From the NCBI GenBank assembly GCA_963770565.1, contig CAVYQE010000001.1, positions 1,120,001-1,184,000 of the forward strand: a stretch of 64,000 nt of DNA, given 5' to 3'. Below, piece by piece: positions 1 through 64,000 of this stretch. The notes beneath the pieces are model-generated. The model had not been told where the DNA came from, searched no databases, and saw only the letters and a list, made by a program, of their open reading frames with translations. Both the position numbers and the translations under genes were made by a program. Position 1 is the stretch's first letter. Each line of letters begins with the position of its first letter. The DNA is from an uncultured Actinomycetota bacterium. GTDB taxonomy: Bacteria > Actinomycetota > Actinomycetes > JAFAQI01.

Positions 1-347
1 ACACGATCCCGTCCGAGGGTGCCACCGGCTGGGCCGACACCTGGATGCTCGCGACCAACGCGCCCGACCCGAACTGCGCCTACAAGTGGATGCAGTGGGT
101 GACCACCCCCAAGGTGCAGGCGCAACAGGCGGTCTACTTCGGCGAGACGCCGGCGAACAAGCTCTCGTGTGGGTTGATGAACAAGGAGGCGAAGGGCTCG
201 TGTGCGGCGTACCACGAGAACGCACCCGAGGCGTACTTCAACACGATCAAGTTCTGGAAGACCCCACTCGCACAGTGTGACAACGGCAAGAACGACTGCG
301 TGCCGTATCTGAAGTGGGAGTCGGCCTGGACCCAGATCACGAGCTGA
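1..347 (+). CDS. Polyamine-type ABC transporter substrate-binding protein (PotD-like), 5' truncated by window
   Basis: Open frame from window edge (TIPSEGATGWADTWM...PNCAYKW); directly upstream of two permeases. Confidence 0.8.
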   Translation, partial: TIPSEGATGWADTWMLATNAPDPNCAYKWMQWVTTPKVQAQQAVYFGETPANKLSCGLMNKEAKGSCAAYHENAPEAYFNTIKFWKTPLAQCDNGKNDCVPYLKWESAWTQITS

Positions 348-353
348 TCGCGG

Positions 354-1265
354 GTGTCAGAGGTCGTCGCCGGCCCTTCGACCCAACCGTCGAGGGGCCG
401 GCACCGGATCAGCGCGGCGCTGTGGCGCCGGGCCTGGTTGCGCGCGACCCTGACGCTGACGCCGCCCCTGGCGTGGTTCCTCGTCATCTACCTGGCGTCG
501 CTCGTCGTCATGTTGATCACGGCGTTCTGGTCCGTGAACCCGTTCACCCTCTCGCTGGTGCACAGCTGGAACCTCGACAACTTCCGGGAGCTGTTCACCG
601 CGACCTACCTGCGGATCATCGGCCGCACGGTCGGGATGGCCGCGCTGGTTACGGTGACCGACGCGATCGTGGCCTTCCCGTTCGCGTACTTCATGGCCCG
701 GGTGGCGACGCCGCGGACTCGCAACCTGCTGTTCGCGGCCGTGTTGTTGCCGTTGTGGGCGAGCTATCTCGCCCGGGTCTACGCCTGGATCGTGATCCTG
801 CAGGACAACGGAGTCCTCAACTGGTCGCTGGCGAAGATCGGACTCGGGTCACCCAACCTCGGTTACTCCAACACCGCGATGTGGATCGTCTTCAGCTACA
901 TCTGGTTGCCGTACATGATCGTGCCGGTCTTCGGCGCGCTCGAGCGGATCCCGAGCAGCCTGCTCGAGGCATCGGCCGACCTCGGCGCCCGCGGCGCGCG
1001 CACCACGTGGCGGGTGATCCTGCCGCTGGCGCTGCCGGGTGTCGTCGCCGGATCGATCTTCACCTTCGCGCTGACCCTGGGTGACTTCATCACGCCGTTG
1101 CTGGTCGGCGGGGCCCGCTCGAACTTCATCGGCAACGTCATTTACTCGAACATCGGCGTGGCCGGCAACCTGCCGTTCGCCGCGACCCTGGCGATGGTGC
1201 CGATCGCAATCATGATCGTCTACCTGGTCGGCGCCCGGTTCCTCGGCGCCTTCGAGGACGCCTGA
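354..1265 (+). CDS. ABC transporter permease (PotB-like)
   Basis: Multiple TM helices; EAA loop LLEASADLGA. Confidence 0.9.
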   Translation: MSEVVAGPSTQPSRGRHRISAALWRRAWLRATLTLTPPLAWFLVIYLASLVVMLITAFWSVNPFTLSLVHSWNLDNFRELFTATYLRIIGRTVGMAALVTVTDAIVAFPFAYFMARVATPRTRNLLFAAVLLPLWASYLARVYAWIVILQDNGVLNWSLAKIGLGSPNLGYSNTAMWIVFSYIWLPYMIVPVFGALERIPSSLLEASADLGARGARTTWRVILPLALPGVVAGSIFTFALTLGDFITPLLVGGARSNFIGNVIYSNIGVAGNLPFAATLAMVPIAIMIVYLVGARFLGAFEDA

Positions 1266-2059
1266 TGGCCGGGCGGGTCGGTGCTGTCCTGTTGCGGCTG
1301 TGGGTGGTCGCGGTCCTGCTGTTCTTGTTCGTGCCGATCCTCACGGTGATGCTCTATGCGTTCAACAAGTCCAATGTGCAGAGCTGGCCGATTCCCGGCT
1401 TCAGTACGCGCTGGTTCACCGTCGCCTGGCACGACCCGCAGGTCCGCTCCGCGTTGTGGTTGTCGATCAAAGCGGCCTGCTACGCCACCGTCATCGCGGT
1501 ACTGCTGGGGTCGGCGGCCGCGTTCGGCGTACACCGGTTCCGGTTCTTCGGCCGGGAAGCCGTGTCGCTGTTCCTGGTGCTTCCGTTGGCGCTGCCGGGC
1601 ATCATCACCGGCATCGCGCTGAACTCCACCTTCATCTTCGCGGGCGTGAACTTCTCGCTGACGACAATCGTGATCGGGCACGCGACCTTCTGCATCGTGG
1701 TCGTCTACAACAATGTGATCGCCCGGTTGCGGCGAGTGAGCGGGTCGATGGTCGAGGCGTCGATGGATCTCGGCGCGAGGCCGTGGCAGACCTTCCGGTT
1801 CGTGACGTTGCCGATGATGTCGACTGCGCTGGTCTCCGGCGCGTTGCTGGCATTCGCGCTGTCCTTCGACGAGGTCATCGTCACCACCTTTACCGCCGGC
1901 GCGCAGAACACGTTGCCGCTGTGGATCTTCGGCGCGATCCGGCTCGGCCAGCAGCTGCCCGAGGTCAACGTGGTCGTCATGGCCGTGCTGGTGCTGACTG
2001 TCATCCCGGTCGCGATCTCGGTGCGGTTGTCCGGGCGCAGCGGGATCGCGGGGCGCTAG
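1265..2059 (+). CDS. ABC transporter permease (PotC-like)
   Basis: EASMDLGA loop, SFDE motif, TGATG coupling with previous gene. Confidence 0.9.
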   Translation: MAGRVGAVLLRLWVVAVLLFLFVPILTVMLYAFNKSNVQSWPIPGFSTRWFTVAWHDPQVRSALWLSIKAACYATVIAVLLGSAAAFGVHRFRFFGREAVSLFLVLPLALPGIITGIALNSTFIFAGVNFSLTTIVIGHATFCIVVVYNNVIARLRRVSGSMVEASMDLGARPWQTFRFVTLPMMSTALVSGALLAFALSFDEVIVTTFTAGAQNTLPLWIFGAIRLGQQLPEVNVVVMAVLVLTVIPVAISVRLSGRSGIAGR

Positions 2060-2577
2060 CTGCTCGGGTCGGGGATCGCCGCACCCGAGGGCAGGCCGGC
2101 CTCGACGTGCGCGTCGAAGATCGGCTGGAAGCCGCTCATGTTGGCTTCGCTGTGCGCGCCCTCTCCTGGCTTGCCGTCGACCACCTTGGCGAGCTCGCCG
2201 AGGCAGATGGTCCAGCCGGAGGCGTTGCGGGCCGCGGTGCCCCGCTCGCTGAGCAGGTTGGTGAGCACGAGCCGGCAAGAGTCCGGCTCGATCGGCTCGA
2301 GGTCGAAGCGAAGCTCGTCGTCCCGCCAGGTGAAGGCAAGCCGGCGCGGCGGGTCGTAGGCAAGCACGGTGCCGGTCACTTCCTCGGCGTGCGGATCGTC
2401 GAAGAAGCGCATCGCACCACCGGTGCGCGGCTCGATCTCGACCGATGACGGGAACCAGTGGATCAGCTCGCCCGGATCGCTGATCGCTGTCCACACCCGC
2501 TCGACCGGGTGCGGATAGGTGCGTTCGAAGCGGACGGCGGGCCGGCCGTCGATCTCGAGATAGCAACCGAGTTCCAT
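2056..2577 (-). CDS. SRPBCC/AHSA1 domain protein
   Basis: MELGCYLEIDGRPAVRFERTYPHPVERVWTAISDP...ASGWTICL; start overlaps the ArsR stop. Confidence 0.85.
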   Translation of the reverse strand: MELGCYLEIDGRPAVRFERTYPHPVERVWTAISDPGELIHWFPSSVEIEPRTGGAMRFFDDPHAEEVTGTVLAYDPPRRLAFTWRDDELRFDLEPIEPDSCRLVLTNLLSERGTAARNASGWTICLGELAKVVDGKPGEGAHSEANMSGFQPIFDAHVEAGLPSGAAIPDPSS

Positions 2578-2921
2578 CAACTCTCCTTGCCGTCGTGGCT
2601 GACCTCGGCGGCGGTGTCGAGGTGGCGGCCGAGGGCGTCGAGCCGGTCGTTCCACAGCTCGCGGTAGGGCGTCAGCCAGGCGTCGAGCTCGGCGAACGGG
2701 CCCGGGTCGATCGAGTAGATCCGTCGCTGCGCGTCGCGCTGCACCCGGACCAGGCCGCAGTCGCGAAGGACCCGAAGGTGCTTCGAGGCGGTCGGCTGGT
2801 TGAGGGGCAGGGCATCGACGAGCTCGCCGACCGAGCACGGTCGGGTCCGGATCTGCTCCAGCAGGGCGCGCCGCTGCGGGTCCGCAAGCGCGGTCCAGGT
2901 CGTCGTGGTTAGAGCAGTCAC
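2577..2921 (-). CDS. ArsR/SmtB family transcriptional regulator
   Basis: ALADPQRRALL...SKHLRVLR...RIYSI wHTH; classic ArsR-SRPBCC pair. Confidence 0.9.
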   Translation of the reverse strand: MTALTTTTWTALADPQRRALLEQIRTRPCSVGELVDALPLNQPTASKHLRVLRDCGLVRVQRDAQRRIYSIDPGPFAELDAWLTPYRELWNDRLDALGRHLDTAAEVSHDGKES

Positions 2922-2928
2922 GGTGGTT

Positions 2929-2968
2929 GAATATTCCCTAACACGTATATACGTGTCAAGGCATATAC
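2929..2968 (-). promoter_or_regulatory. Putative promoter/operator of ArsR-SRPBCC operon
   Basis: Perfect palindrome ACACGTATATACGTGT (2941-2956) overlapping TTGACA on - strand. Confidence 0.6.
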
Positions 2969-3038
2969 GGCGACTTGCCTCAAGCCGCGCACATTACGCT
3001 GGCCGATTCGCCGCCGGCTTCGGGTCGAGGAGTGCGCA

Positions 3039-3938
3039 GTGCAGTTCATCTACGGCTATCCCGAGCTCCGAGGCAGCGACGGGAGCCGGCTCGACCCCGG
3101 GCCGGTCGCCGCCCTCGCCGCCGCCGCGGAGGCGGCCGGCTTCGACGGTTTCGCGGTGACCGAACATCCGGCTCCGTCGGCGAAGTGGCTGGCCAGCGGC
3201 GGTCACGCGACCCTGGATCCGTTCGTGGCGCTCGGCAACGCCGCTGCCGTGACCACCCGGCTGCGGCTGCTGACCTACCTCACCGTGTTGCCGTACCGAA
3301 ACCCGATGCTGGTCGCCAAGGCGGCCGCGACGGTCGACATCGTGTCCGAAGGCCGGTTGATCCTGGGCGTCGGGACCGGGTATCTCAAGGGCGAGTTCCG
3401 CGCGCTCGGCGTCGACTTCGACGAGCGCAACGAACTTTTCGACGAGGCGTTGGACGTGCTCCCGATGCACTGGAGTGGCGAGCCGTTCAGCTATCAGGGC
3501 CGGCACTTCGAGGCGCGCGACGTGGTCGCCCGACCGGCGCCGCCGCGGGCGTCGATCCCGATCTGGATCGGCGGCAACTCGGCGCTGACCCGGCGGCGGG
3601 TGGCCGAACGCGGGCACGGCTGGATGCCGATGATCGGCCCGGCCGAGCTGTTCGCCACCACGCGCACGCCGTCGGTCGCGGGCGGCGCCGAGCTCGCGCC
3701 GATGATCGACGACGTGCGCGCGAGTGCAGCAGGGCGCGGTGTCGAGATCGACGTTGCAGTGGCCTACAACGACTTCGACGGCGCCGATCCGGTCGCCGAT
3801 CTGGAGCGACACCGCGAAGCGTTCGCGCAGCTCGCGGCGGCCGGAGTGACGTGGATCGTGATCCCCGGTACGACGACGTCGCGCGCTTCTTCGCTCGACT
3901 TCCTCGCCGCCTTCGGCACGACGTACCTCGGTTCCTGA
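3039..3938 (+). CDS. LLM class (probably F420-dependent) oxidoreductase
   Basis: AEAAGFD...EH, DPFVAL, GRLILGVGTG, PIWIGG motifs. Confidence 0.9.
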   Translation: MQFIYGYPELRGSDGSRLDPGPVAALAAAAEAAGFDGFAVTEHPAPSAKWLASGGHATLDPFVALGNAAAVTTRLRLLTYLTVLPYRNPMLVAKAAATVDIVSEGRLILGVGTGYLKGEFRALGVDFDERNELFDEALDVLPMHWSGEPFSYQGRHFEARDVVARPAPPRASIPIWIGGNSALTRRRVAERGHGWMPMIGPAELFATTRTPSVAGGAELAPMIDDVRASAAGRGVEIDVAVAYNDFDGADPVADLERHREAFAQLAAAGVTWIVIPGTTTSRASSLDFLAAFGTTYLGS

Positions 3939-4180
3939 CGCCGAGGCTTGCAAGCCCCACTCAGCGGTTGGTCGTGGCCTGGCAGATTCGGACGAAGCCA
4001 TGCGAATCGAAGAAGGCGGATGCCGATGCCATGTTGAAGCGCGATGGCCGATGAGGGGTCATAGAGCCCCCCTATGTGGCCATGGCGCCCGGCCACCATC
4101 CCGCCCGCCGGAAAGCTCCCTGGTGCCAGAGGTGGCCGACATCGTCGCGACCGAAGAGCCCGTAGGCTGGCTTGGCATCG

Positions 4181-4735
4181 ATGCAAGGAGGGGTTGTGCT
4201 GACGGTTTTCGGTTTCGACCAGGTTGCGGTCGTGGTCGGCGACCTGTACTTCGTCGATCCCAGCCCGGCGCCCGGGCAAGAAGGTGCGGAGCGCGGCGTG
4301 CGGGTCGAGGTCCGCTTCATCGAGCCGCAGGCGCACGACGGCTCGATCTATGCAGCGCGGCCAATCGTGGTGGGCGAGCCGATCTGGCGGCTTGATCTGC
4401 TCGAGTCGGTAGCGGGCCAGCCGGGCAGCTTCGACCGGACCCACCATCACCCGTTGATGCGCGGGTACGAGCCGGGGTCGCGCCGGTTCGAACGCGAGCT
4501 GTCGTCCGATCCGCTCGGCTACCTCGCCGACCGGCTGCGTGATTTACCCGGATTGCTCGAACAGGCGGAGCTCCCCGCTACCCGCGCCTCCGACGAGGAC
4601 CTCCGGCAACTGTCCGGTTCGGTCGACGACATCGTGACGGCGACCGGCGCGATGCTCGAACAGGTACGCCGTGGCGACTTGGCGCGCGCTGCCGAGCCAG
4701 ATGAGTCGGGCCTCGCCCGCACCGGCTGGCTCTAG
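4181..4735 (+). CDS. Hypothetical protein
   Basis: Coding-like GC3 bias; GAERGVRVEVR and DRTHHHP segments; start uncertain. Confidence 0.7.
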   Translation: MQGGVVLTVFGFDQVAVVVGDLYFVDPSPAPGQEGAERGVRVEVRFIEPQAHDGSIYAARPIVVGEPIWRLDLLESVAGQPGSFDRTHHHPLMRGYEPGSRRFERELSSDPLGYLADRLRDLPGLLEQAELPATRASDEDLRQLSGSVDDIVTATGAMLEQVRRGDLARAAEPDESGLARTGWL

Positions 4736-4751
4736 GGCATCGGCGAGGTCG

Positions 4752-5261
4752 CTAGCTGCGTTCGAGCACTCCGCGAATGAACGCGGCCTGGCCGACGTGC
4801 TCGAGGTCGTCGCAGATCACGCTGACCAGCCGGACGCCGAGCGTCACCGGCGGATCCCATCGGTGGTCGACGATCCGGTCGAGATCGTCGTCGGTGAGCC
4901 CGGCCAGGTAGCCGACAGTCTGGTCGTGCACCGCCCGGTGATAGCCGATCAGGAGATCGGCCGACGCCGGTTGCACCGCGGCGACCTCCTCGCTGCTGTG
5001 CGAGTAGCCGGTCTCCGCCAGGTCGAACGGCAGCCCGAAGCGATCGGCCCAGCCCTGCGACTGCCAGACCTGCTCGAGGTCGGCAACCGCGGCGACGTGA
5101 TCGTCCTGGATCCGGGTCAGGTGCCAGATCAGCCAGCCGATCGAGTTGGCCCGCCGGTCGAGCCGGTGGGCGAGCTGCGCAGCGGTCAGCCCGCCGGCAG
5201 CCTGGTCGACCGCGTCGCAGATCCGGCCGAATGCATCCGTGAGCAACTCTGCGGTTCTCAC
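4752..5261 (-). CDS. DinB/DUF664 family (mycothiol transferase-like) protein
   Basis: NSIGWLIWHLTRIQDDH...DDLEHVGQ. Confidence 0.85.
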   Translation of the reverse strand: MRTAELLTDAFGRICDAVDQAAGGLTAAQLAHRLDRRANSIGWLIWHLTRIQDDHVAAVADLEQVWQSQGWADRFGLPFDLAETGYSHSSEEVAAVQPASADLLIGYHRAVHDQTVGYLAGLTDDDLDRIVDHRWDPPVTLGVRLVSVICDDLEHVGQAAFIRGVLERS

Positions 5262-5375
5262 TCGGCTCGCCTCATCACGAGCAAACGATAACGGCCGGGC
5301 CGACTCGGCGGCCATCCCACCGCCGCTGGCCTACAGTTGAACGAGCACCACGAATCCGCGCGAAGGGATGCCGCG

Positions 5376-5642
5376 ATGACCGAGCAGCCTGGTGACGTCC
5401 GCGAGGTGCTGCGCGCGCTGTGGAGCGCCGACGGTGAGCCGGCCACCGATGTCGATGAGGATTTCCCGGCCAAGAAGGCCTGCAAGAACATGAAGGATGT
5501 CAGCTTCGACGGGTTGGCCGAGCCGGGCAGCGACCTGCGCGCCGCGTGGCGTGACCGGCTCGCCCGCGAAGGCAAGCTGAGCCCTTCCGGCCAGAGCATC
5601 CGCGACCTGGTGCTCGGCAGCGACGTACCGGCTGATCGCTGA
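5376..5642 (+). CDS. Small hypothetical protein leading the coxDE operon
   Basis: MTEQPGDVREV... 88 aa, ends 29 nt before coxD. Confidence 0.6.
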   Translation: MTEQPGDVREVLRALWSADGEPATDVDEDFPAKKACKNMKDVSFDGLAEPGSDLRAAWRDRLAREGKLSPSGQSIRDLVLGSDVPADR

Positions 5643-5671
5643 GCCTCGACCAGGCCTCGGGAGCGCGCTGG

Positions 5672-6539
<868 letters not shown>

Positions 6540-6547
<8 letters not shown>

Positions 6548-7679
6548 CGAAACGACGCAGGCGCCGGTCGTCGGCATGTTGGTCGACCTCGGGCACGAGC
6601 TTCGCGCGGCCGGGCTGCCGGTCGGATCTGGCGACGTTCTTACCTATTGCGCCGCGATGGCGCCGCTCGACCCGACCGATCTCGTCGACCTTTACTGGGC
6701 CGGCCGCGTGACGCTGGTGGCGCGCCGCGACGACATCGCGAAGTACGACGCGGTCTTCCGGCGGTTCTTCCTCGGTGACGCGGCCGACGTCCCCGAGCCG
6801 CTCAAGCTGGTGATGCGCGCGACCGCGCACAGCCTCTCGGTCCTCGAAGTGCCGGCCACCGAGCCCGGCAAGGACGGTCACGATGACCGCGAAGCCAGGC
6901 TCGGGCTGGTCGGCTCGGACGCTGAGATCATCAAACACAAGTCGTTCGCGGCGTGTACGCCGGACGAGCTCGCCGCGCTGCGGCGGATCATGGCGCAGAT
7001 CCGGTTGCAGCCGCCGCGTCGTCGTACCCGGCGGACCGAGTCCAGCCGGGCCGGCCGGGCGCCCGACCTACGACGGATGGTGCGGGAAAGCCTGCGGATG
7101 CACGGCGAGCCGCCGCAGCTGTACTGGCGGGACCGCAAGCGACGGCTGCGGCCGCTGATCCTGATCCTTGACGTCTCGGGGTCGATGGCGGACTACTCGC
7201 GCAACCTGTTGCAGTTCGCTTACTCGGCCCGCCGGGCGACCACCCGGGTCGAGGTGTTCTGCTTCGGCACCCGGCTCACCCGGATCACCAAAGAGCTCGA
7301 GCGGCGTCGCCCTGATGAGGCGCTCGACCGGGCCGCGAAGGCGGTGTTCGACTGGGAGGGCGGGACCAGAATCGGTGCGTCGCTGCAGGCGTTCGTGCGC
7401 GACTGGGGCCGGCGGGGGATCTGCCGAGGCGGCATCGTGGTGATCTGCTCGGACGGGCTCGATCGCGGTGACCCGAGTGTGCTCGCGGCGGCGATGGAAC
7501 GGTTGTCGCGGCTGTGTTATCGGGTGGTCTGGATGAACCCGCACAAGGGCAATAGCCTGGACTTCCAGCCGAGCACGCTGGGAATGATGGTGGCCGCGCC
7601 GTACATCGACGTGCTGGCGTCGGGGCACGACCTGAACAGCCTTGAAGAGTTGGCCGCGCTACTACCTGGGCTGCACTGA
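6540..7679 (+). CDS. coxE: VWA domain protein CoxE
   Basis: MIDAS DVSGSM, FCFGTRLTRIT, GGTRIG, SDGLDRG, WMNP; overlaps coxD. Confidence 0.88.
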
Positions 7680-7709
7680 GCCCGAACTGTCTCGAAGGAG
7701 GGTCGGCCG

Positions 7710-8027
7710 GTGAGGTGGAGCGTGGCCATCGAGGCCGAGGGCGACCGGGTGCTCTCCCGCGAAGAGGTGGTCGAGCTCGCCGACGCGGTCGCCGCGTGCG
7801 ACGGGATCGCGAGTGGCATCGGCACCACGCGGTACGGCGCGCAGCTCGTGGTCGAGGCGTCCGGGCTCGACGAGGCGATCGAGGCGGCAAAGGCGGAGTT
7901 CGCGGCCGCAGCGCAGCGCGCCGGGCTGCCGGCCTGGCCGGTCGTCCGGGTTGAAGCGGGGAGCGAGGCCGACCTGCTCGACGTAGACGACGAGGCGGAG
8001 TTCGGCGAGCCGGACGAGTTCGGATGA
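7710..8027 (+). CDS. Small acidic hypothetical protein
   Basis: RBS AAGGAGG upstream, coupled (ATGA) to next ORF. Confidence 0.7.
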   Translation: MRWSVAIEAEGDRVLSREEVVELADAVAACDGIASGIGTTRYGAQLVVEASGLDEAIEAAKAEFAAAAQRAGLPAWPVVRVEAGSEADLLDVDDEAEFGEPDEFG

Positions 8028-8467
8028 TCCGGCTCGGATCGCTCGCGGGGTATCCGTTCGAAGGACCGCGGGTGCTCGGTGGGTGGACGGCACCGGCGGT
8101 CCCTGCGGTCTACGCGATCGTCTACAAGCCGAAGCCTGAGGCGCAGCCCGAGCAGTACGCCGTGATCTTCATCGGCCACTCCGAGGACCTGTCGGCCGAG
8201 TCGTTTCCGTTCAACCACCCGCGCGCGGCGTGCTGGGTGGCCCGGGCCGGCGACCGGTGGAAGGTCTACATCTGCACGTACGAGATCCCCGGTGGCACGC
8301 CGTCACATCGCGAGCGGATCGCGCAGGAGCTCGGCGCGATCTACCAGCCGGCCTGCAACGAGCAGCAGTTCGACCGGTCGTGGAAGGACGAGTGGATCGG
8401 CAGCTACGAACGCGCGCCGAACACCGGACCGCTCACCACCGGCCGCGAGCCCGACGCCCACGGGTGA
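8024..8467 (+). CDS. Hypothetical protein, possible GIY-YIG-like fold
   Basis: AVYAIVY...VIFIGHSEDL, distal PACN; strong coding bias. Confidence 0.7.
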   Translation: MIRLGSLAGYPFEGPRVLGGWTAPAVPAVYAIVYKPKPEAQPEQYAVIFIGHSEDLSAESFPFNHPRAACWVARAGDRWKVYICTYEIPGGTPSHRERIAQELGAIYQPACNEQQFDRSWKDEWIGSYERAPNTGPLTTGREPDAHG

Positions 8468-8480
8468 CCTGGTCCTGGAT

Positions 8481-9032
8481 TCAGGCAGGATCCGCGTCGC
8501 GTAGCCCGACGAGGTCGTGGTCCCAGAAGGTCTGGCGGTAGACCAGCGTTCCGGTCATCCAGGGCTCATATGCCGGCAACGTCTTTACCTGGAACGCTGC
8601 CTCGGGGATGCGGAGCGAGGGTCGCCTGAAGCGATGCGCCGAGCCGGCGGAGAAGCCGAATCGCCGGTAGTACACCGGGGAGCCCTCGAGGAAGACGAGC
8701 GGTACGCCGCGGCGGCTCAGCTCGTCGAGGCCGTACCGGACCAGCGCGCTACCCACACCGCGGTGCTGGTGCTGCGGCGCCACGCCAAGCGGGCTGAGTA
8801 CCTGCACGTCGACCAGCCGGTCCGGCGCGTCGAGCAGGTTGCGGGTGAAAAGCGCATGCCCGACGACCTCGTCGTCGTCGATCGCGACGAGGGAGAGCCC
8901 CGGCTCGTGTGCAAGTGACTGCCGCAGGTCGTCGACGAGCGCGGCGACGACCACACCGGCGGTGCCGAACGCTGCCTGTTGGACCTGCGCGACGGCGGTC
9001 TGGTCAGCCGGGCGTTCTTCGCGGATCTGCAC
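8481..9032 (-). CDS. GNAT family N-acetyltransferase
   Basis: LSPLGVAPQHQHRGVGSALV, EGSPVYYRRFGF. Confidence 0.9.
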   Translation of the reverse strand: MQIREERPADQTAVAQVQQAAFGTAGVVVAALVDDLRQSLAHEPGLSLVAIDDDEVVGHALFTRNLLDAPDRLVDVQVLSPLGVAPQHQHRGVGSALVRYGLDELSRRGVPLVFLEGSPVYYRRFGFSAGSAHRFRRPSLRIPEAAFQVKTLPAYEPWMTGTLVYRQTFWDHDLVGLRDADPA

Positions 9033-9136
9033 GTCGCGACCATACGCATCGGCGCTGGCTGACCGCCTGTGGATTGCGGCTGGCCGTTGTCGGCATCCCC
9101 ACTAACACCGACCCGCCCCGCACCCAAGCAGCCTGA

Positions 9137-9874
9137 TCAATGCACCTCGAGCGCATCGAGGTCCCGGACCGCGTAGCGGTTGTGCTCCCACTCCTCGTTG
9201 AGGATCACGTGCAGGCACGCGAGCACCGTGTGCGGGCTGTTGGGGTGGCCAGGCGTCGGCGGTGGGATGCAGACTCGGTCAAGCTCCTCGGGCGTCACGG
9301 CCGCGATGGTCTGCTTCATTTGGTCCATCCGCTCACGACGTACGACGAGAACCTCATCGAGCGATGGGTTCGCGGCCGGGTCGAGGCCCCAGCTGCGGGG
9401 ATCAGTGAGCCAGGTGCCGGCGAGCCCCCACGGGTGGTACGGGCGGCCCAGGCCCTTGATCATGCGCTGCAACCAGCAGTCGGTCGCGAGGATGAGGTGG
9501 CGGAGCGTCTCGATGAAGCTCCACTCGTCGTCGACGCGTTCGGCGAGCGCCGACTGAGGCAGCGCCCGGGCCCTCGCCACCGTTGTGTCCCAGGTCCCTT
9601 CGAGCATCACCCAAGCCGTCGCCAAAGCGGCCGGCTCGGTGGCGCGCAGCATCGCCCGCTCCGGGAACATTCGCTCCAGCTCGGCTTCCACCAACGGCGC
9701 CACCTCCACGCCGTTCAATCGCAACCCTTCTAGGTCTCCCGAGATGTCGGCGCCGTCGAACCAGGCGTCAGTGATCCTGGCGCCCGCGAAGTTCGGCGCG
9801 TGCAAGCGGGCGCCGGAGAAGTCCGCGTCTTCGATCCGGGCGCCCGGCAACGACGGCCCCTTGTCATATCCCAT
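9137..9874 (-). CDS. Pentapeptide-repeat + DinB family protein
   Basis: N-terminal ADFSGARL repeats; WSFIETLRHL; EEWEHNRYA. Confidence 0.85.
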   Translation of the reverse strand: MGYDKGPSLPGARIEDADFSGARLHAPNFAGARITDAWFDGADISGDLEGLRLNGVEVAPLVEAELERMFPERAMLRATEPAALATAWVMLEGTWDTTVARARALPQSALAERVDDEWSFIETLRHLILATDCWLQRMIKGLGRPYHPWGLAGTWLTDPRSWGLDPAANPSLDEVLVVRRERMDQMKQTIAAVTPEELDRVCIPPPTPGHPNSPHTVLACLHVILNEEWEHNRYAVRDLDALEVH

Positions 9875-9911
9875 GTGAGCTTCTTACCCCCTGCGTACGA
9901 CAGCGCAGCGG

Positions 9912-10283
9912 TTAGACCGAGGCGGCTTCCTCGTCGGGGGTGTAGCCGACTGCCTCGTTCAGGCGCGAGCGGCGCCGGCCCATCGCGGGCTTCGCCGGCG
10001 GCCGCTCGGCGTGTGCGGCCTCGGGGGAGAAGGTGGCGCCCGCCACGATTCCCTCGGCCATCCCGTAGAGCAGCGGCAGTGCTCCGGCGACCACGCCGCC
10101 GGTGCGGTTGATGTGCTCGACGCCCGGTGCGATCGGTTCGGCGTTGGCGACGATCTCGCGGACGATCCCCGCGCACTCTTCGAGGTTCGTCGCGATCCGG
10201 GTGAGCTGCCCACCGACGACGAATAGGTAGAAGGCGAGCCCTGCGATCAGCAGGACGATGTCGATGACAGAGAGCACGACCAT
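9912..10283 (-). CDS. Small single-TM coiled-coil protein (cox-linked TM5)
   Basis: N-terminal hydrophobic helix then amphipathic heptads; RBS GAGGA; 3 nt from previous ORF. Confidence 0.75.
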   Translation of the reverse strand: MVVLSVIDIVLLIAGLAFYLFVVGGQLTRIATNLEECAGIVREIVANAEPIAPGVEHINRTGGVVAGALPLLYGMAEGIVAGATFSPEAAHAERPPAKPAMGRRRSRLNEAVGYTPDEEAASV

Positions 10284-10286
10284 CGG

Positions 10287-10589
10287 TCAGGTCCTCACCT
10301 TCGACAAGACCCGGCCTAAGAACAGATGGTGTTCGAGGCCCTCGGCCAGGACGGCGTCGACGCCGAGTGCGACCTGCCCGATCAGCGCGGTATCCGCGGT
10401 GTTGGTCGCGGCCGCTCGAAGGGTGTCGCGGACCATGACCACCCGCTGGTCGATCGTCCGAACCAGCAGCACCAGGATCGTCAGCAGCGCGGCGACCGCG
10501 AGCACGATCACGAACCCGCCGATGATCGCGCCCCACCACAGGTGCTTCTGGGTCGAGGTCAGCGCCAGATATGTGGCGTGGTGGGACAT
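10287..10589 (-). CDS. Small single-TM coiled-coil protein (cox-linked TM4)
   Basis: WWGAIIGGFVIVLAVAALLTILV TM; abuts previous ORF. Confidence 0.75.
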   Translation of the reverse strand: MSHHATYLALTSTQKHLWWGAIIGGFVIVLAVAALLTILVLLVRTIDQRVVMVRDTLRAAATNTADTALIGQVALGVDAVLAEGLEHHLFLGRVLSKVRT

Positions 10590-10868
10590 CTAGCCTCCCA
10601 ACTTGTGCCGGCCGCGCTCGAGGCCGGCGATGATGATCCCGGCGTGCTCGATCGTGGTGTTGAGATCCGCCAGTGCCGCGGTGTTGTGGACCGACTGTGT
10701 CAACGAGTCGTTGATCATCAACGCCTCTTTGCCGATCGACCGGGCGAGCAGCAGGATCGGTACGACGAGGGCGACGACGACCAGCACCACGACGATCGTG
10801 ATGGTGTAGCCGATCGCCCATCCGGTGGTCGACGTATCGGCGACGGCCAGGACGTGAAGTGCGGTCAC
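10590..10868 (-). CDS. Small single-TM coiled-coil protein (cox-linked TM3)
   Basis: WAIGYTITIVVVLVVVALVVPILL TM; RBS GGAGG. Confidence 0.75.
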   Translation of the reverse strand: MTALHVLAVADTSTTGWAIGYTITIVVVLVVVALVVPILLLARSIGKEALMINDSLTQSVHNTAALADLNTTIEHAGIIIAGLERGRHKLGG

Positions 10869-10873
10869 GGTGA

Positions 10874-11065
10874 TCAGCCTCCCGATCCGGACGAAGGCGT
10901 TTCGCGGACGCAGTTGGCGACCACGAAGTTGACCAGCGACTTCGTCGGTGCCGGGATCCGGTGCTTGACCACTACGTGCGAGCCGACCTTGCCCATCAGT
11001 GCGTCCATCGTCGGCGCGGTGAAATGGGTCTTGCAGACCGGGCTGCCGCAGGTGAACTCATACAT
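10874..11065 (-). CDS. Small Cys/His protein, DUF1059-like
   Basis: FTCGSPVC...VGSHVVVKH pattern; RBS GGAGG. Confidence 0.65.
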   Translation of the reverse strand: MYEFTCGSPVCKTHFTAPTMDALMGKVGSHVVVKHRIPAPTKSLVNFVVANCVRETPSSGSGG

Positions 11066-11083
11066 TACGTTTCCCCTCCCCGC

Positions 11084-11311
11084 TCAGACCGATTCGCAGA
11101 AGTCGCGGACCGGCTTGAGGTGCGCGTTGACCGACGGCAGGACCTCGGGGACCGTGCGGGTCTGCTCGGCAACCACCATGACTCCGACGACCACCGTGCC
11201 GAGGGTGTAGCGGATGACCTTCAGGTGCAGGATCACGCGGATCAGTCCAAGTGCGGCGGCGGCGATGATCAACGTGGCGAGGATCACGGTGACCCAGGCG
11301 ACAGCGGGCAT
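11084..11311 (-). CDS. Small single-TM protein (cox-linked TM2)
   Basis: VAWVTVILATLIIAAAALGL TM; RBS GGAGG. Confidence 0.75.
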   Translation of the reverse strand: MPAVAWVTVILATLIIAAAALGLIRVILHLKVIRYTLGTVVVGVMVVAEQTRTVPEVLPSVNAHLKPVRDFCESV

Positions 11312-11326
11312 GAGGTGTCCTCCCTC

Positions 11327-11581
11327 TCAGCCGAGCAGCTTGGCGACGGAGCCGGCGTAGCGAACCGCGCCGACCGCGACCGCCTCGATCGTCTCGTCGG
11401 TGACGGCGAGTGCTTCTGGTACGTCGTCGAGGTGGCCGGTCAGGGCCACGCCGCCGGCGAGGATGTCGTCAGCCGCACCGCGGATTCGCTCGAGCGCGGC
11501 GAGCACGCGGTTGAGCAGCGCGACGAGGATGGGGACGACCGCGATCAGCAGCAGTGCGTTGCCGATCCACCACAGGACCAT
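11327..11581 (-). CDS. Small single-TM coiled-coil protein (cox-linked TM1)
   Basis: MVLWWIGNALLLIAVVPILVALL; RBS GAGGAGG right after coxG stop. Confidence 0.75.
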   Translation of the reverse strand: MVLWWIGNALLLIAVVPILVALLNRVLAALERIRGAADDILAGGVALTGHLDDVPEALAVTDETIEAVAVGAVRYAGSVAKLLG

Positions 11582-11594
11582 GAGTTCGTCCTCC

Positions 11595-12179
11595 TCAGTT
11601 CGGGCTGGGCTGGTAGGGCATGAAGAACCGCCGGAACACTCGGGCCAGCGCCATCCGCATCGCGCGCAGGCCGATCGTGAAGCCGCTGGCCGCCGCGGCG
11701 CCCGCCAGCGCAGCACCGGACTCGCCGCGTTCGACCGCGGCGATCCGGTTCTGCAGGTTTGTGGCGAAGTCGCGCATCAGCACCGCGGTGACGTCGGAGA
11801 TCATCCCGCGGCCGTACTGCGCCGCGGCACCGGAGAGCTGCACGTCCTGGACCACGTCGACCTTGGTCTGCTGTCCCACCGACGCCAAAGTGGCCGTCAC
11901 CAGCATGCTGGCCTGGCCGCGGCCCTTCTCGTCTGCACCCGCGGCGTCGATCACGATCCGCTTGGCGGCGTTGTCGCGCTCGGTGATGGTCGCCGTACCG
12001 TTGAAGGCCAGCTTGACCGGGCCCATCCGGACCGCGACCTTGCCGAGGTACTTGTCGTCGCCGAGGTCGTCGGTCAGCTCGGCGCCCGGCAGGCAGGCCG
12101 CGACGCTCGGGATGTCGTCGAAGAACGCCCAGACTTTCTCGACCGGCTGTGCGACGTCGAAGTCGCTCTTGATCAGCAT
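11595..12179 (-). CDS. coxG: CoxG (SRPBCC) CODH accessory protein
   Basis: VWAFFDDIPSVAACLPGAEL, LSGAAAQYGRGMI; immediately after coxL. Confidence 0.88.
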   Translation of the reverse strand: MLIKSDFDVAQPVEKVWAFFDDIPSVAACLPGAELTDDLGDDKYLGKVAVRMGPVKLAFNGTATITERDNAAKRIVIDAAGADEKGRGQASMLVTATLASVGQQTKVDVVQDVQLSGAAAQYGRGMISDVTAVLMRDFATNLQNRIAAVERGESGAALAGAAAASGFTIGLRAMRMALARVFRRFFMPYQPSPN

Positions 12180-12205
12180 GTCGTCTCCACCGTCACATCA
12201 CAGCC

Positions 12206-14596
12206 TCAGTCGTCCGACTTCACCGGCGGGGCGCCGGATACGTCGTGCTTCATGGTCAGTGCTTCATAGACCCGGTCCGGCAGCATCGGCATGTCGATGT
12301 TGCGGACCCCGGTGCCGGACAGCGCGTCGATAACCGCGTTGACGAACGCCGCCGGACCGCCGACGGTCGCACACTCGCCGACGCCCTTCGCGCCGATCGG
12401 GTGGTGCGGGCACGGCGTGACGACCTCGTGCAGCTCGAAGCCCGGGGTCTCCCAGGCGGTCGGCAGGAGGTAGTCCATGTAGTTGGAGCCGACGCAGTTG
12501 CCCTCGGCGTCGAAGGTGATGAACTGCATGCTCGCCATCGCGTACGCCTCGGTGAGCCCGCCCATGATCTGGCCTTCGACGATCATCGGGTTGATCCGGA
12601 CCCCGCAGTCGTCGACCGCCACCATGTTGAGCACGTCCCAGACGCCGGTCTCCGGATCCACCTCGACGGTCGCGATGTAGCAGCCGAACGGCCAGGTGAG
12701 GTTCGGCGGGTCGTAGTATGCGACGTTCTCCAGACCCGGCTCCATGCCGTCCGGCATGTTGCTGTACGCCGCGATCGCGCACTCCTGGATCGTCACGCCC
12801 CGGTCGGGTGCGCTGCGGATGTAGAAGCGGCCGAGCTCCCACTCGACGTCCTCTTCGGAGACTTCGAGCAGGTGCGCCGCGAGCTTGCGCGCTTTCGCGC
12901 GGACTTTGCGGGACACCATCGCGACCGCGGCGCCGGCGACCGGCGTACTTCGCGAGGCGTAGGTGCCCATGCCGAACGGCGCGGTGTCGGTGTCACCCTC
13001 CTCGACCACGATGTCCTCGGCCGGCAGGCCGAGCTCGTGCGCGACGATCTGCGCCCAGGTCGTCTCGTGGCCCTGGCCCTGCGTCTTCGCGCCGGTGCGC
13101 AGGATCGCCTTGCCGGTCATGTGAATCCGCAGCTCGGCCGAGTCGAACATCTTGATGCCGAGGATGTCGTACTCCCGGCTGTTGCCGGCACCGAGCGGTT
13201 CGGTCATGCACGAGATGCCGAGACCGAGCAGTCGGCCGCGCTTGCGCGCCTCGGCCTGCCGCTTGCGGAAGTCCTGGTAGCCGATCGCCTCGAGCCCGAC
13301 GTCGAGGCACTTGCCGTACTGCCCTGAGTCGGTGAGGAAGCCGAACGGCGTGCGGTGCGGGAAGTCGTCGTCGCGGACGAAGTTCATCCGGCGGAACTCG
13401 GCCTGGTCCATCCCGAGGTCGTCAGCCGCGGCCTGCACCATGCGCTCCTGGAAGAACATCGCCTCGGTCACCCGGAACGAGCAGCGGTAGGCGACCCCGC
13501 CCGGCGCCTTGTTCGTGTACGTGCCTTGCGCGGTCAGGTGCGCGGCCGGGATGTCGTAGCAGGCGAACGCCGAATGCATCAGGCCGATCTTGAACTTCGA
13601 CGGCTGCGCGTCGGAGAAGAAGGCGCCGTGGTCGGAGTCGGTGTGCATCCGGACCCCGAGGATTTTGCCGTCCTTGCGCAGCGCCATCTCGCCGGTTAGG
13701 TAGATGTCGCGGCCGAACCCGGTCGAGATCAGGTTGCCGGACTTGTCCTCGATCCACTTCACCGGCACCTCGAGCAGGATCGAGGCGAGGATCGACATGA
13801 CGTAGCCCGGGTAGACCGGCACCTTGTTGCCGAACCCGCCGCCAAGGTCGGGGGAGACGATCCGGATCATGTGCTCGGGCAGCTCCGCCACCAGCGCGAC
13901 CGCCGCGCGGATGATGTGCGGCGCCTGCGTGGTCATGTAGACGGTGAGCTTCGACGTCGCGCGGTTGAAGTCAGCGATCGATCCGCACGCCTCCATCGGC
14001 GACGGGTGTGAGCGCGGATAGTGCAGCTGGAGCTTCGAGACGACGTCGGCCTGCTCGAAGGCTCGGTCGGTGCCGGCCTTGTCGCCGACCTCCCAGTCGA
14101 AGACGATGTTGGAGGTCTGACCCTCCTTGTCGTCGCGGATGATCGGTGCGTCCGCGGCCTTCGCCTGGGTCGGGTTGACGATGACTGGCAGCGGTTCGTA
14201 CTCGACGACAATTGCCTCGCAGGCGTCCTTCGCGGTGTACGGGTCGTCGGCGACGACGCAGGCGACCTCCTGGCCCTGGAAGCGCACCTTGTCGGTGGCG
14301 AGGACGGCCTGGGTGTCGTATGACAGCGTGGGCATCCAGGCCAGGTTGCGGGTCGCCATCATGTCGCCGGTCAGCACCAGCCGTACGCCGGGGATCTCCC
14401 AGGCTTTCGACGCGTCGATCGACTTGATCCGGGCATGCGCCAGCGGACTGCGCAGGATCTCCATGTGGAGCATGCCGGGCAGCACGATGTCGTCGACGTA
14501 GTTGCCCCTGCCGCGGATGAACCGGTTGTCCTCGACCCGCTTGCGGCTCGCGCCCATCCCGCCGATCTTGATTTCGTCGAGTGCCTGCGTGGTCAC
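12206..14596 (-). CDS. coxL: Aerobic CO dehydrogenase large subunit, form I
   Basis: Diagnostic AYRCSFR active-site motif; GGGFGNK; GAKGVGE. Confidence 0.96.
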
Positions 14597-14600
14597 GGCG

Positions 14601-15146
14601 TCAGCCCTCCTCTCCGGCGCCGCCGGCCTGGGCCCGGAGCTTCGCGGCCGCCCACAGCACCGACTTCACGATGTTCTGATAGCCGGTGCAGCGGCACAAG
14701 TTGCCCGACAGGCCCCAGCGGATCTCGTCCTCGGTCGGGTCCGGGTTCTCGTCGAGCAATGCCTTCGCCGCGAGCATCATCCCCGGCGTGCAGAAGCCGC
14801 ACTGCAGCCCGTGCTCCTCTTTGAAACCCTCCTGCAAGGGATGCAGTTCGCTCGCCGTGGCCAGCCCTTCGACGGTCAGTACGTCGCACCCGTCGGCCTG
14901 GACGGCGAGCATCGTGCAGCTCTTCACCGCTTTGCCGTCCACCAGCACCGTGCAGACGCCGCAGTTGGTGGTGTCGCAGCCGGTGTGCGTTCCGGTCAGT
15001 TTGAAGCCCTGTCGCAGCAGGTGGGCCAGCAGTAGGCGCGGCTCGACATCGGCAGTGCGCTGGTCGCCGTTGACCGTCATCGTCACTCGCCGGATCGGGA
15101 CGTTGGCGGCCGGCTCCGGGGTGATCTCTTCGTAGAGGCTCGTCAT
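14601..15146 (-). CDS. coxS: CO dehydrogenase small subunit (2x[2Fe-2S])
   Basis: [12 protein letters not shown]...[18 protein letters not shown]. Confidence 0.95.
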
Positions 15147-15147
15147 C

Positions 15148-16021
15148 TCAGGCCGCTCTCTCCGCTGATTCGGTCAGGTTGGTCAGGATGCGGGTGACGA
15201 AGGTGTGCACGATGTGCCGCTTGTAGTCCGCGCTGCCGCGATGGTCGGTCCGCGGCTTCGCGGCCTGGGCCGCGAGCTCCGCGGCGGCCGCGATCGAGTC
15301 GGCGCCGAGCGCTTTCCCGACCAGCGCAGCCGCGGCGTCGGAGGCCGAGATGGTCGACCCGCCGACCCCGGTAAGCCCGATGCCGGCCCGGGTGACCAGC
15401 CCGCCGGAAGTCTCGATCGCGACCGCGACCCCTGCGGTGGCGAAGTCGCCGACCCGCCGCTCGAGCTTGAGGTAGCCGCCGGCCGGGCTTCCCTTCGGCG
15501 CCGGAACGACCGCTTCGATCGCGATCTCGTCGTCGGCCAGGGTGTTCTGGAACGGCCCGCTGACGAAGTCGACGACCGGGATCGACCGGCGGCCGTGCGG
15601 TCCGACCGCGACGACGAGGCCGCCGAGCGCGGTCATGACCGAGGCCCAGTCACCCTGCGGGTCGGCGTGGCAGAGCGAGCCGACCAGCGTGCCGCGGTTG
15701 CGCACGATCGGGTCGGCGATCAGCGGGGCCGCGGCCGCCATCGTGGGCTGCTTCTCGGCCAGCAGGCTCGATCTCTCGAGCTCGGCGTGCCTGGCCAGCG
15801 CGCCGATGTGGATCGACCCGTCGTCGGCCAGCCGGTGGTAGCCGAGACCGGGGATCCGGTTGATGTCGACGAGCAGCTCCGGTGCGGCAAAGCGCAGCTT
15901 GAGCAGCGGCACCAGGCTCTGGCCGCCGGCCAGCACCTTGGCCTCCGCCGCCGCCGTGCAGCAGCCCGATCGCCTCGTCGAGCGTGCGTGGCGCCTCGTA
16001 ACGGAACCGGGATGGATACAT
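15148..16021 (-). pseudogene. coxM: CO dehydrogenase medium (FAD) subunit with a 1-nt frameshift near 15945-15956 (pseudogene or sequencing error)
   Basis: MYPSRFRYEAP...LLHGGG in one frame, EAKVLAGGQSL...VRNRGTLVGS in another; span 874 nt = 3n+1. Confidence 0.88.
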
Positions 16022-16049
16022 TCTTCCCTCCTGGGGTGGGCGCCGGGGC

Positions 16050-16292
16050 TCAGGCTTGGTCGGTCGACGCCGGGTCGGGGACGGCGACCGGCAGCGCGTC
16101 CGCCACCGGATCCGGGCGCGGCTCCTGGTGCGGCGGCCACGGTCCCTGGACCGGCTGACCAGCGATCTTGAGGTAGTCGATCAGCTCCGGCCAGGCCCAT
16201 ACGGTCGGGCTCTTGCCGGTCTTCGGGGCGTTCTCGACCAGCTCGTACAAACGCGGGTTGGCCTGGCTGTGCCCGTCCGATTCCATCCGCAT
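16050..16292 (-). CDS. Small hypothetical protein upstream of coxM
   Basis: MRMESDGHSQANPRLYELVENAP...WAWPEL; high GC3; ends 28 nt before coxM. Confidence 0.6.
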   Translation of the reverse strand: MRMESDGHSQANPRLYELVENAPKTGKSPTVWAWPELIDYLKIAGQPVQGPWPPHQEPRPDPVADALPVAVPDPASTDQA

Positions 16293-16417
16293 GGCGCACG
16301 CCCTTCCCGGTGGGCGAAGCCCATCGGTCGCCCCGACCACTTGCCTAGGTAGGTGACTATTGCATAGGAAAGCGCGAGTCGGATACCGCTCGGAGACCGG
16401 CGATCTGCAGCGATACT

Positions 16418-16933
16418 TTGCCGATGGTCTTCGTCTGCCCGCTGGCCGTGATCGGTCTGGTCCACACCGACCGGGTGAGCACCGAAAGGACCCCGGTGCA
16501 AGCCGCGTTGAACCGCGCCGAATCCGGCACGATCGTGATCCATCCGCCGTACGTCGAAGGGTTGGCCGGGCTTGAGGGGTTCGACTACGCCTGGTTGCTG
16601 AGCTGGCTGCACGACCCGGCCGGAGCGGCCGCGCCGCCACCGATGAAGCAGGTGCCGTTCCTGCTGCGGCCGCAGCAGCGCGAGGTCGGGATCTTCGCCA
16701 CCCGCGGGCCACGCCGGGTCAATCCGATCGGGCTCAGCCTGATCCAGCTGAACGAGATCGCCGGTCCCGAGGTCACGTTCTCCGGTGTCGACCTGATCGA
16801 CGGGACACCCGTCATCGACCTGAAGCCGTATGTCAGCCGGTTCGACCGCCCCGACGCCGAGCCGCGGTGCGGGTGGTTCGACGAGATCACCTTCGCTCCG
16901 GGCGCCACCCCGGCGGATCTCGGCCGGCCATAG
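16418..16933 (+). CDS. TrmO/TsaA (YaeB)-like SAM-binding methyltransferase
   Basis: GLAGLEGF, GIFATRGPRRVNPIGLS, DLIDGTPVIDLKPY. Confidence 0.88.
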   Translation: MPMVFVCPLAVIGLVHTDRVSTERTPVQAALNRAESGTIVIHPPYVEGLAGLEGFDYAWLLSWLHDPAGAAAPPPMKQVPFLLRPQQREVGIFATRGPRRVNPIGLSLIQLNEIAGPEVTFSGVDLIDGTPVIDLKPYVSRFDRPDAEPRCGWFDEITFAPGATPADLGRP

Positions 16934-17052
16934 GGGACATCTGGTCTGATTCGCGCTCAACCCGTCGCAGAACCAGCGGGCAAGTCGTCCGGGCAGAAAC
17001 TCATTGCGCGTCGGTTGTCAGGGTTTGCGGTGGGAGAGCCGACTAAAAGGAC

Positions 17053-18849
17053 ATGGGCTCACCTGGGGAGGTCCGCGAGCCGACGCTGCCCGCTGACGTC
17101 GACCGGCCGATGTCGACGGCTGAGTACGCCAGCTTCGTCGCCCTGCTGACCCGGGTTGGATGCCACGTCTACACCGGCGAGGTGCTCGCCGACGGCGGCT
17201 ATTCGGAGATCTTCACCGGCCCCGGCATCGAGTTGTTCCTCGGCGGGCTGCCGGACACCGACCTCACGACCGCGTGGAACAGCGCCGTGCACCCGGACGA
17301 TCTCGAGATCTATCGGACCGCCGCGACCGCCGACACCAACGACGTGATCACGCTCGAATACCGCATGGTCGGTCTCGACGGAGTGACCCGATGGGTGCTC
17401 GACCAGATGTGGGTGCGCGAGTCCGCACCCGAGGGCCGGCGGATCATCGACGGCGTCGTCACGGACATCACCAGCCGCAAGGAGGCCGAGCTCGGCCTGC
17501 GGCGCCTCGCGCACAGTGACTCGCTTACCGGCCTTGCCAACCGACTGCATCTGGCGAACCGGATCGACGACGCGGTGGAGCAGCTGCACGTCGGGCCGAC
17601 CGAGTCCGACGGGATCGCGTTGCTGCTGCTCGACCTCGACGGCTTCAAGGCGGTCAACGACAGCTTCGGGCACGCGCTCGGCGACGAGTTGCTGACCATG
17701 GTGGCCCGGCGGCTGCGCGGCTCGCTCCGCCCGAACGACGTGGGCGCGCGACTCGGCGGCGACGAGTTTGCCGTACTGCTCGAGGGCGTGGACCACGAGC
17801 AGGCGCTGGCTGCCGCGCACCGGGTGCTCGCCGCGATCAGCACCCCGTTCGTCCTGTCCCGGAGCACGGTGGCGATCAGCGCGAGCATCGGCCTGGTCCA
17901 CGCGACCGACGCGCGCGACAGCCAGGACCTGATGCGCGACGCCGATGTCGCGATGTACCGGGCGAAGGCGGACGGCAAGAGCCGGGTGGTCAGCTTCGAG
18001 CGCTCGATGCAGGACCGGGTGATCGGCCGGCTCCAGCTGGAGACCGAGCTGCGGCGAAGCGTCGACCAGGGCGACTTCGTCCTGCACTACCAGCCGCTGA
18101 TCGACCTGGACACGCTCAGCGTGGTGGGTGTGGAAGCACTGATCCGCTGGCAGCATCCGACCCGCGGCCTGCTGGCGCCGGCCGAGTTCATCGACGTCGC
18201 CGAGGACACCGGGCTGATCGTCCCGATCGGCCGCTGGGTCATCGACCAGGCCACCCACGACGCTGCCGGGTGGCAGGTCTCGAGCGGGCTCCCGCTCTCG
18301 ATCGCGGTCAACCTCTCGCCGCGCCAGCTGCACGACCCCGAGCTCGTGCAATGTACGGCGGAGGCACTCGCCAACGCCGGCCTCGCGCCGGAGACGCTGA
18401 TCATCGAGATCACCGAGAACCTGCTGCTCAAGGACACTGAGCTGGCGCGCGCCCGGCTGGCCGAGCTGCGTGCCCTCGGGGTGAAGGTCGCGGTCGACGA
18501 CTTCGGCACCGGCTACAGCTCGCTGGCCTACCTCGACCAGTACCCGGTGGACATCCTCAAGATCGACCGCAGCTTCGTTGATCCGCTCGGCGGGAACGCG
18601 CGGTCGGCCGCGCTGGTCCGCTCGATCATCGACATGGCGTCGGCACTCGACATCGACGCCATCGCCGAGGGAGTCGAGGACGCCGGGCAGTTGGCGACCC
18701 TGCAGTCGCTGGGCTGCCGCCTCGCCCAGGGCTTCTTCTTCGCCCGGCCGCGGCCGGCTGTCGACATCGCCGGCCTGCTCGCTGCCGACAGCATCGCCGA
18801 GGAACTGCCCGCGCAGCGGCACGCGGGAGTGGCGAAACCCACCGCCTGA
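17053..18849 (+). CDS. PAS-GGDEF-EAL c-di-GMP signalling protein
   Basis: VHPDD PAS, RLGGDEF, VEALIRW, DDFGTGYSSL. Confidence 0.95.
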   Translation: MGSPGEVREPTLPADVDRPMSTAEYASFVALLTRVGCHVYTGEVLADGGYSEIFTGPGIELFLGGLPDTDLTTAWNSAVHPDDLEIYRTAATADTNDVITLEYRMVGLDGVTRWVLDQMWVRESAPEGRRIIDGVVTDITSRKEAELGLRRLAHSDSLTGLANRLHLANRIDDAVEQLHVGPTESDGIALLLLDLDGFKAVNDSFGHALGDELLTMVARRLRGSLRPNDVGARLGGDEFAVLLEGVDHEQALAAAHRVLAAISTPFVLSRSTVAISASIGLVHATDARDSQDLMRDADVAMYRAKADGKSRVVSFERSMQDRVIGRLQLETELRRSVDQGDFVLHYQPLIDLDTLSVVGVEALIRWQHPTRGLLAPAEFIDVAEDTGLIVPIGRWVIDQATHDAAGWQVSSGLPLSIAVNLSPRQLHDPELVQCTAEALANAGLAPETLIIEITENLLLKDTELARARLAELRALGVKVAVDDFGTGYSSLAYLDQYPVDILKIDRSFVDPLGGNARSAALVRSIIDMASALDIDAIAEGVEDAGQLATLQSLGCRLAQGFFFARPRPAVDIAGLLAADSIAEELPAQRHAGVAKPTA

Positions 18850-18867
18850 TCCACCGTTAGGGGCTGG

Positions 18868-19602
18868 TCAGAGCCGGATCGCCTCGAAGCCGACCGCGAA
18901 CCGGCATCGCAAGCGGGTTCCGGTCGATCGTGCGAAGGACTCCAGGAACTCCTCGGGGTGCGACATCGGGCCCGCTCCCAGGCCCTTGAGATAGGCGTCG
19001 TGCGCGCGCAACGAGGCCACTCCGGCGGCGAAATGTTCGGTCACGTCGACCCCGTGCGTCGCGTCCGGGCTGCCGCTGACCAATAACCAGTCCGCGTGCC
19101 AGGGCTCGAGGCCCTCCTCGGTCAGCTCGCGGAAGACCCACCGGTTCGCCGCGTCCCGCACCCCGTCGACGACCGCGCGGCCGACCGCGATGTGGTCGGC
19201 CTGGTTCAGGGTGCCGGGGCCCCAGGACTCGTGGTGGTTGCCCGAGATGACGACGTTCGGCCGGTGCAGGCGTACTGCCCGGGCGATGTCGTGGCGCAGC
19301 GCGAGGCTGTACTCCACGGTGCCGTCCGGATAGCCGAGGAACTCAACCGTGTCGACCCCGACGAGTGCCGCGCCGGTCCGCTCCTCGTCTTCGCGCAGCG
19401 GCCCGGCCTCCTCAGGCGGCATCGAGTCGATCCCGGCCTCGCCGCTCGTTGCGAGGCAGTAGACCACCCGCTTGCCCTGGCTGGTCCAGCGTGCCACTGC
19501 TGCCGCGGTGCCGTACTCCAGGTCGTCGGGATGCGCGACGATGGCGAGTGCGGTCGACCACGCCTCGTCGAAGGGCTCGAGGAACGCGATCTGTTCGGTC
19601 AT
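18868..19602 (-). CDS. PIG-L family deacetylase
   Basis: AHPDDLE, TSGEAG, QADH. Confidence 0.9.
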   Translation of the reverse strand: MTEQIAFLEPFDEAWSTALAIVAHPDDLEYGTAAAVARWTSQGKRVVYCLATSGEAGIDSMPPEEAGPLREDEERTGAALVGVDTVEFLGYPDGTVEYSLALRHDIARAVRLHRPNVVISGNHHESWGPGTLNQADHIAVGRAVVDGVRDAANRWVFRELTEEGLEPWHADWLLVSGSPDATHGVDVTEHFAAGVASLRAHDAYLKGLGAGPMSHPEEFLESFARSTGTRLRCRFAVGFEAIRL

Positions 19603-19642
19603 GCGATCGACGCTAGCCCGCCCGGAAGAACTTCAGGACCGG

Positions 19643-19669
19643 TGTCGATCCGGTGGGTAGGCGTTCGTA
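19643..19669 (+). promoter_or_regulatory. Putative ECF42-type promoter
   Basis: TGTCGA-N17-CGTA upstream of DGPF/ECF pair, resembling the ECF42 consensus as recalled. Confidence 0.5.
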
Positions 19670-19722
19670 GTGGCAGTAGAAGATCGGCACCGAGCCGAGT
19701 CCCAGACCGACGGGAGCACGCC

Positions 19723-20079
19723 ATGCCGCAGTACCTGATGTCAGTTCACATGGTCGACGGCCAGCCACCGCCCGACGACGCCACCATCCAGAAGATGTAC
19801 GCCGATGTCGACGCATACAACGATCGGCTGCAGGCCGAGGGTGCCTGGGTCTTCGCCGGCGGCCTCTACCCGGCCGACGTCGCCACCGTGGTTCGCACCG
19901 AGGGCGGCGAGGTCGTGACCACGGACGGCCCGTTCGCGGAGTCCAAGGAGCACATCGGCGGCTTCTGGGTCATCAAGGCGGCTGACCTGGATGCCGCACT
20001 GGCGCTCGCGGCCGACGCCAGCAAGGCCTGCCAAGGACCGGTCGAGGTCCGCCCGTTCCAAGAAGAGCCGTCCGCGTAG
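19723..20079 (+). CDS. YciI/DGPF family protein
   Basis: TDGPFAESKEHIGGFWVI, VEVRP. Confidence 0.92.
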   Translation: MPQYLMSVHMVDGQPPPDDATIQKMYADVDAYNDRLQAEGAWVFAGGLYPADVATVVRTEGGEVVTTDGPFAESKEHIGGFWVIKAADLDAALALAADASKACQGPVEVRPFQEEPSA

Positions 20080-21317
20080 TGCCCCAGCCCGTGGTCGGGC
20101 CGGACGAGATCGGCGCGGTCTTCCGGGCGGAGTACGGCCGCTGCGTCGCAACCCTGATCCGCTTCCTCGGCGATATCGATCTCGCCGAGGAAGCGGTTCA
20201 GGACGCCTTCGCGGTCGCGCTCAGCAAGTGGCCCGAGACCGGGCTCCCGCCAAACCCGGGCGGCTGGATCACGACCACCGCGCGCAACCGCGCGATCGAC
20301 CAGCTGCGGCGCGAAGCCCGTCGCGGCGACCGCCAGGCCCAGGCCGTGCGGCTGCAGGGACCGGATTCCGACGGTTTCGTGGGCGAGGAGGTGGGGCCCG
20401 TGCGCGACGACCGGCTGCGGCTGATCTTCACCTGCTGTCACCCGGCGCTGGCGCAGAGCGCCCAGGTCGGCCTGACCCTGCGCCTGCTCGGCGGCCTGGA
20501 AACCCCGGAGATCGCAAGGGCGTTCCTGGTACCCGAGGCGACGATGGCGCAGCGGATCGTGCGGGCGAAACGCAAGATCAAGACCGCCGGGATCCCGTAC
20601 CGGGTGCCGTCGGAAGCCGAGCTGCCGGACCGGATCCCGCCGGTGCTCGCGGTGGTCTACCTCATCTACAACGAGGGGTACGCCGCAACAGCGGGAACTG
20701 GCCTGACCCGGGACGACCTCTGCGCGGAGGCGATCCGGCTGGCCCGCCTGCTGGTCGAGCTGATGCCGGACGAGCCAGAGGTGCTCGGCCTGCTCGCGCT
20801 ACTGCTGCTCACCCAGTCGCGCCGGGCGGCCCGCACCGGGCCGGGCGGCTCGATCGTGTTGCTGGCGGATCAGGACCGCTCGCGCTGGGACCGGGCGCTG
20901 ATCATGGAGGGTCATGAGCTGGTCCGGCGCTGCCTGCAGCGCGGGGCGCCCGGGCCGTTCCAGCTGCAGGCTGCGATCAACGCGGTCCACACCGACGCCG
21001 CGACCGCCGCCGACACCGACTGGCGGCAGATCCTTGCGCTTTACGACCAGCTGCAGGCGATCCGGCCGACCGATGTGGTCGCGCTCAACCGAGCGGTGGC
21101 ACTCGCCGAGGTCGAGGGCCCGGAGCCCGCGCTCGCCGAGATCGAGTCCCTCGATCTCGGCAGCTACCACCTCTACCACTCGATTCGCGCTGACCTGCTG
21201 CGCCGGCTCGGCCGGCCGGCCCACGCCGCAGCGGCCTATCGAGACGCACTCGCGCTCGCGACGAACCCGGCCGAGCGCGCCTTTCTCGCCGCTCGGTTGA
21301 GCCAAGTGGCCGACTGA
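20079..21317 (+). CDS. ECF sigma factor with C-terminal TPR extension (ECF42-like)
   Basis: AEEAVQDAF, DDRLRLIFTCCHPAL, DQDRSRWD; paired with DGPF gene. Confidence 0.9.
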   Translation: MPQPVVGPDEIGAVFRAEYGRCVATLIRFLGDIDLAEEAVQDAFAVALSKWPETGLPPNPGGWITTTARNRAIDQLRREARRGDRQAQAVRLQGPDSDGFVGEEVGPVRDDRLRLIFTCCHPALAQSAQVGLTLRLLGGLETPEIARAFLVPEATMAQRIVRAKRKIKTAGIPYRVPSEAELPDRIPPVLAVVYLIYNEGYAATAGTGLTRDDLCAEAIRLARLLVELMPDEPEVLGLLALLLLTQSRRAARTGPGGSIVLLADQDRSRWDRALIMEGHELVRRCLQRGAPGPFQLQAAINAVHTDAATAADTDWRQILALYDQLQAIRPTDVVALNRAVALAEVEGPEPALAEIESLDLGSYHLYHSIRADLLRRLGRPAHAAAAYRDALALATNPAERAFLAARLSQVAD

Positions 21318-21345
21318 CCGGCTCGAACTACGGCAGACTGTAGTA

Positions 21346-22269
21346 GTGCATCACTTGACCTACCTGCAGGCGATCGTGATCGGCGCCGTGCAAGGTGTGA
21401 CCGAGTTGTTCCCGGTATCGAGCCTCGGCCACGCGGTGTTGATCCCGCACTGGATCGGCGGCAGCTGGGCCCAGACGGTGGGTGACGAGTCGCAGGGGGA
21501 GTCGCCGTACCTCGCCTTCATCGTCGTCCTGCATGTCGCGACCGCAGCTGCGCTGCTCGTCTACTTCTGGCGCGAGTGGGTGCTGATCCTGCGCTCGCTG
21601 TTCCGCTCGATCGCCCGCCGCAAGATCGAGACGGTGCACGAGCGGTTGGCCTGGCTGCTGGTGATCGCGACGATCCCCGCAGGTCTGACCGGCCTGCTCC
21701 TCGAGCACGAGCTTCGGGTGCTGTTCGCCAAGCCGCTTGCGGCAGCGATCTTCCTGACCATCAACGGGTTCGTGTTGCTGGCCGGCGAGCACCTGCGGCG
21801 CCGCGCCCTGGCCGCCCGCGCTGCCGTGGCAGGCCCGGAGCTGGGCAGCGACATGGCCGACCGGACGAGCGCAGAGGTCGACGCCGCCGTGGTTGCTCAG
21901 GTCCGGCCGATCGACGCCGGCTGGATCGGCCTCGCGCAGGTGCTGGCGTTGTTCGCCGGCATCAGCCGCTCGGGCATCACGATGGTGGCCGGCCTAGTGC
22001 GCGGGCTCGACCACGAGCAGGCCTTGCGGTTCGCATTCCTGCTGGCCACCCCGATCATTCTGGCGGCCGGCGTGCTGAAGATCCCGGACTTCACCGGGCC
22101 GCTGGGTAACGGCATCCGGGGGCAGGCGTTGTGCGGGGCGATCGCCGCATTCATCGGGGCGCTGCTCGCCACCCGGTTTCTCGTGCGGTACTTCAGGACC
22201 AACAAGCTGACCCCGTTCGCGGTCTACTGCCTGCTGTTCGGTGCGGCGAGCATCATCCGCTTCGGCTGA
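21346..22269 (+). CDS. uppP: Undecaprenyl-diphosphate phosphatase
   Basis: VQGVTELFPVSSLGH, GISRSGIT. Confidence 0.92.
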   Translation: MHHLTYLQAIVIGAVQGVTELFPVSSLGHAVLIPHWIGGSWAQTVGDESQGESPYLAFIVVLHVATAAALLVYFWREWVLILRSLFRSIARRKIETVHERLAWLLVIATIPAGLTGLLLEHELRVLFAKPLAAAIFLTINGFVLLAGEHLRRRALAARAAVAGPELGSDMADRTSAEVDAAVVAQVRPIDAGWIGLAQVLALFAGISRSGITMVAGLVRGLDHEQALRFAFLLATPIILAAGVLKIPDFTGPLGNGIRGQALCGAIAAFIGALLATRFLVRYFRTNKLTPFAVYCLLFGAASIIRFG

Positions 22270-22880
22270 TGTCGGCGGTCGCAGGGATCGTGCTCGCGGC
22301 CGGCGCCGGGCGCCGGTTCGGCGGCCCGAAGGCCCTGGTCGCCTATGACGGCGAACTCCTGGTCGAACGGGCGGTGCGGGTGGCCAGCACCGGCGGATGC
22401 GACCCGGTGCTCGTCGTGCTCGGCGCGAGTGCGGACGAGGTGCAGGAGCGAGCCGACCTGGGCGCAGCGGTCGTGGTGGTGGCGCCGGACTGGGACCGCG
22501 GGATGAGTGCGTCGTTGCAAGCGGGTCTGGCCGCCGTCACGTCGAGCAGTGCGGCGGCGGCGGTCGTCGTACTCGTCGACCAGCCGCTCGTCACTCCCGA
22601 GGTGATCGAACGGCTCCGGTCCGCCTGGGGCGGCGGAGCGGTTGCGGCGGTCGCCTGCTATGACGGGCAGCTGCGCAACCCGGCGTTGTTCGACCGCTCG
22701 GTGTGGGCCGAGGTCGGTGCCGCCGCGCACGACGATGTCGGGGCGCGGCCATGGCTGACGGCGCACCGCGGGGAGGTCACGGCCGTGGAGTGTGCCGACA
22801 TCGCCAGCGCGGCGGATGTCGATACGCCGATCGACCTGGATGGTCTCCGAGCCGGTTCAGCCGGTTCAGCCGGCGAGTAG
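22269..22880 (+). CDS. Nucleotidyltransferase, MocA-like molybdenum cofactor cytidylyltransferase
   Basis: LAAGAGRRFGGPKAL, WDRGMSASL, LVDQP, DVDTP. Confidence 0.8.
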   Translation: MSAVAGIVLAAGAGRRFGGPKALVAYDGELLVERAVRVASTGGCDPVLVVLGASADEVQERADLGAAVVVVAPDWDRGMSASLQAGLAAVTSSSAAAAVVVLVDQPLVTPEVIERLRSAWGGGAVAAVACYDGQLRNPALFDRSVWAEVGAAAHDDVGARPWLTAHRGEVTAVECADIASAADVDTPIDLDGLRAGSAGSAGE

Positions 22881-23759
22881 CGAGCGCGGCTCGAGCTCGG
22901 CCGAACGCTCCATCGCCTCGGCCGTCGTGATGTCGTCGGGGGTGTAGGTGATCACCCGCACACCGAGCTGCTGCGACAGCCAGAGGTTGGTGAACGAGAA
23001 CTGGAGCGCGCCGAGCTGAGGGTGGTTGAAGCGCTTGGTGAGGTTCTCCGGCGCCGCGATGTCGTGCCGGCTCCACAGCTCGGCAAACTCCGGCGACGCG
23101 TCCTGCAGCCGCCGGACCAGGCACTTCCAGACCGACTCGCCCACGTGGTCGGCCATCGCGGCCCGATACTGCGCGACCATCCGCTCGGTCGCCTTCTTCC
23201 AGGCCGGCAACGACGCGCGGATGCTGGCATTCGTGAAGGCCAGCCACAGGCTGTTGCGCTCTTCGTACGGAAGCGCGTCGAGATCGCCCATCAGCACGGT
23301 GTAGGCCCGGTTGTAGGCGATCAGGTCGTAGCGGCCGTTGGTGACGCAGGCCGGATACGGGTCGAGCTTGGCGAGCAACTGCCGAACCGGCTCGGACACC
23401 GGAACGCAGTCCGGCCCGGTCACCACCAGTGGCGAACCGGCCAGCGTGAACAGGTGGCTGCGCTCGTGCGGGTCGAGCAGCAAGGTGCGGGAGATCGCGT
23501 CGAGGACCTGCTCGGAGACGTTGATGTCGCGGGCCTGCTCGAGCCAGGTGTACCAGGTCACACCGACGCCGGCGTGCTGCGCGACTTCCTCTCGGCGTAG
23601 TCCCGGAGTGCGCCGCCGGCCGTACTGCGGGAGGTTGAGCTGGTCCGGGGAGAGCCGCTCGCGGCGGCTGCGCAGGAAGGCGGCAAGCTCCTGGCGGCGC
23701 AGGGTGGCCGCATCGGCCGACGCGCCGACGGTAGGAACGCGCTCGATGGTCGCCGTCAT
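22866..23759 (-). CDS. XRE-family regulator with MmyB-like ligand-binding domain
   Basis: ELAAFLRSRRERL, RRRTPGLRREEVA, WYTWLEQ. Confidence 0.92.
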   Translation of the reverse strand: MTATIERVPTVGASADAATLRRQELAAFLRSRRERLSPDQLNLPQYGRRRTPGLRREEVAQHAGVGVTWYTWLEQARDINVSEQVLDAISRTLLLDPHERSHLFTLAGSPLVVTGPDCVPVSEPVRQLLAKLDPYPACVTNGRYDLIAYNRAYTVLMGDLDALPYEERNSLWLAFTNASIRASLPAWKKATERMVAQYRAAMADHVGESVWKCLVRRLQDASPEFAELWSRHDIAAPENLTKRFNHPQLGALQFSFTNLWLSQQLGVRVITYTPDDITTAEAMERSAELEPRSLLAG

Positions 23760-23860
23760 AGGTACCAGGATCACACTATTGTGGACCTGGTGCCAGTTGT
23801 TGCCAATACCAGGATAAGTGGAGTCTGGTACCAGGCTCGATTCGAGTCCACAGTGACTGC
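23760..23860. promoter_or_regulatory. Divergent promoter/operator with repeated TACCAGG boxes
   Basis: TACCAGG at ~23763, ~23807, ~23829 plus inverted CCTGGT at ~23786. Confidence 0.5.
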
Positions 23861-25360
23861 ATGACCTCTTCATCTGCTCTTGCCACCATCGTGGCGGAGC
23901 CCGCTGGCGTGACCGCCGGCCCGACCTTGGCCCCGGTCGCCGACCTGCCCCCGGTGGCGGCGCCGCCGCTGCCGGTCACCGGCTTGCTCACCGTCCTCGT
24001 CGGCGTCCTGCTGCCGATGATCGACTTCTTCATCGTCAACGTCGCGCTCCCGACCATGCGGCACGATCTGCACGCCTCGTCGGGTGGGCTCGAGCTCGTC
24101 GTGTCCGGCTACGCGACCGCGTACGCCGTCCTGCTGGTGCTCGGCGGTCGCCTTGGCGACTCCTACGGCCGGCGCCGGCTTTTCCTGATCGGGATCGCGG
24201 CCTTCACCGTCGCGTCGTTGCTCTGCGGGCTGGCCCCGAACGCGTCCGCGCTGATCCTGGCCCGGGTGCTGCAAGGTGCCTCGGCGGCACTGATGGTGCC
24301 GCAGACGCTGTCGACGATCCAGGCGACCGGCGACGTGCACTCGCGCTCGCGTGCATTGGGCTGGTTCGGCGCGACCGGCGGGCTGGCCGCGGTGGCCGGC
24401 CAACTGCTCGGCGGTGTGCTGGTCTCGGCCAACATCGCTGGAAGCGGCTGGCGGGCGATCTTCTTCGTCAACGTCCCGATCGGGGTGATCGGCCTGATCC
24501 TCGCGGCCCGCTGGGTCCCGGAGACCAGGGCCGAGCGACACCACCGGATCGACGTGCCGGGCACGATCCTGCTCGGTGCGACCCTTACCGCGCTGCTCGT
24601 GCCGCTGACCGAGGGCCGGACCCTCGGCTGGCCGTTGTGGTCGATCGTGCTGCTGGTGCTTGCGCCACTCGGCGCGGCGAGCCTGGTGGTCGTCGAGCGC
24701 CGGCTCGAGCGCCGCGGCGGCTCGCCGCTGGTCCCGCCGGCAGTGGTCAGACACCCGAGCATGCGTCGTGGGCTTGCCCTTGCGGTGGTGTTCTTCTCGA
24801 CCTTCGGTGCCTTCATGTTCGTCTACACCCTGGTCGTGCAGGGCACGCTCGGGTTCAGCCCGATCCGGGCCGGCATCGCGTTGACGCCGATGGCGGTGAC
24901 GTTCCTCGCCGCCTCGCTCGCGACGACCACGCTCGTGGCCCGCTACGGACGGGCCGTGATCGGCGCGGGTGCGGTGATCCAGCTAGTCGGCTTGCTCACC
25001 GTGATCGCGTCGTTGGAGATTGCCTGGCCCAACGTCACGCCGCTCGACCTCGCGTCGGGGCTTGCGATCATGGGCGCGGGGCAGGGCCTGATCATGAGCC
25101 CACTGATCCGGGTCGTGCTCTCTGCGGTACCGATCGAGTCGGCGGGCGCGGGCAGCGGGGTCCTGACCACCACCCAGCAGACCTCGCTGGCGCTCGGTGT
25201 CGCGACGATCGGGAGCGGCTACCTCAGCCTCTCGCCGGTGGATCGGTTCGGACCGCTGCACGCCGTGGTGCTCGTGCTCGCCCTACAGACCTTGGTGGCG
25301 GTGGCCCTCGCCGCGGGCAGCCGCGCGTTGCCGGCCCGGCAGCGGGTGAGCGCTCGGTAG
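23861..25360 (+). CDS. MFS efflux transporter (DHA2-like)
   Basis: DFFIVNVALP, GGRLGDSYGRRRLF, WRAIFFVNVP. Confidence 0.92.
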   Translation: MTSSSALATIVAEPAGVTAGPTLAPVADLPPVAAPPLPVTGLLTVLVGVLLPMIDFFIVNVALPTMRHDLHASSGGLELVVSGYATAYAVLLVLGGRLGDSYGRRRLFLIGIAAFTVASLLCGLAPNASALILARVLQGASAALMVPQTLSTIQATGDVHSRSRALGWFGATGGLAAVAGQLLGGVLVSANIAGSGWRAIFFVNVPIGVIGLILAARWVPETRAERHHRIDVPGTILLGATLTALLVPLTEGRTLGWPLWSIVLLVLAPLGAASLVVVERRLERRGGSPLVPPAVVRHPSMRRGLALAVVFFSTFGAFMFVYTLVVQGTLGFSPIRAGIALTPMAVTFLAASLATTTLVARYGRAVIGAGAVIQLVGLLTVIASLEIAWPNVTPLDLASGLAIMGAGQGLIMSPLIRVVLSAVPIESAGAGSGVLTTTQQTSLALGVATIGSGYLSLSPVDRFGPLHAVVLVLALQTLVAVALAAGSRALPARQRVSAR

Positions 25361-25365
25361 GGCGC

Positions 25366-25458
25366 TTAGAAGGGAAGGACGCGACCCGATGGGGTACGCA
25401 GGTCGGGCCCGATGTCCTTGGGCTTGGACGGTCGCGGCTTGATCTGGATCTGCTTCAT
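25366..25458 (-). CDS. 30-aa small protein (not in ORF track)
   Basis: GGAGGTGA RBS then MKQIQIKPRPSKPKDIGPDLRTPSGRVLPF*; GC3-rich codons. Confidence 0.55.
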   Translation of the reverse strand: MKQIQIKPRPSKPKDIGPDLRTPSGRVLPF

Positions 25459-25623
25459 CGGGTCACCTCCATCAGCGCTTCTTGGTGCGATTTGGTGAGT
25501 CTCGGCCTGGCCTTGAGCGGTGCGTAGAGCGCAAGGTCACCGAATCGTTCGGCCAAACGGACCAAAGCAACGGGACCTTCGTCCTGCCGGGCCGGTTTCG
25601 CGGTGTCCTGAGAGCATGCGGGG

Positions 25624-26634
25624 ATGCATCTCGACGAGCTCACGACGCCGGCCCTGCTGATCGACGAGGCCGCGCTCGAGCGCAACCTCGACACGATGGC
25701 GGCGGCGTGGCCCGGCCCGCGACTGCGACCCCACGTCAAGGCGCACAAGTCGACCGAGTTGGCCCGGCGCCAGGCACAGCACGGGCACCGTGGGTTCACC
25801 GCCGCCACGATTCGCGAGGTGGCCGGGATGGCGGCGGCGGGTCTCGGCGAGGACCTGCTGCTCGCCAACGAGGTCGTCGACCTGAGCCCGCTGACGCCGG
25901 TGGTCGAGTCGGGCGCGCGGGTGACGGTTGCCGTCGACTCCGAGGTCATCGCCCGAGCGGCGGCCGCCGCCGGGATCGGTGAGGTCTTGGTCGACGTCAA
26001 CGTCGGCCTGCCGCGTTGCGGCTGCCCGCCCGAGGACGCCGGTCGCCTCGCCGAGCTGTGCCGTTCGCTCGGACTGTCGGTTCGCGGCGTGATGGGGTAC
26101 GAGGGTCACCTGATGAGCGTGACCGATCCGGCCGAGCGGGCCCCGCAGACCGACGAGTGCATGGACCGGCTGCGGATCGCCCACGACCTGGTCGGCGGCG
26201 ACGTCATCTCCGGCGGCGGCACCGGCACCTGGCGGACCAACCACTACGTCACCGAACTACAGGCCGGCTCCTATCCACTGATGGACACGGCGTACGCCGG
26301 GCTCTCGGACGTGCCGTTCGAACAGTCGCTCACCATCCTCGCGACCGTCATCTCGGTCAGCCAGGGCGGTTGGCTGGTTGCCGATGCGGGGTTGAAGGCG
26401 TTGAGCCTCGATCACGGCAACCCGAGCATTGCCGGGGCGCAGGTGTTGTTCTGCTCCGACGAGCATGTGGTGTTCGTGATGAACGACGGGGTCTCGACGC
26501 CCGAGGTCGGGGACCGGATTCGGGTGCTCCCGTCACACGTCGACCCGACCTGTGCGCTGCACGAGTCGTTCCATGTCGTCGACGACGCCGGCGCAGTGAT
26601 CGACGAGTGGCCGATCGATCTTCGCGGGTGGTGA
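25624..26634 (+). CDS. PLP-dependent alanine racemase-fold enzyme (DSD1/D-threonine aldolase-like)
   Basis: LRPHVKAHKS, GVMGYEGH, GGGTGT, SDEH, HVDPT. Confidence 0.88.
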   Translation: MHLDELTTPALLIDEAALERNLDTMAAAWPGPRLRPHVKAHKSTELARRQAQHGHRGFTAATIREVAGMAAAGLGEDLLLANEVVDLSPLTPVVESGARVTVAVDSEVIARAAAAAGIGEVLVDVNVGLPRCGCPPEDAGRLAELCRSLGLSVRGVMGYEGHLMSVTDPAERAPQTDECMDRLRIAHDLVGGDVISGGGTGTWRTNHYVTELQAGSYPLMDTAYAGLSDVPFEQSLTILATVISVSQGGWLVADAGLKALSLDHGNPSIAGAQVLFCSDEHVVFVMNDGVSTPEVGDRIRVLPSHVDPTCALHESFHVVDDAGAVIDEWPIDLRGW

Positions 26635-26655
26635 CCTGCGGGCGCAGCGGTTGTT

Positions 26656-27312
26656 CTACCAGTGGTTGAGGTGCATGACCTCGTCAAGCGGTGCGCGCGG
26701 GGCCCGGTGGAAGTCCGTCCCGATCGGGTGGGCAACCGGGATCAGCACCCCTTGATGCACGTCGTCGGGCAGGCCGAGGATCTCGGCGACCTCGCGCTCA
26801 CGGCTGAGGTGCAAGGTGGTCCACGCGCTGACCAACCCGTGTGAACGCAACGCCAGCATGAAACTCCACGCGGCCGGAAGCACAGAACCCCAAAGACCGG
26901 CCTGGTTGTCCGTGCCCAGCCCGCTGCGGGCCTGGATGCAGCCGAGCACGAGCACCGGCACCTGGCCCATGACATCGCCGAGGTGCGCAACGCTGGCGCC
27001 GATCCTGGCCTGCACTGCGGCCCGTTCCGGCTGGTCGGCGAACAGCTTCGCGGCGCTGCCCGGCGAGTCGAGGTATTCGACCACGGTCTGGCGGTAGATC
27101 TCGCCGATCGCCTGCCGGGTCGTGGCGTCATCGATGACGACGAAGTGCCAGGTCTGGCGATTGCTGCCGGACGGTGCCTGCAAGGCGATGTCGAGGCACT
27201 CCGTGATGATCGCGAGGTCGACCGGTCGCTGCAGATCGAGGCGTTTGCGCACCGATCGCGTCGTGGTCAAGGCCTCGTACGCCGACATCTGCCGGCCGTC
27301 GGGTTCGGTCAT
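26656..27312 (-). CDS. Nitroreductase family protein
   Basis: TTRSVRKRLD, QAPSGSNRQTWHF. Confidence 0.9.
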   Translation of the reverse strand: MTEPDGRQMSAYEALTTTRSVRKRLDLQRPVDLAIITECLDIALQAPSGSNRQTWHFVVIDDATTRQAIGEIYRQTVVEYLDSPGSAAKLFADQPERAAVQARIGASVAHLGDVMGQVPVLVLGCIQARSGLGTDNQAGLWGSVLPAAWSFMLALRSHGLVSAWTTLHLSREREVAEILGLPDDVHQGVLIPVAHPIGTDFHRAPRAPLDEVMHLNHW

Positions 27313-27402
27313 GGCGCGACCTTATGGTCCGGCCCGGGACGGGGCGAATCCGCCCCGGGAGACAATTGCCGACTGCGATCCGAACGACGAACGGAGTGGC
27401 TG

Positions 27403-28599
27403 GTGCAACAGGACCGCCCGGCGGAGCCCCGAACGGCGGGCGGTGCGCTCAGCGGGCTGCTCGTTGCCGACTTCAGCCGGGTGCTCGCCGGCCCACTCGC
27501 CTCGATGCTTCTCGCCGATCTCGGCGCCACGGTCATCAAGGTGGAGCGGCCGCCGACCGGCGACGAGACCCGGCAATGGGGCCCGCCGTACGTCGGTTCG
27601 TTGACCGCCTACTACTGCAGCGTCAACCGCAACAAGCGCAGCATCGAGCTCGACTTCTCGGTCCCCGCGGATCTCGCGCTCGCCCACCGGCTGGCCAATC
27701 GTGCCGATGTCTTCATCGAGAACTTCCTGCCCGGCAAGCTCGAGTCGTTCGGCCTCGACTACGAGGCGCTGCACGGGTCCAACCCGCGGGCCGTGTACTG
27801 CTCGATCAGCGGCTTCGGTGGTGATTCGAGCCTGCCCGGGTACGACTTCGTGGTGCAGGCCGTCGGCGGGTTGATGAGTGTCACTGGCCAGCCGGACGGC
27901 CCGCCGACCAAGGCCGGTGTTCCGTTCGTCGACGTGCTGACCGGCCTGCACGCGACGATCGGCATCCTCGCTGCGTTGCACGAGCGGGACACCAGTGGGG
28001 TCGGCCAGCGGGTCGAGGTGAACCTGCTGTCAAGCCTGCTCGGATCGTTGATCAACCAGGGCACCGGCTACATCAACAGCGGCCCGGAGCCGAGCCGGCT
28101 CGGCAACGTGCATCCGACCATCGCGCCGTACGAGACCTTCGAGGCGAGCGATGCGCCGTTGGCGGCGGCCGGGGGCAACGATCGGCAGTTCCGCGCGCTG
28201 GTCGAAACGGTCGGCCTGCCCGAGCTCGCCGACGACCCGCGATTCGCCAACAACGCGCAGCGGCTGGCGCACCGCGCGGAGCTACGCGAGCTGCTTGAAG
28301 GCGCGCTCGCGACCGACACGGCCGCCGGGTGGGCGGCTCGCTTGCAGGCGGTCGGCGTTCCGTGCGGACCGGTGAACACGATCGGGTCGGCGCTGGAGTT
28401 CGCGACGAAGCTGGGCTTGGATCCGGTGGTTCGGTTCGATCCGGCCGACGGCGATCCAGGGATCGCCACGCTGGCCAACCCGTTGCGGCTCAGTGCGACT
28501 CCGGTGCACTATCACCGACCGCCGCCGGCCCTCGGTGCCGACTCGGCCGAGATCCGGTCGTGGCTCGAGTCCGACTCGATCGATCTGGCCGACGACTAG
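27403..28599 (+). CDS. CaiB/BaiF class III CoA-transferase
   Basis: DFSRVLAGP, NRNKRSI, ENF, GYDFVVQ. Confidence 0.92.
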   Translation: MQQDRPAEPRTAGGALSGLLVADFSRVLAGPLASMLLADLGATVIKVERPPTGDETRQWGPPYVGSLTAYYCSVNRNKRSIELDFSVPADLALAHRLANRADVFIENFLPGKLESFGLDYEALHGSNPRAVYCSISGFGGDSSLPGYDFVVQAVGGLMSVTGQPDGPPTKAGVPFVDVLTGLHATIGILAALHERDTSGVGQRVEVNLLSSLLGSLINQGTGYINSGPEPSRLGNVHPTIAPYETFEASDAPLAAAGGNDRQFRALVETVGLPELADDPRFANNAQRLAHRAELRELLEGALATDTAAGWAARLQAVGVPCGPVNTIGSALEFATKLGLDPVVRFDPADGDPGIATLANPLRLSATPVHYHRPPPALGADSAEIRSWLESDSIDLADD

Positions 28600-29498
28600 C
28601 CGACGACGTCGGTGCCGGAGCTCGCGGTCAACGCGGCATAGGCCTCGCTCAGCCGGCCGGTGAGCGGCCCGGGTGGTTGCATGCCGATCGCATGACCGTC
28701 GACGACCGCGATTGCAGCGAGCTCGCCCATCGTCCCGGTGACGAAGGCCTCGTCGGCGCGGTAGAGGTCGTCGAGGGTGAAGTCGCTTTCGCTCGTCGCG
28801 ATGCCGTCTCGGGCTGCCAGCGCCAGGATGCTCATCCTGGTGATGCCCTCCGGGCACGCCACCGTCGTCGGCGTACAGAGTGTGCCGTCGGCCACGAAGA
28901 ACACGTGCGTCGCGTTGGTTTCGGCGATGTAGCCGCGCGAGTCCAACATGATCGCGTCGTCGGCGCCGGCCGCGTTCGCTTCGAGCTTGGCCAGGATCGA
29001 GCCCAGCAGATTGTTGTGGTGGATCTTCGGGTCGAGCACATCCGGTGTCGGCCGGCGATACGTGGACGTGATCAGCGTGATGCCGCTGCGGTCGTAGACC
29101 GGCGGCTTGTGTTCGGCGAGCACGATCAGGGTCGGGCCGTGCTGATTGAGCCGAGGGTCCATGCCGCTCGTCACCTTGACGCCGCGGGTCAGCGTGAGCC
29201 TGATGTGGACGCCGTCGGTCATCCCGTTCGCGGCCAGGGTCTTGCGGAGCTCGTCGGTGATCTCGCCGTCGGTCGGGATCTCGGTGAAGCCGAGCGCGGT
29301 GGCCGAGCGACGCAACCGCGCGAGGTGCTCGTCGAGGGCGAAGATCCGCCCGGCATAGAGCCGAAGCCCTTCCCAGACCGCGTCGCCGCCCTGGACCACC
29401 GAGTCGAACGGGCTCACGCCGGCCTCGTTGCGGTGCACGAGGCGGCCGTTGATGTTGACGATCAGGTCACGGTTGCGTTCGTCGTATCGCTGGAGCAC
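28596..29498 (-). CDS. Class IV aminotransferase (BCAT/D-AAT-like)
   Basis: GDAVWEGLR, KIHHNNL, EGITR, DEAFVTGTMGE. Confidence 0.9.
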   Translation of the reverse strand: MLQRYDERNRDLIVNINGRLVHRNEAGVSPFDSVVQGGDAVWEGLRLYAGRIFALDEHLARLRRSATALGFTEIPTDGEITDELRKTLAANGMTDGVHIRLTLTRGVKVTSGMDPRLNQHGPTLIVLAEHKPPVYDRSGITLITSTYRRPTPDVLDPKIHHNNLLGSILAKLEANAAGADDAIMLDSRGYIAETNATHVFFVADGTLCTPTTVACPEGITRMSILALAARDGIATSESDFTLDDLYRADEAFVTGTMGELAAIAVVDGHAIGMQPPGPLTGRLSEAYAALTASSGTDVVG

Positions 29499-30271
29499 GG
29501 CACCTCCTCGACGTCTCGTCGGCCGGCGGCCGGATCCACCCGGATTCGATGCGCGGCAAGGCGTTCGTAGCACGGCAGACACTGTGCGAGCAGCGGCTCG
29601 AGGCGCTCCGGCACCGCCGGCGTGGACTCCCTCGGTGGACCGAATCCGGTCGACGCCCGGACCGTGTCGTACCAGTACGGCGCCCACACTCCGTCGGTCT
29701 CGCGCAGCCCGGCCGGCCAGCTCAGCATGGCCGGGTCGAAGTCCGCGCCGAGGGCGTCGCACAGGGCGCGCAACATCGGCTCCGGCGCGCGCAGCAGGTC
29801 CTGCGAGTCGACGACCGGCCCGCCGAACTGCTCGAACAGCTCGACCTGCACCCCGAGCCCGAGATCGGCGAACGTCGGCTCGGTGCGCACCTTGGCGTAA
29901 GACGTCAGTAGGTCGCGCGGGTCGCGCAGCAGGAACGCGTGGCGAAGCGGCCGCAGCAGCGACCGGTCGATGTCGGCGAGCAGGTGATGCGTCATGTGCT
30001 TCTGGTAGTAGATCCGCCGGCCCTGCGGCACCGGCCCGGTCGTCAGCTGATCGACGACAGTGCGCCAGTCGGTCGGCTGGCTGGCCACGATCGCGTCGTG
30101 GCCGGGATGCACGACACCGCTGACCGCGAGGTAGTGGGCGTAGAGCGGCTCGTCGACCACGGCGGTGTCGGCGCGGTTGCCCCACGAGCGCAGCAAGGCG
30201 GTCGAGAGGGTTCGCGGGCCCGACCACATCGCCACCCGGATCGAGGCATCTGCCTGGCGTTCGACGACCAC
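29462..30271 (-). CDS. Sulfotransferase-like P-loop protein
   Basis: AMWSGPRTLSTALLRSW, DEPLY, QKHMTHH, FLLRDP; start uncertain. Confidence 0.8.
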   Translation of the reverse strand: MVVERQADASIRVAMWSGPRTLSTALLRSWGNRADTAVVDEPLYAHYLAVSGVVHPGHDAIVASQPTDWRTVVDQLTTGPVPQGRRIYYQKHMTHHLLADIDRSLLRPLRHAFLLRDPRDLLTSYAKVRTEPTFADLGLGVQVELFEQFGGPVVDSQDLLRAPEPMLRALCDALGADFDPAMLSWPAGLRETDGVWAPYWYDTVRASTGFGPPRESTPAVPERLEPLLAQCLPCYERLAAHRIRVDPAAGRRDVEEVPCSSDTTNATVT

Positions 30272-30339
30272 CCGCGACGTTTGCACCCGCCGTCGTTCGC
30301 TGTCAACGATCGCCGCCTGGCGCTCCTGGACCGGGCGGC

Positions 30340-30391
30340 TTGACAACCCGCTTCCGCGAGGTACACATTTAACTAGGACACTAGATGAAAT
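30340..30391 (+). promoter_or_regulatory. Putative promoter and GntR operator
   Basis: TTGACA at 30340; imperfect inverted repeat ATTTAACTAG-gaca-CTAGATGAAAT. Confidence 0.5.
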
Positions 30392-30419
30392 CACGGAGCG
30401 TGGAACGGAGTGAGGCATC

Positions 30420-30812
30420 GTGATCGAGTTCCATCTCGACGCGCGCTCGGGCGTTGCGCCGTATCAGCAGGTCGTGCAGCAGGTGCGCCAGGCACTGCGG
30501 TTGGGGCTGTTGGAAACCGGTGATCAGCTGCCGACCGTGAAAGAGGTCGTCGAGCGACTGGCGATCAACCCCAACACCGTGCTGAAGGCCTATCGCGAGC
30601 TCGAGCACCTCGGCCTGGTCGCGGCTCGACCGGGCGTCGGTACGTTCGTGACCCGCACTCTCAGCGACGAGTCCCTGGCTGCGCACGGTCCGCTTCGCCG
30701 CGACCTCGACCGCTGGTTGAGGAAGGCGCGCCTTGCCGGGCTTGATGACGAAAGCATCGAGGCGCTGTTCGTGGACACCTTTCGGTCCGCATCGGAGTCG
30801 GGGGTAGCGTGA
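30420..30812 (+). CDS. GntR (YtrA-like) regulator
   Basis: PYQQVVQQ, GDQLPTV, INPNTVLKAYREL. Confidence 0.92.
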   Translation: MIEFHLDARSGVAPYQQVVQQVRQALRLGLLETGDQLPTVKEVVERLAINPNTVLKAYRELEHLGLVAARPGVGTFVTRTLSDESLAAHGPLRRDLDRWLRKARLAGLDDESIEALFVDTFRSASESGVA

Positions 30813-31705
30813 CCGCCGTCCTGAGCGCGGATCGGGTCAGCAAGCGGTACGGCCGGAAACCTGCCCTCGACGACTGCACCCTCTCGATCCCGGCCGGGCG
30901 GGTCGCCGGCCTGGTCGGCCCCAACGGTGCCGGCAAGACGACGCTGCTGCATCTCGCGGTCGGTCTGCTGGCGCCGACGTCCGGGTCGATCGAGGTCCTC
31001 GGCGGGGCGCCGGCCGGCGGGCCCGAGCAGTTGGCCCGGGTCGGGTTCGTGGCGCAGGACACTCCGACCTACTCGACGCTGAGCGTCGACGACCACCTGC
31101 GTCTCGGCGCGCGGATGAACCCGACCTGGGACGATGCCGTCGCGCACGAGCGGATCCACAAGCTCGGCCTGGATCCGAAGCAGTGGGCCGGCCGGCTCTC
31201 CGGCGGCCAGCGGGCGCAACTCGCGCTCACGCTCGCGATCGCCAAGCAGCCCGAGCTCCTGCTGTTGGACGAGCCGGTCGCCAGCCTCGACCCGCTGGCT
31301 CGACGCGAGTTCCTCCAGTCGTTGATGGCGCACGTCGCCGAGTACGGCGTCAGCGTGGTGTTGTCCTCACATCTGGTTGCCGACCTCGAGCGGGTGTGTG
31401 ACTACCTGGTCGTGCTGGTCGGCTCGCGGGTGGCGCTCGCGGGCGGGGTCGACGACCTGCTGGCGTCGCACCATCGGCTGATCGGGCCACGACGCGACCT
31501 CGCGTCGCTGCCGGCGAACCAGACCGTGATCGAGGCGAGCCACACCGATCGGCAGTCCACGTTGTTGATCCGCACCGACGATCCCATTCTGGATCCGGCG
31601 TGGACGGTCGAGCAGGTCAGCATGGAAGACCTGGTGCTTGCCTACATGGGCCAGGCGGCGGCGCCCCGGCGCGGGCCATCGCCGGTCGCGGGGACCGACC
31701 GATGA
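30809..31705 (+). CDS. ABC transporter ATP-binding protein
   Basis: GPNGAGKT, LSGGQ, LLLDEP. Confidence 0.95.
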   Translation: MTAVLSADRVSKRYGRKPALDDCTLSIPAGRVAGLVGPNGAGKTTLLHLAVGLLAPTSGSIEVLGGAPAGGPEQLARVGFVAQDTPTYSTLSVDDHLRLGARMNPTWDDAVAHERIHKLGLDPKQWAGRLSGGQRAQLALTLAIAKQPELLLLDEPVASLDPLARREFLQSLMAHVAEYGVSVVLSSHLVADLERVCDYLVVLVGSRVALAGGVDDLLASHHRLIGPRRDLASLPANQTVIEASHTDRQSTLLIRTDDPILDPAWTVEQVSMEDLVLAYMGQAAAPRRGPSPVAGTDR

Positions 31706-32760
31706 CGTGGCTGGCCTGGCGGCAGTTCCGCTTGCCCGCGTTGGCGACGCTGGCCGCGCTCGTCGTCGTGGCAATCGTGTTGGTAAGCACCGGTGTCCAC
31801 CTGCATCACTCCTACGACACCTACCGCACGCAGCTGGCCGGCTGCCAGGCCGCGGGCGGGCGATGCGGTGGTCTCGCGGACGTGTTCCTGAGCCACGACC
31901 ACCACCTCTACCAGTGGATGGGCACGCTGCTGGTCGCCGTACCCGGGGTCATCGCGATGTTCTGGGGGGCGCCGCTGATGACCCGTGAGCTGGAGACCGG
32001 CAGCCATCGGCTGGCGTGGACGCAGAGCGTCACCCGCACCCGCTGGCTGGCGGTCAAGCTCGCTGTCGTCGGCGGTGCGACGCTGCTCACGGTCGGAGCG
32101 CTCAGCCTGATGGTGACCTGGTGGAGCGCCCCGGTCGACCACGTCAACATGGACCGGTTCTCGGCCGAGATCTTCAGCGAACGAGGGCTCGCTCCAATCG
32201 GGTACGCATTCTTCGGGTTCGCCCTCGGGGTAGCGCTGGGGATGCTAATCCGTCGCACGTTGCCGGCGATGGCCGCCACGCTGCTTGGTTTCTTCGTCGC
32301 GCGCCAGGCGATCATCCATTGGGCCCGCCCACACCTGCTGCCCACCAAGACCGCGGCGCTGCCACTCGCGCGGGCACAGGACATCGAGTTCCACGTCGGC
32401 CCGCTGAACACCGCGCAGATCGTCGTGAGCAATCCTCGGTTCCCGAATGTTCTGGTGGTGTCGAGCCATCTTGCCGACAAAGCCGGCCATGCGCCGTCAT
32501 CGGCGACGTTGCAGCAATTCCTGTCCGCGAACTGCCCGAGCATGCTCGCCCCACCGCCACCAACCGGGCGGACGACCAGCAACCCCGCTGCGTTCCAAGC
32601 CTGTGTCAACAAGCTCGCGACGCAGTTCCACGAGGCGGTCGCCTACATCCCGTCGAATCGCTACTGGGCGCTCCAAGGCGCGGAGACCGCTGCCTTCTTG
32701 GCGACCGGTTTGCTCCTGATCGGCCTGTGCTTCTGGTGGATCCGGCACCGGATCAACTGA
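31702..32760 (+). CDS. ABC exporter permease
   Basis: MTWLAWRQFR, FWGAP...RELETG...WTQSVTRTRW; ATGA overlap. Confidence 0.88.
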   Translation: MTWLAWRQFRLPALATLAALVVVAIVLVSTGVHLHHSYDTYRTQLAGCQAAGGRCGGLADVFLSHDHHLYQWMGTLLVAVPGVIAMFWGAPLMTRELETGSHRLAWTQSVTRTRWLAVKLAVVGGATLLTVGALSLMVTWWSAPVDHVNMDRFSAEIFSERGLAPIGYAFFGFALGVALGMLIRRTLPAMAATLLGFFVARQAIIHWARPHLLPTKTAALPLARAQDIEFHVGPLNTAQIVVSNPRFPNVLVVSSHLADKAGHAPSSATLQQFLSANCPSMLAPPPPTGRTTSNPAAFQACVNKLATQFHEAVAYIPSNRYWALQGAETAAFLATGLLLIGLCFWWIRHRIN

Positions 32761-32911
32761 TCCGAGGTGGCTAGCGCGCCGATCCGAACGGCTCGAACAG
32801 TTGACGGGCGAGCAGCGGCAATGGGCGGTTGCCGGCCTGTTCGACCGCGAGCGTCCGGCCGGCGGGCGACTTATACGTCTCTTGCTATAAGTAGCTAACG
32901 ACGCTAGAAGC

Positions 32912-34096
32912 TCAGCCGAGTGACCTGAGGTCGGGAAGCCAGCGCTTCATGAAGCCGTCGAAGAGCGGGACGGTGAAGTCGATCTCGCCGTACCGGGGGG
33001 AGTAGCACAGCGCCTTGCGGATCAGCCCGTCCCTGGTCGGACCGAGCGCGGTGGTCTTCTTCTGCAGCAGGGCCGCGACCTCGCCCGAGCGAACCGGCCC
33101 CGGACCGAGCTCCGCCATCGCGCGCAGGTAGGCGCGCTCGGGGTCGCTCGTCCGGCCGGTACGGACCCGGAAGAACCCGTCGTCGAGCTCGGCGGTTGCG
33201 ACCGGGATGCTGCGCGCGACGTCGTCATCGGTGATCGTCTGCGGCCCGTCCGCGGCGTCCCAGGCTCGCTTGCCGAACTCCTGGAGGAAGTACGGGTAGC
33301 CCTCGGTGACACCCAGCACCCGGTCAAGGGCCGCCGGCTCCCAGCCGACGCCCTCGTCGGCGGCCGGTACGACGAGCGCCTCGCGGGCCTGCTCGGCCGG
33401 CAGTGACCCGATGACCGGGAAGGTGAACATCCGCTCGGCGTAGGACTTGGCCTCGCCGGTCAGGGTGGCCAGCGAGGGCAGGCCGGCTCCCGCGATCGTG
33501 ATCGGGAGCCGGAGCTGAGCAGCCCGGTGCAGGCCCATGACCAGTGCCTCGAGGGTCTGCAAGGCGACGTAGTGCAGCTCGTCGATGGTGATCAGGACGC
33601 CGGCGTCGTGGTCGCGAGCAAGCTCGCCGACCTCGACGAACAGCCCGGACAGGTCGGTTGCGAGATCGCCCGAGTCGGCCGGGCCGGACACCGAGTCGAC
33701 ATCGATGCTGAGCTCGGGACCGCCGGGCAGGCGGATGCTGAACGCCTTGAGTACCCCGAGTGCCCGGAGGATCCGCTCACCGATCCGCTTGCGCGCGTCC
33801 ATCGCGAGCAGGATCCTGCGGATCGCTGCGGCCAGCCGCGGGGCCAGGTCGCCGTCCTCGCCGACCTCGATGTGTTCGTGAAAATAGCCCCGGCCACCCG
33901 CGAGGTGCTCGAACTCGTTGAGCATCACGGTCTTGCCGACGCCGCGCAGCCCGGTGAGCATCTGGCTGCGCCCGTCTCGCCCGAGCCGGAGTCGCCGCAG
34001 CGCGATGTCCATCGCCTCGATCTCCCCGTCGCGGCCCACCAGGGCCGGCGGCCGGGTGCCGGCGCCAGGGCTGTAGGGGTTCAGGACCGGGTCCAT
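32912..34096 (-). CDS. AAA-type ATP-binding protein with probable C-terminal wHTH
   Basis: NPYSPGAG, GLRGVGKT, IDELH, GYPYFLQ, FTVPLF; TATACT -10 6 nt upstream (leaderless). Confidence 0.88.
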   Translation of the reverse strand: MDPVLNPYSPGAGTRPPALVGRDGEIEAMDIALRRLRLGRDGRSQMLTGLRGVGKTVMLNEFEHLAGGRGYFHEHIEVGEDGDLAPRLAAAIRRILLAMDARKRIGERILRALGVLKAFSIRLPGGPELSIDVDSVSGPADSGDLATDLSGLFVEVGELARDHDAGVLITIDELHYVALQTLEALVMGLHRAAQLRLPITIAGAGLPSLATLTGEAKSYAERMFTFPVIGSLPAEQAREALVVPAADEGVGWEPAALDRVLGVTEGYPYFLQEFGKRAWDAADGPQTITDDDVARSIPVATAELDDGFFRVRTGRTSDPERAYLRAMAELGPGPVRSGEVAALLQKKTTALGPTRDGLIRKALCYSPRYGEIDFTVPLFDGFMKRWLPDLRSLG

Positions 34097-34152
34097 GGCG
34101 GCAGTATACGAAGTTTAGAAAGATATAGCTAGTGCCCTATAACTACGCTCTA

Positions 34153-34746
34153 TCACTGCCCGGTGGACCCGGTTGCGGCCAGCGTGCGGGCGACCCGGCG
34201 ATCGGGCACGAGCCAGATCAGCGCGACCGTCACGTAGAGCACGATCGCGGCCCAGCGGTTGGCGAACGCCACCGGGATCGCCACCGTGTAGAGCACCGGA
34301 GAGATCTTGCCCTTGACGTCGCTTCCGACCGCGCTCGCAAGCTTCGAGTCCGGACCCTGAGTGCGAATGATCGCAGTCTGCAGGCCGAAGTAGGCCAGCG
34401 CCGCCGCCAGCAGGACGATGCCGTAGGCGACCACCGGGACGGTGGCGAAGTGGTTCTCGCCCATCCAGCCGGTGGTGAACGGCACCAGCGAGAGCCAGAA
34501 CAGCAGGTGCAGGTTCGCCCAGAGGACCAGCCCGCCGACCTGGTCGGCGGCCATCAGCATGTGATGGTGGTTGTTCCAGTAGATGCCGAGATAGATGAAG
34601 CTCAGTACGTAGGTGAGCAGGGCCGGCAACGTGTGGTGCAGGGCGCCCCAGGTCGTTCCGTGCGGGGTGTGCAGCTCCAGCACCATGACCGTGATCAGGA
34701 TCGCGATCACACCGTCGCTGAAGGCCTCCATCCGGCTGGTCGGCAT
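34153..34746 (-). CDS. TMEM175 family potassium channel
   Basis: RMEAFSDGVIAILITVMVLE, YWNNHHH. Confidence 0.92.
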   Translation of the reverse strand: MPTSRMEAFSDGVIAILITVMVLELHTPHGTTWGALHHTLPALLTYVLSFIYLGIYWNNHHHMLMAADQVGGLVLWANLHLLFWLSLVPFTTGWMGENHFATVPVVAYGIVLLAAALAYFGLQTAIIRTQGPDSKLASAVGSDVKGKISPVLYTVAIPVAFANRWAAIVLYVTVALIWLVPDRRVARTLAATGSTGQ

Positions 34747-34799
34747 GCTGAAACGTTAGTGGGGCACCACAATGGCGAGACCAGGGCGGGCTCGGGTCG

Positions 34800-35603
34800 T
34801 TGAGGGAGAAACCGGTGGGTGAGTATCCGACCTCGTTGGGCGTCTCCGATCCGACGACGATCCGCCTGCTCAACCATGACCTCGCGAGCGAGGTGATGGG
34901 CAACGTCGGGTTCGGCGAGCTGACCTTCTGGCTGATCGCACGCCGACGGCCGACCCCGCAACAGACCCGGGTGTTCGAGGCGGTGCTGGCGGCGTTGGCA
35001 GACCACGGCTTCACCCCGACCGCGATTGCGGCTCGGCTCACCTACCTCAGTGCACCGGACGCGTTGCAGGGCGCCCTTGCCGCGGGGTTGCTCGGTGGCG
35101 GTTCGCGGTTCCTCGGCGTGACCGAGGACACCGGGCGATTCCTCGCCGCCGCTTTGGCCGGAGTTGATGGTGCGTTGCCGAGCGACGATGCAGGTTGGGA
35201 CGAGCTGGCGCGACGCGCGCTGGTCGAGGCCAAGGAGTCCGGACATCACATCCCGGGACTCGGTCATCCGGTGCACAAGGAGATCGACCCGCGCACTCCG
35301 CGGCTCATCGAGATCGCGCACGAGGAATCGACGTACGGGCCTCATCTCGCGTTGTTCGAGGCGATCGGTCGGGTGCACCCCGCCGTGCTCGGACGGCCGC
35401 TGTCGATGAACGGTGCGGGCGTGTGCGGGGCGGCACTCGCCGACCTCGGCCTCCCGGTCGACCTGCTTCGCGGTGTGGCGTTGATCGCGCGCGCCGCGGG
35501 CTTGGTCGGCCAACTCGCCGAGGAACGCGAGCATCCCGCGGCGATGCAGATGTACATGGAGATCGACCACAGTGCTGTCGAGGTCCCGATCGAGCAGTCG
35601 TAA
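34800..35603 (+). CDS. Citryl-CoA lyase / citrate synthase-like protein
   Basis: ADHG, PGLGHPVHK..DPR, ARAAGLVG. Confidence 0.85.
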   Translation: MREKPVGEYPTSLGVSDPTTIRLLNHDLASEVMGNVGFGELTFWLIARRRPTPQQTRVFEAVLAALADHGFTPTAIAARLTYLSAPDALQGALAAGLLGGGSRFLGVTEDTGRFLAAALAGVDGALPSDDAGWDELARRALVEAKESGHHIPGLGHPVHKEIDPRTPRLIEIAHEESTYGPHLALFEAIGRVHPAVLGRPLSMNGAGVCGAALADLGLPVDLLRGVALIARAAGLVGQLAEEREHPAAMQMYMEIDHSAVEVPIEQS

Positions 35604-35678
35604 CCCGACGCGCCCGGACGCGAACGGCCGCGGGCTGACCGACAGGCATGCGGCGCAGTGGCGGGGGAGGATCTAACG

Positions 35679-35963
35679 ATGAGTGAAGCGTGGGCGGCAG
35701 TGGTGGTGGACGATGACCGCGTTCGAGTCACGAGGTGGACCTTCTCCGGCGGCGCCACCACGGGTGAGCACCGGCACGAGTTCGACTACGTCGTTGTGCC
35801 GATAACCGGCGGCTCGTTCACGGTTACGGCTGCCGACGGGTCGGTTCGCGAGATGGTGCAGACGGCCGGAGTCGCGTACCTCGGTAGGGCCGGCACTGAG
35901 CACGAAGTTGCCAACGCCGCGTCGGTGGAGACGGTCTTCGTCGAGATCGAACTGAAGAGTTAG
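35679..35963 (+). CDS. Cupin domain protein
   Basis: HRHEFDYVVVP, GTEHEV. Confidence 0.85.
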   Translation: MSEAWAAVVVDDDRVRVTRWTFSGGATTGEHRHEFDYVVVPITGGSFTVTAADGSVREMVQTAGVAYLGRAGTEHEVANAASVETVFVEIELKS

Positions 35964-36021
35964 CGACGGTCAACAGATAAATGCCGGACGAATTCGCGGC
36001 ACTTCGAGGATCATCGTTGCA

Positions 36022-37209
36022 GTGACACGGACCAAGCGGGGCCCACGCCACGAGTCGAAGCGACTCATCTCGTGGGCATCGATCATCGAGCCGAACACAC
36101 TCGAGCAGGCGCGGACCGCGTCCCAGATGCCGTTCATCTACCCGCACCTCGCCTTGATGCCCGACGCCCATCTCGGCAAGGGGGCGACTGTCGGCTCGGT
36201 GATTCCGACCCTCGGCGCGATCATCCCGGCGGCCGTCGGGGTCGACATCGGCTGCGGCATGATTGCCGTGCGCACCCAGTTCGAGCGGGCAGACTTCGGC
36301 GGCCGGTCGCTCGCCGAGCTTCGCGAGTCGATCGAGCGCGCGATTCCGCTTTCCGCCGGCAAGTACAACTCGGCGCTGACCGAGACCGCGACCGCTCGAT
36401 GCGACGACGACTTGGCGACGATGGACGGTGCGGAGACTGCGCAGCGCCTCGCCCCCAACTGGCGCCTTCAGCTCGGCACGCTCGGGTCGGGCAATCACTT
36501 CATCGAGGTGACCGTCGATGAGAACGACGCGATCTGGCTGTTCCTCCACTCCGGGTCGCGCGGGGTGGGCAACAAGATGGCGCAGCATCACATCCAGCGC
36601 GCGCAGCAGCTGTGCAAGCAGTGGTGGATCCAGCTGCCTGATCCCGACCTGGCCTACCTGGTCGAGGGCACCGAGGACTTCTGGGCCTACATCCGCGACC
36701 TGCGGTGGGCGCAGCATTTCGCGCTGCTCAATCGCGAGGAGATGATGGACCGCGTTGTCGGGTGCGTGACCCAGTGGATCGGTACGCCGGTGGTCGAGCA
36801 GGAGCGGATCAACTGCCACCACAACTTCACGCAGCAGGAGGAGCACTTCGGCAAGCAGGTCTGGCTCTCGCGCAAGGGCGCGATCGAGGCCACGGTCAGC
36901 AAGCCGGGCCTGATCCCCGGATCGATGGGGACGGCGTCGTACGTCGTGGTCGGCAAGGGCAACGCGCTGTCGCTCAACTCCTCGCCGCACGGCGCGGGGC
37001 GCAACTACTCCCGCTCGGCGGCCCGCAAGGCGTTCACCGCGGAGCAGCTTCGCGAGGCGATGGACGGCATCGAGTATCGCGACTCGGACGCGTTCATCGA
37101 CGAGATCCCGCAGGCGTACAAGGACATCGATGAGGTCATGGCCGATGCCGCCGACCTGGTCGAGGTCCGGCACGTGCTGCGCCAGATCGTCAACGTCAAG
37201 GGCGACTGA
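36022..37209 (+). CDS. rtcB: RNA 2',3'-cyclic phosphate/3'-P to 5'-OH ligase RtcB
   Basis: MPDAH, GVDIGCG, GSGNHF, HSGSRG, HHN, RKGA, PGSMG, SPHGAGR. Confidence 0.95.
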   Translation: MTRTKRGPRHESKRLISWASIIEPNTLEQARTASQMPFIYPHLALMPDAHLGKGATVGSVIPTLGAIIPAAVGVDIGCGMIAVRTQFERADFGGRSLAELRESIERAIPLSAGKYNSALTETATARCDDDLATMDGAETAQRLAPNWRLQLGTLGSGNHFIEVTVDENDAIWLFLHSGSRGVGNKMAQHHIQRAQQLCKQWWIQLPDPDLAYLVEGTEDFWAYIRDLRWAQHFALLNREEMMDRVVGCVTQWIGTPVVEQERINCHHNFTQQEEHFGKQVWLSRKGAIEATVSKPGLIPGSMGTASYVVVGKGNALSLNSSPHGAGRNYSRSAARKAFTAEQLREAMDGIEYRDSDAFIDEIPQAYKDIDEVMADAADLVEVRHVLRQIVNVKGD

Positions 37210-37235
37210 TTCGGCGGATTCACCCGGTAAATGCA

Positions 37236-37264
37236 TTGACGCACAACGCCTTTGGCCTCACTCT
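37236..37264 (+). promoter_or_regulatory. Putative sigma70-type promoter of tRNA array
   Basis: TTGACG-N17-CACTCT. Confidence 0.5.
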
Positions 37265-37414
37265 CGACCACGTGCCTGAAACCAGAAGCAATGAATGCGG
37301 TCGCCGACGGCAACCGCATGTGGTGCCGGCGCACCGCGCGTTCGTCGCGCGATCTGACGAGAAGTCGACTCGACTTCGTTAGCTCGCGCAGCGGCGTGTG
37401 ATGCGCCGGCGCGA

Positions 37415-37487
37415 GCGGTGGTCGTCCAACCGGCCAGGATTCCCGGTTCCAACCCGGGCGATGAGGGTTCGAACCCTTCCCACCGTG
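37415..37487 (+). tRNA. tRNA-Trp(CCA)
   Basis: Acceptor GCGGTGG/CCACCGT, loop TT-CCA-AC, T-loop TTCGAAC, G73. Confidence 0.88.
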
Positions 37488-37493
37488 CGGTCG

Positions 37494-37543
37494 CGTGCCC
37501 GAAAGCGGGCGCGGGTCTAGTGAACCTTGAGAACTCCACAGTG
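37494..37543 (+). promoter_or_regulatory. rrn-like boxB hairpin + boxA antitermination element
   Basis: Hairpin CGTGCCCG-AAAG-CGGGCGCG followed by TGAACCTTGAGAACTCCACAGTG. Confidence 0.65.
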
Positions 37544-37588
37544 GTGCCAACGAAAGACGATGCGTCGCCGGTGCGCCGGCGGCGCCTA

Positions 37589-37659
37589 CTGGACGTGGTG
37601 TAGCGGGAGCACGCGTGGTTCGGGTCTACGCGGTGGAGGTTCGACTCCTCCCGTCTGGA
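37589..37659 (+). tRNA. tRNA-Pro(CGG)
   Basis: C1:G72, A73, loop TT-CGG-GT, T-arm GGAGG-TTCGACT-CCTCC. Confidence 0.85.
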
Positions 37660-37671
37660 CGTTTTCGCACA

Positions 37672-37742
37672 GTGGACGTGGTGTAGGGGCAACATGCCTG
37701 GCTTCCACCCAGGCGTCGTGGGTTCGATCCCCACCGTCCGCA
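37672..37742 (+). tRNA. tRNA-Gly(TCC), atypical A73
   Basis: Acceptor GTGGACG/CGTCCGC, loop CT-TCC-AC. Confidence 0.85.
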
Positions 37743-37765
37743 CGGTGCAGCGATGCTGCACTTAG

Positions 37766-37839
37766 GCCGCTCTAGCCCAATTGGTAGAGGTCCGCGGCTC
37801 AGACCCGCGACGGTGAGGGTTCGACTCCCTCGGGCGGCA
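37766..37839 (+). tRNA. tRNA-Leu(CAG) with short variable loop
   Basis: Acceptor GCCGCTC/GGGCGGC, loop CT-CAG-AC, 5-nt variable region, A73. Confidence 0.85.
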
Positions 37840-37860
37840 CTGCATCGCAGGATGCGCAAT

Positions 37861-37931
37861 TCCGGGATGGTCCAACGGAAGGACGCGGGGCTCTGAACCC
37901 CGAGATCGAGGTTCGAGTCCTTGCCCCGGAG
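37861..37931 (+). tRNA. tRNA-Gln(CTG)
   Basis: U1:A72, G73, loop CT-CTG-AA; A7-C66 mismatch. Confidence 0.88.
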
Positions 37932-37941
37932 CTCAGTTCAG

Positions 37942-38014
37942 ACCGCGTGAGCATGTCGGGTCATGCACCGGACTCTTACTCCGGGGAACACGGGTTCAAG
38001 TCCCTGACGCGGTA
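37942..38014 (+). tRNA. tRNA-Lys(CTT), atypical
   Basis: Acceptor ACCGCGT/ACGCGGT, loop CT-CTT-AC; G at position 8 and bulged T-stem. Confidence 0.75.
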
Positions 38015-38020
38015 CGACGA

Positions 38021-38091
38021 TCCGATGTCGCTCAACGGGAGAGCGCCTGATTGTTACTCAGGAGATCGGGGTTCGAGTCCCTGCATCGGAG
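38021..38091 (+). tRNA. tRNA-Asn(GTT)
   Basis: Acceptor TCCGATG/CATCGGA, G73, loop TT-GTT-AC. Confidence 0.9.
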
Positions 38092-38102
38092 CTGTCAATC
38101 CA

Positions 38103-38174
38103 ACCTCCGTGGCTCAACGGATACAGCACCGGCCTACGAAGCCGGGGACGCAGGTTCGACTCCTGCCGGGGGTA
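38103..38174 (+). tRNA. tRNA-Arg(ACG)
   Basis: Acceptor ACCTCCG/CGGGGGT, D-loop GGATA (A20), loop CT-ACG-AA. Confidence 0.9.
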
Positions 38175-38175
38175 C

Positions 38176-38250
38176 GGTGGCTGTCGTCCAACGGCAGGGC
38201 GCCGGGTCGTGATCCCGGTGACGTCGGTTCGACTCCGACCAGTCACCCCA
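38176..38250 (+). tRNA. tRNA-His(GTG) with C33
   Basis: G-1:C73, encoded CCA, loop TC-GTG-AT. Confidence 0.88.
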
Positions 38251-38255
38251 ACCAA

Positions 38256-38321
38256 CGCTGGCGCGGGCGCCGACGAGGTCTCATGAGCCGGGTTCGCGTG
38301 GTTCGACTCCACGGCCAGCGA
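38256..38321 (+). ncRNA. D-armless tRNA-like RNA with CAT anticodon-like loop
   Basis: Perfect acceptor CGCTGGC/GCCAGCG + A, perfect T-arm CGTGG-TTCGACT-CCACG, loop CT-CAT-GA on a 3-bp stem, no D-arm. Confidence 0.65.
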
Positions 38322-38332
38322 CGCACGGTCAA

Positions 38333-38405
38333 GTCTCTGTAGCTCAGCGGAAAGAGCGCCGCCTTCCGAAGGCGGGTGTCGCAGGTTCGAGTCCTGCCGG
38401 GGACA
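38333..38405 (+). tRNA. tRNA-Arg(CCG)
   Basis: Acceptor GTCTCTG/CGGGGAC, loop TT-CCG-AA. Confidence 0.9.
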
Positions 38406-38428
38406 CGGGCCCCCGCGGCGCGGGCGGC

Positions 38429-39127
38429 TTACGGGTCGATCGCCGATGACACCAACGTCGTGGCCTGTTCATGGTGCTGCTCCGGCTTCGGTGTCGGTCG
38501 TGGCCCGACCGCGGCCGCCAGGAGCGAAGCGTTCGGGACAGAGAGCGGCCGCCCTTCGGTGATCAGCGTCACGTAGGTCATCCCGATGCCGGCAACAGTG
38601 CCTTCGATCGGGCCGCCGAGCGATCCGCTGCGGATCTGAATCGCGTCCCCGACCCGAAACGGCCGGGCCAGCAGGAGGACGACGCCGGCGAAGATGTTGC
38701 CGAGCGACTGTTGTGCGGCGATTCCGACGATCACCCCGGTGATTGCGCCGCCCAGCAGCAGGTTTCTGATCGGTACGTCGAAAATGCTGAGCGTCGTGAC
38801 CAGCACGATGAGGTAGCCGAAGACGGCGACCAGCCAGCGCATCGCACCTGCATGGCTCGGTCCGATCCGGCTGCCGATGACAAGCGAGGCCTGACCCGCG
38901 ATTGCCCGAACCGCGATTAGGGCGCTGATCACGAACGTCAACCCGCCGAGGCCGGCGATCAGCTGTTGACGTGACGAACCATGGACGTTGCCGAGCGCAC
39001 CACAGGCAACCAGCGCGAGCACTGCAACAGTCACCATGCAGGTGGCAAGACGCAGGTGTGGGCGCATTTCAGCGGGAGATCGGGGCAACACGAACCGGCC
39101 GCGCGCGCCGCGGAAGGTCAATCGCAC
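38429..39127 (-). CDS. MscS family mechanosensitive channel (short form)
   Basis: GAITGVIVGIAAQQSLGNIFAG...PFRVGD...VPN; start uncertain. Confidence 0.85.
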   Translation of the reverse strand: MRLTFRGARGRFVLPRSPAEMRPHLRLATCMVTVAVLALVACGALGNVHGSSRQQLIAGLGGLTFVISALIAVRAIAGQASLVIGSRIGPSHAGAMRWLVAVFGYLIVLVTTLSIFDVPIRNLLLGGAITGVIVGIAAQQSLGNIFAGVVLLLARPFRVGDAIQIRSGSLGGPIEGTVAGIGMTYVTLITEGRPLSVPNASLLAAAVGPRPTPKPEQHHEQATTLVSSAIDP

Positions 39128-39260
39128 TCATTTACTCGTACCCGCTCGATGCCCGTCATCAACCTCGCATGCGCCGGCCGATTTCACCGGTTGAGTTGGA
39201 GCTTCGCGGGGAAACACCACACCGAATCAACCGCCCCGGCCCTCGACAAGGTGGTGTGCA

Positions 39261-40796
39261 ATGTCAACCGCGATCAGCGAACGCGTGTCGTCCGATACGC
39301 ACGATTCACAAAGCCTGGTTCCAGCGCGGCTGGACCGGCTCGGTTGGTCGCACTTCCACACCCGGTTGGTGATCGCTCTTGGGGTCGCCTGGATCCTTGA
39401 CGGGCTCGAGATCACGATCGCGAGCAACGTGACCAACATCATCTCGAGCAAGTCCGCACTCGGGCTCGGCTCAGGGTCGGTCGCCTTCTCGGTCGGCACC
39501 ATCTACCTGCTCGGCGAGGTGGCCGGAGCACTCTTCTTCGGGCGGATGTCGGACCGCTGGGGTCGCAAGAACCTGTTCATGATCACCCTCGGGGTCTACC
39601 TCGCCGGTGGCGCGCTGACCGCATGTACGGCGGGGAACGGACCCGGCTGGGTCTACTGGCTGGATCTCACTCGCTTCATCGCCGGTATGGGTATCGGCGG
39701 CGAGTACGCCGCGATCAACTCCGCGATCGACGAGCTGATTCCGGCGAGATATCGCGGCCGGGTCGACATCGCCGTGAACGGCACGTACTGGGGTGGCGCA
39801 CTGATCGCGTCCGTTCTCACCGTGGCAGTTGTCAACCACATCTCGCCGCACTACTCGTGGCGCTTCGCCTTCCTGATCGGCCCGGCGCTCGGGTTCACGA
39901 TCCTGTTCGTCCGGAAGAACCTGCCGGAAAGCCCGCGATGGCTTCTTATGCACGGCCGAGTGGACGAGGCCGAGGCAGCAGTGAAGGCGATCGAAGACGA
40001 GGCGGCGAAGAGCACCGAGCTCGGCCCGGTTGACGAGTCGAAGGCAATCGACATCAGCCCGGCCAACAACATCGGCTTCGTTGCGCTCGCGCGCACGTTG
40101 TTCCGCGAGTATCCGAAGCGGGCGATTCTCGGCGCGACGCTGATGATCACCCAGTCGTTCCTCTACAACTCGATCTTCTTCACCTACGCGCTCGTACTTA
40201 CGAAGGTCTACGGCGTCGGCACCGGAAGCACGCCGTACTATTTCATGCTGTTTGCGGCCGGAAACCTGTTGGGACCGCTGCTGATCGGCCACCTGTTCGA
40301 CAGCATCGGCCGGCGCAAGATGATCTCCGGCACCTACCTGATCTCGGCCGTGTTGCTCGCGATCTCGGCGGTGCTGTTCAAGGCTGGCGACCTCGATGCA
40401 GTCACCCAGACGGTCTGCTGGTGCGTGATCTTCTTCTTCGCATCCGCCGGAGCCAGCGCGGCGTACCTCACCGTGTCCGAGGTGTTCCCGGTTGAGGTGC
40501 GGGCGAAGGCGATCGCGGTGTTCTTCTCGATCGCGCAGAGCTTCGGTGCGTTCGGCCCGTGGCTGTACGGCCATCTGATCGGCGACGGCACTGACCACAC
40601 GAAGCTCTTCTACGGCTACCTGCTCGGCGCCGCGGTGATGGCCATCGGCGGGGTCGTCGACCTGGCCATCGGCATCGACTCCGAGGGAAAGTCGCTCGAG
40701 GACATTGCCCCGCCGCTGTCGCTGCAGCGCACCGGATCGGCCTCGCTCAAGTCACGTGGCCCGCGGGTCATCCATGCAGACCCGCCTTCGCGGTAG
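39261..40796 (+). CDS. MFS transporter (sugar porter-like)
   Basis: WILDGLE, DRWGRK, GGEYAAINSAIDELIP, PESPRWL. Confidence 0.92.
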   Translation: MSTAISERVSSDTHDSQSLVPARLDRLGWSHFHTRLVIALGVAWILDGLEITIASNVTNIISSKSALGLGSGSVAFSVGTIYLLGEVAGALFFGRMSDRWGRKNLFMITLGVYLAGGALTACTAGNGPGWVYWLDLTRFIAGMGIGGEYAAINSAIDELIPARYRGRVDIAVNGTYWGGALIASVLTVAVVNHISPHYSWRFAFLIGPALGFTILFVRKNLPESPRWLLMHGRVDEAEAAVKAIEDEAAKSTELGPVDESKAIDISPANNIGFVALARTLFREYPKRAILGATLMITQSFLYNSIFFTYALVLTKVYGVGTGSTPYYFMLFAAGNLLGPLLIGHLFDSIGRRKMISGTYLISAVLLAISAVLFKAGDLDAVTQTVCWCVIFFFASAGASAAYLTVSEVFPVEVRAKAIAVFFSIAQSFGAFGPWLYGHLIGDGTDHTKLFYGYLLGAAVMAIGGVVDLAIGIDSEGKSLEDIAPPLSLQRTGSASLKSRGPRVIHADPPSR

Positions 40797-40819
40797 AACT
40801 CGCTCGGTTGCCGCTCCGG

Positions 40820-41542
40820 CTATCTTCGGGGCGCGTCGATCTCGTCGATGATCGCCTGTGCGATCTCGCGCAACTTGCGATGCGAGGTTTGTGACAGCTT
40901 GACGAGTACGGCGAATGCCTCCTCGGCGTTGCACCGCCGGCCTCCCATGATCACGCCCTTGGCTTGCTCGATGACAGAGCGGGACGTCATCGCGGCCGTC
41001 ATCTGCTCCGCGAGCGAGGTGGCCGAGAAGTACAGGTCGGCGTTGTTCAGCGTCACTGCGGCATACACGGAGAGGTCCTCCGCGGCTTGCACCGAGTCCG
41101 GCCCGAACGCATTGCGTTCGACGCCGTAGATGTTCAGCGCCGCGACATGCCGATCCTCGACCAGCAGCGGGACCGACAGCGAGCTTCGAAGGCCCGCGGC
41201 CGCCGCTCGGGCGCCGTACTCGGGCCAGCGGGGGTCGGCCTCCTGGTCATCGACCACGACGGTGCGCCGCTCCTCAAGCGCGGTCAGGCACGGGCCGGTG
41301 CCCGCGTCGTACTGGTAGTCGTCGATGGTGCGCGCGAAGTCCGAGGTCGAGGCGGCGGTTGCGGGGCGTCGCTCGTGCATGGTGATCGACACGTCGAAGG
41401 CGCCGGCGACGGTTTGCTTGGTGACCTCCGCCAGGCAGGCCAGGACGTCCTCCAGCGACTTGTCGCTGAGCACGATCACTCCCAGTGCCGCGATCGCCTC
41501 CGGCAGCGCCATCGGTTCGGCGCGAATCATCTCCTCAACCAT
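40820..41542 (-). CDS. GAF-ANTAR domain protein
   Basis: GPC GAF; SRSVIEQAKGVIM...AFAVL...KLREIA. Confidence 0.9.
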   Translation of the reverse strand: MVEEMIRAEPMALPEAIAALGVIVLSDKSLEDVLACLAEVTKQTVAGAFDVSITMHERRPATAASTSDFARTIDDYQYDAGTGPCLTALEERRTVVVDDQEADPRWPEYGARAAAAGLRSSLSVPLLVEDRHVAALNIYGVERNAFGPDSVQAAEDLSVYAAVTLNNADLYFSATSLAEQMTAAMTSRSVIEQAKGVIMGGRRCNAEEAFAVLVKLSQTSHRKLREIAQAIIDEIDAPRR

Positions 41543-41563
41543 CGGTCGACGGTCCTCTCTTTG

Positions 41564-42439
41564 TCAGGACGCTTGATCGTCCAGGCAGAGGGCGTCGTGA
41601 AGGCGTTGAAGGGTCTGGGTGAGCAGCCGAGACACGTGCATCTGGCTGATACCCAGCTCCTGCGCGATCTCGGTCTGCGTCAGGTCGCGGAAGAAGCGCA
41701 GGAAGATGATCCGTCGCTCGCGTTCCGGCAGTTGGTCGAGCAGCCCGATCACGCACTGCCGGCGCTCGACCAGGTCGAGTGCCGGATCCTCGACGCCGAG
41801 GCTGCGTTCGATCGCGATCGACAAGGAGTGATCCCCGTCGCCGATTGCGTCGATGCTTGCCGCGGAATAGGCGTTGGCGGCGTCGAGCGCCTCGAGGACC
41901 GCGTCTTCAGTAAGGCTCAGGTGCCCAGCCAGCTCGGCGATCGTCGGTGAGCGCCCCAGCTGGTGGGAGAGCTCCTCGCGGGCCGCTGAAAGGCGTGGTC
42001 GCATCTCCTGCAAGCCCCGAGGAAGGCGAACCAGCCAACTCTTGTCCCGGAAATAGCGCTTGATCTCACCGAGGATCGTCGGTGTCGCGAAGGTCGAGAA
42101 CGCGCTGCCGCGAGTGGGGTCGAAGCGGTCAACGCTCTTGATCAAGCCGAGCATCCCGACCTGCGTCAGGTCCTCGAGGCTCACCCCCCGGTCGCGGTAG
42201 CGGCGAGCAAGGAAGCTGACCAGCGCCATGTGCCGGGAGACCAACTCGTTGCGCACATCGGAGCGGGCCGGATGCCCTGACGGAAGCGACCCGAGGAGGT
42301 CCCACAGCTGATCGTTGCTGCGGTCGGATGCCGCCTCCGCCGGAACCTCAGCGGTCAGCTCGGCTTGCCGACACACGGCGTGCGAGTCCGATGCCGCCGA
42401 GTGGATGGCGAGCCCGACGGGTTCGATATCGATCGACAT
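41564..42439 (-). CDS. SigB/SigF family RNA polymerase sigma factor
   Basis: EDLTQVG, FATPTILGEIKRYFRD, GISQMHVSRLL. Confidence 0.93.
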   Translation of the reverse strand: MSIDIEPVGLAIHSAASDSHAVCRQAELTAEVPAEAASDRSNDQLWDLLGSLPSGHPARSDVRNELVSRHMALVSFLARRYRDRGVSLEDLTQVGMLGLIKSVDRFDPTRGSAFSTFATPTILGEIKRYFRDKSWLVRLPRGLQEMRPRLSAAREELSHQLGRSPTIAELAGHLSLTEDAVLEALDAANAYSAASIDAIGDGDHSLSIAIERSLGVEDPALDLVERRQCVIGLLDQLPERERRIIFLRFFRDLTQTEIAQELGISQMHVSRLLTQTLQRLHDALCLDDQAS

Positions 42440-42562
42440 GGTGTGACTCCCTCCAGTCGTGTCGCGGAAGCGGAGTGCAACGGGTTGTTCCGGTACCTAC
42501 CGCGACGCGTTCATCGATAAACGGCTGCGCCGCAGCAAAAAGCGACAAAGCCGCCGACTACG

Positions 42563-42934
42563 TCAGTGAGCGTTCGCCGCGACTGCGACAATGTCGGCCC
42601 ACACGTCCTTGCCGGTGGTTGCCGACTTCGTGTACCCCCAGTCGGTAGTCATCGCTTCAACGATGGCGAGGCCCCGCCCACTTGTCCGCTCATCGTTCAG
42701 CGATGCTGATGCGGGCTTGACCGGCGAACGATCACGAACCACGATGTGCAGCAGCCGGCCCCGGAGTGAGATCGTCAATGTGACCGGCCCGCTGCCATGA
42801 ACGATCGCGTTGGTCACCAACTCGTTCACGACCACCAACGTGTCATCGGAGCACGCGATCAGGTTCCAGCGGCGAAGTGCGTCGCGCGCGAACCCCCGAG
42901 CGGTTGCCAGGCTCGCTGGGGCAGCCGGCAACAC
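42563..42934 (-). CDS. RsbW-like anti-sigma factor (HATPase)
   Basis: NELVTNAIVHG, GRGL, GKDVW. Confidence 0.85.
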   Translation of the reverse strand: MLPAAPASLATARGFARDALRRWNLIACSDDTLVVVNELVTNAIVHGSGPVTLTISLRGRLLHIVVRDRSPVKPASASLNDERTSGRGLAIVEAMTTDWGYTKSATTGKDVWADIVAVAANAH

Positions 42935-43011
42935 GACCGTTCGCGTCGAATCCTTGATGTCCTGGATACGTTGGTTATGCCCGATCTGAGCGGTCGCAAT
43001 CTCCAGGCTAG

Positions 43012-43350
43012 CTAGCCGCTGAGGGCGGCATCGATGGTTTCGTGAATCGCGAACACCCTGGACAGACCGGTGATGTCGAAGACCTTCAGGATGTGCGGGC
43101 GGGTGCAGACGAGCGCCAGGTCACCCTGAACTCCGCGGACTCGTTTGAGTGCGCTGACGAGGACGCCGAGGCCCGTGCTGTCGAGGAAGTCCACTGCCTC
43201 GAGGTCGACGATCAGGCTGATCTTCGCCTGTTCGATGAGGTCGAGCAGTTGCATCCTGAGGCTCGGTGCGGTGGCGATGTCGATCTCGCCGGCGACCGAA
43301 AGAACGGTGTACGTGTCATGGCTGTCGTCGACAGAGAAGCCGAGGCCCAC
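43012..43350 (-). CDS. STAS anti-anti-sigma factor
   Basis: GEIDIATAP, FLDSTGLG. Confidence 0.92.
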   Translation of the reverse strand: MGLGFSVDDSHDTYTVLSVAGEIDIATAPSLRMQLLDLIEQAKISLIVDLEAVDFLDSTGLGVLVSALKRVRGVQGDLALVCTRPHILKVFDITGLSRVFAIHETIDAALSG

Positions 43351-43557
43351 GGAGTTCCCTTCAGATCAGGACAAGCGCACAGATGATGAGAACTGCCACT
43401 CGACGCTGCTGTCGGGTTTGATCATTCTAGCCGGTTCGTTGCGACGGTTGCCGTGTGTATGATCGGGCCCTGATAGACCGCCAGAAGCGTGCGGTTGACC
43501 AGTGCAAGATCGGTCGGCTTCTGGGGAGGGGCCGACCCGGGTGTTGTTGGGGTGAAC

Positions 43558-43812
43558 ATGGCCTCCAGTGCGACTCGTCTGTCACGACTCGCTCAAGTCA
43601 GTACGGCGTTGCTGGACGCCGTTGACGCACTGACCGAGGAGTTCCCAGAGGTGCCGGTGTCGATCATCTACGAGAAGGTCGGCGAGGCCCGCGGCGTGGC
43701 CGCGCGTTACTTGCCGGATCCCGTCGGGTATCGACTCGCCATCGAAAAGGAAGCTCGGCGGCGGCTCCGCTTCGCCGACAACGACACGCCTGCACCGGAA
43801 GTCAGCACCTAG
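43558..43812 (+). CDS. Hypothetical protein
   Basis: 84-aa ORF with coding-like composition. Confidence 0.5.
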   Translation: MASSATRLSRLAQVSTALLDAVDALTEEFPEVPVSIIYEKVGEARGVAARYLPDPVGYRLAIEKEARRRLRFADNDTPAPEVST

Positions 43813-43842
43813 TGCGCTGAGGGCGACGGATGGGCACTCATC

Positions 43843-45072
43843 GTGCCCGGCGCACTCGTGTCCGGTCTCGTTGGCTCGGGTGAAAGGAATGACGTGCCGA
43901 TCGGCTATGTCGTCGCGGTAGGGGTTGCGGCTGTTGTGACGGCCGCCGCGCTTGCGCCGGTGCCGCGCAGCTGGCGGCTGGGGCAGGCGTGCTGGCGATT
44001 GGGCATGCAGGCCAACGAGGTTCCGTTCGTGATTGCGGCCTGGCTGCTCGTCGCCACCGCACTCGCCGCCGCCCAGGGTCAGGTGAGCACGACGGGCGGG
44101 CTGGTCGGCCTGGGCGTGGCCGTGCTGACCATGGCCGGTCTCGCGGTCGTGACTGAGCGGGCGCTGCGGGCCCGGGCGATCGCGGAGCGGGCAATCGCGG
44201 ACGGCATGCGATCGGCCGAGCTGACCGGATCGATCCTCCACAGGCCCCGCGCGCGGCGTCGTCGCCCGTGGGCGCAGCTGCTGTTCAAGCCCCTCGCGGT
44301 GCGTCGGTCGGACGTCGTACGGCGGGCAAACATTGCCTACGGCCCGGCTGGACGGTCGAACCTGCTCGACGTGTATCTCCCGCGTTCCGGGGTCACGACC
44401 GGGCCCTGCCTGGTGTATTTCCACGGCGGCGCCTACCGCACCGGACGGAAGAACCGGGAAGCCCGCGCGCTCATCTATCGGCTCGCGAGCCAGGGCTGGG
44501 TGTGCGTCAGCGCGAACTACCGGCTAGCAGACACGGCGCGGTATCCCGCTCCGTTGGTCGATGCGAAGCGGGTGATCTCGTGGATGCGCGAGCAAGCCCC
44601 GAGCTATGGCGCCGACCCGTCGTCGATCGTCGTTGCGGGCAGCTCCGCCGGTGCACACCTCGCCGCAATGTCGGCACTTACTCCGAACCAGGCCGACCTC
44701 CAACCCGGCTTTGAATCAGCCAGCACCGAGGTGGCAGCTGCCATGTGCCTCTACGGCTTCTACGGAGCGCCGACGTGGATCGAGCGCGAACCAGGTGCCT
44801 TGTCAGCACCGCTCGAGCAGCTCGACGGCCACGCGCCCCCGATGTTCCTCGCGCACGGGACTCACGACGTCTTCGTTTCGGTTGCCGCCGTCCGCGAGTT
44901 CGTCAGACGGTTTCGTACCGCGGCGCCACACCGCCCGCTCGTGTATCTCGAGTTGCCCGGCGCCCAGCACACGTTCGATCTTTACCACTCGATCCGTTTC
45001 GATGCCGTGCTGGGCGCAATCGACGCCTTCGTGGAGTGCATCGATCTCACCAAGGGCGGGCGGTCATGGTAG
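43843..45072 (+). CDS. Membrane-anchored alpha/beta hydrolase (esterase)
   Basis: HGGA oxyanion, GSSAG nucleophile, HGTHD, GAQHTFD. Confidence 0.9.
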   Translation: MPGALVSGLVGSGERNDVPIGYVVAVGVAAVVTAAALAPVPRSWRLGQACWRLGMQANEVPFVIAAWLLVATALAAAQGQVSTTGGLVGLGVAVLTMAGLAVVTERALRARAIAERAIADGMRSAELTGSILHRPRARRRRPWAQLLFKPLAVRRSDVVRRANIAYGPAGRSNLLDVYLPRSGVTTGPCLVYFHGGAYRTGRKNREARALIYRLASQGWVCVSANYRLADTARYPAPLVDAKRVISWMREQAPSYGADPSSIVVAGSSAGAHLAAMSALTPNQADLQPGFESASTEVAAAMCLYGFYGAPTWIEREPGALSAPLEQLDGHAPPMFLAHGTHDVFVSVAAVREFVRRFRTAAPHRPLVYLELPGAQHTFDLYHSIRFDAVLGAIDAFVECIDLTKGGRSW

Positions 45073-45095
45073 GCGGACCTCGGCGAGTGTGGTGC

Positions 45096-45440
45096 TTAGC
45101 CGCTGGTCGCGGCCCGCAACGAGTCATAGATGTCGAAGACGGTCGACAGCCCGGTGATCTCGAAGACCTTGAGCAGGGACTCACGCGTACAGACCAGGGT
45201 GAGATCGCCACCTTCGGCGCGGGCTCGGTTGTGTGCGCTCACGAGTACGCCGAGACCGGTGCTGTCGAGGAAGGTCACGGCCTCGAGGTTCACGATCAGG
45301 TTGACCTGGCCCAGATTGATGAGCTCGAGCAACTGCGTCCGGAGGTCGGGTGCGGTCGCGAGATCGACCTCACCAGCGACCTGGAGGATGGTGCGCCCGG
45401 GCTGGCTGCTGTCCACGGTTAGCCCGAAGTCCATGATCAA
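45096..45440 (-). CDS. STAS anti-anti-sigma factor
   Basis: GEVDLATAP, FLDSTGLG. Confidence 0.92.
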   Translation of the reverse strand: MIMDFGLTVDSSQPGRTILQVAGEVDLATAPDLRTQLLELINLGQVNLIVNLEAVTFLDSTGLGVLVSAHNRARAEGGDLTLVCTRESLLKVFEITGLSTVFDIYDSLRAATSG

Positions 45441-45651
45441 CCTTTCAGCGCGTCGTGAAGAGGTGACCGGATGTCGCTGAGAATGACCGGGAGCAGTACG
45501 CGCGCAGTCAAGAGCCTAATCGCTGCGCCCCCGCGCCGTGAGCCGCGCCGTCGGGCCCGGTTCCGGTCGCTGGCACGCAATACTTTGTCGATGATGGTCC
45601 CGCCCGGGTCAGCGCGGATGGCTCCGTTGTCCCGAGACTGCGGTGTGACCG

Positions 45652-46632
45652 TTGGCTGAGGCCGTTCGCGCACGCGTTCAATTCGACGCCGACCCCAGCG
45701 CGGTGGGGCTGGCCCGGGCCTGGCTGTCCGCCCAGCTCCCGGACTGGTCAGCGGATGGCCTTGCCACGGTTGCCCTGCTGACTTCCGAACTCGTCACTAA
45801 CGCGGTCCTGCACAGCACCGACGTCATCGAGATCGCTGCCGAGCGCGACGGACCCTGGTTGCTCGTGGAGGTTTCGGACCGTAGCCCTTCGAAGCCGGTC
45901 GTGAAGACGTACGGCGAGGAAGCCGCGACCGGACGCGGGCTTCGCCTGGTCGAAGCGTTAGCGGCGGCATGGGGCGTGCGCGGGGAAGAAACGCGAAAAT
46001 CGGTGTGGTTCAAGGTCGTCGACGACCCGACCCGGCGCAGTGTCGCGCCGTCGCGGGAGGCGAGCGACACCGCCAGCGAAAGCGGCTGGCTCGATCACGA
46101 CGGCGGTCCCGCCCCACCGCCGCCGGGAGCTCATGGTGGACCGGAAGTGACGGTGCGGTTGCGACAACTTCCGGTCGCGACGTATCTCGCTGTCGAGGAG
46201 CACCACGATGCCTTGGTTCGCGAACTCACGCTCTTGCCTTCGCCGGGTGGTACGCCGCGCGACTCGTCGATGTCGCACCGGCTGCTGTGGCTGGCCGCCC
46301 AGCTGAGTGCGCAGTTCGGCGCCGGCAACCAGCAACGTCGGGAGCAGGTGGAGGCCGCGCGGCTGGCCGGCGATCGGGCCGTGGACGTGGTGATGCTGTT
46401 TCCGGCCGGGTCGCAGGATCAGATCGTCGCGGTCGCGGACCAGATCGACGAGGTCGACGAGTTCTGCGTGGCCGGTGCCTTGCTGACCCCGCCGTCAACT
46501 CCCGCGATCAAGCTATTCCGTCGCTGGTACACCGACGAAATCGTCCGGCAGCTGTCCGGGCAACCGTCGGAGCCGTGGCCGTACCTGGATGACGACCCCT
46601 CAGCTGCTCCGCCCGCCGGCGGCGCGCGGTGA
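45652..46632 (+). CDS. RsbW-like HATPase with C-terminal extension
   Basis: SELVTNAVLH, TGRGL, KSVWF, then extra helical domain. Confidence 0.85.
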   Translation: MAEAVRARVQFDADPSAVGLARAWLSAQLPDWSADGLATVALLTSELVTNAVLHSTDVIEIAAERDGPWLLVEVSDRSPSKPVVKTYGEEAATGRGLRLVEALAAAWGVRGEETRKSVWFKVVDDPTRRSVAPSREASDTASESGWLDHDGGPAPPPPGAHGGPEVTVRLRQLPVATYLAVEEHHDALVRELTLLPSPGGTPRDSSMSHRLLWLAAQLSAQFGAGNQQRREQVEAARLAGDRAVDVVMLFPAGSQDQIVAVADQIDEVDEFCVAGALLTPPSTPAIKLFRRWYTDEIVRQLSGQPSEPWPYLDDDPSAAPPAGGAR

Positions 46633-48326
46633 TGAGGCCACAACTGCGCCGGCTGAGCCTCGCCGTCTTCGTGTTGATGGTTGTCATCACGATTGCCGGC
46701 ACGGTGACCGCCAGGATCACCGTCAAGGACCAGGAAAAACGACTGCTGCGCGAGCGAGCCAACGAGGTCGCGCTGGTCCTGACGTCGTCGATCGGCGCGT
46801 TACCGGCGCCGTTGGATGTGCTCGGGGGCGTTCTGCGCGCGACGAACGAGTCGCCATCTGCCTTCAGGCAAGCGAGTGCGGCCGCGGAGGTCGGCGGGGC
46901 GGTGCCAGTGACCTTCGCTCTGCTTCGCAAGACTCCGGCTGGCTTCGTGGTCGTGATGGCGAAGGGCACCGGTCTCCATGCCGGGCAGGTGATCACCGAC
47001 CAGCGAACCCGGGCCTTCGGGGCGGCACTCACCAGCGGCAAGCTCGAGCCGACCGTGGTCGTCGGGCACGGCGCCGACCGAGCGCTCGGATTCGCCCTAG
47101 GTCCGCCGGTCGCCCCGGCCGGCACGGTGCTCTACCGGCAGGACCTGCTCGGCCCGGTCGGGGCTCCGCGCTCAGCCGGGACGGCTCCGTTCAGCGAGCT
47201 CGACGTCGTCATCTATGCAGCGTCTCGACCCGATCCCACCCAGGTGCTGGCGAAGACCACGGACACCGTTCCGTTGAAGGGCCAGGTGTATGACGTTCCG
47301 CTGGCGGCCGGTGGTGTGACGTGGACGCTTCAGGCCGCGGCCGTGCATCCGTTGGTCGGCGCGGCGACCGAGGACGCGCCATGGATCGTGCTGGTCGGCG
47401 GCATGTTCCTGTCCGCACTCGCGGCGCTGGTGATCGAGATCGAAACCCGGCGCCGCAAAGCCGCACTTGGCCGGTACGACGCCGAACACCGGGCTGCGGA
47501 GAGCCTTCAGCGCAGCCTGCTCCCTACCCTTCCTGCCGTGCCCGGCGTCGGTCTGGCGGCGCGATACCTCCCCGGAGCTGCACACCAGGCGGTCGGCGGA
47601 GACTGGTTCGACGTCTTCGAACTCGACGACGGGCGGGTCGGGCTGGTGATCGGGGACGTCGTCGGGCACGACATCGCGGCTGCTGCGGCCATGTCGAAGA
47701 TCCAGTCGGCGCTGCGCGCATTCGCGCTGGGCGGTGCATCGCCGGTCGAGGTGCTGGATCGGCTCGACGCCATGATCACCACGTTCGAGATCAGCGAGTT
47801 GGCGACGGTGTTCTACGGCGTTCTCGACCATCCGGACGCGCGTGGCGGCCGGCTATTGACGTACGTGAACGGCGGCCACCTTGCACCGCTCGTCCGAGGG
47901 CCGGGCGGACAGGTGGAGGCGCTCAACAGCCCGCAGCCGCTGCTTCTGGGCGCACCTCGACGTTCGGGCGCCAGCCGGCAACAAGCGACCGTCTACCTGA
48001 GTGCCGGGTCGACCGCCGTGCTGTTCACGGACGGCCTGGTCGAGGTTCCGGGGGAGTCGCTGACGATCTCGCTCGCCCGGTTCGCAGCAGCCGTCTCCGA
48101 TATCGAAGGAGACGTGACCGCGGATGAGCTGTGTGCGCACATCCTCGCCGACATCAACCCAGAACGGCTACGCGACGACGTGGCGGTACTCGTCATCGGG
48201 CTGGTCGCCGAGGACCCGCATCCTCCGCCTGAGCAACGGCCGTCCTCGGCTCAAGATGTCTCAGTAAGCGTCGCGGTCTTCGATGACGGTCCGGCGGGTT
48301 CCGACGGTGGCTACTCCCGCGACTGA
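46629..48326 (+). CDS. Membrane sensor PP2C/SpoIIE phosphatase
   Basis: Two TM segments, LQRSLLP, VGGDWFD, IGDVVGH, FTDGLVE, DDVAVL. Confidence 0.92.
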   Translation: MMRPQLRRLSLAVFVLMVVITIAGTVTARITVKDQEKRLLRERANEVALVLTSSIGALPAPLDVLGGVLRATNESPSAFRQASAAAEVGGAVPVTFALLRKTPAGFVVVMAKGTGLHAGQVITDQRTRAFGAALTSGKLEPTVVVGHGADRALGFALGPPVAPAGTVLYRQDLLGPVGAPRSAGTAPFSELDVVIYAASRPDPTQVLAKTTDTVPLKGQVYDVPLAAGGVTWTLQAAAVHPLVGAATEDAPWIVLVGGMFLSALAALVIEIETRRRKAALGRYDAEHRAAESLQRSLLPTLPAVPGVGLAARYLPGAAHQAVGGDWFDVFELDDGRVGLVIGDVVGHDIAAAAAMSKIQSALRAFALGGASPVEVLDRLDAMITTFEISELATVFYGVLDHPDARGGRLLTYVNGGHLAPLVRGPGGQVEALNSPQPLLLGAPRRSGASRQQATVYLSAGSTAVLFTDGLVEVPGESLTISLARFAAAVSDIEGDVTADELCAHILADINPERLRDDVAVLVIGLVAEDPHPPPEQRPSSAQDVSVSVAVFDDGPAGSDGGYSRD

Positions 48327-48494
48327 GCGGCGTCGCGGCGCGAAGATGAGCAGGTCGACGAACAGGCCGATCGCGCCGACGATCATCAGGATGATCCCAA
48401 TCGTGTTGACGTTGAAGCCACGAGTTGTGACGTTGACGGCGAAGGTCAGAACGGCGCCTACCGCAACGAGGAACAGGCTGACTCCGATACCCAC
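48261..48494 (-). CDS. Small two-TM protein (DUF6458-like)
   Basis: MGIGVSLFLVAVGAVLTFAV...IGIILMIVG; RBS AGGAGG. Confidence 0.8.
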   Translation of the reverse strand: MGIGVSLFLVAVGAVLTFAVNVTTRGFNVNTIGIILMIVGAIGLFVDLLIFAPRRRSVAGVATVGTRRTVIEDRDAY

Positions 48495-48695
48495 GATGAC
48501 CTCCTAGGACGTAGCACGGACGGTCGAGTAGGTGCCCGACGCGTCGTCGCACCAAATGCAGTGATCGGGTGACGAAGCATGAACGAACCGATGGCCGGGT
48601 AACACGAACATCGAATCGTCGCGAGATAGGTCACCGGGTAGATACCTACGGACACGTCCCGCATGTGCCCATGGACGAGCGAGGAGGGTTCCGCT

Positions 48696-49022
48696 ATGCC
48701 ACAACGATCGTGGAGCAAGAAGCGCGAGCGCCAGTACGAGCACATCAAGTCCGGGCTCGAGGAGCGTGGTCGTCCGGACGGCGTCGCCGAGGAGATTGCG
48801 GCGCGCACGGTGAACAAAGAACGCGCTCGCTCCGGCGAATCCCGCGAACGGAGTCGAACGTCTACCGACGACATCTCCTCGGGTCGCCGCGGTGGCTTGC
48901 GATCACACACGGGTCCGGGCGGCCGCACCAAGGAGCAGCTGTACGCCGAAGCGCGGAAGAAGAACGTGCGTGGCCGCTCGACGATGTCCAAGGCGCAACT
49001 CGAGCGGGCGGTCGGCCGTTGA
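48696..49022 (+). CDS. Small basic conserved protein (often labelled plasmid stabilization protein)
   Basis: WSKKRERQYEHIK, IAARTVNK, QLYAEA...GRSTMSKAQL; RBS GAGGAGG. Confidence 0.85.
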   Translation: MPQRSWSKKRERQYEHIKSGLEERGRPDGVAEEIAARTVNKERARSGESRERSRTSTDDISSGRRGGLRSHTGPGGRTKEQLYAEARKKNVRGRSTMSKAQLERAVGR

Positions 49023-49258
49023 GCGGCACCGAGTCCACGCCGGAGCCCAAGCGGTCCGCGTCCGATCCGCCGGCCGCGAACCAGCCGTTGGACGAACGTC
49101 TCGAGGAAGCGGATTCACCTCAGCCGAGTTCGGCGACCCTGGTCGGGGAGCCGCCGCCGACCCCGGTGCCGGTTGCCGCGCCGCACGGTGGCCAGGTGCC
49201 GCCAGGTAAGCCCGACGGCGAGGTCGATACGCGCACTGCGCGCAGCCTCGGGCGCTGA
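49019..49258 (+). CDS. Possible small Pro-rich protein
   Basis: TTG start overlapping previous stop (TTGA). Confidence 0.35.
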   Translation: MSGTESTPEPKRSASDPPAANQPLDERLEEADSPQPSSATLVGEPPPTPVPVAAPHGGQVPPGKPDGEVDTRTARSLGR

Positions 49259-49347
49259 ATCGTTTCGATCCACCCCCTGTTGCTTACCCGGGTGGGGAAT
49301 GGGCAGAACCATGCGCGTGACTGGTTCGAGTACCGCAGGGGTAAGAA

Positions 49348-49980
49348 ATGACTGAGCACATGTCGATGAACGTCGTCATCCACGCGGCCTTCCGTCGCGA
49401 CTTCGATCGCTTCGATCGGGCGCTCGCCGCTTTCCCGCCGGGGTCCCGGCAGCGGGCCGATCAACTGTCGATCGCCTGGGACAACGTGGCGCACCAGCTC
49501 CATCACCATCACCAGGACGAGGAGACGATCTTCTTCCCGGCCCTGCGCGAGCTCGGCGCGGACCAGGTCCTGGTCACCGACCTCGAGGCCGAGCACGCCC
49601 GGATGCTCACAGCGCTGGATGCTGCCGCGGCTTCGATGAAGGACTTCCACGCCGACCCGACCGCGGACAAGGCGACCGCGGCCCGCAGCGCGGTCGCGGA
49701 GCTTCGCGGCAGCTTTGACGAGCACGCCGCACATGAGGAGCGTGACCTGGAGCCGTTCGCGGCCGGCCAGAGTGGCACGCCGGAGATGAAGGCCGCGCAG
49801 ACCGCGGTGCGGAAGGCCCACAAGGGTGGCACCGGAACGTTCTTCGCCTGGCTGTTGGACGGCGCCGACCCCGCCGCGGCCGCCGGGCTCCGTCAAACAG
49901 TGCCGGCACCGGTTGTGTTCATGATCGACCGAATCGGCGGCCGCGACTACCGGCGACGGATCGCCTCGGTCTGGGCGTGA
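49348..49980 (+). CDS. Hemerythrin domain protein
   Basis: IHAAFRRD, LHHHHQDEE, EAEH, HAAHEE. Confidence 0.88.
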   Translation: MTEHMSMNVVIHAAFRRDFDRFDRALAAFPPGSRQRADQLSIAWDNVAHQLHHHHQDEETIFFPALRELGADQVLVTDLEAEHARMLTALDAAAASMKDFHADPTADKATAARSAVAELRGSFDEHAAHEERDLEPFAAGQSGTPEMKAAQTAVRKAHKGGTGTFFAWLLDGADPAAAAGLRQTVPAPVVFMIDRIGGRDYRRRIASVWA

Positions 49981-50035
49981 TGTGCGGGAGGTGGGGGAGC
50001 ACGAACTCCCTCCACTTCAAGATATAGCCGACCCG

Positions 50036-50054
50036 GGGGCTTGCGGCAAGGCCC
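50036..50054 (+). promoter_or_regulatory. Rifamycin-associated element (RAE)
   Basis: GGGGCTTGCGGCAAGGCCC, 19-bp inverted repeat upstream of helR. Confidence 0.88.
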
Positions 50055-50109
50055 GGGTCATGCCGGACAATCGGCGGCCGAGCCCAGGACCGACGTCGGA
50101 GGTGATCAC

Positions 50110-52269
50110 CTGGACCCCGTCGCGATCAGCGCATTCGACCTTCCTGACCATCTCGCCGCCAAGGCCGACCCCACGCTCATCGCCGGCGATGAGGCGCACT
50201 TCGCCGCGATCGCGCAAAGCCTCGAGCAGTCGATCGCCGACCTGTCCGACCGCCTCGATACCGAGCGCAAGGCACGCGGCGGGATCGGCCAGCACGCGAT
50301 GGACCGGGACATGGAGATCCACCGGTTGGGCGCTCGGCTACGCGCCCTTCGTCGCTTCGGTCTGGACCTCTGCCTAGGGCAGATGGTCAGCGCAGCCAAC
50401 CCAGAACCGGTGTACGTCGGACGACTGGGCCTCACCGACAGCGCGGGCCGCCACCTGCTCGTCGACTGGCGGTCGCCCGCGGCCGAGCCGTTCTTCGGCG
50501 CCACCCACGCAAACCCGATGGGTCTGGTCAGCCGGCGCAGATATCGCTGGACCCGCGGGCGGATCAGCGACTACTGGGACGAGGTTTTCACCGCGGAGGG
50601 GTTCCGGGGTCACGCCGCCGCACTCGACGACCAGTCCGCGTTCATCGCCAGCCTGGGCGGCAATCGCTCGGCGCGGATGCGCGACGTGCTGAGCACCATC
50701 CAGGCCGATCAGGACGCCATCATCCGGGCGGGATCGCGCGGTGCCCTCGTCGTCGACGGCGGGCCCGGGACCGGGAAGACCGTCGTGGCTCTGCACCGCG
50801 CGGCCTACCTCCTCTACTCCGATCCCCGGCTCGGTCACCACCGTGGCGGCGTACTGTTCGTCGGCCCGCACCAGCCCTACCTGGCCTACGTTGCCGACGT
50901 GCTGCCCAGCTTGGGTGAGGAAGGCGTGCAGATCTGCACCCTGCGCGACCTGGTCGCCGAGGGCGTCACTGCAGCTGTCGAGTCCGACCCGGAGGTGGCC
51001 CGACTGAAGTCGTCGGCCGACCTGGTGCAGGCGGTCGAGGCCGCGGTGGGGATCTACGAGGAGCCGCCCGCGAAAGGAATGACGGTCGAGACCGACTGTG
51101 GCGACTTCTGGCTGAGCGCCGAGGAATGGGCCGAGGCGTTCGACGCGCCGGAGCCCGGTACGCCGCACAACGAGGCACGCGAGCGGATCTGGGAAGAGCT
51201 GCTCGAGATGCTCTTGGACAAGCACGACGACGAAGAGGTCTCGCCGGACCTGGTCCGGAAGGCGCTCGTGCAGAACGCGCAGCTGCGCGGGGCCCTCAAC
51301 CGGGCCTGGACGCTCATCGAGGCGGCCGACCTGGTCGGAGACCTGTGGTCGGTGCCCGCCTACCTGCGCAAGTGCGCTCCTTGGCTGCGCCCCGACGAGG
51401 TTCAGCGGCTGCAGCGCGAGGTTCCCCAGGCCTGGACGGTGTCCGACCTGCCGCTGCTGGATGCCGCCCGGCTACGGCTCGGCGACCCGAATGCGGCACG
51501 GCGTCAGCGTCGGCACAATGCCGCCGTTGCGTCCGAACGCGAGCGGATGACCGCGGTCGTCGACAACCTGATCAATGCCGGTGGCGACGAGTACGGCGAA
51601 GGCTTGGTGTCGATGCTGCGGGGGGAGGACTTCCACGACGCGCTGGTGGGTCAGACCGCGCCGCCGGACACCGATCCCGATCGACTGGCCGGTCCGTTCG
51701 CGCACATCATCGTGGACGAGGCCCAGGAACTCAGCGACGCCGAGTGGCAGATGTTGCTGCTCCGTTGCCCCTCGCGCAGCTTCACGATCGTGGGGGACCG
51801 GGCTCAGGCCAGGCACGGGTTCACGGAGTCGTGGCAGGAACGGCTCGAGCGGATCGGGCTCGACCGGATCACCCTGTCCTCCTTGAGCATCAACTACCGG
51901 ACCCCGCAAGAGGTCATGGCACAGGCTGAGCCGGTCATCCACGCCGTGCTCCCGGATGCCAACGTGCCGACATCTATCCGCAGCAGCGGCGTGCCCGTCG
52001 TACACAGATCCGCTGCAGACCTGGAGTCGATCATCGACAACTGGCTCGCTGCCAACGCGGAGGGGATCGCCTGCGTCATCGGCGATCCCGCGTTCCAGGC
52101 AAGTCCCCGCGTGCGGTCGCTGACCCCGGTACTGGCGAAGGGACTAGAGTTCGACCTAGTCGTCCTTATCGACCCCGAGGCCTTCGGAACGGGCATCGAG
52201 GGCGCGGTTGACCGCTATGTCGCCATGACCCGTGCGACCCAGCAACTGGTGATCCTCACGAGTTCCTGA
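50110..52269 (+). CDS. helR: RNA polymerase recycling ATPase HelR (HelD-like, rifamycin protection)
   Basis: AFDLP..KADP..IAGDE N-terminus, DWRSP, GGPGTGKT, DEAQE, KGLEFD, YVAMTRAT; RAE upstream. Confidence 0.9.
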   Translation: MDPVAISAFDLPDHLAAKADPTLIAGDEAHFAAIAQSLEQSIADLSDRLDTERKARGGIGQHAMDRDMEIHRLGARLRALRRFGLDLCLGQMVSAANPEPVYVGRLGLTDSAGRHLLVDWRSPAAEPFFGATHANPMGLVSRRRYRWTRGRISDYWDEVFTAEGFRGHAAALDDQSAFIASLGGNRSARMRDVLSTIQADQDAIIRAGSRGALVVDGGPGTGKTVVALHRAAYLLYSDPRLGHHRGGVLFVGPHQPYLAYVADVLPSLGEEGVQICTLRDLVAEGVTAAVESDPEVARLKSSADLVQAVEAAVGIYEEPPAKGMTVETDCGDFWLSAEEWAEAFDAPEPGTPHNEARERIWEELLEMLLDKHDDEEVSPDLVRKALVQNAQLRGALNRAWTLIEAADLVGDLWSVPAYLRKCAPWLRPDEVQRLQREVPQAWTVSDLPLLDAARLRLGDPNAARRQRRHNAAVASERERMTAVVDNLINAGGDEYGEGLVSMLRGEDFHDALVGQTAPPDTDPDRLAGPFAHIIVDEAQELSDAEWQMLLLRCPSRSFTIVGDRAQARHGFTESWQERLERIGLDRITLSSLSINYRTPQEVMAQAEPVIHAVLPDANVPTSIRSSGVPVVHRSAADLESIIDNWLAANAEGIACVIGDPAFQASPRVRSLTPVLAKGLEFDLVVLIDPEAFGTGIEGAVDRYVAMTRATQQLVILTSS

Positions 52270-52367
52270 CTTCGGCCAGGACAACCTGATTCGGCACGCT
52301 GCGTCGTGTCCGGGATTTCGTGGGTTTCCGTGATTTTCTTTGGGTAGCGACGATCCCTGGGGGACCG

Positions 52368-53579
52368 ATGAGACACCGATCAGCAATCGGACTGGCCGTT
52401 GTGGCCGCGGGCGCACTGCTCGTACCGATGGTCGCGGCCAGTCCCGCGTCCAGCGCCGTGCCGCGAGCACCTCGGACTGCCGGCGACGGTTGGTGCGCCT
52501 CGCCCACCTCGGTACCCTGCATCGTCACGGTCACTCGGGACGGAAGTCCGGTCGTGGACGGCAGTCCGACCTGGGACGTCACGGTGGGCGATATCTCAGG
52601 CAGCGGCGCGCACGCGGCGCAGTGGTTCGTCAGCGACCCGAGTGCGAGCGTGACCGATCCGCTGACCTCAGAGACGTATGCGTCGATGCCGGCCGCCGAA
52701 ACCGGTCACAGCTGGAGCATCACCGTTCGCGTTGCGTTCCAACCTCGGGAGACCGACGGGTACGGCGACAACATGACGGTCCACCGCGTCGACAACGGCA
52801 ACGGCACCTCTGACGTGACCATCACCGCGAACCCGGTCACGATGGGTGCCAACGCCGAATGCACGACCTCCAGTTGGCCGTGGAGCTGCCCGAGCACCTC
52901 CGGCGCCAACGTCACGTTGATCCAGGGCGACATCAGCGACTTCGAGCAGTGGAACGACTCCAGCCAGTGGGGCGACTTCAACGGCATGGACATGTCGACC
53001 AATATCGAGGCGACCGACATCCCGCCGGAGATCACCGGCGACCCGTTCACCATCACGGTCGACCTCGCGAACTCGCACCAGCTGGTCGGTGCCGGCTCGC
53101 CCTTCCAGGGCTTCTTCCACATCACCATTCCCAACCAGTTCCTCATCGACATGGGAATCGACGACCCGTCGACGCTCGACCCGGCGGGGATCTCGACCTC
53201 GATCGGCTCCGGAACGGTGGTCGTGACGCCGGGTTCCGATTCGACCCAGGTCGATGCCACCGGGATCGCGTTCTCGCCGCGGTCGCTCAAGCTCAAGCGC
53301 GGCATCGTCACGCCGACCCGGGTGACGATCGTGCACTCGAGCCGGACGAAGTTCCGGGCCCACCTGAGCTTCCAGAAGTCCCGGCCGCGGGGTTCTCGGA
53401 TCAAGGGCTACGAGGCGAGGTGCCTGGCAAAGCACCACCCGCGCCGAACCGTGTCCGGTAAGCACTCGCCGCTGGTGGTCAAGCAGCTCGCTGCGGGCGT
53501 TCGTTACACCTGCGCGGTGCGAGCTCACGCCAAGGCGGGTTACGGCCGCTGGTCCAAGCCGCGCCACATCAAGGGATAA
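52368..53579 (+). CDS. Secreted protein with C-terminal FN3-like basic domain
   Basis: Signal peptide, acidic Ser/Thr-rich core, GVRYTCAVRA...GYGRWS. Confidence 0.8.
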   Translation: MRHRSAIGLAVVAAGALLVPMVAASPASSAVPRAPRTAGDGWCASPTSVPCIVTVTRDGSPVVDGSPTWDVTVGDISGSGAHAAQWFVSDPSASVTDPLTSETYASMPAAETGHSWSITVRVAFQPRETDGYGDNMTVHRVDNGNGTSDVTITANPVTMGANAECTTSSWPWSCPSTSGANVTLIQGDISDFEQWNDSSQWGDFNGMDMSTNIEATDIPPEITGDPFTITVDLANSHQLVGAGSPFQGFFHITIPNQFLIDMGIDDPSTLDPAGISTSIGSGTVVVTPGSDSTQVDATGIAFSPRSLKLKRGIVTPTRVTIVHSSRTKFRAHLSFQKSRPRGSRIKGYEARCLAKHHPRRTVSGKHSPLVVKQLAAGVRYTCAVRAHAKAGYGRWSKPRHIKG

Positions 53580-53669
53580 CCCGCAGGCGCAGCGGATCTC
53601 GGAACGCTGCTGATAATCGGCCGGGGCTCGTGCAAAAATTCCTGACCGACGACCTGTTCCGGGGGGTTA

Positions 53670-56294
53670 GTGATGTCGCTCGCGGGTGCCTGCTTTCGTC
53701 GCCGCCTTGCGGCGTACGGCGCGTTCGTCGCCGCGGTCGCAGCGGTCGGGGCGGTCGGGCTGGATGCGGCCCCGGTAGCGGTCGCGAGCAGCGCGACCAC
53801 CCTCAAGCAGTGCACCGCGAGTGCATTGACAGCGGCGGCCAAGAAGGGTGGCGAGATCGACTTCGGCTGCTCCGGCACCATCACGCTCACTGCGCCGATC
53901 ACACTGGCGAAGGGCGACAGCCTCATCCTCGACGCCAACAAGAACAAAGTCACGATCAGCGGCGGCGGCAAGGTCCGGATCTTCACGGTGACCGGCGGCT
54001 CCCTGAGCGTCAACGGTCTGACGCTCACCAAGGGAGACCTCATCCCGGCCGCGGTGGCGAACGGTGGCAACGGCAAGCCGGGCACGGCCGGCGAGGCCGG
54101 CGACCTGGGTGCGCCGGGTACGGCGGGAAACCCGGGGACCGACGGCGACGTCGGCACCGACGGCAGCCCCGGTGACAACGGTGCCAGCGGCAACCCGGGC
54201 GCCCGCACAGAGACCGGTCCGGCGGACGAGGGCGGCGCGATCTATATCGCGACCGGGTCAACCGTGACGCTGTCCAGCGTCAAGATCACCAGCTCCGGGG
54301 TGGTCGGGCAGGCCGGTGGCAAGGGCGGCTCGGGCGGCAAGGGCGGCCACGGTGGCGACGGTGGCAACGGCGGGATCGGTGGCCCGGGCGTCGGTAGTGG
54401 CGGTGGCGCAGGCAATGGCGGTCACGCCGGCGACGGCGGCAAGGGCGGCGACGGCGGCAACGGTGGCGATGGTGGGGACGGCGCCGACGCGCTCGGCGGC
54501 GCGATCTACAACGCCGGCACGCTGACGATCACCAAGTGCACTTTCCAAGGCGATACGGTGGTCGGTGGCGCCGGCGGCTCGGGCGGCAAAGCCGGCGACG
54601 GTGGCGACGGCGGTGCAGGTGGCGGCGCCGGATCCGGAAACTTCGGCGCCAACAGCGACCAGGGCACCCCGCAGGGTGGCGTGAAAGGCGGGTCCGGCGG
54701 TGACGGTGCGGAGGCCGGCGTGTCCGCCGACGGAGGTGACGCCGGCGATGCCGGCGGCGGTGGGGACGGCGGGGCCGGATCCGGCGGCGCGATCTTCACG
54801 ATCGGAAAGCTGACCGGGTCCGGCGACACCTTCACGGCGGATACTGCAACGGGCGGGGCGGCCGGCTCCGCCGGCGCCGGCGCTGCCGGTGGGCCGGGCG
54901 GGACCGCCGGCACGAGCACCCGCACCAACCCGAACACGGGGAGCCCGCCGGACCCGGTCGACCCGTTGCCCGCCTCGTGGGGTGGCATGGGCGGCTGGGG
55001 TGGGGTCGGCTTTCCGGCGGTCCAGCAACTGCCGCCGTACGACCTGCCCGGCGGTGCAGGCGGTAGCGGCGGGCCGGGTGGCGAGGGCGGCGCCGGAGGT
55101 GGCGCGGGCGATGGCGGCGACGGTGGGGGCGGCGGAACGGCTGAGGGCGGCGCCATCTACGCCGACGGTCCCGGCGCGGTGTCGCTGTCGGGGGAGACCT
55201 TCGCCGCAAACACGGTGACCGGGGCGAAGGGAGCCAACGGCGCGCCCGGTGGCGCCGGCGGGGCCGGCGGCGCAGGCGGACCGGGTGGTGGCGGTGGCTG
55301 GGCGGGCGTCGGAATCGAGGGGCAGGACACGCAGTACGCCACCTCCGGCAACGGCGGCAACGGCGGTGACGGTGGTGACGGCGCGGACGGCGGCCGTGGC
55401 GGTCAGGGTGGTGACGGCGGCGACGCCAAGGGACCGGCGGTCTACACGACAAGCGACGTGGCCGGGTTCGCCAACACCACACCGGTTTTTAGCGGCTCGA
55501 CCGCGACGAAGGGCGACAAAGGCAACGGCGGCGTGCCAGGTGCCGGTGGCGCGGTGGGCGCCGCCGGGGTCGCGGGCACACACGGCCAGAGCCAGGCCGG
55601 CCCGGGCCACAACGACGGTGGCGACGGCACCGCCGGCGATGCGGGCGACGAGGGCGACGCCGGCGTACAAGGCAACGCGGGCCAGGACGGCACGGCCGAC
55701 CCGACCGATGAGAGCACGGCGAACCCGCCGCCGACTCCGGGGCCCGGGCTGGCGGACCCGCCGCTGCCAGATGCGACCGCCGGCTCGCCCTATTCGCATG
55801 CGCTGACCGCCTCGGGTGGCACTCCGCCGTACTCCTGGTCGGTGGCCTCAGGGTCGCTTCCGGCCGGAGTCAGCCTCGGCAAGGCGAGCGGTGTGCTGAG
55901 CGGTACGCCGAAGGCCGCGGCCGCCCTGACGTTCACCGTCCAGGTGTCGGACTCCGCGAAGCAGACTGCCGAGGAGTTGTTCACCCTGGTGGTCTCCGGG
56001 CCCGCTTCGACGGCAACCGCGTTGAAGTCCAGCAAGAACCCGTTGAAACACGGGAAGAAGGGCGCGATCACCGTGACCGTGACCTCGCCGGTAGCGGGTG
56101 CCGGGACGCCGACCGGCTCGGTGCGGTGGACCGTCAACGGCAAGGTGAAGGGGACTGCGCGGCTACATGGCGGCAAGGCAGCGCTGTCGCTGAAGAAGTT
56201 CAAGAACGGCAGCTACACGATCGTCGCGACCTACCTGCCCGACGGCCCCTTTGCGGCGAGCCACTCGAGGAAGCTGGTCGAGCGGATCACCTGA
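53670..56294 (+). CDS. Secreted PGRS-like Gly-rich protein with Pmp-type GGAI repeats and Ig-like domains
   Basis: Signal peptide; GGAIY/GGAIF x4; GGxGGxGG tracts; GGTPPYSW...GSLPAG Ig; C-terminal Big-like domain. Confidence 0.85.
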   Translation: MMSLAGACFRRRLAAYGAFVAAVAAVGAVGLDAAPVAVASSATTLKQCTASALTAAAKKGGEIDFGCSGTITLTAPITLAKGDSLILDANKNKVTISGGGKVRIFTVTGGSLSVNGLTLTKGDLIPAAVANGGNGKPGTAGEAGDLGAPGTAGNPGTDGDVGTDGSPGDNGASGNPGARTETGPADEGGAIYIATGSTVTLSSVKITSSGVVGQAGGKGGSGGKGGHGGDGGNGGIGGPGVGSGGGAGNGGHAGDGGKGGDGGNGGDGGDGADALGGAIYNAGTLTITKCTFQGDTVVGGAGGSGGKAGDGGDGGAGGGAGSGNFGANSDQGTPQGGVKGGSGGDGAEAGVSADGGDAGDAGGGGDGGAGSGGAIFTIGKLTGSGDTFTADTATGGAAGSAGAGAAGGPGGTAGTSTRTNPNTGSPPDPVDPLPASWGGMGGWGGVGFPAVQQLPPYDLPGGAGGSGGPGGEGGAGGGAGDGGDGGGGGTAEGGAIYADGPGAVSLSGETFAANTVTGAKGANGAPGGAGGAGGAGGPGGGGGWAGVGIEGQDTQYATSGNGGNGGDGGDGADGGRGGQGGDGGDAKGPAVYTTSDVAGFANTTPVFSGSTATKGDKGNGGVPGAGGAVGAAGVAGTHGQSQAGPGHNDGGDGTAGDAGDEGDAGVQGNAGQDGTADPTDESTANPPPTPGPGLADPPLPDATAGSPYSHALTASGGTPPYSWSVASGSLPAGVSLGKASGVLSGTPKAAAALTFTVQVSDSAKQTAEELFTLVVSGPASTATALKSSKNPLKHGKKGAITVTVTSPVAGAGTPTGSVRWTVNGKVKGTARLHGGKAALSLKKFKNGSYTIVATYLPDGPFAASHSRKLVERIT

Positions 56295-56332
56295 TCATCC
56301 CGGATTTCGTGCCGCGGCGACTTCGTCCTGGT

Positions 56333-56512
56333 TCAGGGGCTTCCGCCCATCAGATCGACGAGCATCCCCCGGCTGAGTCCGAGCTCGCCCAGCAAGGGCG
56401 CGTCGCGCTCGAGATCCACCGGATCCGGCAACCGGTCCTCCTGGCCTTCGATCAAGCCGTACGTGCCGGTACGACGAAGGGTGTCAAGAACCTCCTGTTT
56501 CGAACGGATCAT
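56333..56512 (-). CDS. Small hypothetical protein
   Basis: RBS GAAAGGA; MIRSKQEVLD...LPDPVD...LMGGSP. Confidence 0.65.
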   Translation of the reverse strand: MIRSKQEVLDTLRRTGTYGLIEGQEDRLPDPVDLERDAPLLGELGLSRGMLVDLMGGSP

Positions 56513-56682
56513 CCGAGTCCTTTCGGGGTATTTCCGATGCCTGTTCTGCACCTGGGAGACCGGCGCAGTCAGAAAGGCAGCCGGTGTGACGCTCGTGTGA
56601 CGCCCGGTCAGCAACCTTTCCTTGGTGCCCCGGCTCATCGACCACGCTAGCGGTCCGCCGAGGCCAGAAGGAAGGCAGCACA

Positions 56683-57843
56683 GTGACCTCGACCGTTGCG
56701 AGAGCGCACCGCTCGCTGATCGTCCTGCTGTCGGTGAGCGCGATCGTGCTAGGGACCGCGTCGACCGGCTACGCCGCCACCCATCCGAAGATCGGGCCAC
56801 GGCACTTGGTCGGATCGACCTTCACTACAGCGACCGGTCCGGTGCTCTCATGTCCACCGGGCAAACCGGCGGCAACGACGACCTGCTACCTGGTCGGCGC
56901 GGGCGCGGGTGGAACGGCTCCGCCCGGCGTCACCCCGTTCCCGCCGGACGACTACCTCAACGAGGTCGTTCCGGTGCGGGATGGAAAGCCGCAGACCCCG
57001 ATCGTGTTCCCGGGCGCGGAGTCAGCGTCGGTCGTCAGTTGCACGTCCGCGACCGCCTGCGAGACAGCCGGCTACGCCACGACCTACCGCCAGGCCGCGT
57101 TCATCCCGTTGACGAAGGGAACGCCGGGTAAGCCGGTCAAGGTCAGCGGGTACATCGCGTGGACCGGACTGGTCTGCACGTCGCCGGGCAACTGCGTCGG
57201 GGTCGGCTCGCGGCGCAAGACCGCGAACAGCGGCTCGGCTAAGGGCGTCGTGATCCGGCTACACAATGGCAAGGCTTCGACGGAACAGGTGCTGGCCGAC
57301 GCGGCCGGCGTGAGCGGGTTGTCCTGTCTGAGCAAGACGACCTGCGTCGCGGTCGGCCAGACTTCCGACTTCAAGTTCGGATTCGTGATCCCCATCACGA
57401 ACGGCCACGCGGGGGCAATCCATGTCGTGACCTCGGTCGGTGCGATCAGCTCGGTCGCCTGCAATTGGACGAAGAACACGTGCGCCGGCACCGGCTTCAA
57501 GACGTCGCAGAAACAGGGGGTGTTGCCGGTCCGAGTGTTGATCCACGGCGGTCACGTCACGGTGACCAAACTGTCGGCGTCGAGCCCGACGCTGTCGGGG
57601 CTGACCTGCGCCTCGCGCGGGCACTGTGTGGCCTTTGGGGTCGCGAAACCGGACCAGCACGGCGAGCACGCGGTCGTCGCCGCCGTGACCAACGGCAAGA
57701 TCGGCCCTTGGGTCACGGTCGGTGGGAGCGCTGACGCTGAGTGGGTGGCCTGCTCCCGGGTCGGCTCGTGCGTCGGCGTGGCGTCCTCACTCACCGGCCA
57801 GTTCCCGGGCGACATCCTGCGCACTTTCACCATCCAGTACTAG
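56683..57843 (+). CDS. Secreted Cys-repeat (beta-propeller-like) protein
   Basis: Signal peptide; about 7 repeats of [VL]xC-x4/5-CxxxG. Confidence 0.8.
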   Translation: MTSTVARAHRSLIVLLSVSAIVLGTASTGYAATHPKIGPRHLVGSTFTTATGPVLSCPPGKPAATTTCYLVGAGAGGTAPPGVTPFPPDDYLNEVVPVRDGKPQTPIVFPGAESASVVSCTSATACETAGYATTYRQAAFIPLTKGTPGKPVKVSGYIAWTGLVCTSPGNCVGVGSRRKTANSGSAKGVVIRLHNGKASTEQVLADAAGVSGLSCLSKTTCVAVGQTSDFKFGFVIPITNGHAGAIHVVTSVGAISSVACNWTKNTCAGTGFKTSQKQGVLPVRVLIHGGHVTVTKLSASSPTLSGLTCASRGHCVAFGVAKPDQHGEHAVVAAVTNGKIGPWVTVGGSADAEWVACSRVGSCVGVASSLTGQFPGDILRTFTIQY

Positions 57844-57882
57844 CCGTCAACCTCGTCCTGATCCGACTCGGAGGTCCCGTAC

Positions 57883-60309
57883 ATGACACCTTCTGGCCGT
57901 AGCAATGGTCGGTCCGACTCGGGCCTGCGCATCCTTCGGGGCGCGACGGTCGCGGTGCTCGCCGGCTCCCTGCTGGTGTCGGTCGGGCCATCGCTGGCGT
58001 CCGGCGCACCGACCCAGCGAGCCGTGCCGCGGGCTGCGTCCACTGACCCGTGTCCGGTCGGGACGCAGGTCGCACCAGGCGTGTGCTCGATGGTGTTCGG
58101 CTTCACCGGCGGGATGCAGACGTTCACCGTGCCGACCGGAATCAAGAAGATCTCGGTCGAGGCGAGTGGTGCTTTCGGCGGTGGGCTCTGTCTCAATCCG
58201 GGCACCGTCGGCGGTGGCGGCCTGCCCGGCGGGGTCAACGGTGACCTGCCGGTGGCACCGGGTGACGACCTGTCGATCCTGGTGGGCCAAGGTGGGTCGA
58301 CCGCGACGCCGGAGACCGACTACACCTGCCCGACGAACCCGGTGTACGGCGATGGCGCCGGGGGATTCGGCGGCGGTGGCAACGGCGGGGGGTCAGGGGG
58401 CTTTGGCGGCAGTGGTGGTGGCGGTGAGTCGGCGGTCTTCGCGGCAGATGGCTCGCTGCAACTGGTTGCCGGGGGCGGCGGCGGCGACGCGCTCTTCGGC
58501 GGCGGCGGCAGCGGGACGTATGGCGGCTCAGGAGGCGGCGCTGACAACAATGGAAGTGCCAACGGTGACTCCGCGGCGGGTCAGTCCGGCGGTGGTGGCG
58601 CCACCGGCTCCGCGCCGGGCGCGGCCGGCGCCGAGGGTGACAACCCGCAGCCGGACGTCGGCTCTGCGGTGGACGCTTCCGGGGTGTCCGGCAGCGGCCC
58701 GGCGTCGCTCGCGGCGGCCGGTCAAGGTGGCGCCGCCGGAGCGAACTGCGGCTATAGCGACCCGAACACCAGCTACGCGACCGCCGGCGGAGGCGGCGGC
58801 GGTGGCTACTACGGCGGCGGGGGCGGCGGTTGCGGCGGAACTCCGGGTGGCGGAGGTGGCGGCGGCTCGAGCTACGCAGCGCCCGACGTCCTGAATCCAA
58901 CCTTCCGGGACCTGGCGAATGTCATCGTCGGCGTCGTCGGGTCGAACTCGTTCTCGACCGCAAACGGGCGGGTGATCATCACTTATGACCTGTGCGGGCC
59001 GCTCTCCGACGGCGCCGCCGCGGCGGCTGTTCGTGCGAGCCGCGCGGTCGCGGAGCGCGCGACCTTCACGTCGGGTCGCCCGAGCGGCATGACTGCAGCG
59101 GCCGCCGGCCGCGCGCTTCCGGCCACGCGAGTGCTGTCGCCGGTCCCGGCGAAGGCGCAGATGCCGGAGATCCGGGCGGACCTGGTGAATCCGTTCCACT
59201 GTCCGTTGACGGTCACCGTGACGCCGGACCGGTACAGCGGGGTCAAGACCGGGCTGCACTACGAGCGCGCAACGAACACGGCGGGCTTCTTCGCACCCGG
59301 TACCGAAGCCTCCGCCGAAGGCGGCACTCCGTTCACGCACAAGTGCGAGACCGGATGCGTCAACGTCACCGTGCGGGTGACGAACCCGAACGACGAGGAC
59401 AAGGCGGTCAAGAACGCGACGGTGACCTTCCAGTTCGATCGACTGCCGCGGAGCACGACGTACCCCTACCCGAGGGGATCCGGGTTCGACGGGCAGGTCT
59501 GTGCCCTGAGCGTGACCGACCCGACCGGCGTGTCCCGCGACCAGAAGAGCTGCGGCGCGACTGTCAGCGAGGACACCGACGATCGCGGCTACGCGTTCTT
59601 CCGGTACTGGTCGCCAGGCGTGATCGACCCCGCAACGGTCAAGCTGAGTGCGGATGCCACCGCGCCGGGTGCGGATTGCGGGTGCTGGAGCTCCGGTGCC
59701 GGCAGTGGCCACGAGCTGGTCGGGTTGATCCAGAACATCGTGTTCGAGCGCACCGCGCCACTGCCCCGCAAGAGCGCGGCAGCGCTCGCCAGCTGGGACG
59801 ACGCTAAGCGCTGGGTCACGCTCCCGAACTGGCTGACCATCCCGCTCGACCGGGTGTTCCCCGCGGTCGCGCCCGCGATCGACCTCTCACAGAGCTGGCA
59901 GCGCAAGCGTGACCTGGCGATGATCTCGTGGTTCGTCGACCAGTACAACTTGCCGAAGGCCGGGCTGCTCGAGACGACACCGAAGAACTACATCGGCGCA
60001 CTGACCAACGACGGCTTCGAGGACAACTTCGTGAAGGTGCTCACCAAGTACGCCTCGTACATCAAGAATGTTGCGCAGCTCCACAGCGGGAAGGACGTTC
60101 AGGCGACTCGGTTGATCTTGTCCGAGCAGTCCTACTGCGACGACAGCCACTGCCTGGCCAACACCAACGCCTACCTTCTGTTCAACCTCGAGAGTGCTCC
60201 CGACAAGTCCGACCTCGTCAACCTGCACTCGAACTTCGACGAGTCGCCTCCGACCTCGTTCAGCTACATCGCCACCGACTGGTTGCCGGCCCGGTTCGGC
60301 GGCCACTGA
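57883..60309 (+). CDS. Secreted protein with ALK/LTK-like glycine-rich domain
   Basis: FTGGMQTFTVPTGI...GA.GG, VAGGGGG, GGGGGYYGGGGG, GGGGSSY, NGRVIITY. Confidence 0.8.
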   Translation: MTPSGRSNGRSDSGLRILRGATVAVLAGSLLVSVGPSLASGAPTQRAVPRAASTDPCPVGTQVAPGVCSMVFGFTGGMQTFTVPTGIKKISVEASGAFGGGLCLNPGTVGGGGLPGGVNGDLPVAPGDDLSILVGQGGSTATPETDYTCPTNPVYGDGAGGFGGGGNGGGSGGFGGSGGGGESAVFAADGSLQLVAGGGGGDALFGGGGSGTYGGSGGGADNNGSANGDSAAGQSGGGGATGSAPGAAGAEGDNPQPDVGSAVDASGVSGSGPASLAAAGQGGAAGANCGYSDPNTSYATAGGGGGGGYYGGGGGGCGGTPGGGGGGGSSYAAPDVLNPTFRDLANVIVGVVGSNSFSTANGRVIITYDLCGPLSDGAAAAAVRASRAVAERATFTSGRPSGMTAAAAGRALPATRVLSPVPAKAQMPEIRADLVNPFHCPLTVTVTPDRYSGVKTGLHYERATNTAGFFAPGTEASAEGGTPFTHKCETGCVNVTVRVTNPNDEDKAVKNATVTFQFDRLPRSTTYPYPRGSGFDGQVCALSVTDPTGVSRDQKSCGATVSEDTDDRGYAFFRYWSPGVIDPATVKLSADATAPGADCGCWSSGAGSGHELVGLIQNIVFERTAPLPRKSAAALASWDDAKRWVTLPNWLTIPLDRVFPAVAPAIDLSQSWQRKRDLAMISWFVDQYNLPKAGLLETTPKNYIGALTNDGFEDNFVKVLTKYASYIKNVAQLHSGKDVQATRLILSEQSYCDDSHCLANTNAYLLFNLESAPDKSDLVNLHSNFDESPPTSFSYIATDWLPARFGGH

Positions 60310-60350
60310 CGACCTCCGTCCGTCAACTGGCCGCCCGCGGGTCGGGCCGG

Positions 60351-60749
60351 TTATCCGTGGCGCTCGGATGCGCTGCGCTGGATCGCGGCCGCGATGTTCG
60401 GGTAGTGCTGTTGGAGCTGGCGGAACCGGGTGCCGAAGAGGGTCCAGACCACCCCGGGAGAGGTCGCAACGACCGTCGCCGTACGGCGACCCTCGTCCTC
60501 GAACAGCGCGACCTCGCCGAAGTAGTCGTCCGGACCCAATGTCCGCACCACCGATCCGTCGACCTGCACCTCGGCGGTGCCCTCGTGGAGCACGAAGAAG
60601 GCGTACCCGCTTGCACCTTCTTGGGTGAGATGTTGGCCGACGCTGACTTCCTCGGACTCGAGCCAGCTGCTGAGGACGTTGAGGTCGTCCTCGCTCAGCT
60701 CAGCGAACAGTGGAGTGTTCGCCAGTTCGGCAACACCGGGTGATGACAT
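60351..60749 (-). CDS. Stand-alone cyclic nucleotide-binding protein
   Basis: PLF, FGEVAL...RRTATV. Confidence 0.9.
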   Translation of the reverse strand: MSSPGVAELANTPLFAELSEDDLNVLSSWLESEEVSVGQHLTQEGASGYAFFVLHEGTAEVQVDGSVVRTLGPDDYFGEVALFEDEGRRTATVVATSPGVVWTLFGTRFRQLQQHYPNIAAAIQRSASERHG

Positions 60750-60936
60750 CGCACCTCCGTCGTCGCGGGGCGGTCTGGATGAGCCCGGCCGCGGTGGCAG
60801 ATTACCGTGACCACCCTCGAAGACCAGTGGCCGCCGGCCGGCCAGAAGCCGTTGCGGGACAACGGCAGTACGCGTTCACTCTGCCGCCATCCTGCGTTCA
60901 CCTGAGACCGCGCACGCCGCCGCTAACGTCCGGTTC

Positions 60937-62589
60937 GTGTCAGCGGGGGGTGGTGCCGGTCGACTCCCGGCGGAGCATGTCGACCGGCTGCGCTTCGGCG
61001 TCGCTCTCGCGCTGGCGGCGATCGCGAACCGGGCATACAGCGTCGCCCTCGTGGTCTACGTCTACAACGCCACCCACTCGACCGCCTGGGTGGCCGCGGC
61101 CGCCGCAGCGCGTTACCTGCCCGGCATCGTCACCGGGGTGGTCGCCTCGCGACTCCTGGATCGCTATCCACCGCGGTCAGTCCTCGTCGGGGCCAATGCG
61201 TGCTGCGGTGTCACGATCGCCGCGATGGCGACCGCCGTACACCTCGACGCCTCGCCGGCAGTCGCGATCGTGCTCGCGGCCGTGGTGCGCGCGGCCGCGA
61301 GCGGCCAGCCGGTTGCGGCCGCGCGGCTGCTACCGGTGGTGGCGGGTGGGCGCGACCTCTCGATCGTGGCGGCTCGACAGGCGACGACCGACAAGCTGAT
61401 GCTCCTCGCCGGACCTGCGGTCGGCGGCGTGCTGTTGCTTGCGGTCAGTCCCGCGACCGAGCTCTTCGGCCTTGCTGCGGTCGTCGGGGTGGCCGCGATC
61501 GTCAGCGTCCGGCTGCCCTCGCCGGCACCGCCCCGGCATCCGTCAGGTACGCATCGGACGCATCCACGGACCGTCCGCGCTCATGCCACCGCCGGGATCG
61601 GGATCTTCATCGGCTTTGCCGGGTTGGCCGGGTTCGTCTACGGCACGGACACCGTCCTGCTGGCAGTTCTGGCGAACCGCCTGCACCTGCATGACGCCGG
61701 GTACGGCGAGCTGTTCGCGGGCCTCGGCGCGGGAGGCATCCTTGCCGCGCCGCTGGTCAACCGGCTGGTGCGAAGGAGCCGCCTGGCCGGGTGGATCGTC
61801 CTGGCCGCGGCGTTGTACTGCGTCCCGTCGGTGCTCGTCGTACACAGCCACAACGCTGCGGTCGTCCTCGTCCTGGAGGCACTTCGCGGCACCGGCGCCC
61901 TCGCTCTCGACGTCGTCGCGCTGACCGAGCTGCAGCGGATCGTGCTCCCACAGGGACTCCCGGTCCTCACCGCGCGACTGACGTCGGTCTCGTTCGGAGC
62001 CGTGGCGTTGGGAGCGCTCACCACTCCGCTGCTGCTGAACGGCCTGGGGACGGTGGGTGCCTTCACGGCGCTGGGCGTCGTTCCGCCGGTGGCCGTGATC
62101 GCCTGCTATCCGGCCCTGCGCCGGGCCGATCGCCGGATGTCCGACCGGCTCGAGGAGCTCGGTCCGCGGATCGCGGTCCTCGAGCCGCTCGGCCTCCTGC
62201 AGGCGTCGTCGCGGCCGGTCCTCGAGCGGCTGGCCGCCGACATGTCCGAGCGCGAGGTGCCGGCCGGCGTGACCGTCATCGCCGAGGGTGATCCATCCGA
62301 CGCGTTCTACGTCGTACGGTCCGGTGATCTCGACGTCCTGCTCGCCGGCCGGTTGATCAACGAGCTCCACCCCGGGGACTGGTTCGGCGAGATCGGGCTG
62401 CTCGAGGGACTCCGTCGTACCGCGACCGTCCGCAGCCGCGGACCGTGCGAGCTGTACCGGATCGGCGGCGGTGCGTTCCTGGAGGCGTTTGCTCAGCTGC
62501 CGCCGTCCCCGACCTTGCTCGACAGCGTGGCCGCCCGGCTCGAGGCGAACCAGCTCTGGGACGACCCGGCGGAAGCTCCGTGGACCTGA
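60937..62589 (+). CDS. MFS transporter fused to cNMP-binding domain
   Basis: Many TM helices then EGD...FYVVRSG...WFGEIGLL...RTATV. Confidence 0.88.
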   Translation: MSAGGGAGRLPAEHVDRLRFGVALALAAIANRAYSVALVVYVYNATHSTAWVAAAAAARYLPGIVTGVVASRLLDRYPPRSVLVGANACCGVTIAAMATAVHLDASPAVAIVLAAVVRAAASGQPVAAARLLPVVAGGRDLSIVAARQATTDKLMLLAGPAVGGVLLLAVSPATELFGLAAVVGVAAIVSVRLPSPAPPRHPSGTHRTHPRTVRAHATAGIGIFIGFAGLAGFVYGTDTVLLAVLANRLHLHDAGYGELFAGLGAGGILAAPLVNRLVRRSRLAGWIVLAAALYCVPSVLVVHSHNAAVVLVLEALRGTGALALDVVALTELQRIVLPQGLPVLTARLTSVSFGAVALGALTTPLLLNGLGTVGAFTALGVVPPVAVIACYPALRRADRRMSDRLEELGPRIAVLEPLGLLQASSRPVLERLAADMSEREVPAGVTVIAEGDPSDAFYVVRSGDLDVLLAGRLINELHPGDWFGEIGLLEGLRRTATVRSRGPCELYRIGGGAFLEAFAQLPPSPTLLDSVAARLEANQLWDDPAEAPWT

Positions 62590-62615
62590 GGACGGCGTGC
62601 ACCACCCGTGGGACG

Positions 62616-64000
62616 ATGACCGGACGCCGAAATCGGGGGTCCACCGTGCAGCCCGACCCGACGGAGGGGGCGCCGGCCGTCGCCGCGCTCGACCCGTTCG
62701 TGTGCCAGTTGGCACGCTCCTGGCAGCGGGACGCGCCCGAGCTCGGCGAACGCGAGCTCGCCGGCACGCTGGTCTTCGCCGACATCTCGGGTTTCACCCG
62801 GCTGACCGAGCGGTTGGCGGCCCGCGGCCGGATCGGTGCCGAGGAGATGTCGGACCATCTCGACCGGGTGCTCAGCGAGCTGCTGAACGCTGCCTACGAG
62901 CGCGGCGGTTGGCTGCTGAAGTGGGGCGGCGACGCCCTGCTGCTGATGTTCGACAGTGACGATCACGTCGAGCATGCCTGCGCCACATCTGTGGCCTTGC
63001 GATCCCTCATTCGTCGCGTGGGGGTCCTCGACACCTCGGTCGGCCGGGTGCGGTTGCGGATGTCGATCGGGGTGCATACCGGGGTCTTCTCGTTCTACTT
63101 CCTGGGCCAGCAGCATCGCGAGCTGATCGTCACCGGGCCCGCGGCCACCACGACGGCGGAGCTCGAGGCGGCAGCCGATCCGGGAGAGATCCTCGTCAGC
63201 CCGCAGGTTGCGCGGCTGCTGCCGCCGGAATGCCGCGGATTGCGCAAGGGCCAGGGCTTCCTGCTGAGCCGAGCGCCCAGCCCGATCGCGGCGGTCGAGC
63301 GCACGTTCCCGCCGGCTCCGGACGTCGGTGCGCTCATCCCCGAGTTCGTGCTCGACCATCTGAGGCGGGGTGGCGGGACCGGCGAGCATCGGCCGGTCAC
63401 GGTCGCTTTTCTCGAGTTCGCCGGGCTGGCGGACCTGCACCGACGGGAGGGGGCCGCGGCGGCCGCGGAAGGGCTCCGTCACTTCGTCGACGTGACCCAG
63501 GAGGCATGTCACCGACACCAGGTGTCCTTCCATGAGACGGACATCTCAAAAGACGGCGGCAAGGTGATGCTCGTCGCCGGAGCGCCCCGCGGCCTCGACG
63601 ATCCGGCGGAGGCAATGTTGTGCGCGTTGCGCCGGGTGTTCGACGATCCGGGCCCACTCACGCTGCGCGCCGGGGTCACGGCCGGCCGGGCATTCACCGG
63701 TGCGGTCGGGCCGGCTCGGCGCCGGTCCTACTCGGTCAAAGGTGACGTCGTGAACCTGGCCGCACGGATCATGGGGAAGGCGCCGGCCGGCGAGATCTGG
63801 GCACTGCCGTTAGTGGTCGAGACCTCGCGCACCCGCTTCGAGCTCCGCGACGTTCAGCCGTTCACGGTCAAGGGCAAGGTTGCGCCGGTTGTCGTCCGGT
63901 CGGTCGGAGACGCCCTCACTCGGGTCGACCTGGCCCCCGAACTGCCACTGATCGGTCGAGCCGCCGAGATGGAGACTCTGCACGCGGCGCTCGACGAGGC
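62616..64000 (+). CDS. Tandem class III nucleotide cyclase (sAC-like), 3' truncated
   Basis: FADISGFTRLTE, LKWGGDA, second domain DGGKVML...GDVVNLAARIM, then PLIGR..E (typical start of an AAA/STAND domain). Confidence 0.88.
   Translation, partial: MTGRRNRGSTVQPDPTEGAPAVAALDPFVCQLARSWQRDAPELGERELAGTLVFADISGFTRLTERLAARGRIGAEEMSDHLDRVLSELLNAAYERGGWLLKWGGDALLLMFDSDDHVEHACATSVALRSLIRRVGVLDTSVGRVRLRMSIGVHTGVFSFYFLGQQHRELIVTGPAATTTAELEAAADPGEILVSPQVARLLPPECRGLRKGQGFLLSRAPSPIAAVERTFPPAPDVGALIPEFVLDHLRRGGGTGEHRPVTVAFLEFAGLADLHRREGAAAAAEGLRHFVDVTQEACHRHQVSFHETDISKDGGKVMLVAGAPRGLDDPAEAMLCALRRVFDDPGPLTLRAGVTAGRAFTGAVGPARRRSYSVKGDVVNLAARIMGKAPAGEIWALPLVVETSRTRFELRDVQPFTVKGKVAPVVVRSVGDALTRVDLAPELPLIGRAAEMETLHAALDE

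Follow-up and report, generated by a model that had tools for sequence, protein, structure and literature searches.

L-arrays are described as dense, non-periodic runs of tRNA genes in the same direction, longer than gene accretion would give and with 'up to 43' genes (Santamaria-Gomez et al. 2021, PMC8421152). According to that paper they add supernumerary isodecoders and not new anticodons, are present in some close relatives only and spread horizontally, are silent in standard conditions, and are co-regulated with rtcB through shared promoter repeats. The trn operon of Anabaena (PCC 7120) is reported to be silent until translational stress induces it and to be co-regulated with rtcB via the TrcR repressor (PMC8421152; PMC10272220), which bears out what the first-pass annotation of the present locus had stated about a cyanobacterial tRNA operon. 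In Anabaena, 23 of 26 array tRNAs are reported to be charged in vivo, and the idea that array tRNAs act as a sponge is raised in the discussion of the same work (PMC8421152).

In Salmonella enterica, rtcB belongs to the RNA repair operon rsr-yrlBA-rtcBA, which is described as controlled by RtcR, with Ro60 and YrlA as partners of RtcB (Chen et al. 2014, PMC4201824; Hughes et al. 2020, PMC7790460), and tRNA halves have been proposed as activators of RtcR (PMC7790460; PMC10159003). The criteria of Chen et al. for YrlA are a location within 4 kb of a Ro60 gene and an E value below 5e-5 (PMC4201824). In mycobacteria, a tRNA array unit is by definition a set of 20 or more tRNA genes with 2 or more of them per kb (Tran et al. 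2015, PMC4758250). Such units are reported to lie usually on plasmids, phages (cluster C, Bixzunavirus) or islands, and their tRNAs have been proposed to counter defence systems that target tRNAs (PMC4758250; Morgado and Vicente 2018, PMC5966550; PMC12803027); RtcB has 0 occurrences in the text of PMC12803027. Single unusual tRNAs are also described, among them the type I tRNA-Leu(CAA) of Streptomyces coelicolor, where the single actinobacterial LeuRS is reported to charge both types (Fan et al. 2019, PMC6614811).

In this paper we describe a locus from an uncultured soil actinobacterium in which rtcB is followed by a compact tRNA array. The window, that is, the whole stretch of DNA that was analysed, is 64 kb long; its genome (G000) was compared with that of the nearest species, of the same genus (G003), and with one from another genus (G006). 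The array is a new, eroded member of the already described L-array/RtcB arrangement. Like the L-array of Anabaena, it is a dense, non-periodic and same-strand set of extra tRNAs that are supernumerary isodecoders (10/10 anticodons duplicate housekeeping ones), and, as in other L-arrays, its presence is patchy among close relatives (3/41 genomes) and some members are pseudogenes. rtcB lies in the array neighbourhood in some cyanobacteria and is co-regulated with the array in Anabaena; here rtcB stands directly before the array. Unlike L-arrays of 23-43 genes, the array has 10 genes in the window and 16 in the sister genus, a length borderline for 'long', and unlike the Anabaena trn operon it is chromosomal and actinobacterial and is preceded by its own long, structured leader, with no TrcR-type direct repeats found in that leader or in the rtcB upstream region.

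rtcB, the array and its leader

The rtcB open reading frame is intact and encodes 395 aa (Table 1). Its product matches the Pfam RtcB family PF01139 over model positions 1-426 of 426 (E 1.9e-119, 400.1 bits; the curated cut-off is 27 bits) and aligns with Pyrococcus horikoshii RtcB (1uc2/4dwq) across MPDxHxGxG, DIxCG, GSGNHF, H(S/T)GSRG, HN and HGAGR, which we take to be the metal-binding and guanylylation motifs; the conserved His, Cys and Asp stretches of the P. horikoshii protein are kept in the alignment. The product is a full-length RtcB RNA ligase of predicted activity, and a search of its own genome found it to be the single RtcB match.

The stop codon of rtcB is separated by 205 nt from the first of ten plus-strand tRNA genes called by ARAGORN, which occupy 992 nt (37415-38406) in the order of Table 1. 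This is the layout that the first-pass annotation had read from the letters: an intact rtcB, then after about 200 nt the same ten anticodons on one strand within 1 kb, together with one tRNA-like gene and with no phage or integrase genes nearby. A Pfam scan of the 41 larger open reading frames of the window likewise gave no integrase, transposase or phage families, and PADLOC returned 0 defence families for the nine neighbouring proteins. All ten tRNAs match Rfam RF00005 at 39.4-65.5 bits (gathering score 29), their anticodons are all different, and their spacers are 1-100 nt long. ARAGORN called no other tRNA gene in the window and 52 others in the 4.43 Mb genome. The density of about 10 per kb is sufficient for a tRNA array unit as defined for mycobacteria, and the gene number of 10 is not. 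Contigs of other public runs (X1 record 7; X5 records 19, 20 and 24) span rtcB, the leader and the Trp, Pro and Gly genes with zero differences; X1 may be the sample from which the window derives. These contigs are DNA, and a search among RNA runs found none that contains the locus.

Table 1. Features of the rtcB-array locus, with positions in the 64-kb window
Feature	Position	Strand	Basis and remarks
rtcB, 3'-phosphate/5'-OH RNA ligase	36022..37209	+	Pfam PF01139; alignment to P. horikoshii RtcB
Conserved array leader	37229..37414	+	Homology with G006
tRNA-Trp(CCA), 74 nt	37415..37488	+	ARAGORN; Rfam 50.3 bits; 95% identity with G006 copy, 69% with housekeeping Trp
100-nt spacer: hairpin, conserved 23-nt box (37527-37549), second hairpin	37489..37588	+	Three-genome alignment
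tRNA-Pro(CGG), 72 nt	37589..37660	+	ARAGORN, Rfam; TGG anticodon in G006; deleted in G003
tRNA-Gly(TCC), 72 nt	37672..37743	+	ARAGORN, Rfam; deleted in G003
22-nt scar, small hairpin	37744..37765	+	G006 alignment: both flanks kept, core absent
tRNA-Leu(CAG), type I, 75 nt	37766..37840	+	ARAGORN
tRNA-Gln(CTG), 72 nt	37861..37932	+	ARAGORN, Rfam
tRNA-Lys(CTT), 74 nt	37942..38015	+	ARAGORN, Rfam 39.4 bits
tRNA-Asn(GTT), 72 nt	38021..38092	+	ARAGORN, Rfam
tRNA-Arg(ACG), 73 nt	38103..38175	+	ARAGORN, Rfam; 97% identity with G006 copy
tRNA-His(GTG), 74 nt	38177..38250	+	ARAGORN; G-1 and CCA encoded
Degenerate tRNA-Met(CAU)-like element without D arm	~38257..38320 (interval 38251-38332)	+	Conserved position in G003 and G006
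tRNA-Arg(CCG), 74 nt, last gene of the module	38333..38406	+	ARAGORN, Rfam; 84% identity with housekeeping gene

The array had also been called a divergent spare set, and a genome-wide tRNA check agrees with this: it is redundant, because for each of the ten anticodons the genome has a housekeeping gene at another site, and it shares 59-84% identity with these counterparts. The anticodon loops differ outside the anticodon in 10/10 pairs (18/40 positions), with A37 in nine of ten array tRNAs and G37 in six of ten housekeeping counterparts. At loop positions 32, 37 and 38, 17/30 are changed against a whole-molecule divergence of 16-41%, a modest excess on raw counts. The array tRNAs fold as complete cloverleaves with normal T and D loops and keep the identity features that can be read from sequence (G-1/C73 in His, U1-A72 in Gln and Asn, A73 in Leu). 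Encoded CCA is absent in 9/10 array genes, which is not special because most housekeeping tRNA genes (40/52) are also without it.

Some members are irregular. tRNA-Lys(CTT), the least canonical, has G at position 8 and a T stem with two mismatches at its base, and tRNA-His(GTG) carries C33 in place of U33, as does its G003 counterpart. The extra tRNA-like gene is the Met-like element, which retains the acceptor stem, the T arm and a CUCAUGA loop. It received no call by default ARAGORN and no Rfam match at E<=1; its better-kept copy in G006 is called a D-arm-less tRNA-Met(CAU) in ARAGORN mitochondrial mode, which made no call for the copies of the window and G003.

The 186-nt leader is homologous with G006 from 37229, 20 nt past the rtcB stop, at 69% identity. 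It contains a -35-like TTGACG (37236-37241) with CACTCT 17 nt later, a conserved box (37270-37287) and two hairpins, one small and the other long and imperfect (~37323-37412), the latter stopping 2 nt short of tRNA-Trp. Its folding energy is -93.1 kcal/mol (z -4.68; 0/200 shuffles equally stable), and the basal helix is maintained in G006 via G-U and one-sided changes, with 3 compensatory pairs. The leader motifs occur once in the genome when up to 2 mismatches are allowed, and a sigma-70 scan of the leader gave 0 sites against 0.3 expected. A leader peptide was rejected: the short ATG frame with a Trp codon is without a ribosome-binding site and stops after 8 codons in G006, and all three G000/G006 differences in it are amino-acid-changing. 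In the 100-nt spacer behind tRNA-Trp the 23-nt box is unique in the genome and near-identical in G000, G003 and G006, while the hairpins on both sides differ in sequence; no tRNA was called there even with lowered thresholds. The search for an operator common to the array leader and the sequence upstream of rtcB found none. The only element that they share is the 7-base TAAATGC, which was rejected as an operator on the evidence of G003, where the sequence differs, and no regulator of the array was identified.

The array module in related genomes

The array lies beside rtcB in G003 as well, where RtcB is 95% identical, and in G006 it is without rtcB. The linkage on which the first-pass annotation had staked its proposal thus held in the nearest species and failed in the other genus; adjacency of rtcB and array is seen within one genus only. 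The G003 array has 8 tRNAs, Pro and Gly being lost, and a variant in run X3 has likewise lost these two (8 tRNAs). The G006 array has 16 tRNAs; compared with it, the window array is without Phe, Thr, Ala, Asp, Val, Tyr and a YrlA-like RNA. The ten-gene set looks like the remainder after deletions from a longer array and not a chosen set.

The site of the 22-nt scar is occupied in G006 by the YrlA-like RNA (~128 nt) and tRNA-Thr. This RNA scores 38.7 bits (E 5.3e-6 and 2.8e-7); posterior probabilities of the alignment are high across its tRNA-like domain, the closed acceptor stem of 8 bp included, and its outer, Ro-binding stem aligns poorly. The G006 array is followed after 200 nt by a Ro60/TROVE+VWA gene, which is ~2 kb from the RNA, so that the match falls within the limits of Chen et al. 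but below the RF02553 gathering score of 69. In the window, YrlA had no match between 35500 and 39500 at E<=1. As in rsr-yrlBA-rtcBA, RtcB, a Ro60/TROVE protein and a tRNA-mimicking YrlA-like RNA occur beside or inside this array family. Unlike that operon, the window's genome (94.9% complete; PF01137, PF05731 and PF06956 searched) yielded no RtcR, RtcA, archease or TROVE, and the Y RNA is reduced to the scar; the locus is not a member of the RtcR-controlled operon. RtcB and Ro60 were found together in none of the genomes examined.

Between G000 and G006 the tRNA genes are 90.4% identical (665/736) and the spacers 59% (90/152), and among 20 changed stem pairs 7 are two-sided and still paired, 8 are one-sided and still paired, and 5 are broken. 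The contrast between genes and spacers, together with the compensatory stem changes, means that the tRNAs are under selection, and the comparison shows that the array tRNAs have, judged by these substitutions, been kept by selection since the two genera split. Homology runs from the start of the leader to Arg-CCG, and the flanks of the two genera are unrelated; array and leader form a discrete module. An rtcB remnant upstream of the G006 array was rejected (tblastn best E 0.41), as was homology between the AAA_16 ATPase genes upstream in G000 and G006 (BLASTP E 1.9). The G003 array also differs from that of G000 in its flanks at both ends, and G003 is without the cupin, MscS and MFS genes.

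Multi-tRNA array matches were found in 3/41 related genomes, the window's own included, and not in three of the four other genomes of the same genus (completeness 96, 84 and 55%); rtcB is present in only 4/36 genomes of the family. A survey of rtcB neighbourhoods in Actinomycetota, as proposed in the first-pass annotation, turned up no similar arrays: 3 or more tRNAs occur at 0/80 of the closest other actinobacterial RtcB loci (searched to 4 kb on each side) and at 0/30 of the best-scoring ones in a 301-genome phylum sample (to 1.5 kb on each side). A single tRNA is near rtcB at 9/80 and 1/30 of these loci. Two diagnostic tRNA words occur in genome contigs of G003 and G006 only, in 2 metagenome contigs and in 0 viral contigs. 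A phage or plasmid origin gained no support: among 50,697 phage records and 72,556 plasmid records, blastn gave single-tRNA matches only, at <=18% query coverage, and the one Bixzunavirus array inspected has a different gene order. Like the mycobacterial units, the array is actinobacterial and its extra tRNAs diverge from the chromosomal ones, most in the anticodon domain; unlike them, it has an unrelated gene order, and similarity is limited to single tRNAs.

Explanations of the locus

The reading that we favour, with slightly better than even confidence, is that the locus is a supernumerary tRNA array of the horizontally spreading L-array kind, cut to ten genes and a decayed element, which stands behind the only rtcB of the genome and serves as a low-level reserve raised by damage. 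Transcription would begin at a weak promoter where the leader starts and would yield the array as one precursor, which would be processed and CCA-tailed as are the other tRNAs of the host. The array would normally be low and would rise on damage to translation or to the tRNA pool; its tRNAs would be replacement decoders, possibly less recognised by tRNA-cutting enzymes, and RtcB would meanwhile reseal tRNAs whose cleavage had left 2',3'-cyclic phosphate and 5'-OH ends. Inducibility of the array and the repair-and-replace role may be expected by analogy with the Anabaena trn operon. The first-pass annotation had also pointed to the Trp, Leu-CAG, Gln, Lys, Asn, His and Arg tRNAs as reported targets of VapC, PrrC, MazF or colicin D/E5-type nucleases. 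That list does not discriminate, because almost all tRNA species are known to be cut by one nuclease or another.

The sister array has a YrlA-like RNA and a Ro60-like protein instead of RtcB, which suggests that the module may work with any gene of RNA repair or surveillance that happens to be available. Since rtcB is present in so few genomes of the family, a chance landing by rtcB, and separately by a Ro60 gene, would be unlikely. The adjacency to rtcB in one genus and to Ro60 and a YrlA-like RNA in another argues for what would be a real link to RNA repair and surveillance. Counting against the favoured reading are the erosion of the array, with its degenerate Met-like element, the C33 of His and the irregular Lys, as well as the failure to find a shared operator or a regulator and the lack of an array at the other rtcB loci surveyed (0/80 and 0/30).

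It is unlikely, but still credible, that the array is a decaying passenger, the functionless leftover of an acquired and ultimately phage- or plasmid-type tRNA cluster, whose position by rtcB or Ro60 would reflect joint arrival of a cassette and differential loss. Stepwise losses, from 16 tRNAs and a Y RNA in G006 to 10 tRNAs in G000 and 8 in G003 and the X3 variant, are as this would predict, and the irregular members, a -10 element that is not sigma-70-like, the patchy distribution and the change of flanks at both ends between G000 and G003 agree with it. However, conservation is much higher in the remaining tRNA genes (90%) than in their spacers (59%), and 15/20 changed pairs are still paired. 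Joint arrival would also sit poorly with G006, where no rtcB remnant was found and homology ends cleanly at the leader, and neither the neighbourhood, with no mobile-element genes, nor the single-tRNA matches to phages and plasmids point to such a source.

Complete cloverleaves, normal T and D loops and retained identity features speak for decoding, as do anticodons that, read from the list, fit the G/C-ending codons typical of a high-GC host, and the charging of 23/26 Anabaena array tRNAs in vivo (PMC8421152). We regard as distinctly unlikely a non-decoding role, in which the array RNAs would be decoys or sentinels like Y RNAs, absorbing anticodon nucleases, or would yield halves feeding or signalling to RtcB and Ro60. 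Such a role would account for the YrlA-like tRNA mimic and Ro60-like gene of the sister array and for the conservation of a D-arm-less tRNA-like element in all three genomes, and it has precedents in the sponge idea (PMC8421152) and in the tRNA halves proposed to activate RtcR in Salmonella (PMC7790460; PMC10159003).

Speculative, and in our estimate very unlikely, is a scheme in which array and leader form a self-contained, portable stress unit docking beside the RNA repair or surveillance gene that a genome has, RtcB in one genus and Ro60 with a Y RNA in another, with the long hairpin before the first tRNA as a new riboregulator that would hold the precursor until damage and the spare tRNAs as preferred clients or sentinels. 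An ordinary constitutive tRNA operon, giving extra dosage for frequent codons beside a coincidental rtcB, would explain the close same-strand genes, the conserved promoter-like element upstream and a lack of encoded CCA shared with most housekeeping genes, but is highly improbable given that the array was not found in 38/41 related genomes, three of the same genus included, that every one of its genes is a diverged copy of a housekeeping gene, that tRNAs for Ala, Val, Asp and Glu are missing though these would be among the commonest residues of a high-GC proteome and could be expected in an operon for dosage, and that the neighbour of the module from RNA repair or surveillance is a different gene in each of the two genera.

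If the favoured reading of a damage-responsive reserve is true, the locus would be an actinobacterial chromosomal case of a tRNA set split into housekeeping and reserve parts near RNA-repair genes. The most useful point is comparative: one array module stands beside RtcB, or beside a Ro60-like gene with a Y-RNA-like mimic, and this two-genus pattern is independent genomic support for a functional place of extra tRNA arrays in the RtcB/Ro60 response to RNA damage. The conserved leader is a candidate for keeping such arrays quiet. No new category is involved, as the pairing of array and rtcB is in print for cyanobacteria, and the L-array lists with PMC8421152 and the phage YrlA lists with PMC4201824 may already include actinobacterial arrays by rtcB or rsr.

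A smaller observation concerns tRNA-Leu(CAG). Like the type I tRNA-Leu of S. coelicolor, it combines a leucine anticodon with a short variable loop in an actinobacterial host; unlike that tRNA, which has the anticodon CAA, it has the anticodon CAG, and its gene lies in an accessory array. Its variable loop is 5 nt long, compared with an 86-nt type II housekeeping gene, and the same form is present in G003 and G006.

The rtcB locus and its spare tRNAs

The first-pass annotation had proposed that rtcB and an atypical 11-member tRNA array form an inducible repair-and-replace module, and its observations are correct in all particulars. The rtcB gene is intact and encodes an RtcB that covers PF01139 from end to end (positions 1-426, E 1.9e-119) and in which the conserved His, Cys and Asp stretches align with those of the solved Pyrococcus RtcB, and it is the only RtcB gene in the 4.43-Mb, 11-contig, 94.9%-complete genome. 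Its stop codon lies 205 nt before the first tRNA, close to the 200 nt estimated earlier. In the whole window ARAGORN calls ten tRNA genes and no more, all on the plus strand and with the anticodons originally read, and each scores 39.4-65.5 bits against the Rfam tRNA model (gathering score 29). The eleventh, tRNA-like gene is a degenerate Met-like element that is called by neither ARAGORN nor Rfam in the window and is kept at the equivalent position in two other genomes, G003 (the nearest species, of the same genus) and G006 (from a different genus within the family). Of the three copies, that of G006 is the best preserved and alone is recognized, as a D-arm-less tRNA-Met(CAU), and this only in the mitochondrial mode of ARAGORN. 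Integrase and phage genes, already reported as missing nearby, are absent among the 41 larger ORFs of the window in a Pfam scan, as are transposase genes; the immediate neighbours of rtcB and the array encode a citryl-CoA lyase, a small cupin, an MscS-type channel, an MFS transporter, a GAF-ANTAR protein and a sigma factor. Contigs from other public runs read through from rtcB across the leader into the first tRNAs and are identical there, which rules out an assembly artefact at the junction.

Features of the window, of the rest of its genome (G000) and of related loci
Feature	Location	Remark
rtcB	36022-37209	
Leader	37229-37414	186 nt ahead of tRNA-Trp
Long imperfect leader hairpin	about 37323-37412	
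Ten tRNA genes	37415-38406	plus strand
Scar	37744-37765	22 nt, at YrlA-like position of G006
Array tRNA-His	38177-38250	
Eleventh, Met-like element	38251-38332, core about 38257-38320	acceptor stem, T arm, CUCAUGA loop
Flanks variable within genus	35604-36005 and 38407-40827	both sides of rtcB-array block
G006 array (L091)		Trp, Pro(TGG), Phe, Gly, [gap], Thr, Leu(CAG), Gln, Lys, Asn, Ala, Asp, Arg(ACG), [gap], Val, His, Tyr, [insert], Met-like element, Arg(CCG)
GIY-YIG + Schlafen-group-3-helicase protein (G006)	L091:5095-6882	minus strand
Insert between tRNA-Tyr and Met-like element (G006)	L091:11690-12320	minus strand, ~640 nt
rtcB of G021 (L100)	G021:C5:739749-740931	
Compact tRNA-Gln(UUG)	G000:C3:2029-2100; G000:C4:3017-3087	71-72 nt
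PIN-domain ORF	G000:C2:766780-767148	
Housekeeping tRNA-Leu(CAG)	C2:767290-767375	
Odd ARAGORN calls	G000:C1:538505-538594; C2:320038-320134; C2:765184-765268; C10:107228-107310	

The suggestion of a divergent spare set was upheld by the genome-wide ARAGORN search, in which 52 of the 62 tRNA genes lie outside the array and cover all amino acids, and all ten array anticodons have a second gene elsewhere, with 59-84% identity between array and housekeeping copies. The array tRNAs are compact (72-75 nt, variable loops of 3-5 nt), and for Leu(CAG) the array carries a 75-nt type I tRNA gene where the housekeeping gene is type II, with 86 nt. Only the array His gene encodes CCA, a feature that does not set the array apart because 40 of the 52 housekeeping genes lack CCA as well. 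In the anticodon loop outside the anticodon, every array tRNA differs from its housekeeping partner (18 of 40 positions); A37 occurs in nine of ten array tRNAs and G37 in six of ten housekeeping genes. At position 33, where U is nearly universal, array tRNA-His has C in the window's genome and in G003 and U in G006. Phage tRNAs with altered anticodon loops reportedly evade tRNA-targeting defences (PMC10264068), and the LeuRS of Streptomyces coelicolor is described as charging type I tRNA-Leu (PMC6614811).

Distribution, shortening and maintenance of the array

Among 41 related genomes, the window's own included and the unpublished G032 and G040 counted as non-holders, matches to several array tRNAs occur only in the window's genome, G003 (94-96% identical) and G006 (77-84%), and the others match no more than a single tRNA. 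A search with two diagnostic words, drawn from tRNA-Trp and tRNA-Arg(ACG), matched only the G003 and G006 records among species-representative genomes and no viral contig; the two metagenome contigs that matched are duplicates of the G003-type and G006-type loci. In G003 the array lacks Pro and Gly, a deletion also present as a variant in the public run X3. The G003 flanks differ as well: the cupin ORF upstream of rtcB is absent, as are the downstream MscS and MFS genes, and the array abuts the GAF-ANTAR gene.

The G006 array has 16 genes in the same order as the window's, so the window array has been shortened from a longer form. The two loci are homologous from 20 nt past the stop codon of rtcB up to and including Arg(CCG). 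No rtcB was found in G006 (100% complete) at E<=1e-30; a remnant of rtcB upstream of its array was rejected (best tblastn match E 0.41), as was common ancestry of the ATPase genes upstream of the two loci, which are unrelated. About 200 nt past the G006 array, on the same strand, lies a gene for a 543-aa TROVE+VWA protein that matches Pfam TROVE (E 6.6e-16), TROVE chains in the PDB (E 1.4e-26) and human RO60 (E 1.2e-5), and matches NCBIfam Rsr at E 3.8e-8, far below the Rsr cut-off. The gap between Gly and Thr in G006 holds a whole-model YrlA match of 38.7 bits (E 5.3e-6 in 6 kb), which falls short of the gathering score, 69. High posterior probabilities attach to its T arm, D arm and closed 8-bp acceptor stem, and its outer stem is poorly aligned. 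Chen et al. (PMC4201824) warn that adjacent tRNAs can imitate YrlA; such an artefact is less likely here because the acceptor stem is closed and self-complementary. At this position the window retains only a scar.

Two further features of the G006 locus were observed. The ~640-nt insert is bordered by a ~19-nt duplication, the start of the Met-like element occurring once after Tyr and again before Arg-CCG, and resembles an insertion accompanied by target duplication. A GIY-YIG protein, whose Schlafen match is limited to the helicase domain, is encoded on the far side of the Ro60-like gene, ~5 kb downstream of the array; bacterial Schlafen proteins have been reported as defence nucleases.

The ten tRNA genes common to the window and G006 are 90.4% identical (665/736), the leader 69%, and the four comparable spacers 59% (90/152). 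Twenty stem pairs have changed, seven on both sides and eight on one side with pairing retained, and five are broken, some of these owing to an alignment shift in His. Since spacers are less conserved than tRNAs and most changed pairs still pair, the tRNAs have been maintained as tRNAs, which is hard to reconcile with a dead remnant; the stepwise gene losses show that the full set is not maintained.

Leader, regulation and the link to rtcB

The leader folds at -93.1 kcal/mol (z -4.68, none of 200 shuffles as stable), and the three-sequence consensus retains a small hairpin and a long imperfect hairpin, with three compensatory pairs in the fold and a 20-bp base of the long hairpin whose pairing survives in G006 by way of G-U pairs and changes on one side. 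The conserved block begins with TTGACG, a good -35 element, followed after 17 nt by CACTCT (CACCCT in G006), a poor -10; the pair went unreported in a sigma-70 scan and is a putative array promoter. The leader boxes and a 23-nt conserved box in the Trp-Pro spacer each occur once in the genome, and the region upstream of rtcB has nothing convincing in common with them, so there is no sequence evidence for a regulator common to rtcB and the array. RtcR, RtcA, archease and TROVE were not found in the window's 94.9%-complete genome.

The expected linkage of rtcB to the array in relatives stood in G003, where rtcB (protein 95% identical) is directly upstream, and failed in G006 and elsewhere. In the phylum sample RtcB is widespread, occurring in 180 of 301 genomes in a tally that counts 11 unpublished ones, and it is rare in the window's family (4/36 genomes). 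One family holder, G021, has an rtcB split over two frames with no tRNA within 17 kb; another, G041, has a 54%-identical RtcB adjoining a single tRNA. The survey took in 4 kb on each side of the 80 closest RtcB loci (67-77% identical) and 1.5 kb on each side of the 30 best-scoring loci of the phylum sample; no locus of either set has at least three tRNAs there. In the loci surveyed, the rtcB-array adjacency is confined to one genus. RtcB, Ro60 and YrlA are parts of one known Salmonella operon, and because the module adjoins the genome's only rtcB in one lineage and, in another lineage, a Ro60 gene, chance is an unlikely explanation of the adjacency. The rtcB of G021 matches at 86-92% identity in two overlapping pieces (residues 2-315 and 310-395); the gene is a frameshifted pseudogene or else carries a sequencing error.

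Long, rarely periodic, supernumerary tRNA arrays (L-arrays) are described as patchy across several phyla including Actinobacteria, and that of Anabaena as silent, induced by translation inhibitors and with 23 of 26 tRNAs charged; rtcB, picked out because it lies near L-arrays in other cyanobacteria, is co-induced with the Anabaena array (Santamaria-Gomez et al. 2021). The same authors weigh replacement and sponge roles, and TrcR is described as a repressor common to the Anabaena array and rtcB (PMC10272220). The silent, rtcB-co-regulated cyanobacterial operon mentioned in the first-pass annotation is confirmed by these papers. No actinobacterial array adjoining rtcB or rsr was found described in the literature searched, and RtcB is not mentioned in the paper on mycobacterial tRNA-array units (PMC12803027). 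The earlier interpretation is reasonable and only partly supported: redundancy and a link to RNA repair and surveillance are supported, inducibility and co-regulation are hypothetical, the rationale that the array tRNAs are nuclease targets is non-discriminating, and the idea of a purpose-built eleven-gene system gives way to an eroded member of an already known kind, of which G006 has a longer version.

Other tRNA genes in the genome

Contigs C3, C4 and C5 of the window's genome (~30 kb each) are 75-99% identical over 9.6-14.7 kb and could represent small replicons related to one another, integrated elements, or strain variants that fell into one bin. The compact tRNA-Gln genes on C3 and C4 are the only Gln-UUG genes in the genome (ARAGORN). 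One of the five PIN-domain ORFs lies ~140 nt from the housekeeping tRNA-Leu(CAG). Four odd ARAGORN calls outside the window, comprising a two-base anticodon, a 97-nt 'Gly', an 85-nt 'Ala' and an 83-nt 'Val', resemble false positives, genes with introns or decayed genes.

Follow-up and report, generated by a model that had tools for sequence, protein, structure and literature searches.

A chromosomal tRNA array of an uncultured Actinomycetota bacterium with anticodon loops distinct from those of the housekeeping tRNAs

Units of tRNA arrays in Mycobacterium genomes and plasmids were reportedly described by Morgado and Vicente in 2018, and Hughes et al. are said to have described, in 2020, an RNA-repair operon of Salmonella, rsr-yrlBA-rtcBA. 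The L-array of Anabaena PCC 7120 is induced by translational stress, with 23 of its 26 tRNAs charged (Santamaria-Gomez et al. 2021, PMC8421152), and in cyanobacterial L-arrays rtcB adjoins the tRNA genes and is co-regulated with them (PMC8421152). Phage tRNAs carry loop mutations at nuclease cleavage sites (van den Berg et al. 2023, PMC10264068), and for accessory arrays of Actinomycetota a possible role against defence systems has been discussed (Yano et al. 2026, PMC12803027). The idea that such loops evade cleavage is already in print, both for tRNAs of phages and for L-arrays; what we present is an extension of that published hypothesis by comparative sequence analysis. The text of the Anabaena paper (PMC8421152) does not describe a loss of G36-G37 or A36-A37-A38 and contains neither "position 37" nor "A37", and our literature search, which covered the main text of open-access articles, found no account of array tRNAs that have lost modification motifs.

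The locus reported here lies in a window of 64,000 nucleotides, the whole stretch of DNA that was analyzed, from an uncultured Actinomycetota bacterium (genome G000). ARAGORN called ten tRNA genes on the forward strand at 37415-38406, a span of 992 bases, in the order Trp CCA, Pro CGG, Gly TCC, Leu CAG, Gln CTG, Lys CTT, Asn GTT, Arg ACG, His GTG, and Arg CCG (Table 1). The genes are arranged head to tail with spacers of 1 to 100 bases, and all ten exceed the gathering score of the Rfam tRNA model (39.4 to 65.5 bits versus 29), the lowest score being that of tRNA-Lys(CTT), which has two mismatches in the T stem. Each of the ten anticodons is also found in a stand-alone gene elsewhere in the genome, making the array redundant with the housekeeping set. 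Anticodons, the G-1 of tRNA-His, and elbow sequences are retained, and the discriminator base equals that of the housekeeping counterpart in eight of the ten tRNAs, the exceptions being Arg-ACG and Gly(TCC), the latter with A73 in the array and U73 in the housekeeping copy. The tRNA-His gene encodes both its G-1 (at 38176) and its CCA end. The array tRNA-Leu(CAG) has 75 nt and lacks the long variable arm (the housekeeping copy has 86 nt), and this short, arm-less form poses the question of its recognition by LeuRS. Related arrays were found in four further genomes, G003, G006, G129, and G355, the whole set covering three families of the class.

Table 1. Features of the array locus, with positions in the window. 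Loops are positions 32 to 38; lineage counts refer to the related arrays.
Feature	Coordinates	Strand	Array loop	Housekeeping loop	Score (bits)	Remarks
rtcB, RNA 3'-phosphate ligase, 395 aa	36022..37209	+			400	Pfam RtcB PF01139, E 1.9e-119; ends 205 bases before first tRNA
Array leader, non-coding, conserved	37229..37414	+				TTGACG -35-like hexamer; hairpins covary
tRNA-Trp(CCA)	37415..37488	+	TT-CCA-AC	CT-CCA-AA	50.3	C38 in 4/4 core lineages
Conserved block in 100-base Trp-Pro spacer	37525..37549	+				nearly invariant in G000, G006, G129; visible in G355
tRNA-Pro(CGG)	37589..37660	+	TT-CGG-GT		48.2	sole G36 tRNA of the array with G37; G37 in 4/4 lineages
tRNA-Gly(TCC)	37672..37743	+	CT-TCC-AC	CT-TCC-AA	58.8	C38 in 3/3 lineages
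tRNA-Leu(CAG)	37766..37840	+	CT-CAG-AC	TT-CAG-GT	49.9	A37 in 5/5, C38 in 4/5 lineages
tRNA-Gln(CTG)	37861..37932	+	CT-CTG-AA	TT-CTG-GT	56.3	same loop in 4/4 lineages
tRNA-Lys(CTT)	37942..38015	+	CT-CTT-AC	CT-CTT-AA	39.4	C38 only in G000 and G003; AA in G006, G129, G355
tRNA-Asn(GTT)	38021..38092	+	TT-GTT-AC	CT-GTT-AA	65.5	
tRNA-Arg(ACG)	38103..38175	+	CT-ACG-AA	CT-ACG-GA	61.1	A37 in 5/5 lineages
tRNA-His(GTG)	38176..38250	+	TC-GTG-AT	TT-GTG-GT	51.9	C33 and A37; A37 in 4/4, C33 in 3/4 lineages
Met-like (CAT) tRNA-shaped element	38256..38322	+				reduced D arm; kept in all five lineages (alignment)
tRNA-Arg(CCG)	38333..38406	+	TT-CCG-AA	CT-CCG-GA	64.1	A37 in 5/5 array lineages

We then compared the loops at positions 32 to 38, read from the ARAGORN registers, with those of 46 Infernal-confirmed tRNAs encoded elsewhere in the same genome, using Fisher tests. 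None of the ten array tRNAs shared its 7-base loop with the housekeeping isoacceptor, and the pattern was stronger than expected by chance. Among tRNAs with G36, G37 was present in one of six from the array (Pro) versus 12 of 12 housekeeping ones (p = 0.0007), and among those with A36 or U36, A37-A38 was present in none of three versus 22 of 22 (p = 0.0004). C38 occurred in 5/10 versus 2/46 (p = 0.001), and C33 in 1/10 versus 0/46, a difference not significant by itself. The array loops differed also from the housekeeping ones of G129, which belongs to another family; there, the 33 housekeeping tRNAs had U33 without exception (33/33), G36 was followed by G37 in 5/5, and A36 or U36 was followed by AA in 17/17. 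Housekeeping Arg-CCG genes of relatives had G37 at 16/16 loci. A recent duplication of housekeeping genes was rejected as the origin of the array, since its tRNAs turned out to be just 57 to 84% identical to the housekeeping isoacceptors and are therefore not recent duplicates. A first-pass annotation, made from the sequence of the window, had quoted eight of the array loops, all of them exactly, and had correctly stated that C38 occurs in five tRNAs and that Pro keeps G37. It had also called Arg-ACG canonical, which is not the case in this host, where the housekeeping tRNA-Arg(ACG) has the loop CT-ACG-GA, as it does in G129. By E. coli standards, A37 in tRNA-Arg(ACG) is canonical.

The same annotation had proposed that four independent modification determinants were lost from the array. 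Across the related arrays, A37 was invariant in Leu, Gln, His, Arg-ACG, and Arg-CCG, and C38 in Trp, Gly, Phe, Tyr, and Asp. The loss of the TrmD motif G36-G37, claimed for Leu-CAG and Arg-CCG, held in every lineage having these tRNAs and extended to Gln, His, and Arg-ACG, with Pro retaining the motif in 4/4 lineages. The MiaA motif A36-A37-A38, said to be lost in Trp, was indeed removed by C38 in all four core lineages and in two distant metagenome arrays, and the Phe tRNA of the array family has G37-C38 after A36. The other two determinants fared less well. The C38 that removes the t6A motif U36-A37-A38 from Lys and Asn was found in G000 and G003 and not elsewhere. Positions 37-38 of Asn read AC in these two genomes, whereas G006 has AA and both G129 and G355 have GA. 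All 21 U36 tRNAs of six more distant arrays kept the motif, as did 6 of the 15 in the core family. The argument from Tgt, based on C33 of tRNA-His, proved moot: no TGT-family gene was found in any of the six genomes searched (G000, G001, G003, G006, G129, and G355), so C33 cannot serve to evade a Tgt of the host. C33, present in some G34 tRNAs, occurs only before G34, and that of His is missing from G006. Two of the four determinants are thus robust, one is lineage specific, and one is moot. The comparison with homologous arrays upheld the conservation of A37 and of C38 in Trp and Gly; C38 in Lys and Asn was lineage specific, and C33 of His was kept in three of four lineages. The interpretation given in that annotation is partly supported.

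The further claim, that the stems are kept and the tRNAs are not decaying, was examined by aligning the orthologous tRNAs of five lineages in 15 groups. Out of 308 stem pairs, 262 were invariant, 20 had a one-sided change and were still paired, 20 had compensatory changes, and 6 were broken somewhere, i.e., 40 of the 46 variable pairs stayed paired. With all ten genes also above the gathering score, a decayed pseudogene cluster was ruled out. Judged by these comparisons, the array is not decaying, nor are the loop changes a product of decay. The least variable classes were position 37 (1/15), the discriminator (1/15), and the anticodon (2/45). Position 38 was the most variable, changing in 9/15 groups versus 87/338 other unpaired columns (p = 0.007), and only marginally more so than the variable-loop columns (p = 0.08); its variability would fit either an arms race or a relaxed constraint.

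The genes around the array include, besides rtcB, those for cupin, citrate-synthase-like, AAA ATPase, MscS-like, MFS, and ANTAR proteins. In G003, rtcB stands at the same place with 93% DNA identity, and within the genus RtcB was found only in these two array-carrying genomes; at E<=1e-20 it was not found in G001, G002, G004, G006, or G129. In G006 and G129, a TROVE/vWA (Ro60-like) gene lies directly after the array in RtcB's stead, and no TROVE match was obtained in G000, the two partner genes being found in separate lineages and never both at one array. A general link between RtcB and such arrays was rejected: when the surroundings of the closest RtcB relatives in other genomes (66 to 77% identity) were inspected, none of 80 loci carried an array, which makes the association a local one, and nine of these loci had one or two stray tRNAs. 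The leader aligned with those of the G003, G006, G129, and G355 arrays despite their different upstream genes. A consensus sigma-70 scan of 35600-38700 gave no promoter site, so that any promoter in the leader is putative. The same interval held three terminator-like sites versus 1.2 expected, none of them at the array end. Of four public sequencing runs compared at contig level, the single RNA run touching the window yielded one 160-base contig, located inside rtcB with the tRNAs outside it, and is neutral on expression.

Like the Anabaena L-array, the locus is a dense, one-strand, patchily distributed tRNA array that duplicates the housekeeping set and has rtcB nearby. Unlike it, the locus belongs to another phylum, has only 10 genes (16 to 19 in sister arrays), and has a partner that alternates between RtcB and the Ro60-like protein across lineages. 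With the Salmonella rsr-yrlBA-rtcBA operon it shares RtcB or Ro60-type proteins beside genes for tRNA-shaped RNAs and a presumed response to tRNA damage. It differs in that RtcB and the Ro60-like protein are in separate lineages, that the RNAs are full decoding-type tRNAs, and that neither the RtcR regulator nor the RtcA cyclase was found among the genes neighboring the array, nor a Y RNA near it: scans of the array, spacers, and sister loci for Y RNA and other known RNA families returned only tRNA and chance-level matches. The Mycobacterium array units are larger (19-20 amino acids) and are carried by plasmids or phages. In pCBMA213_1, the only plasmid array of a mycobacterium inspected, the loops were mostly canonical, with G37 after G36 in 5/5 and AA after A36 in 4/4.

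The loops of cluster C1 mycobacteriophage tRNAs also depart from those of the host at positions 37 and 38. In the C1 phage ScoobyDoobyDoo, Pro is the only G36 tRNA with G37, and positions 37-38 are AT in His, GC in Phe, and AA in Arg-ACG and Arg-CCG, matching the array family; Trp, unlike here, has A38 instead of C38. The array differs from the phage sets in being chromosomal, with flanks devoid of phage genes, and its tRNAs are only 62 to 81% identical to those of the C1 phages. Searches of 50,697 phage records and 72,556 plasmid records gave no close match, only single-tRNA similarity, and three exact array patterns had zero matches in viral contigs. A phage-encoded array was rejected, the flanking genes being cellular and the viral contigs and phage records containing no close match.

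What might such an array do? We give about an even chance to its being an accessory L-array operon, that is, a set of back-up decoding tRNAs that resist anticodon-loop cleavage under stress, placed beside an RNA-repair gene. The gene anatomy, the difference from the housekeeping loops, the conservation across lineages, the compensatory stem changes, and the neighboring genes were observed directly; that the array is expressed, that its tRNAs are charged and resist cleavage, and that it is linked with repair, we infer. Under this proposal, an array with its own conserved leader would be held functional by selection and would duplicate the housekeeping isoacceptors with positions 37 and 38 rebuilt, and in some G34 tRNAs position 33 as well. 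TrmD and MiaA depend on the lost G36-G37 and A36-A37-A38, and it is also there that mycobacterial VapC toxins are known to cut tRNA-Leu(CAG), tRNA-Gln(CTG), and tRNA-Trp. During tRNA-damaging stress, for example from toxin or defence nucleases, the array tRNAs would supply decoding and evade site-specific cleavage of the anticodon loop, RtcB or Ro60 would deal with the damaged housekeeping tRNAs, and the loss of modification motifs would be a by-product or an added benefit. VapC11 cuts tRNA-Leu(CAG) at G37/U38 and U38/G39 and has Gln-CTG as another target, and VapC37 cuts tRNA-Trp at A36/A37/A38 (PMC5175351); these cleavage sites are mycobacterial and not from the host lineage. From housekeeping to array, positions 37-38 change from GT to AC in Leu-CAG, from GT to AA in Gln-CTG, and from AA to AC in Trp, at those VapC11 and VapC37 sites. 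Five PIN-domain open reading frames, which may or may not encode tRNases, are present in G000. A bolder version, which we put forward tentatively and would sooner expect to be wrong than right, is that of "hardened" chromosomal tRNAs, with plain A37 where pairing allows, C38 removing A36-A37-A38, and, elsewhere, a fast-changing position 38 and U33 before G34 drawn into a nuclease arms race; together with RtcB or the Ro60-like protein, they would form a portable translation-rescue cassette free of TrmD and MiaA.

The same loops could have arisen by direct selection against a need for TrmD or MiaA and, within this lineage, for the t6A enzymes, with nuclease evasion secondary or absent, so that the tRNAs would be usable at once in a burst, with SAM or DMAPP short, or in a new host. 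The changes do follow the enzyme motifs from one anticodon class to the next (tRNAs with G36 use A37, Pro excepted, and those with A36 use C38, or G37-C38 in Phe), and TrmD requires G36-G37 (PMC5372744), MiaA requires A36-A37-A38 (PMC5699536), and bacterial TsaBD has a "strict requirement for 36-UAA-38" (PMC13276492). The genome contains both trmD and miaA, and the one exception, Pro, is where m1G37 matters most. Six of the ten array anticodons in G000 have C34 and need no wobble modification, the tRNA-Ile(TAT) carried by two distant arrays would need no lysidine, and the patchy spread over three families would suit portable tRNAs. Against this, Pro remains dependent on TrmD, Arg-ACG still requires A34-to-I editing, and so many U36 tRNAs, in the core family and in the distant arrays alike, retain the t6A motif that independence from modification is not general. 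Moreover, Mycolicibacterium and Pseudarthrobacter plasmid arrays have mostly canonical loops, and a fixed design leaves the continuing change of position 38 between lineages unexplained. We regard this explanation as rather unlikely. The present data do not tell modification-independent from nuclease-evading tRNAs.

Less probable still, in our estimate, is that the loops record the ancestry and drift of an inherited phage-like stock under relaxed constraint, in an array little used and slowly eroding. Such a history would agree with the low identity to the housekeeping isoacceptors, with the same loop rule in a mycobacteriophage, and with the high variability of position 38. The gene count also falls among lineages from 19 (G129) to 16 (G006), 10 (G000, a short form), 8, and 7, with eroded members that include the T stem of Lys and the degenerate Met-like element in G000 and a decayed Trp in G355. 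The array is rare and patchy, being found in 3/36 genomes of the family and 6/401 of the class, samples in which many genomes are incomplete, and 400 other genomes of the phylum gave one single-tRNA match. Drift of this kind is, however, difficult to reconcile with the variable stem pairs that still pair, 20 of them through compensatory changes, with the near invariance of position 37, anticodons, and discriminators, and with the conserved leader. Nor were phage genes seen beside any array inspected, and the searches of viral contigs with the array-specific patterns and of phage records, described above, speak against a phage source as well.

Ro60 proteins normally have tRNA-like Y RNAs as partners, and this, like the noncanonical Met-like element, counts for tRNAs that act without decoding, as a nuclease sponge, in repair signaling, or in tRNA-dependent biosynthesis. 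Although sponge and noncanonical roles are raised in the Anabaena study (PMC8421152), such decoys are very improbable here: the nuclease target sites that a decoy should retain are precisely what changed, anticodons, most discriminators, the His G-1, and elbow sequences are kept, 10 to 19 different specificities suit decoding better than one biosynthetic use, and no Y RNA family was matched.

If the back-up operon is real, cellular genomes too, beyond phages, would hold spare tRNAs with loops rebuilt against toxins or for work free of position-37 modification, and accessory tRNA arrays would belong to the toolkit of conflict and repair. The rule seen for each anticodon class (A37 in all G36 tRNAs but Pro, C38 in those with A36, rapid change at position 38, and C33 only before G34) also supplies simple mutations for probing the roles of m1G37 and i6A37.

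The Met-like element in the array has a weakened anticodon stem in G000 and G003. It went uncalled by ARAGORN and Infernal in G000, and in G129 ARAGORN called it as a 69-nt tRNA-Met.

ARAGORN identified ten tRNA genes in the array, and all ten exceeded the gathering score of the Rfam tRNA model (39.4 to 65.5 bits vs 29). The first-pass annotation had placed the array correctly and, in the ARAGORN register, had read every listed loop exactly to the base, including C38 in five loops and the G37 kept by Pro; its description of Arg(ACG) as canonical turned out to be wrong for the source genome (G000), where the host Arg(ACG) loop is CT-ACG-GA (positions 32-33, anticodon 34-36, and positions 37-38).

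We then compared the array with the housekeeping tRNAs of G000 (4.43 Mb, 68% G+C, 11 contigs), in which the window spans C1:1120001-1184000. Infernal gave 57 tRNA matches in the whole genome, the ten array genes plus 47 elsewhere, of which the 46 confirmed by ARAGORN formed the housekeeping set (one partial match was excluded; a short Leu(TAG) and two Gln(TTG) genes, each on a small contig, were kept). None of the ten array tRNAs had a loop identical to that of its housekeeping isoacceptor. G37 accompanied G36 in 12/12 housekeeping tRNAs vs 1/6 in the array (Pro; Fisher p = 0.0007), A37-A38 accompanied A36 or U36 in 22/22 (9/9 and 13/13) vs 0/3 (p = 0.0004), and C38 was found in 2/46 vs 5/10 (p = 0.001). 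For C33 the counts were 0/46, with U33 in all, vs 1/10 (p = 0.18). The 33 tRNAs recovered from G129, an array-bearing genome of another family, had the same housekeeping loops as G000 (U33 in 33/33, G37 after G36 in 5/5, AA after A36 or U36 in 17/17), and the housekeeping Arg(CCG) of relatives carried G37 at 16/16 loci, two of the 18 loci scanned, one of these from an unpublished genome, being Arg(CCT) and excluded. Since the housekeeping loops of G000, G129, and the relatives all differ from those of the array, the array loops are not simply those of the lineage. The only tRNA-Gln(TTG) genes of the genome lie on two contigs of ~30 kb, and their body is closer to the array-type Gln than to the housekeeping Gln(CTG).

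Coordinates of the features discussed (locations without a prefix refer to the window)
Feature	Location	Strand
rtcB	36022-37209	
Leader	37229-37414	
tRNA array	37415-38406	+
Conserved Trp-Pro spacer block	37525-37549	
Segment affected by the Pro-Gly deletion	37604-37764	
Short tRNA-Leu(CAG)	37766-37840	+
Met-like (CAT) element	38256-38322	
Stand-alone short tRNA-Leu(TAG)	G000:C1:1052493-1052566	
PIN-domain ORF	G000:C2:766780-767148	
Housekeeping tRNA-Leu(CAG)	G000:C2:767290-767375	
tRNA-Gln(TTG)	G000:C3:2029-2100	
tRNA-Gln(TTG)	G000:C4:3017-3087	
TROVE plus vWA gene, G006	L021:5779-7410	-
TROVE plus vWA gene, G129	L044:10547-12253	+
Asn-type tRNA with anticodon CTT, G355	L045:277-349	-

Related arrays were found in G003, of the same genus (93-96% identity, without Pro and Gly), and in G006, of another genus (77-84% identity, 16 tRNAs in unchanged order); the class sample added G129 (19 tRNAs) and G355 (7 tRNAs plus a decayed Trp), from two other families. 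Gene number in these five lineages, the core family, was 19, 16, 10, 8, and 7. Array matches occurred in 3/36 genomes of the family, in 6/401 of the class (one of them, G206, with a single Gln match only), and as 1 single-tRNA match in 400 other genomes of the phylum; these genomes are samples, many incomplete, and the nonmatching ones may include the unpublished G051, G060, and G043, on which none of the positive findings depends. A pattern derived from the Leu T arm matched 11 metagenome loci, which we annotated with ARAGORN and set against the window: G006-type and G003-type copies, six distant arrays (L128, L129, L130, L133, L135, and L137), and two small clusters (L127 and L134). Searches of phage records, plasmid records, and viral contigs gave no close relative of the array, and the genes flanking the examined arrays are cellular. 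G003, one soil run, and metagenome loci L132 and L136 share a natural form from which Pro and Gly have been deleted, with 17 bases in place of 159. Distant arrays L128 and L130 encode tRNA-Ile(TAT), a rare species among bacteria that would decode AUA with no need for lysidine.

A37 was present in all core lineages having the gene for Leu(CAG) (5/5), Gln(CTG) (4/4), Arg(ACG) (5/5), His (4/4), and Arg(CCG) (5/5), while Pro had G37 in 4/4. C38 of Trp was conserved in 4/4 lineages and in distant arrays L128 and L129, and C38 was also invariant in Gly (3/3), Phe (2/2, as G37-C38), Tyr (2/2), and Asp (2/2). Conservation of the substitutions across homologous arrays held for A37 and for C38 in Trp and Gly but not for C38 in Lys and Asn, which was confined to G000 and G003; at positions 37-38, Asn of G006 has AA, whereas both G129 and G355 have GA. 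Pooled over the core family, whose sequences, like those of the distant arrays, are related and not independent, A37-A38 accompanied A36 in 1/9 tRNAs and U36 in 6/15, and G37 accompanied G36 in 4/27 (all Pro); the corresponding counts in the distant arrays were 9/23, 21/21, and 7/20. C33, which replaces a near-universal U33, occurred in His (3/4), Asp (2/2), Tyr (2/2), and Phe (1/2), that is, in 4/6 G34 groups of the core family vs 0/14 others (p = 0.003); in the distant arrays it precedes G34 or U34, never C34.

Among 308 stem pairs in 15 orthologous tRNA groups from the five lineages, 262 were invariant, 20 had changed on one side and 20 on both sides with pairing kept, and 6 were broken somewhere. 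Variable columns were few in the anticodon (2/45), at position 37 (1/15), and at the discriminator base (1/15), and more frequent in the variable loop (24/72), the D loop (34/115), and above all position 38 (9/15; p = 0.007 vs all other unpaired columns, p = 0.08 vs the variable loop alone), although with so few and related lineages these counts are descriptive rather than independent tests. The discriminator base equals that of the housekeeping tRNA in 8/10 array tRNAs (exceptions, Gly and Arg(ACG)), and array His retains the encoded G-1 and C73. The earlier view that the array is not decaying was borne out, as most variable stem pairs stay paired. Erosion does affect single genes: G000 and G003 share two T-stem mismatches in Lys, the weakest gene of the array, G000 has a degenerate Met-like element, and Trp is decayed in G355; the differences in gene number among lineages belong here too. 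This Met-like element (~67 nt, reduced D arm), tRNA shaped and not recognized as a tRNA by Infernal, is kept between His/Tyr and Arg(CCG) in 5/5 lineages; in G000 and G003 it has two anticodon-stem mismatches and G at position 37. In G355, an Asn-type body carries a Lys anticodon (CTT) and G37, an apparent anticodon switch. The array Leu(CAG) lacks the long variable arm and has a Leu-type D arm and A73, as does the stand-alone Leu(TAG), the sole Leu(TAG) found in the 95%-complete G000; genes of this short type, which span 74-79 nt overall, also occur in metagenome arrays at L128, L130, L135, and L137 (anticodons TAA, GAG, TAG, CAA, and CAG).

Loss of four modification determinants had been proposed. 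TrmD is described as needing G36-G37 (PMC5372744), and trmD is present in G000; this loss is robust and broader than first noticed, with A37 after G36 across the core lineages except in Pro. Likewise robust is the loss in Trp of A36-A37-A38, reported as necessary for MiaA (PMC5699536), whose gene is also present in G000; sister arrays add Phe and Tyr. Given the strict requirement of bacterial TsaBD for 36-UAA-38 stated in PMC13276492 (2026), C38 should block t6A in Lys and Asn, a lineage-specific change (G000 and G003). The Tgt argument for C33 of His is moot, because a TGT-family gene was found neither in G000 (94.9% complete) nor in any of G001, G003, G006, G129, and G355 (80-100% complete), by a search with controls that matched in 14/14 reference genomes.

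The rtcB gene (PF01139, 400 bits) ends 205 bases ahead of Trp, an arrangement shared by G003. Only the two array-bearing genomes of the genus yielded RtcB (completeness of the remaining three, 96, 84, and 55%); it was not found in the G006 and G129 genomes (E<=1e-20), where a TROVE plus vWA (Ro60-like) gene immediately follows the array. No TROVE match was found in G000, and scans of array, spacers, and sister loci gave no Y RNA. Outside these genomes, none of 80 loci around the nearest RtcB relatives, which come from various Actinomycetota and are 66-77% identical, had an array. In G129, lexA lies immediately upstream of the array, and in G006 a Schlafen-type helicase/GIY-YIG gene lies 5 kb off. 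The leader of ~190 bases is conserved among arrays despite differing upstream genes and contains a TTGACG hexamer and covarying hairpins; a 25-base block of the Trp-Pro spacer is likewise conserved. A separate promoter for the array is probable, although a consensus scan gave none there. The sole RNA contig from public runs falls within rtcB.

On the best-supported reading of these sequences, the array would be an operon of spare tRNAs that are functional and linked with RNA repair, their loops rebuilt at positions 37 and 38. As to the cause, we give about even chances to evasion of anticodon-loop nucleases, with independence of TrmD and MiaA as a side benefit: loops altered at the cut bases could escape cleavage, and the rapid turnover of position 38 would be consistent with an arms race. 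Mycobacterial VapC11 is reported to cut tRNA-Leu(CAG) at G37/U38 and U38/G39 and to target Gln(CTG) as well, and VapC37 to cut tRNA-Trp at A36/A37/A38 (PMC5175351); the housekeeping loops of G000 bear these bases, and exactly these are changed in the array. Five PIN-domain ORFs are predicted in G000; the gap between one of them and the housekeeping Leu(CAG) gene is ~140 bases, which may be coincidence. That independence of TrmD and MiaA alone drove the changes is also compatible with the data, yet we consider it unlikely. The changes do track the enzyme motifs per anticodon class and leave Pro alone, and the array anticodons mostly begin with C; m1G37 matters most in tRNA-Pro. Points against a general modification-free design are the t6A motif in all 21 U36 tRNAs of the distant arrays, the dependence of Arg(ACG) on inosine formation, and the G37 of Pro. 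Ancestry plus relaxed constraint seems less probable still, and roles as decoys or outside translation can be given very little credence.

In cyanobacteria, rtcB is reported to adjoin long, co-regulated tRNA arrays whose tRNAs are charged (PMC8421152), and mycobacterial tRNA arrays have been discussed as anti-defense devices (PMC12803027). Our search, with subscription journals and supplements outside its range, found no paper stating that arrays of cellular genomes lose the TrmD and MiaA motifs according to anticodon class. Some traits set the present array apart: its motif rule, a position 38 that varies, C33 ahead of G34, a short tRNA-Leu, a Met-like element, and a partner gene that alternates between RtcB and a Ro60-like gene. 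Loop mutations of phage tRNAs have been published as a tRNase escape in cluster C1 mycobacteriophages (PMC10264068), and the one C1 mycobacteriophage that we examined follows the same loop rule, Pro alone among its G36 tRNAs having G37.
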